DNA of 52,807 bases, filler included, from Dimargaris cristalligena (lineage: Eukaryota): assembly GCA_003614675.1 (NCBI GenBank). It is 2 parts of 2 records of this genome, joined end to end, with 100 filler letters (N's around TTAATTAATTAA, not from the genome) between each part and the next. Parts side by side here need not be neighbours in the genome. Positions count along the whole stretch, not along the records: positions 26,486 to 52,807 come from ML002543.1; 1 more part is not named here. The stretch is one strand, 5' to 3'. This document shows positions 1-52,807 of the stretch, in pieces. The translations under genes were made by a program, and so were the position numbers. How positions within the stretch are numbered: position 1 is the first letter of the stretch; every line of letters begins with the position of its first letter. A model generated the notes under the pieces. The model did no database searches. It saw only the letters and a list, made by a program, of their open reading frames with translations, and was not told the origin of the DNA.

Positions 1-396
1 TCCCCAACCCGCCGGTACCGAATGTTCCCATGACCTCCCCAGTAACCAAGCCACCAAGTTTATTAGAACAAACTCGCTCGGAACTTAATCCAAACCAGCA
101 ACGCCACCGACGTCCCCAACGTCCCCAGCCAACAATATCAAGTGACCCAGGACCACCGGTGGCTATTCCAACAATGGTATCAAGACCAGCTACTACTTTC
201 CGTCACCCCTGAATAACCTAGACCCTTGATTTATTTCCCAACATATAAATAAGGGGTAATCGCCCAACATTAATAAAGCAGACTTTTGATACCCTGTTTC
301 TTGCCTTTGAGATAGCCGATTCTTTTGCCGATTTTTACCAGACGTTTATTACTGTTTAAACTTTCCTTTTCACTATTGTCCTGCTATTGCACAACA
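1..396 (+). mobile_element. Probable 3' part of an LTR (Ty3/Gypsy-like); 5' end lies outside the window
   Basis: TATAAAT at 244-250, AATAAA at 272-277, then a T-rich tract ending ...GCACAACA at 396. This resembles the Ty3 LTR terminus ATACAACA. No coding domain or partner LTR is visible. Confidence 0.45.
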
Positions 397-401
397 TTTT
401 C

Positions 402-520
402 AGTTGTGGCCATATGTAGCTGTTTACACCGTATCCCGTTAGATCTGCGAAGTTAAGTAGTTATCAGCCAATTTAGTACTGAGGTGGGTGACCACTTGGG
501 AATAGTTGGTGCTACAACTT
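402..520 (+). rRNA. 5S rRNA gene (dispersed copy)
   Basis: AGTTGTGGCCATATGTAGC...GAAGTTAAG...TAGTACTGAGGTGGGTGACCACTTGGGAATAGTTGGTGCTACAACT. About 119 nt, helix I pairs (AGTTGTGGC/GCTACAACT), box A and box C-like motifs present, T-rich Pol III terminator follows. Confidence 0.93.
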
Positions 521-879
521 TTATATTTTTATTTTAACTGCCGGCCATGGTTGATGGTGGAATTAGCCGTATGCTGCCTAGTCCTCATTAAGCATGCAAT
601 TGTATGGGTACATTATCGCCTTAATTTAATCCCTTTTTCAGTGAAAGCAGTATAGTATCTGTTCGAACTTCCTCAATTGAGATATATACGTTAGTATCAA
701 GTCAATCGATAGCGACATCTTTATTTCTATAAAACATAATTTATATACTGATTTTAATTGAATGGAAGCCCAGAGAGGCCCCACGTACCCAGAAAGGTAA
801 CGGGGGGAGGTCTTATATTTGAACAGGGGGTGGGACTCCCCGCCCCCAGGCAAATCTATGGTTCCGCAGTCAGGCGTAT

Positions 880-1491
880 TTAGATGTGGGATTTGAACAG
901 GAGTTTGTTTTCACGGGAAGCGGTTTGGTATTCCTTGACCAAGTTCGAGATGGCCTTAAAGTTGGGGTGTTTTGAGTCCCCAGTCAACTGGAAGAGCATG
1001 GACTCGGACGACGTGACAAAGGCGCCCGATTGCTTAAGGCGTTCCAATGCCAGATGGGACTCGGGGATATTCATGGACGAGATCCCGTCGGATACCAGGT
1101 GCACGTCGTAATTATTCTCCAGCAGGTCCAGGGCGGTCTGGAGCACACAGACGTGGGCTTCGATGCCCAACAGTACTATTGAGGTGATGCGCTTGGCTTC
1201 GAGCGAGGCCTGGATTTCCGGGAGGAACATGGAGAATTTGGTCTTGGGGAGCACCATTTCGGCGCTGCTCACGTCGAGTTCGGACACGGTGGGGCCGAGG
1301 CGCTGCGGGTATTGCTCGGTGATGTAGATGGGCACGGAGAGGAGCTTGGAGACTTCCATCATTTTCTTGGAGGTGGACACGAGGGACTCGATACCGTAAA
1401 TGTGTTCGCGGAAACGCTCCTGAATGTCACAAACGAAGAGGGCAGTGGTGTTGGGGCGCACGCGGCCGATGGCACGGGGAATCAGAGACAT
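880..1491 (-). CDS. Isochorismatase-family (ISOC1/ISOC2-like) cysteine hydrolase, 203 aa
   Basis: Motifs TALFVCDIQERFR, ITEQYPQRLGPTV, KTKFSM, LLGIEAHVCVLQTALDLL, TSSESMLFQL; intronless ORF. Confidence 0.93.
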   Translation of the reverse strand: MSLIPRAIGRVRPNTTALFVCDIQERFREHIYGIESLVSTSKKMMEVSKLLSVPIYITEQYPQRLGPTVSELDVSSAEMVLPKTKFSMFLPEIQASLEAKRITSIVLLGIEAHVCVLQTALDLLENNYDVHLVSDGISSMNIPESHLALERLKQSGAFVTSSESMLFQLTGDSKHPNFKAISNLVKEYQTASRENKLLFKSHI

Positions 1492-3166
1492 GGTGGTGGT
1501 ATTAGGATTAGATGGAAAGGGAATGAGCTATTGGGAACAGGGTAAAGGGGAAATCTAGTCGGAAGAAGTAAGAAGAACTAGGGGCGATATGGTGAAACCA
1601 ACGAAGCAATAAAGGTGGGGTGGGGTTGGAGGAATAAAGGCGTAGAGAAGGGTGTATATATGGTGCGAGTAGGGTGCGTGGGGGGGAGTGCTTTGTCTTG
1701 GAGTAGCACGCTTCCTCCCCGCACTTTCCCCCATTTCACCCAGAACTATTGTGCTAAATTATATTGCCGCCATTAGGTGCTGTTACCGGGCCCCCCTCGT
1801 ATCACTACTAGAATAGCCCTGTTGGCCCCCCATACCAATTGGACGTTTTGTCAGCGAGACCAGGCCCTCTTATTCCTACGGAAGCTCGGCCACTCAGCAG
1901 TCACAAAGCATGGCTTGGTTAGAATCTGCAGGGACTGTTATTGGAGGGAGAAGACGCCTTCACTCACCATTGAGAATCTCTCTTTCGTAATGTCCGTTAT
2001 CTCCATTCTGCTGGAATCGTGAGGCGTTTGCGTATTTATTTGAAGCTAACAGTGTATACTACGATATGACCTTGGTAAGGAGACGTATTATCCAAGCCAC
2101 TCTTATCTACAATGTGTTTTCTAGGCCGCGCTATATCTGTTGAATGAATAATGAATGATGCGCGGATAAAACCCCTTTTGCTGACAGAGGCTCTAACGTA
2201 TAGAGCAAAGTGCCAAGTCTACGATAGTTATAATATGGTAGCGGGATGAAAGAGTGGTGGGTATTATCAATCACGTGATAAAAATATGACGGGGGCTGTC
2301 CTTAAAATAGTTCCCATGGACAACCGGAATTTCCCACCCTTTCTTATCTTAGGCTGTAACGTGAAAATATATCCTTCGTGTAAAAATGCCACAGATTTCA
2401 TTTACATGATGCAACAGTTTTTGAATTCTGTTCACCAGTGGCAGCGGTACCTAATACCAATTTGTTTGGGACGCCTATTTTTTTTTAAAGCAAGAGCCAT
2501 TTATACAGGGCTCTTATCCCACTGTATTCCAGTCGGTACTTGGGAGAAGCAGAGAAAGAACAGGACCGCCTTAATTAACGGAACAGGCCCCTGGTACCTA
2601 CCTACCAGCGACTGTAAAACTAATATAAATTAAAAGCCTATCAGCCACCTGACCAATCGACAAGTTGATTAGGCTGGGCCTTTATGCCCAGAATTATACT
2701 ATAAGCCTACAACTCGGCAACTAAGAATTAACTTATAATACGTCGTGATATATTGACCATCTTTCCAGGTTTTTGCTAAGATCGGCTTCAGCCATCATTT
2801 CTAGTGTCACGGTTATACGCCAGGTTCGCTATAATACGACAAGTATCCGCCAGCCCTAGTGACCATGGTCTTCTAGCGCTACACTCTCTTAGCTTTATTA
2901 GTCCATACACACACACAATATATAGTTAAATATAACATATCTACAGCTCCTCCCACTCAAAAAGATACACCACACTGACATTTTTCCGACCTCAGCTATA
3001 TTTTTTTTGCCTTTTTCTTTTCTCCATAGTTTCCTTTTTATTGGTGACACATTCTTGCTCGCATTTACGCATTTGTCAATCTTTGCCTGACTCTCCTATT
3101 TTTACAAGTGTTCCCTTCGCCCGAATCACAATTTAGGCTTTTCCTTTTATTCTACGCCGTTTGGTC

Positions 3167-5718
3167 ATGGACGACAGTGATTTTGAGTACAATTACTCCG
3201 CCAACGGAACGGGATTCGAGTCCGACCACTTCAATAGCGCATCGTAAGTCAATATAAAAGGCCACAAGAGAGCCATTCGGCTAATCTCCCAATATTTCCC
3301 GCCCCCCTGCCTTTTCCACTCTATAGTAGTGCTCTCTATCTCGCTCTCTTTCTCCTTATACATTCACACCCCTCCCCGCTCCCCCATATATCCCCTTCTT
3401 GAATTCAGTCCATGGGGGCCAACTAGGCCCACCTAGCTCACGCCACTTACCTAAATCCTTTTGCATTGCCGCATACCTACACCCGAAACTCCACGATTAC
3501 CCCGGTGGACCGACCCTTCGCAGCGAATCCGAAGGCCTAGACAGTGAGGAAGAAGATGCTCTGATTGGCCAAATCTATTTCCGGAGTATTCCCCGGGCCA
3601 GTACATCGCAGACCCCGAGCCACCGCCTAGATTCCGACCAGCGATCGACTCCGGCCCCGGCCGATACCGAGCTAAACCTAAATCCCGCCTCTCCGGTTTC
3701 CCCCACCGACCCCGAATCATCCACGAAACTGCTACCCACTCCGAAGTCCGTACTCAACCAAACGAATGGTGGTGGTGATAATGATGATGATGATGATGAT
3801 GATGTACCACCCTCCGACGGTAATGCCAATTCCAGTGACTATGCATCCGATACTAATGCCCCTGGGGAGTACCTTATGGAGCAGTCCATCACGTTGGATG
3901 TGGATGCCGAAATGCGGATGGAACCTCCCCAGAAGAAACGCAAACCGTCCGGGGATGATGATGGATCCGAAACCGACCCCGCAAATGCCGACTATACGAT
4001 GGAATTTGATGCCCCCGTGGCTAATGTAAGTCTTATATATATATGGGTATATTCCCCACATCGATTTTCACAATATAAATGTTGGATCTATTGGTGATCC
4101 AGGCTATTTACATACATCTCTCCACCCAACACCCCTGCCCCTGTGTGCGAATTATCGAACAAAGATGTAAGTCGCTCTTTCCTGGATGGTCCGTCTTTAT
4201 ACCCACGCTAACCCAGGCTGTATACACTCGTGTATTTTTAACATTACTTGTTAACCGTCGAGTAGGAACTTGTGCGCTACCACATCGAACATGTTAATAA
4301 GAAGAAACAGTTCTGTACCAAATGTAAAGCTCTTGGCCACGATGTAAAAAAATGCCCAAGTGCAATGGTAGGTTTATCTTTTTTCCTTCACATTTATTTA
4401 TACATGGCATAATCCATTCCGCCTTTCTCATTTTTATCACCAGGTGAGCTGTCTGTCGATTGTTAATGGTCGAAATAGGCACTCTCTTAGGACACCATAG
4501 CCCAGCCCCAAAGTAAACCTAGAGATTAATAACTAGTCTACCATGTGCTCACGCACTTGCCTTTTTTGATACGTCATAAATCTCTGGTATGATGAAAACC
4601 TTATCCGCATTTTACCCTTCGGACAGTGTAATGTCTGTGGAAGCCACAAACACACTGCCGCCAATTGCCCCCATTCGGGTACGACGTGTAGCCGGTGTAT
4701 GGACCGTGGCCACCTGGCCGCCAAATGTAACAACGACCGGGTCCGGCCGAAGAATTGCCCACGCTGCCGCCGCCCGATCCATTTGGAACAAAACTGTCCC
4801 ACCCTGTGGCGTAAATTCACGTTCAAGCCCACCATCACGCCAGCCGTCCTCTCCGATCTGGCCCGGCAGTACCGCAATCGGTCCTTCAATGTACCCATTT
4901 TCTGCTACCGGTGTGGACGTGCCGGCCATTTTGGCGACGACTGTGATGCCCCTGAGCCCCGGGATTCGTCCGGAATGGCTCGGCGGGATACTATGGTATT
5001 CAATTACGACGAATATACGTCTTTCAATGACCATGCCCTGTGGTCGCTGGCTTTTAAACAGGCCCCCGGGTCCACGTACCACCGGTCGTCGTCGGATAGT
5101 AGTCACCGGCCCCAGTCCTATCGGTCCTCAGCCTCAAATGGGCGGCGGCCATATCCGGAACCATCGAACCAAAGATCCACTGCCGCTTCTCGTTCCACCT
5201 CAAATTCAACGTCGAACTCGAATTCAAACTGGAACTCAAACGGAAACTCAAAGTCAAACTCGTACTCCAACGCAAAGTCAAACTCAACCCCTACCCCCTC
5301 CTCCTCCTCCATCAAGGGTGGATCCCAATCAGATCGTCGTGGTACCCAGAGTTATCCGAGTAAGAAACGAGGGCGATCCGACCTTCCGGCCAGTTCCAAC
5401 CGGAACTGCGGCAACGAGCAGAAGAAACCCCCAGGGAATAAAAAACCAAGTGGACCGTCGAAACCGACCAGTGGCCCACCGCCCAGCAAAAAAACGAAGC
5501 CCAACCAGCCGGAATTCGCCTTTCAGTTCGGGACCCTACCCGACGGGAAATCGGAGAACAATAACAGGGGTCGGCCCAAGGGTGGTGCCCCAGCTACTAC
5601 AGCAGGTAAAGACAAGGGGACTTTCCAGTTCAAGGGAGCGGCGGCGGCGGAGGCAGCAGCGGTAGCAGCAGCAGCAGCAGCAACAACCACAAATGCCAAC
5701 GGGTCTTCGAAGAGCTAG
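3167..5718 (+). CDS. AIR1: Air1/Air2 (ZCCHC7)-type five-zinc-knuckle TRAMP subunit; model join(3167..3243,3437..4025,4266..4367,4627..5718), ~619 aa
   Basis: Five CX2CX4HX4C knuckles after splicing: CTKCKALGHDVKKC, CNVCGSHKHTAANC, CSRCMDRGHLAAKC, CPRCRRPIHLEQNC, CYRCGRAGHFGDDC. CPTLWRKF follows knuckle 4 (the Air IWRxY motif). GT-AG junctions keep frame; the 5' exons are less certain. Confidence 0.8.
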
Positions 5719-8053
5719 CTGGTTTGCTGGATCACAATAGATCATTAGATGATTGACCTGAAGTTTGACAATTACCCTGTCTTAATAAAACCTCAAATCC
5801 CCGCACTCCCCCCCCCCGGTAAAGTCCGAGAATCCAATCTATTGCCACGTTTTAAATAATATGGTGTGCTCTAGGCCGCTGGTCATGCGGATAATAAACC
5901 ACCAGTTAAGAGAACCAACGTGTGGTTGTCAATGAATTAGGCACGACGGGACCAACTAGAAAGCAAGTACCTCCACAGTGAATGTATTGTGGATTTTCCA
6001 AAAATATCTATATCATATAAATAATCAAAATTGATTTGAACCCCATTTATTACATTATAAGTTTCTCACTGTCCAACTAGCCAGCACTGGTTAATTTATT
6101 TGACTGTCCATCGGAATAATTGCAACAAAACTATCACTTGGCCATTTATTATCGGGATAGTCGCAAGCCTTACCAAATTTTTCTAAGCTCATCAAGGAGC
6201 TATATAATAAACATAGGGAAACTAGATATGCCCCTTTCTTTATTCTCGCTATATCCGTAAGATTGGTAAACAATAGGGAAGCTACAGAGACTCTGCCCAC
6301 ATTAATAGAGGCAGGCAATAACGAATAGATAAAATACGATACTGGCAACTTGTCTATTTTAAAATACTTTTGCGTTGCATTCAATGGTGATGTGTCTTTG
6401 GTGCTAGTGCTGCACATCTCAGTTCGTACAAATTATACAGTTTATATTGCTTCAGGAGGTATGTGAGGTATTCAGGCACTTAGCGCTTAAGTTGTTGTTT
6501 TTTCATCAGGATAAGTCCCGCAAATAGCAGATGGGGTATTACATTAGGAGGATACTACTTGGGTATCTGTACACGGTTGGCTATTCATTAAATTAAGGAG
6601 TAGAACCATTACTGTCTCTTTCGCTGGGAAAAGGACCGTCTCTAAAATGAAAATGCGGATTTTTCTAGCCAAGGGGTTGTTGCCTATCCCCTACCACCCC
6701 GCTTCCCCAACCCCCCCCCCTCATAGATTTCGTTGCGTGTTGGACCAAGTGTCGTAAACCTTTAGTCTTGTAATTTCATCTACTCTAGCTGAGATTAGAA
6801 GCGTATATCCCAAACATCCATTTATGATGTTTAGAGTATATCCTGGGGAACGGACCACTCATAATGTAACCCATTTTCGTATTACACTGCGTTAGGCAAA
6901 ACATCTACCATCCATGTGGATGCAGCACACAAATCGCTGCCATTATTTCCTCAGGTGTTTCTTGGATAAAAGAGTGAACACAAGCATGTGATCGCATAAT
7001 AGACTTGGCATCCTCTAATTAGCAAGCCTCCATAAGATTTTGCCCAAGTAGTTGCTAAGGACCATTTCCGGCTTAGTATTTGAATGCAAACGCACGACTA
7101 AACAGAACACTGACCAGGTTCGAGAGGGCCACGATAAATTTTATACCAATTAGTGGGTGCAACAGTGCCCTCGCATATTTATAGGTAATGCATACTCAGC
7201 CAGGAGGATTGCGTGTTAGGTTAGATCATTACCAAGGCCACGATGGTTTAAATGGCAACTACAGCCAAGCGAATAGGTGGGGAACCCCAAGAGCATAGTT
7301 TAGCATCAGCCATGGTATATGGCCACTAGCTGCTGTCAATTAGTAACACCCGTGTAATTGTTAAAGGAGTGCATTAGTGGAAGTTGCCGGCTGGCTATAC
7401 CATCGTATGCGACATGAACCGAGTGAATTTCCACTATCCTTTAGCCTAGCATAAAAAATAATAACATATCCCAATATTCTCCAATTCCCCAATAGAATGG
7501 GCAGCATTGGGCCTGTAGCTTGATGATTGAACTCAGGCGGAAAGGCTGGATGACTAACCTGCCTATATTTATAAAGAAAGTGCTAGTTTCAGTTAGATCC
7601 AGAAAATCAACAAATGTGACTGCCTCTGTGCCTTGACTACATTTTCCAACAATTAAATTTCCAGCAATAACATAATAATTCAACGAATCGATTTTAGACC
7701 ATCCTGGTATATGCATTTGGTAGTTCAAAAAGGGACACACACATGTAAGTCTGTGTATTTGTGCTCTTTACTAATGGTAGTTGAGGAAGAAGCAGTTATA
7801 GTGAAGTGGCAGGGGGTTAGTAGCGAAGAAACGGGGGAGGGGGGTAAATGGACAACATGGGAGGAAAGGGAGGAGGAAGGTGGGGGGAGGGAAGGAGATA
7901 AATGCCGAGTCTGGTCATTGCTAGCGAAGAGGCCACACACATTAATAAGGAGGTAACACATACATAAAGAAACACAGACACACATATACGCGCGCACACG
8001 CCCCCTCTTTCTCGACAGAAAAGGGAGAATAAGCAAAAAATATGGAATTCTTT

Positions 8054-8653
8054 TTAACGGTTGGACTTGGCAACACGTTCCAGTTCGTCCTTCTTCTTGA
8101 TGGCGTAGCTGTTGGAAGAACCCTTGGCGGCGTTGATGAGCTCATCGGCGAGGCATTCGGCGATGGTCTTCACGTTACGGAAGGCGGCTTCACGGGCACC
8201 AGTGGTGAGCAGGTAGATAGCCTGGTTGACGCGACGGAGGGGGGACACATCGACGGCCTGACGACGGACGGTACCAGCGGAACCAATACGGGTGGAGTCT
8301 TCACGGGGACCGGTGTTGGTGATGGCATCGACAACAACCTGGACGGGGTTCTGTTCGGTGAGCAGGTGGATGATCTCGAAAGCGTGCTTGATGATACGGA
8401 CGGCCATCAGCTTCTTACCGGTGTTGCGACCGTGCATCATGAGCGAGTTGGTCAGACGCTCCACAATGGGGCACTGGGCCTTGCGGAACTTCTTGGCGGC
8501 ATAGCGGCCGGCGGTGTGGGGCAGGTACACCGGGTGGCGGATCTGCAGGTAGTCGGTCAGGGAAATGTCCTTGATTTCGACATCCTCGAAAGACCACTTG
8601 TTGAACAGGCGGACGGTGCCGGTTTCCGATCTAGCTTCCTCAGGGAGAACCAT
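8054..8653 (-). CDS. RPS5: 40S ribosomal protein S5 (uS7)
   Basis: [57 protein letters not shown]; strong codon bias. Confidence 0.98.
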
Positions 8654-8666
8654 GTTGACTACTTAA

Positions 8667-9428
8667 CTAAAGGTAGCGGTAGTAGGTGAAAGTTGGTGGA
8701 GGGGAAAAGTTGTTGGTAAAAGCGGAAGGAATCGTGAATGGGCCAGGTGAATTCGACAATTGAAAATCGGCGATGGGAATGAGCCAAAAAGCGACCCGAA
8801 TTAAGTCAACGGACAAAATGTATGGTATAGAGTGGATAGAAAAGTGCAGAGTAGAGTTAGTACTATATCATAGGCTCGAATAGATGGATGGATGGATTAT
8901 ATCCTACGAAGCAGGCGTAAGACTCCGGGACAATGGTTTCATAAGGCTCGCAGTTTGCCCAAATGCATCGTGTTCGTCTCGGCCAACTATCGTCGAGATT
9001 GTCCCCGTCGGCTGTTTTCATCGTTTTCCGTGGTCGTTCCCCCTCTGAAGAGGACACCCCTGGTCCACTCCACAACTGCTCGCTGAAACCATCAATACAC
9101 CCAAACGCCGAATCCACAATTCTCATCCACTTGCTTTCCATCCGTGTATAGTCGTAGTGGCACGACTAAGCCAGGGGTGGCCAGTTCGGCAGCGGAATAG
9201 TGGTTCGATGACTTGGTGAGAGTTTCGCTAAATCGACCAGTCAACCAACTAGTGGGTTAGATGGATGGATGGATGGTTGCGGTTAGAGTTGATTGAGCCA
9301 ACGGAGAGCAACTTGGGTTTTTCATGCGTCAACTACGGAACAATGCCGACAACAATGACGGATGGACGGAGACGGTTCACGAATACACTGGACAGACTCG
9401 TAAAGATTGGGCTTGGGGTCGTACATAC
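8667..9428 (-). other. Predicted 762-nt 5'-UTR intron of RPS5
   Basis: Minus-strand GTATGT donor at 9428 after a CT-rich leader; pyrimidine tract and TTAG acceptor at 8667, 13 nt before the ATG. Confidence 0.6.
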
Positions 9429-9937
9429 CACTGGGCGTTTGCTGGGATAAAGACAACGAGCAAAACTAGAGAGTAAGAGAGAGAGAACCTGACTTGCCCA
9501 CTTGAGAAATCATATTTATCACATTGTCATTGCCTCCTTCACAATAGTGGGGGCAATTGGTTGTATGCGTGTTTACCAGTTTAGCTCATACCGCCCACGC
9601 TCTCCCCCTTTCTACAAAATATGGTGGATATAGTGACGATGGATATATGCGTTGTAGCCCACTGTCACAACATTATCGAGCTCTATGGGGAGCGTGGTGG
9701 TAATTTCACCTATCCCACAACTATGGGAAATTATTTATGCCCAAAACTCCCATTCATTCCAGAATATATAATCACGTGACTGGCCCACTCCAGCCTTCCT
9801 ACCATTCGGTAAGCACTAGACCTAATAGTGCACACACCCCGCTACAAGCCATAATAGAGGCACTCCTATACCCCAAGATATCGAATGGTAAATATTTATT
9901 TTCTGATAACCCGGATGAAGAGAGGGGCAGTGTCCCT

Positions 9938-11238
9938 CTAATACACATATGTCCGAAAAATGGTAATTACGCAGAATATGAAGTCCTGAAGATGGTCGAA
10001 GGACGTGGTCGGTTAAATGCACATACCCAAAGTCGGCAAATGCGAGTTAGTTCATACACATTACATAGATCAAAATTAAGCAGTACTGGCCTTCATCATA
10101 GCAGTCAAAATGCAATAAGATAAGCCAATAGAATATATATATAAACTAATTCTAAACTTACATTACTAAACACGTCGCGGACTATGCCGTCAGTGTTCGG
10201 GTCCCATGAACATTTAGCCGCCACTCTGTATATAAAAAAGAGCACCGATAGGCCAGGGATCCGCCCGATTGAGTTAAAAGGATAATATGTGGCTGGGTTA
10301 GAGAAATAATCGACATGGGGTATACTGGGATATGGCATATATCTATTGTCGATAAAGCTACTCTATAAGTTTCGTCATAACCAGAGATAAACGTGGGTCC
10401 CGGAATAAAACCTACCTGACCCCCTCGCCTTTATTTTCGGCCAAGTCAACGGTTACAATGTATTTGTACTTGGGGTTGCCTAGATCTAGAAATCGAGGCA
10501 TCGATGATAGGGAGACTTACACGTTATAATTAGTAAAACGTTCGGCCAAAAAATAAATGCATATTATAATTCAGCCCTAATAGGATACGGTTTAGATGTG
10601 GGGGTTGAAGTTGATAATAAAACGGGGGGGAGTACGTACCTTTAAGGGCCTGGTGCACTTTGTGGCCAAGTTCATTGATCCAGCCAATGGCTTCTTCTTT
10701 ATCGTACTGTTTGCCCTTGAGATAGGATGGACTGATGTCTTGGAGGAGCTTCGTGATAGCCTGGACCTGTACTTTACTTTCACCAGGCCGGGGTGGGAGT
10801 GTTATCGGGTAATAGGTGAATAAAAGCCAAAGTACCGGGGATAAGTATTTGTTCGGGTGGGTTTGGCCCGGGATATTCGAACAAAATGGTGCTTAAAGTA
10901 GGTCGAGTAATGTTCGTTATTGACCTCGAAAGGAACTCTCCTCTCGGGGGTTAGTGCTGGAATAGGCCCTTTATACCGGGTATGGTGACCTAAGGCGGAG
11001 TCTAGCTAGCGCCCTGTGGGAAACTGAGTGGCCAACGGGGCCTTAAGGCAAGGGAATTTCGGTTACCAATCCCCCATTCGTCCCCACGGAATGGGGTACC
11101 CAGGAAGGTCAATTGAGACATGGGCACATATAGGAGTAGCGAGCGGGGGCCTGGCGCCCCTTGGATTCCGGGTAAGGCGGGAAGGGTGTCCTGGTTGACT
11201 TACTTGTCTTGGGGAGAAACCGCGGAACCACTCATCAT
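9938..11238 (-). CDS. Tctex-1-domain dynein light chain, TCTEX1D2/Tctex2-like; complement(join(9938..9985,10162..10225,10416..10485,10640..10776,11204..11238)), 117 aa
   Basis: Hand-spliced to MMSGSAVSPQDNKVQVQAITKLLQDISPSYLKGKQYDKEEAIGWINELGHKVHQALKDLGNPKYKYIVTVDLAENKGEGVRVAAKCSWDPNTDGIVRDVFSNDFIFCVITIFRTYVY. All four introns are GT-AG and in phase; the first acceptor is AAG and less certain. Confidence 0.88.
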
Positions 11239-13691
11239 GGTGTACAGAGGATGAACAATGGGTAAGGCAGGAGGATGTCAATGGGTCTGAATTGGAAGGT
11301 GCAATGGGAGGGGGGTGAAATAGGGTAGACAAGAGAAGGAGGAGTAGGAGGGGGTTGTAGGCTAGAGTCAACTCGAGGAAGAAGCTGGAGAAAACCCGGA
11401 TTGGGTTGGCTTATACGTCTTTCGTGGACCACACATTCTCTACCCTGATTGCGGATTGGTGTGTAGTCAGCCGAGGGCTTTAACAAGCCCTGCTTTACTC
11501 ACTGACTTGGCTTTTAGCCCTTTCCCCCAAAAACTACGGAGAAGCCAACATGAATGACTGGAACTATAGCCCGAGGCCTTTCTTCATTCTACGAATACTA
11601 TTTTACGGATAGAAACCAACAGAGAGAGGGGTGGGGGTACCTTACTGTTTAAACTGAACTAATCAAATTTGGTATATAATATGGGATTAGATCTGTAATA
11701 GTTTCTATACTATATTTTTGAGATATGGTAGTGGCAACTGAAGGAATGGTCCTATTTCTTCCAGGAATTGTTGTCTGGCTGTTACGATTGCAATTATTGT
11801 TTTGTTTAGCAGTACTATAAATAGCTTTTATTAGAAATTCACTCCAACCCAACCATTAACCTCCATTTTTAGCTGAAGAGGCACGAGTCTAGGCATTAAG
11901 CCGGCCACAGTGCCTATCCCGTGACACCACTAGGAAACAATCCATTTAAATTCATACCCCGCTGTTGAGTATGGGGATGTGATTTTCGATGGGGCATTGT
12001 TAGGTTTAATCATTTGAAGGGTTATTTGGAAATACTAAAGGCGTTGGATATATTAAATGTTGGGTTGCCAGGAGTAGTGACCATTGTGTTGGGTACAAAG
12101 ATGGCATTGTTCTAATTTATTGACTCATGTGAGGTATATCAGCCCCTCAAGATGAATCAACTCCGACATGTCCGGGTAGCAAGTGTGGGGCTGGATATAT
12201 GTGTGGGGGGGGTGTATTTACCGAGTTATGTAATTATTACGGGATACTGGTGCCTACTATGGACCACCGAAGTAGATATATAAGTAAGGCTAAATCAAAC
12301 AAGGCCAATTTGGTCTGGGTTTGTACTCGAAAATAAACATGTGTAGGAAACCTAGGGGAAGGGTCCCGTAATAAAGGGGTGAGGGGGATGGGTTCGCAAG
12401 GGTTACTGCGATCTTCAGGATTTTCCGACCTTACATGGATAACAGTGGCCAACTGCATTGCCGCTTTCGATTCCTAGCAACCAATGGACCCCGAGGGAGG
12501 CAGCTCACCAGTAGTCTCAGTCGCTCTTTTACGCCCCAGTCAGAAGAATCACAGTCATCTTGGGTGGAATTGTCCTGCTGAACGGTCACATTTGTAGTTT
12601 GAGGTTCGCTGGAATAACTTTATCCCTACTCAAATAACAGGGCTAGGCACTTACTAAACATGAAGCATGGGTTCGGAATGGAAGGCAAAACCAGGGGCAC
12701 CCCAGCCATATCCCCTTTGCATCGCACTTGGCTCGGTTTATCTCGACCAAATCCTGTCCTGAAAGGGGCGCGCTCTTGTACTCCAGGCCATTGGAATTCG
12801 ACAGCAAAATTGTTGATTTGGGTATCCGATGGGGATACGGTATGGCTTCCACCTGCTAGATGTGATTGCTTGGAGGGAAATAGTCGAGCCGGTTGGTAGC
12901 GGAGTGGTCCAACCAAATGCCGCGCGGCCTTCTGAATATTGGCGGGGGGACGAATGGCCGCGCTGGGGCCAATGGCGATTATCCCAAGAATCCTGGAGTG
13001 GTTGAGGAGGCTGTTCTGACTTTAGAAAGACCGAATCAGCGCAACCTGAGCCTGAGTAGAAAGGGCCAACCACGGACAGAGAGAGAGAGAGTATTGGTGG
13101 GATAGGGTTAATAAGGTTGGCCATGGCCAAGGTCGTTTCCCAGCCCGTCGGCACGGCTCGCCCTTCGTACGAGGGTTTGTCCAAACCTAGCATAGCCACC
13201 AGTGGTCGGGTTGTGTACCATACCGCGTTCCACTCCTTCGCTTACAATGAAAAAAGGGCTTGGCCTTGAAAAAAAGACCATGACCATGTATAATATAACC
13301 CACGGAATGGCGGGGGAATGAAGGGAAGAATGGATGATAATAATAATGCCCCATTGTGTCGGCTAGTGTACTCGACCTGCATTAAAGCAATTCCGCCTCT
13401 GCGCAAGTGGCTCTCTTTCCCTCTCCCCTTCCATTCTCTGCTTAATTGCGCTGTTTTCCTTCAAGGATATCCGTCGCCCGTTTCTTGCCTTGGCCTTCCA
13501 ATCTCGTCTTGCGCTTGTTGCGGTGATTCCTCTGTTCCTATCTATCTCTTCTTATCTCTTTATATCCCTTCTTATATCCTCCAGCCTCGCAGCGCGTAGT
13601 CGGACCTACAGCGCCCCGTCCACTCGCCCTGGTGGCCACTTGTCTCTCTCTTTCTTGGCTATATCCCCTCGCATACACGCACATACCCACC

Positions 13692-15659
13692 ATGTGCTTC
13701 CACTCCACCAAATGGAAGCGGGAGACCATCAACGACCACAAATTCGAGTACATTGACGTCAATGACTTTGTTACCAAGACCGGGGCCGCTCGTTGGGGCT
13801 ACACCCTCATCTTCCTCCGGGTCATCAAGTCCACCCTAGTGTATATTGCCGATATTTACACCGCCATATCCCTCGTTGTTATGTCCGACTACTACAACGG
13901 CGAGGATTCCATATACAAAAAATCCGAATACCGCCTGCCCTTTGACGTGCTCCGCTATATCTTTTGGGGCTCCATTCTTATTTCGTTTGGCCTGCTGCTG
14001 TGGGAGTGGCGGAAGAGTCGCAAAATCTACGCCACCCAGGATATCTCCTATTCGTACACCTCGCCCCCGGTCTACAAGTACATCTGCCTGCTGTCCTACC
14101 CGCACTACTGCTTCTTCCGCCAAATCGATAAGCACCGCAAGTTCAAGGACGACGTGGCCTTCTACGTTTTTTTTACCCTCAAGTCGTGGAAGCGGGTGCT
14201 GTTCGCCGAATCCCCGCGCCAAGTCATCAACGGACTCGCCCTTATTTTCCTGTTCCGGTTGGTATGGATTGAACACAAGGGCTTCACCATCAACCCCAGC
14301 GCCTACGCCAAAACCAACTCCCAGAAAATGTCCATTTTCGTGATGCTGTTCACCTTCCTCATGTACCTCTTTTCGGTCTTTTCGATTCTCGTGGCCGCTA
14401 TTCTCTACATTCCGCTGCTCTGCAGTATCCAGGGGAACCTCAAGGAATACTGTTGTCACAAGGTCGATAAGCGAGTGGCCGCCATCCTCAAGAAATATTC
14501 CAAGAAGCGCATTGCCATGGGTCGGACCCTCGACCCCACCGCCTTGGATCACAAGGATTCGCCGTACAGCGGGGGACCTGGGGAGGCTTACCAGATGGAA
14601 CCTACCCTGCCCAAGGTCGACTACACCGACGAGGCCAGTCAGTCCAGTAAATACCTCGGGGGTACGCCCTACCCCGAACGGGCCTTGTCGCCTTCCACGG
14701 CCACTACCACCGCCGCCAATTTGCCCCACCACTACTCCCAGGCCGGCTCCTCCTCACCGCCCCCGGCGTTTGACGACCACTACGGTATGCCCATCCAGCC
14801 CTTCATGACCCCGCCCTCCCTCTCCTCCGAACATACCTACGTCTCCGCGCAGTTCCGGCCCGGCGGTCACCCCGGCAGCGGTAGTGTCTACGATGATAAT
14901 ATCCCCACCCCCCACGGGTCGCTATCCTCCCGCTCGAATAACCCCCGCGCCCAACTGGCCGATATTGCGTACACCGCGGGTCGGCAACCCACCCGGCCGA
15001 ACCTGGACTATATCCTCGAGGCGCCCGAGCGCAACGACCGTTTTTTTGACGACGACCAACCCAGCAACCGCGGCCTCCCCTACGGCCCCGGCCCGGTTCA
15101 CGGGCACGAATTAGGCCCCGGTCCCGGCTTCGGTGCTATGTCGCGCTCGGCTTTCCCGTCCAACTCGTCCCCATCCCCATCCACGCCCGTGCCGTACGCG
15201 GCGCCCCCACCACAATCCTCCCTCCACCCCAGTCGCCCCTCACTGTCCCCTAATTTCTCCGATTCCGCCCACTCATCCAACCTTGCGGCCGTTAACCAAC
15301 CGCCACCACCATCGCAGCCGGCATTGGCCCACGTCCCACGCTCCAACGCCCACTCGAGTCATCTGGATTCGTTTTACTACCAGGATATGATGGATTCCCC
15401 CGAACACCGTGCCGCTGCTTTGCCCAATCTCCCCGGCAATCAGCCACCGAGCTTTAATAACCCACCATCGCCCCTGACGGGCCAACGGCCCACGGGTGAT
15501 GCCTTTGCCACTTATCCGTCGTCCCGGCCTGACCGCCGGACAGCATCGCCCTGGGATGATTACGATGATGCCGAGGATGGTGATAGCAGGGCGCATGGTG
15601 GTGGTGGTGCCCAGCCTTCCCCGTTTTCCACGGGCCCTAATCGGCGTCGTCCCAACTAA
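13692..15659 (+). CDS. KCH1: Kch1/Prm6-family low-affinity potassium transporter with a long Pro/Ser-rich tail
   Basis: MCFHSTKWKRETINDHKFEYIDVNDF, YIADIYTA, FAESPRQVING, LKEYCCHKVDKRV. True ATG taken as 13692. Confidence 0.88.
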   Translation: MCFHSTKWKRETINDHKFEYIDVNDFVTKTGAARWGYTLIFLRVIKSTLVYIADIYTAISLVVMSDYYNGEDSIYKKSEYRLPFDVLRYIFWGSILISFGLLLWEWRKSRKIYATQDISYSYTSPPVYKYICLLSYPHYCFFRQIDKHRKFKDDVAFYVFFTLKSWKRVLFAESPRQVINGLALIFLFRLVWIEHKGFTINPSAYAKTNSQKMSIFVMLFTFLMYLFSVFSILVAAILYIPLLCSIQGNLKEYCCHKVDKRVAAILKKYSKKRIAMGRTLDPTALDHKDSPYSGGPGEAYQMEPTLPKVDYTDEASQSSKYLGGTPYPERALSPSTATTTAANLPHHYSQAGSSSPPPAFDDHYGMPIQPFMTPPSLSSEHTYVSAQFRPGGHPGSGSVYDDNIPTPHGSLSSRSNNPRAQLADIAYTAGRQPTRPNLDYILEAPERNDRFFDDDQPSNRGLPYGPGPVHGHELGPGPGFGAMSRSAFPSNSSPSPSTPVPYAAPPPQSSLHPSRPSLSPNFSDSAHSSNLAAVNQPPPPSQPALAHVPRSNAHSSHLDSFYYQDMMDSPEHRAAALPNLPGNQPPSFNNPPSPLTGQRPTGDAFATYPSSRPDRRTASPWDDYDDAEDGDSRAHGGGGAQPSPFSTGPNRRRPN

Positions 15660-16378
15660 TTTCAGTCGTCGTGCCTAACCTCCCTTCCCCCTCTCTTTCC
15701 ATGTCTTACCCGAACTGGTATTCAGCATTGCATTCCGCCCGTTGATAAATATATGTACCCTCTCTCTTACACTCTTACTCTCGTCTCGCCCCTTCGACCC
15801 ACACTCTTCTTCTACTCTCTCTCAACCCTCGTTTACCCCTGTTCATAATACCCCTTTTTTTATGGTGGCCATTTGCAAAGCCTTCACCGGCAATGGCATT
15901 TGGCACTCATTTCGTTATCTTCGCTTTTTTTATATTATCTTTTGGAATACGCTCAACTCTCAATTTTCCATATTTGTTCTTTATCATATTTCGTCACATA
16001 TATTTTGTTGATTTTGCTGTTTATACGCCTAAAATACCTCTTATCTGTAACATTCCTTATCATTATCATTACTATTATTTTACATTGGACATAATTCGGT
16101 TTTAATTAAATATCAGTTAACTGAGTGGTTCTTTATTTGGGATTCCAAATCAATGTATAGATGGAGCGTAACCGGCAGGGGCGGGGACACAATTGCGTTG
16201 GCGAGGTTTCAAACATAAATAGGTAGTAGAGTAGTATTTTGAAGATATGGGGACTTTACCAACCACGAGTTGTATACTAATATCTCCGTTTGGTGAAATA
16301 CATGTGGGGATCTTCTTCCTCCCCCCCTCATCGTATTGGTTCATTTTATGGATTTTGGGAACTATCACCACCAAGATC

Positions 16379-17326
16379 CTAACTATTGAATATCCGCGAA
16401 TACAGCCGATCATGGGCCCCCTGTAGCAGATCCAAGGCCGGCGAAGTCTGCGTCGCTTGATCCATGGTCAAATCCGCCGTCATGTGAATCGCCTCATCGG
16501 TTGGCCCTTTAGCTGTGGCCAGGGTTACTTGGGCCTGGTAAGGCCCCACGATATTCAGCCGAATTGCCGACGAGACGATTTGGCGGACGAACATAAATAG
16601 AAACAGTTGCTGGGTTTTGGTTAAGGAGAGCTGAAGCAGGCGGCAGGTGAGGCCAAAACACACAGGAAAATGACCGTAGGCGGTGCCTACCCGGATCAGC
16701 GCTTTGAACCGTTTGGCAATGTCGCTGCTAGGAGGAGGTGGTGGGGCTGGGGTTGGGCCGGAGTTGGCGGGGGTGGGCGAAATGGACGGCGGAGTGGAAC
16801 CCATCGATGTCGCTGAATCAGATACTAATGATGGCGATGGTGAAGGCAGAGCCGAAGCCAAAGGTAGGTGATGATGTTTAAGTACCGCCGGTACCGGGGC
16901 GAAGGACTTCAGAAATAGGGTGATCATGCTAGTGCCCTGGGCAATCGAGGCCCGGCGGACGGAGAGGTGGGGGTTTAGGGCGTGGAAAAGATGGTCGGCG
17001 TCCACCAAAGGTTGCAGCGACTCGTCGTTCGGTTGGGACGCGGCAGTCTTGGAGTTGGAGCTGGGGTTGGTGGTAGTAGGGCGGACCTCGGGGGGGAGTA
17101 TGGCGAGTCCCGTGCTGTGGTAAGCCGCCGTGACGAAAGGCAAGGCGGCATGGGCGTAGCTGTGCACACTGGTGCGAATAAACCGGTCGAGTTGGGCGGA
17201 GGTAATGACTTGGCCTAATTGGAAGGCGGTTTCCAACCCCCCGGAAGCTACGAAGCCGCCCGTGGGTAGGGCGGAATCGACTAGCTGCCAAACTAACCAG
17301 GTTTCGTCGTCCATGCGGTGGGTCAT
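16379..17326 (-). CDS. ureF: Urease accessory protein UreF (start at 17326 or 17314)
   Basis: WQLVDSALPTGGFVASGGLE, RRASIAQG, GHFPVCFG, SSAIRLNIVGPYQAQ, C-terminal HDRLYSRIFNS. Confidence 0.93.
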   Translation of the reverse strand: MTHRMDDETWLVWQLVDSALPTGGFVASGGLETAFQLGQVITSAQLDRFIRTSVHSYAHAALPFVTAAYHSTGLAILPPEVRPTTTNPSSNSKTAASQPNDESLQPLVDADHLFHALNPHLSVRRASIAQGTSMITLFLKSFAPVPAVLKHHHLPLASALPSPSPSLVSDSATSMGSTPPSISPTPANSGPTPAPPPPPSSDIAKRFKALIRVGTAYGHFPVCFGLTCRLLQLSLTKTQQLFLFMFVRQIVSSAIRLNIVGPYQAQVTLATAKGPTDEAIHMTADLTMDQATQTSPALDLLQGAHDRLYSRIFNS

Positions 17327-17784
17327 ATAACAAACGGGTTGTTGGCGGGGGATGTGGGTAAAAACTATAATATACCGGAATGTGGGTGGAGGTGTGCTCG
17401 TTGCCCGGACCGAGCTACACACAGGATGGAAAAGTTGCTGAAGGGACTCTCTCAATCCCGAACTGGGAGGGCTTTGTAGGGCTGGTGTGGGATAGCCGGT
17501 AAGGCCGCTGGCGTGGGATACAGACGGGGAAGGGAGACGACCCCTCCTTCGATAAAACCCCCTAGGGCTTGTTGCCTTAATGCACTGACTGTACGCTGCG
17601 TCCCACCGCAGCCAGCCAGCCAATTTCTCCCCCCTACGCTACGCTGCCCCAGGGTTAGGCTACCCCTTCCCACTCATTGCACCACCGGGCCAGGGCTTGT
17701 TAACAGAATCTTCTCCCAGGCCTACTTTACCCGCCATTGCCAAGTTTATTCTCCCCTTTTCTCTCGCATCAACCCTTCTTCAAC

Positions 17785-18707
17785 ATGTCGCTTCGTGATT
17801 TAACCATCAAGACCAACACCCTGAAGCGGTAAGTTCCCCCAAGTGAATATATCCCGAAGTAAGAGGTGTCGGGTACCTATACCACCAAGCTACCAGCTCA
17901 CCCCCTCCATGTTCTTGTCTGGCGAGTTTATGCGGCCGTTGACCCAATGGCCCGTATCAGCTGTGCCCCAGATAGCCCCATGCTGAATTCCCTGTTTTTA
18001 CGAATACACATTTACACAAACTCTGTCCGCCAATCCTTCACGGTTATGCTCAAACGGCATCGTTATCAGTGTGCTTAATGACGAACAGTACTACCTGAAA
18101 GAAGCGGCTAGCCAGCGTACTCATATCGATAAACTCCGTGCGGATGGGGCTGACGAGTACGTCATCAGGAAGCAGGTAAGCCACTATACTGGGTCTATAT
18201 CCCCTTAGAGAGGGTCTCATTGGCACTTCGTTTCTATACTGTAACCATCGGGTGGGGAACACACCCAGTGCCAAGTAAAATGTTGTCTGCCCAACTAACC
18301 CGGCACTTTGCTTGGGGAACTGCGCCATTGATTCCAATAATTGTATAGGTCGAAGTTCTCGACGAGACCCTCAATATGCTGCCCGATAGCAAGAAGCGGA
18401 TCGCTAAAGCGGTTGAGGACCTGAAGACACTCATGGTATGTACAGTAACCATCCCCCCTTTTTTTTTGAACTGCAAAATATGCCTAGCGGGTGGTCTTTA
18501 TAGGGCCATTATCCTCCGAACCTATTTTATTATTGATATTTCAATTTTCCGTCTGGTTACTCAATTGTATGTATTTTCTTTGGTCTATTTGGTGTAACTC
18601 CCATTCCCTGCTACCACATTTAGGATACCCACCCGACCACCTTTAAAGGTAGCCAGGAACTCAAGAAAGCCCAGGATGTACTAGGCAGTATCAACTACGA
18701 CGCTTAG
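17785..18707 (+). CDS. TBCA: Tubulin-binding cofactor A (Rbl2/TBCA); join(17785..17828,18070..18175,18349..18435,18624..18707), 106 aa
   Basis: Spliced: MSLRDLTIKTNTLKRVLNDEQYYLKEAASQRTHIDKLRADGADEYVIRKQVEVLDETLNMLPDSKKRIAKAVEDLKTLMDTHPTTFKGSQELKKAQDVLGSINYDA; canonical in-phase GT-AG introns. Confidence 0.92.
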
Positions 18708-21279
18708 CTGCGATCCATTAACAATCGCACCTGATTGCTTTTTTTATATAGAAAATGCCCAATCTCTCTACTCTGATGGTGACGGGTCCTACCGATCTCT
18801 AATTGTAAATGAAAGCCCCCCCCCCCCCAAGTACTTGCACACCCAATCCTTTTTTTTAACCGTCTAGGCTGCTTAATGGTATTGACAGACCGTATCGCTT
18901 TCTGGCACTACCCATTCCGCATTTTGATAATTTCCCAATTCCCCGTTTCGGGCTAGTAGTGACTCTATTTCTTTTTGTACACCCCCAACTTGCCTGTACC
19001 CACACAATTAACACGGGCATATCGGCAATTCTTGGCATTGGTATGTCTAAATATAAACACCAGTGTGCCTTCATTTCGAATATATCCATGCCTCTTGTAT
19101 TGGAAACCTCGGGTCAAATTTGTGGGGTAGGAAGCGCGTATCACATTTGAGGAATAGTTTCGCATTATCGATTGTGAAGACTGGGCATTTAAAGTTGGAA
19201 GTCCCCGTCGGGGGGCATGCGTAGATACTAACGAGGCCTAGGGGGGTGCTATCGACAGTTAGGGTTTTTTTATTATTATTATTGGTCGCATATCCACCTA
19301 GGACCGCCGTTGAAGCAATTGTGTCGTAGAGATGCAGGGGGGAGGGATTGGTGCCTTGGATTATTGAATATTCCGATTATAGTATATATGGAATATCCGG
19401 AGTCAAAAGGAGAAGGCGAGTGCGAAGGTATAGTGAACGAGGCCGGCTAAACCATTTCTCCGACGGCATACTGGGTTGGTGCGTGCTCGCTCATTTTTGG
19501 AGACTACCTCTCGACTCGGAAGGCAGGAAGGAAGGGACGAAAGGAAAGGGGGGGTTGAAGTGGAATGGTCACCCTGGCCATTTATGGACCACCAATGACT
19601 CTCTACTTGTACCCTTGGGGAAGGAAACCCGAGAGTTATACAACGCCAGATACGCTGGCAGAGTAGTACCCCTCTTTGCCCTCCTCGCCCCCGTTCCGCT
19701 CTCTGTCATAAAGGACAAACAGTAGACGCTGGTGGGGCGGTGCACCTGTGGGGGAGAATAGACCGGGCTCCACTCAGCGGGGGCGACACGGGGGTCTGCT
19801 ATAGGGTTTGTTTAAAAAATAATATCCAAGGCGAGGAATAAAGGAAAGGACGGTACGAGAGGGAAGAAGTACCAACCCATCGATTGGGCTTGTGGAGGGG
19901 TTGGAGAGAACCTTCCGTGGCACTATTTTTGACGAACCGGCCCACGTGTGACTCTCGTTCACCCAAGTAAGTGACCGTAGCAACCTATCGGTAGGGATTA
20001 CTGCTCCGTCCCCCTAGTCGATAACAAGGCAGGGTGTGTTAAACGCCTATGTAACTATCGTGAAACCACACTGTAGTGATACGTAGAGGGCGAATAATAA
20101 GTACATGCAAAGGAAAATGAAATAATAAAATAGCGTTAAGGCGCTATAAAGCCAGTCGCCTCGTGCCTTTAGCTCGCACTGTACTACAGGTGTGGGTTAC
20201 GCCCGTGCTAGGGTTGGGTCCACTGGCCATCTCGTCGGGGATGGTACGGCCAAGTTTTTTGTACGTCGTTGGTCGCGCTACACCCGAAACGTGTGTGCCT
20301 GAGCACAGTGCATGGACCGCCACTAGCAGGCGCCAGTAATAATAGCAGCTAGAGCAGTGGCAGGCGGTTTCCATGATAGAAGGAGGGATGTGTCGCAGTA
20401 ACCCACCGAGGTCGCTCAAGCGAGGTACAACAGAAACGTATGGCCAGGGTGGGGGATCGGGCGTGAAACGTCGCAGAAAAAGGAAAAGGGACAGTGTGTG
20501 TGTGCAGCAGTAGCCTGTATAGGTCAATAGTCATTTTACCAACGGGGGCTTTCGGTCCCCTCCAGACAATGTGGTCCTTTTGGCTGCCACTTGGCCATTC
20601 CACCCTCCCCACAACTGCCGCCTTTCCGTGCCCTAAACTTTGATGCGAATTATCGGGGCGGGAGGAGGAGTCGTTTTCGGGAAAGCTAATTCCACCGATT
20701 TCCCCCTCCGACTCGCCCTAATCCTACACTTCACGGATCTGCCTCGACCATAGTCTGTCGCTGATTCAATCATGGATATGAAATACCCAAATATAGTATC
20801 AATTCGGCGTGAATTTCCACCAAGTCCCAAGGGTGAAGTTAAAAACAAGGGAGAACATGGCCAACTGGAGTGCAGGTCCCAGGGCCGGCTCCAATATCCT
20901 CTGCTTCCATGGGCCTTGCGTATATTGGTTAACTTTTCTATACCAACATATCTACCCTATATAATGGGTCCCACTTCAATCGGGAATTCCGACTATCGTT
21001 TTTTGTGCCAAGTTATTCGACCAAGTTGACCAATTTCTATTTCCAGCCCAAGGCATTGGTTTATCCCCTTTGAACCATCCTCCCCCCCCTCTCCCCATTT
21101 CCCCATCCCTGCCCTGCGTCGATACACCGCTGAATCAATTTTCCGGTAGGTGTCCCGTCGAATGAGAGGTCAAGGTAGCCAAGGTCGGTGATGGGATGCT
21201 ACTAAAAATAGGAAAGGGAGCATAGCAACTGGTATCCTAGGGAATACCCGTAGGCTCGGGTCCATTATTCGGCGACGCA

Positions 21280-21286
21280 TATAAAA
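21280..21286 (+). promoter_or_regulatory. Candidate TATA box of the fungalysin gene
   Basis: TATAAAA followed by a pyrimidine-rich leader, ~480 nt upstream of the ATG. Confidence 0.35.
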
Positions 21287-21758
21287 TACCAGCACTGCCC
21301 CCTCTTCGATTCCAGCATCAAGCTGTTCGTACACCACCCGTGTATTCTCTGTTCGTTTAGTCTCGTTAGTTGTTTTATTTTTGTTTGGGAAAGACCATCA
21401 ATCATATTTAAATATATATTCGGCCCCTCTGTTTTGAAGCATTTTAATTTCGGCAGATTTACTATTTCTATGAAACGTATTCTGGCACATTTTTTCCCGC
21501 TACTTTATCTAAATACCATCTCGACTTCTATTTGTAGGGCTTCTCACGGAGTCCTGTTCGCCCCTGAACAGTTTAAACCGCACGTAGCCTCTTAAATTGG
21601 CTACTCCTCAGTACTCCTGCTCCGTATTTTCAGGGGGCTTTGTTAATATCCTTTTAATTTTGACTGGATTATCCTCCCACCCAGTTGTCCTAGTCGAGAA
21701 TTTCTCATCAGCTGTCACTTCTAGCAGTTTGTGTTTCCATTATCTGCTTGCTAACATC

Positions 21759-23858
21759 ATGCCTCTTTCCAAGTCCACATGGTCCACTTTGGGACTATTA
21801 GGTTTAAGTTACCTTTCGGCCGCCGTTACCACCGCCCACCCCAATACTAACACTAATACTAATGCCGACGGTAACGACAACTTTTCCTCGTCTTCCAGTA
21901 TATATGACGACCACGGGCTCCTCCTTTCCTTCGGTCCCTCCGAGGCCTACGATTTCGGGCCCGGGAATTACGCTCGAACCATGACCCGGGATGCCCCCTC
22001 GGATAAATTAAGCGTGGCCAACGATTTTTTCCAGCAGCAGGGGTACGGCGAGCAAGACTACCAAATTGTTCAAGAAATGTACTCGTCTGATTTGCAAGTC
22101 ACCCACTACTACGCCCAGTTGCAGCACGACGGCTTGCCCGTGGTGAATGGGCATATGTCGGTCAATATTGACGAAGGGGGTCAGGTCGTCAGTGCGTCCA
22201 TGCTGCGATCAGATACCACGGCCAAGCCCCAGTCGGGCCAGTGTGCCGCCCGGTTAAACACAAACACTAGCCAGCGCAGCTCAACGAGTGGTAGTGATGC
22301 GGAGCCCGCCACCCCAGTGGATCCCCAGGCCGCCCTGCAGGCTTTTGCCGACTATGTTCAACGCCCCGATTGGGCCCAGGGCGTCAATACTAGCGCCGCT
22401 TTACAGTCCGGTAACCCCGGCGGACTTCGCTCGGCTGACCAAGCCACTTCCAACTCGGCACCCGCCGACGCCCCAATCATGGGCGACGCCCTCCACACCG
22501 TCGAAGCCGCGGCTTTGCGCCTCGACGACGGTACCTTCATTAAAGGCCGGAAAATTCGGGCCCGCGTGGATGACAACGAGGTCGAATCATTTGTTTCGGA
22601 TACCGACGGCAAAGTCCGGGCCCTCTATAACAACGCCAAAAGTTTCACCCCGAGCCGCTACAGGGTACTGCCCTATAATGTCGATATGGATCCCCAGCAG
22701 GATCTCCGGGAATGGGTGGAGGAACCCGGCGCGGACGACCCCCTCTTTCCCCAAGGCTGGCAAACTATGGGTGACCAGCGGTTTAGTGATACCCAGGGCA
22801 ATTATGTAGTGGTGCAGTCCCACCGGGACGTCTCCATCGACTGGAAACAAGCGCAACGCCCCCAGGGGGATGACCAAGGCCAATTCGACTTCCCCCTTGA
22901 TTTGAGTAGCGACCCCTCGAGTTACAGCGACGCTTCGGCCACCCAGGCTTTTTACCTAGGTAATCTATTCAGCGGGTTCGCCAAGGCGTACGGGTTTGAT
23001 GCCGCTTCGGGTAATTTCCAAGGCACACATACCGCGGAAGATAACGCGGGGAACGGAGTGGCCGGCGACCGGGTGATTATTTACGTTCAAGACGGCAAAG
23101 GGTTTAATAATGCTAATTTCGCCACCCCCGCGGACGGCCAAAGCCCCGTCATGAAAATGTACATTTGGAACAAAACGAAGCCCAGCCGCGATGGGGCGTT
23201 TGAAACGCCCATTTTCGTGCACGAATTTACGCACGGGGTTACGTCGCGTTTGACCGGGGGCCGAGCCGCGTCCAACTGTTTAACGCAGGGCGTGGCCGCG
23301 GGCATGGGGGAGGGATGGAGCGACATTATTGCCCTTAACTGGCGGCTACGGGCCGGTGATGAAAATGGCCGCAACGCGCACGGCCAGCCCGACCGCCCCT
23401 TAGGTATCGGCACCTACGGCAACGGCGGTAACACCGTCCGGCCCTATATTTATACGACCAACGTGGACCAGAACCCCCTCCAGTTTGGCCATCTCAGCGA
23501 CGCGCGGTTCAAAACCGTCCATAACATTGGGACCATTTGGACTACCATGTTGTACGAAATTCTGTGGAATTATATTGCGCAACACGGCCTGGAACCGGAC
23601 TTTATCCGGAACCCTACGAGTACTAAGGGCAATACCATGTTCATGCGCATGTTGTTCGCGTCGTGGAAACTCCAGCCCTGTAGCCCGGATTTTTTGCAGG
23701 CCCGCTCGGCTATGCTGCAGGCGGATAAACGGCTGCACCAGGAACAGAATAAGTGCCTGATTTGGCGGGGATTTGCGAAACGCGGCATGGGGGAAGATGC
23801 GACGTATTCATCGAGTGGCGTCGTGGAGAGCGACAAGGTACCAAGCGACTGCGAATAG
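21759..23858 (+). CDS. Secreted M36 metalloendopeptidase (fungalysin) with FTP propeptide, ~699 aa
   Basis: Signal peptide MPLSKSTWSTLGLLGLSYLSAAVTTA; propeptide VTHYYAQLQHDGLPVVNG; NNANFATPADG, HEFTH, GMGEGWSD, VHNIGTIW, LQPCSPDFLQARSA, IWRGFAKRGMG. Confidence 0.95.
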   Translation: MPLSKSTWSTLGLLGLSYLSAAVTTAHPNTNTNTNADGNDNFSSSSSIYDDHGLLLSFGPSEAYDFGPGNYARTMTRDAPSDKLSVANDFFQQQGYGEQDYQIVQEMYSSDLQVTHYYAQLQHDGLPVVNGHMSVNIDEGGQVVSASMLRSDTTAKPQSGQCAARLNTNTSQRSSTSGSDAEPATPVDPQAALQAFADYVQRPDWAQGVNTSAALQSGNPGGLRSADQATSNSAPADAPIMGDALHTVEAAALRLDDGTFIKGRKIRARVDDNEVESFVSDTDGKVRALYNNAKSFTPSRYRVLPYNVDMDPQQDLREWVEEPGADDPLFPQGWQTMGDQRFSDTQGNYVVVQSHRDVSIDWKQAQRPQGDDQGQFDFPLDLSSDPSSYSDASATQAFYLGNLFSGFAKAYGFDAASGNFQGTHTAEDNAGNGVAGDRVIIYVQDGKGFNNANFATPADGQSPVMKMYIWNKTKPSRDGAFETPIFVHEFTHGVTSRLTGGRAASNCLTQGVAAGMGEGWSDIIALNWRLRAGDENGRNAHGQPDRPLGIGTYGNGGNTVRPYIYTTNVDQNPLQFGHLSDARFKTVHNIGTIWTTMLYEILWNYIAQHGLEPDFIRNPTSTKGNTMFMRMLFASWKLQPCSPDFLQARSAMLQADKRLHQEQNKCLIWRGFAKRGMGEDATYSSSGVVESDKVPSDCE

Positions 23859-24553
23859 AAGTGGAATACACCCCCCCCCCCCATATCAGGGACTTATTTA
23901 TATGCTAGGGGGTTGCATAACTTGAATCTATTTATTTATGGCTTGGGCCTAGATTAAGTATCTCGATTAGCACTTTATATTGTACATGTTATATAATCAG
24001 GCATTTTTATTTTTTATTTTATTTTGTAAATAATTATTAGCTAACCCACTTGAAATAAATTAGTATACTGCATTCAATATCAGGTGGGCTAACACCGTGG
24101 ACTATTAAGGGCCATAAACGAGTCCCAGTTTTAATATAACTATCGTAATGCCCATATCCCGAGTATTATCTAATTAGTGGTTGTCTTTGCCAGTGTTAGC
24201 CAGCTGACTTCCCCTCAGTACCGTACCCCCAGACACACGCACACACAGAGCCGTCTCCTCTCCATCACCCACTGCTAACCCTTTCTTACTCTGGCCCCGG
24301 GTATATTATATTGAGGCGATTTTTATATATAGGACATCCATTACCGATTAGCTATATAATGTCTTCCACAATGATTGCACCGGATAAAGTGGACTCGCAG
24401 GTAGCCTTAGCTAAAAACTCGAACAATGAATGTATGGGCAGAGCGGGGATGGGAAGGGGGCTATATAATTCTAAACGCAAATAAAAATGTGTATTTAACG
24501 ACATTTGTTAATTCAAGTTTTTTTATTGGTCAGGCTGAGCTGACAATATATAT

Positions 24554-24850
24554 CTATTTTTTTTTACAAGGGTCATGGGCCGCCTCCCAAGCCGATCTCA
24601 AAGGGCTGGCACACATAAATGGTCGGAAGAGTGCCTTGGTAAAAGCATTCGGTTTGACCTCCCCCGGCGGCTTGGAACTTTTAAAGGGGTTTAGTTTTGA
24701 CATTGTGCTCTTAATCCCCGGATGACGGCGGTGAATTAGCTGGGGCACCGGAGTGAGCGGAAGTGTCAACGCGTGGGTAAACGAAAGAACAGCTGCCAAT
24801 ACCAGAAGGGTGAGAACGATGCTCAAATTAAAGGGAACGTGGCGCAACAT
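24554..24850 (-). CDS. Small putative secreted cationic protein, 98 aa
   Basis: Hydrophobic N-terminus (LSIVLTLLVLAAVLSFTHA), short pro-like segment ending HRR, then a Lys-rich region with 2 Cys. No family recognised. Confidence 0.55.
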   Translation of the reverse strand: MLRHVPFNLSIVLTLLVLAAVLSFTHALTLPLTPVPQLIHRRHPGIKSTMSKLNPFKSSKPPGEVKPNAFTKALFRPFMCASPLRSAWEAAHDPCKKK

Positions 24851-26385
24851 GGGGGGGGCAGTGTGAGGGCAGGGTAGGGTCAAGTAAAGGGCCTACTGTA
24901 GATAATCCTGACAAATGAATAGAAATCGCTGGAAAAGGTCCGGGAAAAGGTTTGCTTGAAATATATAAAGCCAATTTTTTTTCCCAAAGTGGGTTGTGAG
25001 ATTGTGGAAATGCAAAAATTCAATGTAAAGGGTAATGTGTAAACGGTAGGGGAGGGGGGTGCATACGCCCTTTTAATGGTTTATGAAGCCCCCGGCTGCG
25101 GTGTTGTTTTTTTAGTGACATTGGGCTGATAAGCCAAAAGGTCTATAGGGCTATGTCGGCGTATTATTAGGCCCAAAGCGTAGCTGGTAGGGATTTGGGC
25201 ATAGGCCAGCCGTGTCCCATACCCATTGTGGGTTGATCACCCTTGGTTTACTTTTGGTTTTATAAAGGGAGGATTCACTTGTACTTTGAGGGGGGAAGGG
25301 CTAATTATTTTACCGTAATTACGGGCGTGTAAGGTTGATAGTCTTCCCTTGTGTAGAACAAGAGGAGGGGTGGGCCTTATTAAACTCATTTATATATATA
25401 TATGCGGCAGGAGTATCTCTCAAATGCGACCGTAGGGTGAGGCAAATCACACCGAGTCCAGATCGGCATCCGGTTCCACCAACGAAAACCCATCATTGGG
25501 TCTTTAGACTAAAAATCGCCCCCACCGGGTTGGCAACAATCAGACATAGCACAAATCTGCGACTAGGGGAACATTAGATATACAACGATTAATAGCTCAC
25601 ACTAACTCGAACTTTCTATGGCTCAATGAACTACTCATTTTGGGAGAGGGGCAAAGTAGTTGTAGAGTGCGAAAATACATTTTGTATGACTGTATCGCCT
25701 ACTTTCCTGTATCCATAACATTTACATTATTATACGGCAGTGTCGAACTTCACCCATACACACTTCAGGTTCCCCACCTGGTCCACAAATTAAGCAAGCT
25801 ATCCTATGTTTGGAGGCGAGGGAAGGGAGTAGAGTTCCGAATGTCGAATCCCAACCTAGCCATTTAGCAATACCGAGGGGTTATTATAAACGGATTAGCA
25901 AAAAATGTATAGGGAAGAGCTGTATTTAACTGTAGAATGGAGTATCAATGTACTAGGTCAAGTGCCGGAGGTTAACAGTTAAAGTTGCTCCTATTTTTAC
26001 ATATTCATTGTATTAGATATCCTATTTAATTAAACCATGTGCCATTAAAATAATTATTATTCAGTGTCACCTGAGTTAACCACTCTTAGTCTGTCCAGAT
26101 GTCACCCCTCCTAATCTGACCTAATCTGTCCACTAATGATTGCCATTATAGCAGGCTGTATAGCACCATAGTGTACCCCCAGTCCTAATGGGGCTGGACA
26201 TCAAATATATCATCTTACCAGCCGGACCCCCCCCCCGGATTTTGCACTACTCACTCCTAGGTGATCCTAGTGTCTTCCAGTTCCCATGGAAGCCTCCGCT
26301 CATACGAGGACCACCCAGCCCTCCCTATTGTTATCTTAGTTATGTAGTTCCCCCTCAGGACCTCCCTTGGAGTAGTCCCCCACAT

Positions 26386-26485
26386 NNNNNNNNNNNNNNN
26401 NNNNNNNNNNNNNNNNNNNNNNNNNNNNNTTAATTAATTAANNNNNNNNNNNNNNNNNNNNNNNNNNNNNNNNNNNNNNNNNNNN
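26386..26485. other. Artificial contig-join spacer
   Basis: 44 N + TTAATTAATTAA (stops in all six frames) + 44 N = exactly 100 nt. Confidence 0.95.
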
Positions 26486-26513
26486 TTTTATTTACGAAGT
26501 GTCGTTTATGTGT

Positions 26514-29500
26514 TCACTTTCCCCGTTGGCTTTGTTCCAACAGACAATAGAAAATAACACGGGCGCCGAGGGAATAGCCGACGAGGGTGATGGGGCGGTA
26601 CCCTTGGGCACGTTGGAGGAGAACGTCGGCCAAAATGGCGCCCACCTTACGGGTACGGTCCAATCCAATTGACCAGGGATTATCGACCAAGTACCCGATT
26701 TTGGCAAGCGTGAGCGGCCAGGTTAGTGCCGAGAGGAGGGAATGTAGCATCGTGTACTGCAGGATTTGGATGGTGGCGGTGGAGAGGACCTCTCCGGCCA
26801 GCATTTTGAGGATACTCCCTAATTCCCTAAGCATCTCGGGCTCAAAATAGAGGGCGTACTGGTCCCCTTCGAGTTCGTCAATCACCGAAAAGGGTAACGT
26901 GCCGTCTTCCGTGGAGGTCAGCCACCCCGGGATGGTCAACACCACACTCACACTTTTACGGTCCCGCACGGTGAGGAACTCAAATGTACTGATACCGCGG
27001 GTGCGCCGCTCCATTTTAATACCCGCCAGACTACTCCCGGCCAATGCGCCGCTCGTGGTGATTAAGGCGGCCCCACCGATGCTACCGAAGAAGGCGGTAG
27101 TTCCGCTAACTCCGAGGGTGGCGAAAGCTGCGCCTAAACCAGCCCCAATGGCCGGTGCTAAGAGACCGGTGGAAAGACCAAGGACGAGACCACCACCAAT
27201 GGTGGCGAGCCCCATGATTACCCAACGCCGCTTCCTTTCTTTGACGTTGTAGTGGTTGAGCCGATCGGCGTGGAGTTTCAGACTCTCGATGGTCGTCAAA
27301 TTCATGGCACTGCCCTTCTTACTCGTGGAGGATACTGTCCGTTCCCGACTGGGTGATTTAACCATAGGGCCACTACTGCTTCCACTGATGGGGGGTGTAG
27401 TCGGCGGGAGGTCGTTGCCTTCACCCTTAGGGCTGGCAAGGTCCGCCGTTTGACTGTCGTTGTCGTTGTCGTCGTCCCCGGCAGGGGGGCAGTCATCGTC
27501 CTGTCCCATATCGGCCATTTCAAATAACTTGAGCTGTTCGGTCAGGTTGTGTTCCAGGCGTAACACCTCCAACCAGTCCAGGTCCATACAGCCCGCCAGG
27601 CGACGCAAGAAATACCGGGCCCGCGCGTCGTACACATTGTCAGTGAGAAAAAGTAGGAACAGGTCCAAAATGATGGTCTTCTTAATATCGATGGTGATGC
27701 CGTCGGTTTTCTTGGGGGAGGGCTCCTTAGTCGGACTCGTTGAGGTGGAGTTGGGGGTAGATTCCTGGGGAGTGGGGGATGTTGAACCGGTTCGCGAGGT
27801 ATCATCTTGGTCGGCTAGGTCGGCATCTTTTTCTCCCTTCCCTGAGCCGGTTGGATCAGCTTCCTGGATATCTACTGAAGGGGGTCGGTAGTCGCTACTG
27901 GAATCCCTCGAAGCAGCCATGGTCGTGAGCGCCATAGTGGAGCTGGAGATCCCAAAATCCAGGGAGTCATCGAAGTCCTGGAACGGGTTAGTAGTTTGTG
28001 GTGAGGTAAATAGAGTTGAAGCACTAAACACCGGGTCCGCTGACATTTCGGGTGTCTTGAATGGGTCTATAGATGCGGCCAGGTCCCATTCATCAAAGGT
28101 GGGGGATTGAATGGAATGGGTATTAGCCAGGGGGGAGCTCAATGGGAGGTGGTTGGAGTTGGCCATCGATCGGCTACTGGGATCCGCCAAGGGGTTTGTC
28201 GAGGTCGAGCCAGGGAAATCAAAGGGATCTTCACTTTTCCATACGTCGCCAGCCCCGAAATTAACCGCCAGGTTGGATTGGCTGTCGTCGTGGATATTGA
28301 AGTTGACGGCAACGGGAGACCCCTGACCGAATACCAGGTCACGTTCAGTAGGGGCCTCATCGGTGACGACGGAAAGCTTTTGCTCGGATGTGACTGTGAT
28401 GGTTTCGCCCTCTGATACCAAGGAGCTGAGAAGGTCGCTTGTTCGAACATGGTGTCGCGACATTTGTTCGATCATCTTTTGCTCTAGAATTGGTGTAGAA
28501 TTATAACCGTGGTTTTGGGGGTGAGTGAACAGGGATAATTATATATACATATTCAAAGAGAATCGAGACGAGACTAAAAGTCGATGCTGTACCCCGTACG
28601 GAATTGTATGGCAGCCCCAGTGCTTTCTACACTTGTGCAAAAACAACGGCCGCAAAACACTCACAAATAAGCTATGCGGGTTTTCGAACTAGGGCGACAC
28701 CTCTGGTGTATAGTGTGTACAAATTAGCCGATGTTGGAAGGAATGTGAGGAGTATAAGCTTACCCGATTCGTCAAGTTGCATATGAGCGTATAGTTTCCG
28801 CATTGACTTCCGCACGAAATTTAAGTAACTGGAGGTGGCCAGCATGGCTTCCTTATGCTGCACATCGAGTCGGGTTTCCAACTCGATGAAAAGCAAGTAC
28901 ACCAACCCCACGTAGGCGATTTTCTGGCGTTCGCTTAGGATGCTTTGACTGGCCTGGAGCTGCTCCTCGCGCTCGGCCTCCACTAGTTTCCGGTGTTCAG
29001 TCAAGCCATTGGACTGGAGCTGCTGCTGCCGGACATGGGTAATGTCGTATTTGTTACTCGCCCCGCCGTCTTCACTGCCGGGCGGGGGCGTAGTCTTGCG
29101 GATGAGGGGCATGTCACTAACAAGGGGGGGAAGGGCCCCGACGGTGGGGGGCAGCACCGGACTGTCCGAAAGGTACAGCCCATTGGGGCCCGTGGCAGTG
29201 GTACGACGGGACCGGGCCGTAGTTCCAAAGTCGGTCTGACTTCCTGAGGCCTCCATGGAGCCATTACCGGGACCCCCTTTTTGAGAAGATGATGTGCCCG
29301 TAGGTGACTTGACCTTATTTTTCGAGGAACCACCCTTACGCTGGGAATTGGCAGCGGTCGGCATTTCCCCGACCATGGGGAGGTTGGCGGGTAAGGGCCG
29401 CAGGGATTTCAGATTGGATTGGTCAAATTTGAGGTCGAAATCGTAGTCCTTGCGGCGATCGAATTTATGACAGCCGGCCGACGGGGCTTGCAGGGCGGAT

Positions 29501-29622
29501 AGAGCGGGGTGTTTGGAACCAAAGGCGACCGGGACCGAGTCTCGCTGGCCCTGCGAGTCGGGCGAAGACAGTCTGGGAGGCCCCAATGAGACATTAGATT
29601 CCGTCCGTTTGCGATTGAACAT
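26514..29622 (-). CDS. DUF726 / TMCO4 / Mil1-like membrane alpha/beta-hydrolase; exons 29622-28764 and 28483-~26514, 3' end cut by the contig end
   Basis: Phase-1 intron GTAAGC...CTAG gives LDES/EQKMIEQM. Motifs YDARARYFL, GLATIGGGLVLGLSTGLLAP, VDNPW, RPITLVGYSLGARVIFYCL. The ORF stops ~30 nt from the contig end, before the expected C-terminal part. Confidence 0.88.
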
Positions 29623-31668
29623 GGACGGCGGTTATTGGAGAGTGGAGTGGGGGGAGGCGGGGAAGTCGTAGGTGGGATAAAATTAACAATGGTGGGAAGG
29701 AGGGCCCCGTGGGAGGTCAATAAAAATATTACAGAAAGGGGATATTGGCTAAAGCAATCGGTGAAATGGGTCAAGGGCGGGAAGATGAATAAGGGCTGGT
29801 TTGTTAAAAAAATATGGGCAGGCGGAGAGTGGAATGCACAAGAGTAGGTTTAGCGAACACAAAGAGCAAATACAAGTGTGACTGGGAAGCACCGATGGTC
29901 GGTAAAAAGCCAACGGGGTAATTATACTAATCATAGATAGCCAAGGACAGCTCCCCTTAAGTATAGGTGGTTTGGTTTCTTTAAGCAGCTTAGTCAGAGG
30001 TTTAATAGTAGCAATCAAGAGGAGAACAGGCGGTTGCGGCTCCTAGGGAATGCGGAAACTGGGAAAGAGGCGATAAGTCCTAGAAAAGAGAGAAAGAGAG
30101 TCATACGTAAGAGACTATACTCCCTCCTAGGACCAGGAGAAGGGGACTGAAACACACGGCCGTGAGTGGTGTGATGATCCAGACCTATTTACATTATATA
30201 CTATTGGCTGCGTCACACTCGCAGGACCCTAAATATAGCTAGTGGGTTGTTGTGTTCTCTGCAGGATTCGAATGAAGAAACTTACTACTGTTTGACTAGG
30301 TAGGTGCAAGAGGTGGTGGCGCTATATATATATTGTAGACAAGTAGTTAATTAGTTGACCGGAATAAAGTTCATGCCACTGGCACTGTGGCCCATAATTC
30401 AATCAGCGCCATTCGACAATCCGCACCCCTCCCACCAATAGAGCCTGGCTTTAGGACAATCACCAAAACATCGAACATTATTACATTCCCCCCTAATTAT
30501 AGCCCGGCTATTCGGTCGCCCACAGCCTTATCCGATAGCACATTAGTTAGCTATTTTTATTTTCCGTACAATAATCCTTTTAAATGCTGCTGCCAATAAT
30601 TATTGCCAGGTGGTGCCATCAGTTAGGATTCTTTACGACTACTTCACGGCAGCTTGGGGCGCCTAGTCGACCATTCGAAGACCTTTTCACTGGGAAAAGG
30701 GGCTTAATTTAACCCCCACCTACCTATGTTTTCGGCATCCCTGTTACTAAACTACAAAAAAATATAGCGAAAAAAAGATCTGTAGGGCTACTAAGAGCAA
30801 AAGACATCTCATATATTAAAACTATTATACTGAGAGTCCATATCCCGGGTAGCGAGCCGGAGAGCTATTTTTTTACATTCTATAGCACCCTTCCCTATGA
30901 CATATTGGCCCTTTTTCCAGTCGTTGGTGTCTCCAAATCAACCACTATCACTGCCAGTCGAAGTGCATGTGAGGGGGCTAAACCATTACGTATTAGATAA
31001 ATGTCACTGGCTATGGATCACCACTACTATATAATAGAGGGCTCTATATTTCAGCCAAGTCACCAGTCTCCATTACATGTCTTTATGAGAAGAGCACCCT
31101 CCCAGGCAAGCAAATGCATTTTTACTCATAAAACCACTCTGACCAATTTACTCCCCTTTTCCCCTCTTATCCCTTCATCTCCCTCGAGCCCTTCTGCCCA
31201 GGGGGATAACAAAGAAATGGTTCCGATCAGTTGATGCGCCAAAGGTCCTTTCATCTGAATCGCCGCTCTGGTCTGGGCCGTTGCCTGTTCCCTTTTCCCT
31301 CCCGCCCCCTGCGCCCGATTTTCATGTATTTAATATCTATACATGGCCCCAACATATGCCCAGTAGGACATGTCCAGGCATATTATACAACCCCCCCTCC
31401 CTTCAGCCAATTTGCCTATAAATACCACCTGTATTTCCTAAGCGACTGCTTTCTCACTTGCTTTATAGTATCTTAGTTATATCCCGTACCATCTTTCTCC
31501 GGGCATTGCCATCATATATTATTATTTTTTTGAAAATCTGCCTTCCCCTGGGACAGCTCTCCGACTTCTCTCCTGTACCATATAGTTTACCATGCAACTC
31601 CACCGCCCCCTTTTATTCTGCAGTTCCCACTTTCATAACCATTGCACCCCTATTTGGCCTACTCCATT

Positions 31669-31800
31669 ATGCAATCTATCATCTTACTGGCTCTGCCCTG
31701 TACCATCCTATTGGTAACGTTTGCCACCCTAGTCCCCCCCCAGTGCTCTGTCCATGCCAGCATTCCAACTGAACTATGGAAAGACATCGGCTCAATTTAA
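31669..31800 (+). pseudogene. 43-codon signal-peptide ORF with a partial F-box-like motif (micropeptide or truncated relic)
   Basis: MQSIILLALPCTILLVTFATLVPPQCSVHASIPTELWKDIGSI*; TATAAATA at 31417-31424 and a CT-rich leader upstream. Confidence 0.3.
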
Positions 31801-33384
31801 AATGACCGTCCGCTCCAGCAAAGGCTTTAACCCGAACGGTTAGACCACCAACTATGGTCCCCTCCCCATCGCTAGCCATTCCTAATATATTCGATAAACT
31901 TTCGAATAGCCACGGAACTCCTCACGCCCTTCCCGAATGAAATGCTTCTTTACAAATAGTCCATACGGCATCCAGCACCACATTCGTTCAGTATTCGCAT
32001 TACCCCAGTTGCATTAATTATTTCATATTCCCTGGCATACCTGTGGACCTGCACAGTTCTATCGACTTCGACTTTCCGATCACTTCCAAATGTAACCTGT
32101 TCTCTTCTATTATTTATTATTTTTGGCTGGAATGTGAAGGTTGCCTCGACAGGATTTCTTGGCGAGTGAATGCCTAATCCGGTATGCTCTTCATTAAAGC
32201 ATCACCGGCCCTTGTTTCTTGCCCTCCGACTTTAAGAATACATTATAGTATATTCCACCATTAAACCATGTATCGTCTTTTTTCTATGAATAGTGTCTAA
32301 GTGTTATGTACTTTGCGTTTGGTTTGCTAGTAGGGTCTCAAAGAATTGTTGCGAGGTGAGTGGAAAGTGACGAAGGTTTGAATACAGTATGGGGTTTCTG
32401 TTAAAAACCCACGTCAACAAAACTAAAATGGCTAAAACGGAATACCACTCGACTCATTAATAATAGCGACTTTCAATTACGTACCCACAGCTTCATTCAC
32501 ATACACAGGCCTCTATACTTTAGCTGCCATTCAGCCCGTTCAGGCCCCGGCCACCATTTTAAAGGCCTCCCGATAAGGGCATGGAGGTTCACTATTAAGT
32601 TGTGGGTCCTCCGATCAGTTAGGTCACGAAGTATTGCCGTCGAAATGGACGAACAACATGCCGACTCGGCAGGTTCCTTGACCTTCGAGTATGAACCAGT
32701 TGATAGCCTTGCATTCTTATAATGGAAGAATGCCGAGGATTAAAGACATCCAATTGCATAACCGCCAGCCTACCAATCAGTGTCCTTCGGCACTATAGTC
32801 GCTCAGGTAAACTCACATATTGTCTCCGTTTGTCAAAGGGCCGGGAAAGCAGACTACGGGCATTTTGGTTCGTAATAGCTGATAGCGTACCTATAGGCCC
32901 ATCGCCACCACAATCTACATATTCGCATTGTAGCCTGGATGGATAACCCGCCTACTCGGTGATGATTGGGTACTATAAACCCTCAAATTATCAACTAATC
33001 GAAAACTGCCATAAATAATGTTTCTTCACCCCCCTCCCGAAAAAAAAAGCTATTCCCTCTCCAATGTAAAAATAATGAACAATGGCGAACGGAGAGACAA
33101 TCCATTGAATCCCCTGCCAGGCCAATGGTACATTGCTCTCTGCCTATCCGCTTGTCCGTCATCCCTTTTGCGCAATTTTCTCTGTGCATCAAGTCCTGTG
33201 TTTTTCACTCGGCAGTCCGTAACTCGACCGCCTGGCCCCACACGAGTAAAAGACACCTTAAATTAAACCCTTAATATGCAGTATATATATTTACAGATAC
33301 AATGTTTAATAACCACCTAGTTCAGCGATAGAGGGGATCATCTGAATCGTACCCCGTACCCAAATAATCATGAGAATAGGGAGC

Positions 33385-34512
33385 CTAAGCGTTGGACCTG
33401 AATGTGATCAAAATAATAGTAGAGGTATGCCTGGAGTTTCTCTCCTCCATTGGGTTAAAAATACCCGAAACATTGGGCTCCAAATCTAAGTCGTATAAGG
33501 GGGCCACTACCGCTGCAGGAGGTGGGCTGGGTAGGGAATTTATGGTGAGAGGGTGAGTGGCCATTTCTGGTTTGCGACCGGAGTGTTTTCTCTTGGACTG
33601 GCATTTGGGCTGCTTCACATCCATCATGGCGTAGATAAACCCGGGGAATGGAATGATTTCTTGGCGGTAGGTGGATATCATGGCGGGGTGAAAAAGCAAA
33701 GTGATCAGGTTCAAAACCCCTTGCAGCGTAAAAAGCAGTACCTGCAGGTAATCCAAGGCGGACGAAGCGGGGCCCGACTGAAACGACACCACGAGGGTAT
33801 TCACCGCATAGGGTAAATAGACAACGAACAGCATAACGGGGTAGGCCACGACCTTGCTGGCGTTTTGGATGAGTGCTGTGCGCCGGGTACCACACTCGGG
33901 ATCAAGTATCAGCTTGTTGATCCGATTCCGCGACTGGTATAGAGTAAAAAAGATGGCAATCACAACGGCCAAGACGTATAAAATGGCGGTATATAGCCAA
34001 AGGCACTTCCAACTGATATAAAACTGGAAGGCCATTTTCGAGTCGAGGGATACGGAGATGGAACTGCCTATTTTAAACCGCGCCCCTGGTAATATCAGGT
34101 ACCAGAAACTAACGAAAAAGGCCATCCCGGTTGCGATGTAGGGATACCAGGTGCGAATACGGGCCTTGGGAGGTAGGTGGTGGAAAATAACCAAGTGCAT
34201 ATCTAGCGCAATCATGACGTTGAGGCAGACGACCCACATGTGGCTGAACATATGGTACCACATAAAAAACCGGGCGGACTGGGGACCTGAGGGGGCGTGG
34301 GCCCCGAATGTGAGGGGATTCGTGAAGTAGCTGTCGATGAGGACCGGGAAATCGGCTACGCTAATCCAAAGGGCTAGGGAAAAGAATGGGGAGTTCGCGG
34401 CGGCGGGTTTCTTACTTCGTACCCGCAATATAAGTACAATGGATATAAAACTGCATAGGATGGACAAGGATGTCAACAGTTCGTAAACTATGTGAAAGGT
34501 CTGGTCCCTCAT
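33385..34512 (-). CDS. Seven-transmembrane GPCR-like protein (Git3/cAMP-receptor-like), 375 aa
   Basis: Seven hydrophobic segments; ISVADF in TM2, IALDMHLVIF at the end of TM3, AYPVMLFVVYLP in TM6, QGVLNLITLLFHP in TM7. Confidence 0.8.
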   Translation of the reverse strand: MRDQTFHIVYELLTSLSILCSFISIVLILRVRSKKPAAANSPFFSLALWISVADFPVLIDSYFTNPLTFGAHAPSGPQSARFFMWYHMFSHMWVVCLNVMIALDMHLVIFHHLPPKARIRTWYPYIATGMAFFVSFWYLILPGARFKIGSSISVSLDSKMAFQFYISWKCLWLYTAILYVLAVVIAIFFTLYQSRNRINKLILDPECGTRRTALIQNASKVVAYPVMLFVVYLPYAVNTLVVSFQSGPASSALDYLQVLLFTLQGVLNLITLLFHPAMISTYRQEIIPFPGFIYAMMDVKQPKCQSKRKHSGRKPEMATHPLTINSLPSPPPAAVVAPLYDLDLEPNVSGIFNPMEERNSRHTSTIILITFRSNA

Positions 34513-37500
34513 TATATAATAAGTGACTTAGTGTGATAATGGGCCGACGGCCGAAGAAAAATAATATAGACATGTAGGATGGTTGACAAGGGGAGTAGAC
34601 AAATAATTGGGTCGAAATTAGTGGGACAGGAATGAGCCGATAGAGAGCCTAGTTTAGCATTGTCTGGGCGTCAGCATTAATTAGATGGATAATATATGTA
34701 GGTATAGTAGTGGGAGCTCATGACGATTAAGGTATATATAATGAAGGTTTATATGAAAACACAGCTATAATATGAAATATTTACAATGGCAGAAATGAAA
34801 GAAAATTCGTGTAAAGTAGGTTCCAAGGGTGAACGGGGAACCCTTCGCTATATAAAGCGCGCTGGTTATGCGGCCGTAACGAAAATGAATGTCTCTCGGC
34901 CGATGGGACCCAATAGCAGCCATGGCTTGACCGTAGGAAAGTCCCGAAGGCTGTGGAGGCGATCATTTTCCCCCTAATAGTGTGAGGCTTGGCCCAAAAG
35001 ATGAATATAGATCCTCCGTATGCGACAATCCATCACTGATGGGCGGTAACCATTGGTGTGTTCCGTTGGATCTCGAGAGCGATTATCGCATTATTCGGCC
35101 ATATCAATGGGAGCGAATTGAGGGGGATACTGGTAGGATGACGCACAGTAGCTGAAAACTATAGTATATGCCAATGCTAGACAGTCAAGTTAATGAAAAT
35201 CCAACCATCTCGATTGTATACTATATATAATGGAATGCCCTGAATACATCGCATTCCTTTTCTCGCGCTCATTTGACTGCAGAAAAACATACTCGGCATA
35301 GGAAAGGTTCAGCTAGGCTATATAACGGGGGAAAATCCACCGGAGGAGGCACATAATACTGGTTAACAATGAGTCGCCCGCCTATTTACTCATACACTTA
35401 TCATTTACAGCCTTATACAGATGGTCCAACTACCACCCCTATGGTTTTTTACTATCATTCAAAGGCTCTATGGTGCGACCTGGTCCTTTAGTCCTCAAGC
35501 TATATACAGAACTTAAACGATCGGTCGCGGTGGAAAACGTGCAGTGAGGCGGCATTTGATGTCTAGTCGTATAAATGACAAAGGTATTCCTACGTTCCCC
35601 TGGAAATCGGGGTGTGGGTCAATCTAGTAAGGCTTCTAAGAGGAGTTAGGTAGGCCGGCCAAGCAGTAGAATCCATTTCCTGGTCAGTGTAATGGTGGTA
35701 TAATTGTACTGACATATACGGATACCCTCAATGACTTACCTGTTATACTGTGACCTCTTCTCATGGTGTATGTTAGACTTACCAACGCACCCCTTGCCCA
35801 CCCCAAATTAAACCAGTACTGCCTGCTATTAAAATCCGGATTTTTGCGTGATATTCACTTCCAGGAGATGTCCACGGAGTTGTAGTAATCACCGAATACT
35901 CTGGTTTTGTGTGCTACTGTTTCTCCAGGGCCCAAGCTCGCCCCTACCCCTCGCCAAGTATCCCGCGCTCACATCTCCTTGTATTTTATATTATTTTATT
36001 ATGCATGACAATGCTAGACGTGTCCTCATGGTGTAATAGAATAACGTCTAGGGTCATGATTTAAAAGGCATAGTGGTCAATAATAATCGACCAATAGACC
36101 ACTGCTAACACTTCCCGGATTGGTAAATCTAAATGGCTATATTATATCAAATGCTTAGAACTAAGGCTCTAGTTTAAAACGAATACACGAAGGCCATAAG
36201 AGAAGGGTAGCTGGCACTTATCTGGGAAGTTTTGGTAGTAATAACTCGGCCCATTTACCAGGATAACGAATGGGTGCTCTACAAAACTGTGGGTTGAGAA
36301 TTTGAATTCCTAGCCTGTAAAGACCATAAACCCGCAATATGAAACCTGGAACAGGTGGACCTGTATCGTCAATACCCGGCCATCTGGTGTAGTTGTGGAT
36401 TACATACCCGATTTGAGAGGGCGCGAATCTCGATGGTAGGTTGGCATTGCGGTGGTTGAGCCAGGTGATCGGCAGTTATAGCAGGTTATTAGGGGGTTTT
36501 CTACCCCAATATGGATCGGTAGAGAATATGGGGTATGGGCAAGAAAATCGGTCTTTAGCGGCAGGAACACTCTAATAGAGGCTAGTGAATGGTGAACCAT
36601 GTGCACCACTAGATACATATGCAACGCTTGTTCGGGACGTTAAAATTGATTAATTTACCAGTACGGCTGGGTTTGGGAGGTGATATTTATCCTTTAATGC
36701 GGATAGTGCTCGCCATTTCAATGGAATCTTGGCTGGTAGGGTATGGTTATGGAATCACGGATGGCTATAACTAGATAAACACAATTTAAACGGGACATTA
36801 TTTCGTTAGAATAGTAAAAAAACAATACACAACCGGCAGCCCTATCCATCAACAGTCAATGCATGTGGTGGCTGGGCAGTTAAATAGGTCACTGGTTTCG
36901 GATATAATGGAAACGAACGGCTTATGGAGAAAAGGGTTGGATAAAAGCAATACATTGTTTTATATGACTGGTCATAAGTAATCGTTGATTTCAGTTTTTA
37001 TCAATACCGGGAGCTACGTCAAGGGATGGGTTGGCAGTACCCATAAACTATATCCCTACCTGCACTATTCAAATACACAAATCTACGCTATATACTGGAA
37101 TAGTACTGTGAATAGACCACAGCTTCATTACTCACTAACGAGGATCCGAGCTATCATTCATCAATTTATGATATAGATTTTGGTTGCGATTTTACAGTGA
37201 GCGACTCCATAACTACTAAAGATTCGGCACATCCACACTGGGCCTTGTCATGTTAGAGGAAATGGTCATCATAGCTGTTTAATATTTTCGCTGATATAAA
37301 ACCGAAAAGACCCATGGCATACTTCTTAAGCCAAAGATGTTGAGCAAAGGTATACCGTCTTTCTTTTTATAGCCGGAAACTATGGTTCAGGAACTCCAGG
37401 AGTACATATAGTATAGCCATCATAATGGCCCAACCGTTACTCTCTGTTATATTTTCATTGAATATATATAAGATTGATGTATCAAGAGCGCTGCCCCTTT

Positions 37501-38731
37501 TTCCATAGTATGCCGAGGTCAAATTACGACTGTGCCAAGTTGGTACAAACCCTGACTGTATTAGCCGAAAATGGAATAATGGTCAACAATAGACTGTTTT
37601 AAATTACTAGTTTCAATCGGAACTCTCGTCCACTCGGAGTAAGTCGACCCTTCAGGCACTTTGGCCGCCATATACTGAGGGTATGGTCAGCTGAGGTCTG
37701 AATGTTATCAATACGAACCTTCCAAAGCAAATTTGAAAATTGGTAACCTCCAGCTTTATCAACTGCCAAGATGACCCTTTTTACTTCTTTGATCATCGGC
37801 TGATGCATGCTAATCCCCAGGGCAATCTAACCCAAGTAATGTCGATGACCAAGCTGCGTACCCCAAGAATTGAATGGTGTGGGTCCAGGTATGACGCGCG
37901 GATTGACGTGCTATGAGTACAGCTAGCCAGGATTGCTGGTACCTTTTACAACCACCTAAACCGAATCGCCTTAAGTGGCCACAGCCTTCCCTTACGCTCG
38001 TGAAGGTGGCAGTAGATCATGGCTCAGCTATAAAGGGCTGGCATTCGTTATCGGCTACCGATGGTAAACCCCGCCTAGGCGATCGTTTTGGGCTATTTCT
38101 AAAATTACGGGACTGCAAGGTTTAACATATGTATCCGCTCGGTAATTTCGTCTGTATTTATTTAACTATATTGGAGGGGGGATCGATGTTATTTATAAAA
38201 TGGAATTCGTAAGTAATATGTAGCAGAGTAGTAATTGAAGATTTTTAATATATATGGCAATACGTTTCAGAACCACCAATTCCTAGTTGATGCTCTACTT
38301 TACAGAAACGTCGATATACAGCTTAAATAATATAATGGGTTGGTCTAAATATAAACTAGTTAATGTATACTTAATAGGGAAGCCCCCATTTCCACCCTTC
38401 CTATCTTCCAGCTGGAAATTGGAGGCGCACCCTCATTTCAATATGAAATCGGTTGATTCATAGTAGCAGCGTTCCTCTCCAACGGTTAACGCGTAAATTC
38501 AAGAACTGACCCTCATTTTTTCCACTTTCTAATATCAGCTAAATGATATGTAATGTTGCCACCCTGTCAGGTTGACCAGGCGTTTCTCCTTCCTGCGAGT
38601 AAAACCATTCCATTGTTTGTCCATTCCAGAAATTCCCTAACGTTTGTTTTACTCCCCTTATTGTCCGCTTCTTTTTATCTCCCATTTCTAGTTATCTGAT
38701 CCCACCTTCATTTCCATTTACTTTACTCGCC

Positions 38732-41700
38732 ATGAATCCCGATTTCCCCTCTGATCCCATGGACACCCATGATGCGGGACATGGTGCTACTTTAGAAGTT
38801 GACCAATTCGGCCGGGCCCTCCGGCGCAGCCAGCCCCGTAGCAAGCCCTACGATCGCCCACAGCGGTCGCGTGGCCAGGTCGGAAACGGTGGCCGTCCCG
38901 GCGGTTTCCGCCAGCAACGCGGCGGAGGTCGCGGGGGGCGAGGAGGTGGAGGGTTCCATTCCGGTGGAGGCCCCCGCACCCCCCATGATCACCACCGCGC
39001 CGAGATCGAAGAATTAGAAAAACGGCTTACCTCCCTCATCATCAAGGTCGGCGATAAGCTGAATTCGGGCATGCTCGTCAACCTCAAGGCCCTTACTGAC
39101 GTGGTCGCCAAGGATTTCGCCAACCACACCACCGCCGCTTTACGCGCGTTTCAAGGGGCCATCACGGAATTGCCGTTCAAGACCGAGGTGTACGCTACCT
39201 TGGTAGGGCTCCTCAATGCGCGTCAACCCGACATTGGCCAGGCGATCGTGACCATGGCCTGGGAACAACTACTGACCTCCGCCAAGGAACTCCGTCGTTG
39301 GAAAGTGGTCAAACTGTGGTTGCGGTTCTTCGCCCTCCTGGTGCCCGTCCGTGTGGTGTCCCGGGAAACGGTAGTCCAGATGCTGTGGACGTTTTTGAAT
39401 GCCGTGATGCGGGACGACGCGTCACTACAGGACCTGAAACGGGCCGACACGTTCGTGTTTTTGGTTCAGGTCACGCTACCCTACCTCGGCCAGGAATTGG
39501 ATCCCACACCCAGCGGTGATTTGGATCGTATCCTCAGCACCCTGCAGCAGTACGTCGAGCGGTCCGACCAGCGCCCGCACCCCGAAATCCTCAACGCCCT
39601 ACCGGGTTTGCCCGCTAACTTCCCGTCCCTGGCCGAACCCCTGCTCCCCTACTACAGCTACCAGCGTCGCCCGCTGGCCTACTTGCAGCAGTGTCTGCGC
39701 CAGCTGGCCTCCCGCTCGTGGGATTCCCCGCTGATTCACCGAAGCTTCGAACACTTCCAGGAGGAGCTCCAGGCAGGCCAGGCCCACCCTCTCCAGGTGT
39801 CCAGTCTGGAACTGCCGGCCGCCCTCAATGCGTACATGCTATCCACGCTGTCGGAGGACGCCGATGCTGAGGTGATCACGGCCACCCCGGTCGCCGCCGA
39901 AGACTCCCTCGCCGCCCAGATCAACCCGCTCCAGGCCGCCTCCCAAGCGACCTACGCCTCGAAGTACCGTTATGGCCACGCCATTCCAACCGCCTGGTTG
40001 CCGTTGGTGGCCGACCCCGCCGCTGAACTCCTACCGGAGCACTTCCTCATTTATGACGGGGTCTTGGACGTGTTGGATATCTTCCACGTCAACCGTAAGG
40101 ATGCGGCCAGCTACCTACTGCAGTTGCGCTATGCCATCCCCGAAAGCCTTTGGCAGTGTCCCTCCCCAGTTGAAACCGACCCCGCCGATCCGTCGGCCCC
40201 AACCGACTCGGCAGCGTCTCCCCCTACACCGGCCCACCCGGTGCTCAACTTGGACTATATTGTCTTATCCGCTCTCTTCGCCCGACTGTTCGAATTACCC
40301 CAACCGCCCCATAAGAACGTGTACTACGCCGCCCTCACGATTGAATTGTGCAAACTCTCCGCCGAGCGCTTTTTGGCCGCCACTGCCGCTATGGTGACCC
40401 AGATCTTCAAGACCCTCCCAACCCACGTTCCCTGGACCAATCGCCCGGAATTGGAAGCTCTGGCCCAGACCGCCGTCGACCAAGACCACCCGGTAGCCCT
40501 GGCCCTGATTGCCGAAAACCCGACTACGACGGTTACTTGGGATTCCGAATGTATCCACCGCCTAGCCGATTGGTTCGGTCTCTACCTCAGCAACAGCCAA
40601 TACACCTGGGCCTGGAAGGATTGGGAGCCTGTTTTGTCCCAATGTCATCCCGGTGCCCCCGCCTGGGTCTTCGCGAGGGAGGTACTGTACAAGTGCATTC
40701 GACTGTCGTACATGGACCGCGTCAAGAGTACCCTCCCCGAGGAAATGCAGGCCATCCTTCCCCTGGTGTCGCTGGAACCTAATTTCCGTTACCCCCCCGT
40801 CGACCCCCAGCAACCCGACAATTCTTCCGTTGCCGTCCCAAGCGCCCTGCGCACATTTGCGACCCAGCTGATGCAACTGCTCCGTCGCAAGGAGTCCATC
40901 AGTAATATTCAGGCCTTTTTGGAAAGTGCTTACGAAAACGACCTGGCCACTATCTCCTCCGAGGAACTGCGTCCGCTGGCCCAGGTGTCCGCCCGGGTAT
41001 ACATTGCCCAGGTTTCGCCCGGTCGGGAAGATCCCGCCACCGAATTGCTGCCGGAGAACACCCTCCTGACCCGGGTGGTGCGCGACGTCTTCGTCCAAAC
41101 TGTACTTTACCTCGGTAGCAAGAGTTTCAGCCACATGTTGATTGTGATCGAACGCTACCTCCCCCTGCTCCAAAAATTCTCGGCCGATAACGAGGCCCGC
41201 CGTCACATTGTGGAAATCGTGAACGAGTTCTGGTGCCATAACCCGCAATTCATCACGATCATCATCGATAAACTGCTCAACTACCGGGTGATTGATCCCG
41301 CCGCGGTGGTGGCCTGGACCCTCAACCCCCTTCGACTCCAGAGTGAGTTACCGGCGCCCTTCTACGTGTGGGAGATTCTGCGTAACACGGTCCACAAGAT
41401 CGATTCCCGTATCGCCCAGATTGAGCAGCGCCTGACGACCCAGCGCTCGCTGCTGAATAGCCAGGGGGTAGGAGTGGGGAACGCGGCCTCTAACCCCACG
41501 GGATCGGAACCGTCCCTGGCCGAAAACATCTCCCATTTGGAAACCACCCTGGCCAGCCTACGCCTGGAACAAAAGGAACTTCTTCTATCGTTGTTCCAGA
41601 GTTTCGTGGGGTTATTGAGCACCCTGCTGCGGGAATGTGTGGCGAACGGCGTGGATCCCTTAAGTCACCAGCCGTACCTGTGGATCGAAGGTCGTTACCG

Positions 41701-41824
41701 TGAGATTATCCGTACTTACCACCGCGGCGTGAAGCGCTTGGCGACGACCCTGGAAACGATTGTGTTCACCAGTGATCTGAATCCCGAAATTATTAACGTG
41801 TTCCGAGAAGCCCTAAGCCTTTAA
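38732..41824 (+). CDS. CBP80: Nuclear cap-binding protein large subunit (CBP80/NCBP1/Sto1), 1030 aa
   Basis: LTSLIIKVGDK, ELPFKTEVYATLVGLLN, RLADWFGLYLSN..YTWAWKDW, KCIRLSYMDRVK, LGSKSFSH, IIIDKLLNYRVIDP. Confidence 0.93.
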   Translation: MNPDFPSDPMDTHDAGHGATLEVDQFGRALRRSQPRSKPYDRPQRSRGQVGNGGRPGGFRQQRGGGRGGRGGGGFHSGGGPRTPHDHHRAEIEELEKRLTSLIIKVGDKLNSGMLVNLKALTDVVAKDFANHTTAALRAFQGAITELPFKTEVYATLVGLLNARQPDIGQAIVTMAWEQLLTSAKELRRWKVVKLWLRFFALLVPVRVVSRETVVQMLWTFLNAVMRDDASLQDLKRADTFVFLVQVTLPYLGQELDPTPSGDLDRILSTLQQYVERSDQRPHPEILNALPGLPANFPSLAEPLLPYYSYQRRPLAYLQQCLRQLASRSWDSPLIHRSFEHFQEELQAGQAHPLQVSSLELPAALNAYMLSTLSEDADAEVITATPVAAEDSLAAQINPLQAASQATYASKYRYGHAIPTAWLPLVADPAAELLPEHFLIYDGVLDVLDIFHVNRKDAASYLLQLRYAIPESLWQCPSPVETDPADPSAPTDSAASPPTPAHPVLNLDYIVLSALFARLFELPQPPHKNVYYAALTIELCKLSAERFLAATAAMVTQIFKTLPTHVPWTNRPELEALAQTAVDQDHPVALALIAENPTTTVTWDSECIHRLADWFGLYLSNSQYTWAWKDWEPVLSQCHPGAPAWVFAREVLYKCIRLSYMDRVKSTLPEEMQAILPLVSLEPNFRYPPVDPQQPDNSSVAVPSALRTFATQLMQLLRRKESISNIQAFLESAYENDLATISSEELRPLAQVSARVYIAQVSPGREDPATELLPENTLLTRVVRDVFVQTVLYLGSKSFSHMLIVIERYLPLLQKFSADNEARRHIVEIVNEFWCHNPQFITIIIDKLLNYRVIDPAAVVAWTLNPLRLQSELPAPFYVWEILRNTVHKIDSRIAQIEQRLTTQRSLLNSQGVGVGNAASNPTGSEPSLAENISHLETTLASLRLEQKELLLSLFQSFVGLLSTLLRECVANGVDPLSHQPYLWIEGRYREIIRTYHRGVKRLATTLETIVFTSDLNPEIINVFREALSL

Positions 41825-42604
41825 ACTATACCTGGCCATGCATGTAGAGAGAGGGAGTGCTATTGATGATTTGGCCTTGGAAGAGGGGGCGTGCTTTTAA
41901 TATGAGAAGACTCTTTTCGATATAAACCAAGTGCTAACTATTGTAACCCATCCGGGCGTGTCTGCGTGTCTTTTGAGTATTGTTTTGATACCCTTCCTTA
42001 TATTAGTATTGTTTCATTTATTTAAGTTATTCAATGATTCTTATTAAAAAAAAACCACTACTAAACATCTATTGATCAACCAGTGGATGCGGTTTTTCAT
42101 AACAACTATTTGGCCAGTAGATGGGATTTTGGCCAGGTAAATGGTGTATAATAATAGAAATAGTGGGTTTGTGGAATATCTGGAGCGAACGTCTTGGAGC
42201 AGGTATATATGGTGGATAAAATAGCAAGACGGGTTTGGACTGTTAGTATAGTTAACCCACTTTGTACAAAAAAAAGTGGACATATCCCATATCAATTTAA
42301 CCATCATTTGGTGCCTGTTCTATTAAATATTTTGGCTGGATCAAGCCATCTTTCTCCCCTGCCACGTAAACTACGGCCCACTCTTCAGACTCAGTAGATT
42401 CAGTCGTCTCGCCCACACTGATGGTGCTATTGGCCTTCTGACTCCGCCCTAGTCATCTGCACTGGTAGTTACTACTAACAGGACCCTGCCATTCTCAAGA
42501 AGCTTCTCCATCCCCTTCCGCTCCTCCTTTTCTCTTTACTTGTTCGTCCCATCTATCTGTCGAGTGGGTTTTGGACACTACATCAACTTCCTGCTCCCTA
42601 TCCC

Positions 42605-44836
42605 ATGGCTAAACCCTCGTCCGTTGCTGTTGCGGCGGCCACACCGCCCACGCCGGCTACCCGCGACATGCTGCCGCTTCTGCGGGTCGGCATCCTAGTG
42701 CTCATCGCCATTATTGGCTTTTCGTCCCGCCTCTTCTCCGTCGTGCGTTTCGAATCCATCATCCACGAGTTCGATCCCTGGTTCAACTATCGCTCCACCC
42801 AGTACATGGTGAAGAACGGCATGTACTCCTTCTGGAACTGGTTCGACGAACGGTCGTGGTACCCTCTCGGCCGGGTGGTTGGTGGTACCGTTTACCCCGG
42901 CTTGATGGTCACGGCGACCGTGATCCATAATATTCTGCACGGCCTCAACTACCCCATGGATATCCGTAACATCTGTGTCATGATGGCCCCCCTGTTCTCA
43001 GGGTTGACCGCCTTGGCCACTTATCTGTTCACTTCTGAAGTTTGCAACCGGACCGCCGGTCTCTTCGCCGCTGTGTTCATTGCCGTGGCCCCCGGGTACA
43101 TCTCCCGTTCCGTGGCGGGCTCGTACGATTACGAGGGTATCGCCATTTTCATCCTGATGCTCTGCTTCTACCTGTGGCTCCGTGCGCTTCGGACCGGATC
43201 CCCCCTGATGGCCGTTTTCACGGCGGTGACCTACTTCTACATGGTCGCGACCTGGGGTGGCTATGTGTTCATTATCAATCTGATCCCCCTCCACGCCTTT
43301 GTACTGATTCTGATGGGCCGCTTCTCCAACCGCCTCTACGTGGCCTACTGTACTTTCTATGCCGTGGGCACCATGGCCGCTATGCAAATTCCCTTTGTGG
43401 GGTTCCAGCCCACCAGCAGCAGTGAACACATGGCCGCCCTGGGTACCTTCGGCATGTTGCAACTGGTTGCCTTTGCCCATTTCGTTCGCAGCCATTTGCC
43501 CAACCAGCAGTTTAAGCAACTGCTTCGCTGGCTCTTGGTAGGCGGCGTGGCCCTACTGGTTGGTATCTTCCTTCTCCTGAGTGCCACCCGTTTCATCGCC
43601 CCCTGGACCGGTCGATTCTACTCCCTGTGGGATACCGGCTACGCCAAGGCCAATATCCCCATTATCGCGTCGGTGTCCGAGCATCAGCCAACCGCCTGGG
43701 CCTCCCTCTTCTTTGATCTGCAACTCCTTATGCTGCTTTTCCCGGCTGGTATCTACTTCTGCTTCACCAAGTTCGAGGAAGCCCAGATCTTTGTCATTAT
43801 CTACAGCCTGTTTGCCTCCTACTTTGCGGGCGTGATGGTGCGCCTAGTGCTGACTCTGACCCCCATCGTCTGTGTTGCGGCCGGTATCGCCATGGCCAAT
43901 CTGCTCTACTCCTACGGCTCCCCCGTAATTCGACCCTCCCAGTCGATTGACTCGGCCACCCCGGCCCCAGCTGCATCCGCCGACGACTCCGCTCAACTAA
44001 CTTCTACCTCGGGTCTTGAAACGGAGGCCAAGAAGACTGCCACCCCTGCTAAACCGCGCAATTCCATTATCCAACTGGCTGTTTTGGGCTGCTTATTTAT
44101 CTCTGTACTCATGTTCATGTTCCACTCTACCTGGGCTACTTCCGAGGCCTACTCTTCCCCGTCGGTTGTCCTGGCCTCATCCCGGCCCGATGGTTCCCGG
44201 ATTATTATCGATGATTTCCGCGATGCTTACTACTGGCTGCGCAAGAATACGGCGCCAGACGCTAAACTCATGTCCTGGTGGGACTACGGTTACCAACTGA
44301 CCGGGTTCACCAACCGCACAGTGCTGGTTGACAACAACACCTGGAACAACACCCATATTGCCACGGTGGGCCTGGCTATGGGCTCCGACGAAGACAAGGC
44401 CTACGAAATTCTCCGCAAACTCGATGTCGACTACGTTCTGGTGGTCTTCGGTGGTTTGGTGGGCTATTCGGGCGACGACTTGAATAAGTTTCTGTGGATG
44501 GTTCGGATTGCTGCTGGGGTGTACCCCGACGAACTCAACGAGAAGGACTTTTACACGGCCGGCGGAGAGTTCCGCTTGGACGACCAGGCGTCCCAGAAGA
44601 TGAAGGACAGTCTGATGTATAAGTTGTCCTACTACCGCTTCAACGAGGCCCTCCAGGGACAGGGCATGGATCGGGTGCGCCAGTCAAAGGCCCCTAGTAA
44701 ACCCATTCGACTTGATATGTTGGAGGAAGTCATGACTTCGTCCCACTGGATTGTGCGTATTTTCAAACTCAAAGAGCCGGATAACCTCGGCCGTAATTTA
44801 CACAAGGTTGCTACTTTCAACAAGAAGCAAAAATAG
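42605..44836 (+). CDS. STT3: Oligosaccharyltransferase catalytic subunit STT3
   Basis: RFESIIHEFDPWFNYR, SVAGSYDYE, IIASVSEHQP, SWWDYG, DNNTWNNTHIA. Confidence 0.98.
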   Translation: MAKPSSVAVAAATPPTPATRDMLPLLRVGILVLIAIIGFSSRLFSVVRFESIIHEFDPWFNYRSTQYMVKNGMYSFWNWFDERSWYPLGRVVGGTVYPGLMVTATVIHNILHGLNYPMDIRNICVMMAPLFSGLTALATYLFTSEVCNRTAGLFAAVFIAVAPGYISRSVAGSYDYEGIAIFILMLCFYLWLRALRTGSPLMAVFTAVTYFYMVATWGGYVFIINLIPLHAFVLILMGRFSNRLYVAYCTFYAVGTMAAMQIPFVGFQPTSSSEHMAALGTFGMLQLVAFAHFVRSHLPNQQFKQLLRWLLVGGVALLVGIFLLLSATRFIAPWTGRFYSLWDTGYAKANIPIIASVSEHQPTAWASLFFDLQLLMLLFPAGIYFCFTKFEEAQIFVIIYSLFASYFAGVMVRLVLTLTPIVCVAAGIAMANLLYSYGSPVIRPSQSIDSATPAPAASADDSAQLTSTSGLETEAKKTATPAKPRNSIIQLAVLGCLFISVLMFMFHSTWATSEAYSSPSVVLASSRPDGSRIIIDDFRDAYYWLRKNTAPDAKLMSWWDYGYQLTGFTNRTVLVDNNTWNNTHIATVGLAMGSDEDKAYEILRKLDVDYVLVVFGGLVGYSGDDLNKFLWMVRIAAGVYPDELNEKDFYTAGGEFRLDDQASQKMKDSLMYKLSYYRFNEALQGQGMDRVRQSKAPSKPIRLDMLEEVMTSSHWIVRIFKLKEPDNLGRNLHKVATFNKKQK

Positions 44837-46152
44837 TTCAGGCATGGAGCTGAAATACGGTGGCTGCTATGCTAAATTATATATACATATAACACCATTC
44901 TATCCACCTCACGAATCGAGGTGTGACTGCCAGCGCGAGAATAGCCAACATTTAATAAACACCTTTTACTTTACATATTTGATCTGCTGAATTGGAAATG
45001 GGGGTGTGGCTGACTGTGATTAGGGACCTGCAAGTTGGGATCGTAAAGCTGCTGTTTCCTTAGAATGGAACTTCTGGTGGTTATTAAGAGTCGTGGCGGC
45101 GGGGTAATAGTTATGTATCTAGTAACCTTATCAAATAAAGCAAATTTGGGGTAGGTCATACTAATTGCCGCGGGTGACAAATCTTGTAAATAATTGTATT
45201 TCCTTGTTCTAGAAAGGAAGTAGGCTACGAATTAGTGCTATCGGGATATGGTATCCTAGCTAAAGATTAAATTGGCCAACACTAAGTTAGTAGGGGTGGA
45301 TTGCGGGAGACATGCCGAGGCGTGGAATGTAGGTTTGGTGTTCAATACAACAGGTATAACGGATGTGGAGCAATGTTAAGATATGTTTGAAACTAATGGA
45401 AAGTGCTGTAGAAGGTAAACTATGTGACGATATGATTAGACGGCTGGTCAGTAACTAAGGGTCATCGTAAAAATGAAGTGCCGCAATACACTTTAATATA
45501 ATGCATGTGCTATTATGGTGGTATACCTTAACCTCTCTTTGTTCACCTCTCCCTGGCAATTCAGCACCCCAGTTAGCTAATTCAATTGAAGTTGGTAGTA
45601 AATATCACTTGTACATAAGTGATGTACTCATTAGTATTATTGGGTTGGCTTGCTAGACATTTCAACTCTTGTAATCCACACCTGGACATGCAATTTTCTC
45701 ACTGGTGGATGCATCAAACAAGCACAATAATAAATCAGGTGACTGGGGAGAGCACTGGGGGGCTAGATTAGAGATTTCAAAGGTACCGGCTACCAATATA
45801 TCTGTCCTCATAAGTAAACGAGGGGGAGTCGTTGCAACAATACACAAGGCTAATTCGAACTTTTCAGCAATGTATGCCTTGTTTTCGACTGTCTATTTAG
45901 ATTTTAAATACGTTTTTTTAAAAATAACGCCCACCGACCAGTTCAGACGCCCCTACCTTATTCCATAACGGGCCATTCTGCCTTTTCCAAAGTGTTAGTG
46001 CGTGCTATTCTGTGATTCCTCGGCTCAATTGACCGATCACCCGAGCTGAATTCGAACCGGACACCAATCGAGCCCAATCTTTCAAGGCAATAGCCCACAC
46101 GCAAGACACCATTCCTTAAACTCCTCGGTCCCCGGCCTTTCCACAACTTAGC

Positions 46153-48259
46153 ATGGCTCTGGTTCGCCAATGCACAGCTTGGTTTCTCCCCAATCGGTGC
46201 CCACCCTACCTTGCCGTTGGTAGTCGCTTATACCGCACCAGTGGCTCTTCCGCCCACGGCCCCCAACTCGGTGGCGTGTCAGCGGCTGAGCCGGAACCAC
46301 TACCACCATCATCCTTATTAAACACCGAAGCTAACGCATCGGCAACAAGCGCACCACCGGGTGTCCCGGCCCCTAAATATTCCCCCAGCGGTCGGCCCAA
46401 GATCATCTTTAATAACCGTAGTCCCAGCTTCGATGAGTTTATCCAGAGCGCCCGCGCATCCCAACTAGAGGGCCTGTCCGGGTCGGTCCCCGATGGATCA
46501 ACTGCCAAGGCCAATGTCCCCTCCTATCTGTTTCCCGCTCTCCATGCGGCCGCACAGCCTCGCCAGTCATTGGGTCAAGGCCGCAAGTATTTTATCGAAG
46601 TGTACGGTTGCCAAATGAACGTCAATGATACGGAGGTACTCATGGCCATTTTGAATGAGGCGGGTTACGCACGCACGCACACCGTGGAGGAAGCCAGTGT
46701 GATTTTCTTGATGACCTGCTCGATCCGCGAAAACGCCGAAAAAAAGATTTGGCGTCGGTTAAAACATTACAAATCCCTGGGCGAAAGTAATCAAAGTCGT
46801 ACTGCTCCGCTCGTGGGTGTTTTAGGGGTAAGCTTAGGCATAGTGATTTTTAGCCAGTACTGAGAATCGGTATTATTATTAGGGCTACTCGATGTTGCTG
46901 GCCCATAGAATACTGGGCTGCCTATTTATTGATATTTATTATTGTTATTTCGTTCAATTCCCCCAACCCGTCTCCCCCTAGTGTATGGCCGAACGCCTCA
47001 AGGATAAACTGCTGGATACTGACAAACTAGTGGATGTAGTCTGCGGACCGGATGCCTATCGGTCCCTACCCCATCTGCTCAGTGTGGCCGAAGAGTCCAT
47101 GTCGGGTGTGGCCAACGTGCTCTTGTCAGCTGACGAAACCTATGCCGATATTACGCCCGTTCGTTTGCACCCGAACCAAGTCAGCGTACACCTGTCGATT
47201 ATGCGTGGCTGTAATAACATGTGCAGCTTCTGTATCGTCCCCTTTACCCGCGGTAACGAACGCAGTCGACCTATTGATTCAATTGTCCAGGAAGTGGAGA
47301 AACTTAACCAACAGGGGATCAGGGAGATTATGCTCCTGGGGCAGAATGTGAACTCCTACCGGGATGAATCCGAATACCGGAGTTACTCCGGTGTGGAGAC
47401 TTCCCCGCCTCCTCAGTCCACCGACCCAAGTCAGCCCACTATCATGAGCCGGGGTTTTAAAACCATCTATAAGACCAAATACGGTGGCCGGCGGTTTGCG
47501 GATCTCATGGATGCCGTGGCCCAGGTCAACCCAGAGATCCGAATTCGGTTTACCTCCCCTCACCCCAAGGACTTCCCCGACGAACTCCTGCACCTTATCC
47601 GGGACCGGCCCAACCTATGCAGCAACCTCCACCTACCTGTGCAGTCCGGCAGCAACACGGTCCTGGAGCGGATGCGCCGTGGGTATACCCGCGAAGCCTA
47701 CCTGGACCTTGTGAAACTGGCCCGGGAAACGATCCCCGGGGTCACCCTGAGCACCGACATGATTGTTGGCTTTTGCGGGGAAACTGAGGCCGAATTCCGT
47801 GACACGGCCGACCTGATGCACCAAGTCCAATACGACATGGCCTACATGTTCGCCTACAGCATGCGTGAGAAAACCCATGCCCATCGCCGTTACACGGATG
47901 ATGTACCGGAGGCTGACAAGGCCCGCCGTTTGACTGAAATTATCGACATTTTCCACCAGCACGCCCGCACGCGTAACCAGGCCTTGCTCCATCAACCGCA
48001 GTTGGTGCTGGTCGATGGATACAGTAAGAAACACGACTGTTGGTCAGGTCGCACCGATGGAAATCATAAAGTATTTATCCAAAGTGTGGGCGCTCCCGCC
48101 CCGACTGAGCCCCTGGCCGCCCCCATCACCAGCAGCGTCCCGTGGGATTTGGCGGTGGGGAACTATGTTAAGTTCATACCCACCGATTCTACATCCACTT
48201 CCTTGCGTGGTTATGCTGTGGTTCCGACCACCATGGCGGACTACTATCACACTCACTGA
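46153..48259 (+). CDS. CDK5RAP1: Mitochondrial tRNA methylthiotransferase CDK5RAP1/MiaB; join(46153..46827,46982..48259)
   Basis: YGCQMNVNDTE, TCSIRENAE, spliced GVLG/CMAERLK, radical-SAM CNNMCSFC, RIRFTSPHPKDF, C-terminal TRAM-like region; N-terminus resembles a mitochondrial presequence. Confidence 0.94.
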
Positions 48260-49261
48260 GGTGTTATTGCGTGTGTCTCCTCATGAATAGAATACATAAA
48301 TATGTATGGAAGAGGTTTAGTCCAGCAATATATTGAATAATACATTTGGCGAGATCGGTATTGCCAGTTAAATATGAACATCCCAGCCTAGTTAACTACG
48401 CACGTGCCATTTAAAATCTACAACGGCTGGGTTTAATTCTACCTATTTATATTATACCTATATGGCGATTTTGTAATTTAAAGACCTCGTAACAGACGGA
48501 CTTATTATTTCTTGGTATCCTGCTGAGTGAAACCTTATCCATGCCTCTGGTTCAATAATATATAATCAGACACAGTTGAAGCTTGTAAAAAAAATTAACA
48601 TGCCATCATGGCACACAAGGGCTTGGAAAGGTATTATTGGCGAAAGCGGACCATAGCGATACAGATGATTCGCTGGTGACCCTGATATTAACCAGCCCAT
48701 TAAACCCCCACAAACGACAGGAAACACATATAGTGCTTTTATTCACTGAAAAGCTCCATATGTGCGAAATTCATTGCACCTGTATAAGGCATTGGTTGAA
48801 ATGTAAAAGGTAAAAAAGACGGAAAAGCTATTTATAACCAGTGTAATCTAGCGCATCAAACGTAATTTTCGCTTTACAGCAGGGGGGCCAAACCTCTCCC
48901 GCGTGCACTATTTTCCTTGTAAGGGTAGGCATGTACCACAATCGTGCAAAATTACCCTCGCACCTGTTCTTCCGTCCATCTAGAATTCCAATAGCCGCCT
49001 CCCTAGCATGTCGGCTGGGCTGTCCTTGAGTACATTAGGTGTGAAATGAGCTCTCCATTCAATAAGATTTATTCGCTAATGCCATTTGCGCAGCCGCTAT
49101 TTTGGTACGCCCCCAATGAATGATGGAGAGCACCCCTCCCCCCACCTCCTCTGTCCCTGCTTTATATCCACTCCTTTTCCCAGCGGATATGCCCACTGAG
49201 ACGTCTATAGTTATTTTAATTATAGGTTTATTACGAAGGGTTTAATCAACGCCGACCCGCT

Positions 49262-49269
49262 TATATAAA
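49262..49269 (+). promoter_or_regulatory. Candidate TATA box of the 49373 gene
   Basis: TATATAAA ~110 nt upstream of the ATG. Confidence 0.4.
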
Positions 49270-49372
49270 CCCCGCCCAGCGATAAGTCTTTTCCCACTGT
49301 TTTTATTATGTAACCATTTCCTACTCATTGTATTCTGACTTTTATTACACCGCTTGGCATACAAACGTAAAT

Positions 49373-51264
49373 ATGCTGTCCCGGTTTCCTGTCATGGTCA
49401 GCCTGGGTTATCTAGCCCTACTTGCCCCTTTGGCCCAGTCCAATAACGTGTTTAACCTTGTGGCCAAACTGCCCTACGAAGTAGCTTTGAAAGTCATTTG
49501 CGATTTGCCTTATGAATATCTAGTTCAGATTAGCGACAGCGATATCGACAGGCATAGTGATGACCAGAGATGGGGTAGGGAAGCTCGGAGATGTTTATAC
49601 GACAGTAATCAACAGGTAAGTATAATAGTTTTCCAATTTAGCGCCATTTAGTCCCGCCGTTATAAGCCATTCTAGGGCCTATTGTGCGCGACTGATGGCC
49701 ACCCGCGGATTTATTCCACATTTGAATTTGGAATAGGGCTTATATAATGCACCTCCCCCCACTATCATTATATCCCACCCTTACTAATTTTCTCGGTTGG
49801 CTTATTTCATTCACAATCACACTACAATGTCACCTCTGCTAGGCTATTGCGGCATTCGTCCGAGACCCCGACAGCTACATCAACTCAGGTACTGACGATA
49901 ATGAGGCCTACCGTAAGTTCCTGGCCTTCCGTCCCTTGCTGGACAATTTTATCCGTCCGTTTTTCATTGACCACATGGTTCATTGGGACCTGCACAATAT
50001 TGGAATATCGCCCATGGGGGAGCATTATGCCAACTCGGAACATCACCAGCACGGTGAGTTTGCGCCCACCACCGTAGAAGCCAATGGGGATATTAATCCG
50101 GGCTCCCGATCAGAAATAGGGACAGAGCCGGACTCCGCCTGGTTGGAAAAATCCAAGGTATCCCTGTCGACGATGGGCCGCATCCGGGAGTTTCAAAAGG
50201 AGCTCCAACTGGCCCATATTCGGCGCCAGGTCCGTCCCCTTAGTACGCTCGAAGATCGCGAGTTGATGGTGTTCGTTCCACTCGTGGTCCTCGCCAAACA
50301 AGGAAAAGTCGATTGGCTTTGCCAGATGTACAACTACATGAACAGTCCTGGTTACCGGAAGGGCCTGGCCCGGTATTTGCCCACGGCCTTTCCCCAGTCG
50401 TATCTTGATATCGCCGCTTATCTTCGGATATACGCTAAGGGTCGAATGAATCCCAGCTGGGATCCGGAGCAACAGGTGGACATGGACATAGCCCTAGATG
50501 GCTTTCTCCAGGACCAGTTTCCTATTCAACTTATGAAGGCCGTTACCCAGTCCATCAGTATCGTATTGGTCAGCGCCCATAATCTCGAGGGATTAACCCA
50601 GTACTTCGACCATATTACTAAGCCGCAAGCCCGTCGCATAGGTATTGATCACTTAGTCCTCGCCATGGCCGCCCAACTCCAATCCCAGGCACTGATTGAC
50701 TTCGCCCAACCGCGCGTGCCTGCACGCTACTTGGAATCGATGATCAGATGCTCGGCATTATACGGCTGGTACACGGGGGCCCGCATCCTCCTAGACATCC
50801 ATCTGCGAGGACCCGCCCAGTCGAGGTTTAAAAGGTGCCAAACTCTGTTGCCGTATTGGAATCCCGTGTTTATCGACGCCAATGGTAAACTGATGTTCCG
50901 CTTCTACCGGGAATTAATTCCGGGGGTCTGGGAAACCCACCGACTAGGCCTGGCCCCCCCACTGCCCCCGAAGGACAGAGTGCGGGATGATGATACGACG
51001 CTCCCCTACCCCGTGTTCCGCCTCGTCCATCCCAAATCGCTCGTCCCCAAATCGGCTCACTTGGGGTTGGATCCGACGGTCGGTAAAAAAAGCGAAAGTC
51101 AGGTACGGCAGCCAATCCCTGCCTCACCATCGGATACGCTCACTCAGGCTAACTTGAAAATGGGGAGTGGAGTGGACCTGACCCAGAAACCATCCAACCG
51201 ACGTTTCTCATGGATCACTAACAAAACGGCTCGCCTCCGCAAACTTTTAAATAGAACAAACTAA
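49373..51264 (+). CDS. Putative secreted protein with N-terminal F-box-like motif; join(49373..49615,49843..51264), 554 aa
   Basis: A phase-0 intron (CAG/GTAAGT...CTAG) joins the two track ORFs in frame. Signal peptide MLSRFPVMVSLGYLALLAPLAQS, then FNLVAKLPYEVALKVICDLPYEYLVQIS...QRWGREARRCLY. Confidence 0.75.
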
Positions 51265-52029
51265 TCTAGTACCAGTACCCAGGACCCAAGGGGATTCGGC
51301 GTGGTCCCTCCGGGTGGGGAAAAGTCGCACCTGGGCGGGGTAATTGGCCCACAACATCGATCTGTAAGGGATGCTGGTCGGAAAGATGGGGAAGATGGTC
51401 ATGTCTATCTCTTTTGGAGGGGCCTAGCAGCTCCGGGAAGAGCGAAGTACTATAGTTTAAATAGCAGCCATATATTAAAGGCAGAATAATTTCAATAAAC
51501 TTATAGTACTGAATCAATAATTGCGTGCTCAAGAAATTATGGCTACTTTCAACTTCACTTTTATTGGGTCTTTCTCTGAACTATAATCGGACAATTACTC
51601 TAAAAATGTATATTCGAGAACAGAACAGGTATAAACAACTTGAGGCTACTCAGGACTTGTAACTATTATCGGAGCTGATTGGTGTGCTCAGATTCGGGCT
51701 TTGACTAGAGATTGCATTCTGTATCATACTCGGGGTTATAAATCCCGTTTTAGGGAACAAATTTGAGGGGTTTAAATACACTGGATTGTAATACTAGGAT
51801 GGATAACTCCAGAAGCGCCCGCCTGTTCCTTCATCATCGACATCCTCTGTATTTGGCCCATATTGTATTTCGGAGGTTTGGTTTTCCACCCACAGTTTCA
51901 GAGATAGCGTCAGATTCCTTCGTTTTACCTTTAGGTAGTGTCTATGTTGCGATAATGTAGATAGCTTCGGAAATAATTGTAGATGATAAAATCCACAATA
52001 CTTCACCTTTCCCCAACACTGTACTATGT

Positions 52030-52620
52030 AATGCTACTTCTACCTCCGCAGCCGGCACTAGCCTTAACAGTAATGAGGAGGTGGCACCCATACCTGAAGA
52101 AAATACAGTTGAAAGCCCAGATAACCAGGAGTCCTGCTATGTATATACTCTAGATTCCAATGAACAATGTCCCATCCACAAGTACTATTGTAACTAGCAC
52201 ACACTGATGATCTCCCTACCACTAGCATTGATAGTGACCAAGTTATAGAATCTAATCCAACTATATAGAATGTGTTTGGCCAGTGTGCTCCACACATTTA
52301 GCTTTCTAGCATCCCTAGCACTACTACCTTCATTTGCTTATTATATAATTTGCTTAATATATCCAGTTAATAAAATCTGGCCATATCCATTCACTATTCT
52401 AATAGTAGTTGTTGGACCATCTAATCTGACTTAATCCAGATATAATAATGTCTACCTCCATTAGGCCTTATAGTGCCATATTAACCTTCCCATGGCCACT
52501 CCTAGTATTTTAGGATTACCCTATATTATATAACTATTCCCCTCCCAGATTCCATGCTACATTTGTACTACCCGGGGCATCCGGCCTATTGCCAGCGGCC
52601 TTCGGAATTTGCATAGAGGC
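52030..52620 (+). pseudogene. Heavily C->T/G->A mutated gene or transposon relic of unknown identity
   Basis: The frame from 52030 reads protein-like (EEVAPIPEENTVESPDNQESCYVY...) with six internal stops, all TAG/TAA. No CpG in 52055-52572. Confidence 0.4.
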
Positions 52621-52807
52621 AACAGCCTCTTTATCAACCCAGCCAGAAGTTGCAGCGGCCAGCTCCCTGGTGGTAGAAGACGGGAGGTTCGCGGAGTTGG
52701 GTGTCGTCATGGCGGGATAATGGAGGGATGGGTAATCAATGGAACAAAATGGAGAACGGGGGATATAAACGAGGTATAAGGTTTATTGGGATATAAAAAA
52801 CGGTGGT

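Follow-up and report, generated by a model that had tools for sequence, protein, structure and literature searches.

F-boxes bind Skp1, in the cytosol as well as in the nucleus. In the Hessian fly (Mayetiola destructor), the accessible text of the source describes SSGP-71 as a family of 426 members, mostly composed of a signal peptide plus F-box, which binds a Skp1-like protein (PMC10317074). For the same family (Zhao et al., 2015), the accessible parts of a review mention LRRs behind the F-box as well as some F-box-less members (PMC4617103). The gene analyzed here originates from the mycoparasitic fungus Dimargaris cristalligena and lies in a stretch of 52,807 nucleotides, the whole of which is referred to as the window. 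As far as the accessible descriptions of SSGP-71 reach, the family around this gene resembles it in belonging to a eukaryotic parasite, in being large and paralogous and in combining a (here predicted) signal with an N-terminal F-box and a variable C-terminal domain; F-box-less members exist in both, and both are proposed mimics of host SCF adaptors. SSGP-71 passes with insect saliva into wheat, whereas the Dimargaris proteins would pass from fungus into fungus. Moreover, SSGP-71 carries about 13 LRRs, whereas neither the window protein nor any of 35 paralogue bodies yielded an LRR family and both structural models are all-helical, and Skp binding is demonstrated for SSGP-71 in the accessible text, whereas it is predicted from sequence for the Dimargaris F-boxes. 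The similarity of both families is likely a result of convergence.

Bacterial pathogens feature comparable proteins. In the accessible part of the review, which includes a description of RipG7, the Ralstonia GALA/RipG proteins combine a pathogen F-box with a target-binding domain, occur as several paralogues and are recruited to the host SCF, as proposed for Dimargaris (PMC4617103). They differ in being bacterial, in being injected by type III/IV systems without an ER signal peptide and, in the case of GALA, in having an LRR body. Agrobacterium VirF, likewise a pathogen F-box effector injected by type III/IV systems, is presumably comparable to the Dimargaris family, too. Legionella AnkB shares the arrangement of an F-box and a helical repeat domain, according to the accessible text (PMC2790608), and its F-box (PDB 5k35) matches the 36-row family profile described below with E 0.003. 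Nevertheless, AnkB is one individual Dot/Icm substrate of a bacterium and has genuine ankyrin repeats, whereas 35 of 35 Dimargaris bodies are without a Pfam ankyrin match. Ordinary fungal SCF adaptors of the Cdc4 and Dia2 type exhibit the same F-box motif but have no signal peptide, a long frame behind the F-box and WD40 or LRR bodies; the genome contains 15 genes of this kind apart from the family. The top neighbors of the helical body are giant-virus and chlorophyte proteins of the F-box/ankyrin type (language-model score 0.89; Foldseek against BFVD, best E 0.29), all of them below significance with a TM of about 0.2, and neither shared ancestry nor transfer is established by them. To our knowledge, these viral and algal proteins are cytosolic, and no signal peptide is to be expected in them. 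The Dimargaris proteins belong neither to SSGP-71, as they have no LRRs, nor to the F-box proteins with ankyrin repeats, as an ankyrin match is missing; by analogy, they might work like SSGP-71, RipG, AnkB and VirF.

Gene Structure and Genomic Context

In the window, a run of N (26386-26485) connects two contigs from a single genome, and no neighborhood across this join is implied. On the second contig, 3' of a radical-SAM gene, the gene starts with an ATG at 49373 and comprises exon 1 (49373-49615) and exon 2 (49843-51264), which give a spliced product of 554 aa. The exons are separated by a phase-0 intron of 227 nt (49616-49842, + strand) directly behind the F-box, with a CAG/GTAAGT donor and a CTAG acceptor. 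Among 36 open-frame GT-AG pairings, the chosen splice is the longest with a GTAAGT donor. An identical junction is found in two deposited gene models, RKP37108.1 (547 aa, starting at Met8) and KAJ1989202.1 (554 aa from Met1), which differ from each other at one residue; both are predictions, and the junction is likewise predicted. RKP37108.1 bears the UniRef name 'F-box domain-containing protein'. The gene is a real two-exon gene of D. cristalligena coding for 554 aa. The coordinates, the reading and the spliced protein of the first-pass annotation were borne out by the open-frame splice and the junction shared by two gene models, and the motifs it had quoted are present in the sequence.

Contamination by host DNA is unlikely, as the gene occurs in two assemblies and shares its contig with STT3, MIF4G-domain and radical-SAM housekeeping genes. 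Elsewhere in the window, positions 21588-23858 (+) encode a metalloprotease of the fungalysin (M36) family, the start of which is signal-like; this family is reported to be expanded in Dimargaritales. Besides, a 380-aa frame at 33385-34527 (-) features several membrane-helix-like hydrophobic stretches and no Pfam family.

F-box Identity

The first-pass annotation had read an F-box pattern behind the N-terminal peptide. A divergent F-box (LPYE ... LP ... W) that aligns with paralogue F-boxes was assigned to residues 29-76 (49457-49600, +). It harbors a 7-residue insertion at residues 58-64 (49544-49564, +), which is a gap in the other 35 of 35 rows of the F-box alignment; the paralogues have V-S/N/C at this site. 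The distance of about 10 aa previously given between YLVQIS and QRWGR indeed amounts to 10 residues and represents a net insertion of seven residues compared to the paralogues. Pfam searches with the window protein and its exons (E ≤ 10, E ≤ 5) retrieved 0 families, so that the proposed HMMER comparison with PF00646 and PF12937 yielded no match in the window protein at E ≤ 10. Likewise, when the F-box piece was compared with PDB sequences by phmmer, there was no F-box among the two matches, with a methylase at E 0.03. The pattern alone is therefore not above chance in standard searches, whereas a leave-one-out comparison with the profile of 35 paralogues resulted in 10.1 bits for the window piece and exceeded 1000 of 1000 shuffles, the best of which reached 8.4. 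This score is the lowest of the 36 rows, and no branch is longer than that of the window piece in a tree computed from 61 F-box pieces, which is based on 45 columns with 28 of 58 inner branches open and neither shows nor excludes a single origin.

The L-P-x-E, I/V, L-P and W positions are retained in the window F-box. For residues 1-135, an F-box cluster was ranked first in the ESM Atlas (0.85), which is a lead only. The AlphaFold2 model of the window protein (pTM 0.70) predicts helices at residues 35-43, 47-58, and 62-88, with a pLDDT of 64-91 in the F-box region. Model residues 24-78 align with the 48-residue chain E of the Skp1-F-box entry 5ibk over 46 residues (Z 5.4, rmsd 2.9), at rank 23 and below the level that the tool takes for a clear match.

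The identity of the module was settled by the paralogues. When the genome was searched with no more than exon 2, 20 matches were obtained and all of them scored; most are preceded by a short frame that begins with hydrophobic residues and contains an LPxE motif. Of the first exons of paralogues selected by exon 2, 13 were scanned, and 10 match PF00646/PF12937 at E ≤ 0.18, one of them above the curated cut-off; no F-box match was obtained for L002, L010, and L004. An F-box match above the curated cut-off is present in protein P0012. Most paralogue F-boxes are below the Pfam cut-off, which counts against a function as F-box effectors.

When the window piece was combined with 12 body-selected paralogues into a profile, solved chains of Dia2 and Fbxo4 (two chains of the latter) were at the top (E 5e-4), with FliG at ranks 4-6 and then Cdc4, Fbw7, and FBXL2; inclusion of the signal part brings bacterial FliG to the first place. 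The fact that FliG scores level with F-boxes in these non-circular profiles is a further point against an F-box effector. The 36-row family profile ranks 31 solved F-box proteins first (E 7e-8 to 0.018) with 36-41 of 48 positions covered, and it is partly circular, as 30 rows were taken from the PF12937 search. FliG was rejected as the true relative of exon 1, since the larger profile places it at rank 32, with coverage of the first 23 positions only. As judged from these profiles, the family evidence identifies the N-terminal module as an F-box; the window copy is one by descent and the most drifted of those seen. Being the weakest F-box of 36, it is the likeliest member to have lost or changed Skp1 binding.

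Signal-Like N-terminus and Family Plan

Residues 1-23 (49373-49441, +) resemble a signal peptide with R4 as basic n-region residue, a hydrophobic core (9-residue hydropathy 2.08) and a (-3,-1) site at A21-Q22-S23, i.e., A-Q-S/N; Met8 at 49394 is an alternative start. Outside the N-terminus, the best 19-residue hydropathy is 1.32, and no other transmembrane-like stretch was found in the window protein. The signal call is made by a hydropathy heuristic that 14.3% of random frames pass, which counts against a secreted effector. N-termini of the same type were recognized in the paralogues by this heuristic. In a set of 44 family members, for which hydrophobicity and low acidity were selection criteria, 36 carry K/R in residues 1-7, a feature that was not selected for. 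A 19-residue hydropathy of 1.9 is reached by seven of the 44 (transmembrane-like), the other 37 being below this value, and the (-3,-1) site, a lax test, occurs in all 44. By this heuristic, which a part of random frames passes as well, the 23-aa peptide of the first-pass annotation and the N-termini of the 44 members feature the n-, h- and c-regions of a putative cleavable signal.

The genome search with PF12937 (E ≤ 1) gave 65 places, all of which were examined. A signal-like start 20-130 residues upstream in frame was present in 35 of them, and 31 of these also have a phase-0 donor 40-50 codons past the F-box start. Among random frames of the same loci (5000 draws), 14.3% passed the signal test, 6.8% the donor test, and 1.9% both. 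The 77 F-box-like pieces scored include 49 with a signal-like start, 44 of which also feature the donor (42 of the 44 stop-free before it), and PF00646 adds 16 new places (12 signal-like, 11 of these with donor). The sum of these 44 and 11 loci, each of which combines an F-box with a signal-like start and a phase-0 donor, is a lower bound. Only one of the 15 ordinary F-box genes of the genome, recognized by a long open frame behind the F-box, passed the signal test. The genome-wide count of signal plus F-box genes therefore speaks for a fixed family plan rather than a one-off: at least 55 loci share, as predicted from the sequence, a signal-like N-terminus, an F-box, a phase-0 intron and then a helical body of ~350 aa.

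Eight close paralogue pairs are under purifying selection. The dN/dS of the F-box ranges from 0.09 to 0.41 in these pairs (47-49 codons, noisy) and that of the body from 0.29 to 0.58 in the seven computable ones, with the F-box value being lower in five and about equal in two of the seven. Stops, frameshifts or missing starts were found in L009, L036, L039, L050, L086, L118, and L121. Contigs C136, C161, and C153 harbor at least two family members each, which are adjacent on C136 and C153. Broken copies and tandem arrangement together form a pattern as in birth-and-death evolution, and the family is regarded as fast-evolving. Locus L004 (265-1867, -; protein P0008) combines a signal-like start with a family body but has no recognizable F-box; thus, the body can persist alone, which counts against a role as SCF adaptor mimics.

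Some deposited models lack or cut the signal-F-box exon, and the family may have been overlooked for this reason. The model P0005 of L003 (RKP33876.1) begins inside the body although the signal and F-box exon lies upstream, half of the F-box is spliced out in P0007 of L005 (KAJ1987206.1), and the signal-F-box start is missing in P0011. A phmmer search over 1.84 billion representatives led to seven matches, all of D. cristalligena. Word-index searches gave one, one and three matches, again all of D. cristalligena, and one search missed paralogues contained in its own query alignment; these searches are hence too insensitive to call the family absent from other Dimargaritales.

Helical Body and Tail

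The presumed target-binding part is the body at residues 82-440 (49843-50919, +), which is all-helical in the model. The second exons form 10 BLAST clusters (17, 8, 3, 2 and six singles). Cluster profiles reach several single bodies with scores above the best of 720 shuffles, while profile-profile scores between the clusters are low (probability 2-48%). An alignment of 25 bodies features a common F-x-P motif, two conserved cysteines and a closing hairpin. According to this alignment and the reach of the cluster profiles, most bodies appear to be members of one diverged superfamily. Cys384 (50749-50751, +) is kept in at least 90% of the 25 aligned bodies; Cys413 (50836-50838, +) is invariant among them and precedes the PxxLDxxGxxxxRxY hairpin, for which the model shows strands at 423-425 and 431-436. 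Both cysteines are maintained across bodies that are mostly <25% identical, along with a C-terminal CAxxxGW...C...LDxxG motif. Such a conserved pair would suit an oxidizing extracellular site as well as the host cytosol, which counts against an action inside the host cell.

Segments of the body had been likened to degenerate ankyrin repeats in the first-pass annotation, a comparison that is not confirmed, as ankyrin families were missing from the window protein and from 35 of 35 bodies and the ankyrin rows of the fold and profile searches were sub-threshold. The window protein contains 0 Pfam, ankyrin or LRR families, and the 35 paralogue bodies revealed no Pfam family above the cut-off and no ankyrin or LRR match at E ≤ 0.05. 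None of the 40 PF12796 matches in the genome is located on C336, the contig of the window gene. A paralogue body was modeled as a helical bundle (pTM 0.87). Foldseek gave no match at E ≤ 0.001 for both models against the PDB and for the paralogue body against BFVD, and VIA-align of both models gave no Z ≥ 8, the absence of a match being no proof of a new fold. The profiles of the body alignments reached best E-values of 0.036 and 0.012 (DARPin) against PDB sequences. Weak ankyrin rows included IkBa in VIA-align of the window model (Z 6.3, rmsd 5.7, 159 aligned), the language-model Atlas (0.89) and Foldseek (E ≥ 0.29), and the best Z of the paralogue body (5.2) was to a non-ankyrin protein. As several methods repeatedly list ankyrin proteins in their best, though weak, rows, a remote ankyrin ancestry of the body is possible.

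The copy-specific tail (residues 441-554; 50920-51264, +, with the stop codon at 51262-51264) is mostly disordered, with a pLDDT < 50 over residues 441-539, and not conserved in paralogues. The basic end noticed earlier is present but situated in this poorly predicted stretch private to the window copy.

Proposed Mechanism and Alternative Explanations

According to the accessible text on the order, Dimargaritales are fungal parasites which use an appressorium and a haustorium (PMC9866270). We assign a probability of roughly 0.55 to the reading that the window gene encodes an atypical member of a secreted F-box effector family, which would be delivered into the fungal host as an SCF adaptor mimic. 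For the typical members, the same reading is quite probable. The odds are slightly better than even that secreted F-box proteins, more than 55 in number and equipped with a hitherto undescribed helical recognition domain, cross the haustorial interface and reprogramme the host SCF ligase. The N-terminal peptide, as suggested by the features shared in the family, would route the protein through the ER and then be cleaved off. The protein might be released at the haustorium and enter the cytoplasm of the host fungus. There, the F-box, identified by profile at the level of the family, would dock to host Skp1-Cul1, and the variable helical body may select a host protein for ubiquitination by the host SCF ligase, in analogy to SSGP-71, GALA/RipG, and AnkB. 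As Skp1 is cytosolic and nuclear, an F-box behind a secretion signal would be without a partner in the secretory pathway of the parasite, and delivery to a host is the simplest reading. The mycoparasite F-box effector of the first-pass annotation is consistent with the haustorial lifestyle, the F-box identity by family and the signal plus F-box family, whereas its delivery and Skp1 binding are inferred.

Several other explanations have to be weighed against delivered SCF adaptor mimics. The family might consist of F-box effectors while the window copy has lost Skp1 binding and acts by its body alone or is decaying. The weakest F-box of 36, the unique insertion and the longest branch would fit such a loss, as would the F-box-less paralogue L004 and several broken paralogues; SSGP-71 includes F-box-less members as well, according to the accessible part of the review (PMC4617103). 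Nevertheless, both assemblies carry an intact frame, with a difference of one residue, the L-P-x-E, V/I, L-P and W positions persist, and three model helices with a pLDDT of 64-91 align to a solved F-box-sized chain, which makes a loss of binding in this copy unlikely. A delivered F-box could also block host Skp1 as a sponge or SCF inhibitor, with the body as a stabilizer instead of a substrate receptor. This would require the same plan of signal and F-box and would agree with a body without a known substrate-binding fold; still, one or few genes would suffice for it, whereas at least 55 loci and 10 body clusters, whose rate of evolution equals or exceeds that of the F-box, are in better agreement with a multitude of targets, and we regard such an inhibitor as rather unlikely.

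Other explanations concern the place of action. If the start of the proteins were an uncleaved anchor, an organelle signal or skipped, they would act in the parasite cytosol as a lineage-specific expansion of ordinary SCF adaptors. Orphan F-box expansions are documented for other zygomycetes in the accessible text of the source, with 31 members in Choanephora (PMC5238444), secretion is predicted from the sequence, and the genome encodes its own Skp1 genes. However, the short core, the basic n-region and the (-3,-1) site point to a cleavable signal, with seven of 44 members being transmembrane-like, a signal-like start occurs in just one of 15 ordinary F-box genes of the same genome, and the signal is kept across bodies that are <25% identical; an action within the parasite is therefore very unlikely. 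Finally, the F-box-derived module may be devoid of Skp1 binding in the whole family and, in extracellular proteins acting at the host surface, serve for folding, as a pro-module or for uptake. The sub-threshold scores of most family F-boxes and two conserved cysteines that could form a disulfide would match this assumption. Against it, 36-41 of the 48 profile positions are covered in the matches of the family to solved F-boxes, and constraint on the F-box exon is no weaker than on the body, so that such a repurposing is highly improbable. Delivery of SCF adaptor mimics into the host fungus is accordingly preferred.

Relation to Published Work and Significance

A literature search revealed no description of the Dimargaris family or of a fungal secreted F-box family, most subscription journals being outside its coverage. 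In their accessible text, the two genome papers considered discuss proteases, chitinases and secondary metabolites (PMC9866270, PMC6784888). The term 'F-box' does not appear in the accessible main text or text supplements of either paper, whose other tables could still list Pfam counts. As near cases, the accessible texts report 31 orphan F-box genes in Choanephora, which are not called secreted (PMC5238444), and Fusarium proteins that contain an LPxE motif but no secretion signal (PMC3914424). Single members of the Dimargaris family are already auto-named 'F-box domain-containing' in databases. The family described here is a large fungal one in which a predicted signal and an F-box are joined to an uncharacterized body.

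The control of hosts by haustorial mycoparasites has been little studied. The signal plus F-box family makes the delivery of effectors into the host cytoplasm by fungus-on-fungus parasites testable, as Skp1 binding can be assayed directly; the individual bodies, in turn, should each lead to a target in the host. If the preferred reading is true, a fungus would, with a new recognition domain, have arrived at the same ubiquitin-ligase mimicry as bacteria, viruses, and a gall midge. The family would then represent an independently evolved fungal counterpart of Hessian fly SSGP-71 and host-cytoplasmic effectors of a fungus-on-fungus parasite.

Besides, a second Skp1-like gene of the genome was noticed on contig C314 (L125, 718-1350, +), with a long low-complexity insertion between two conserved halves.
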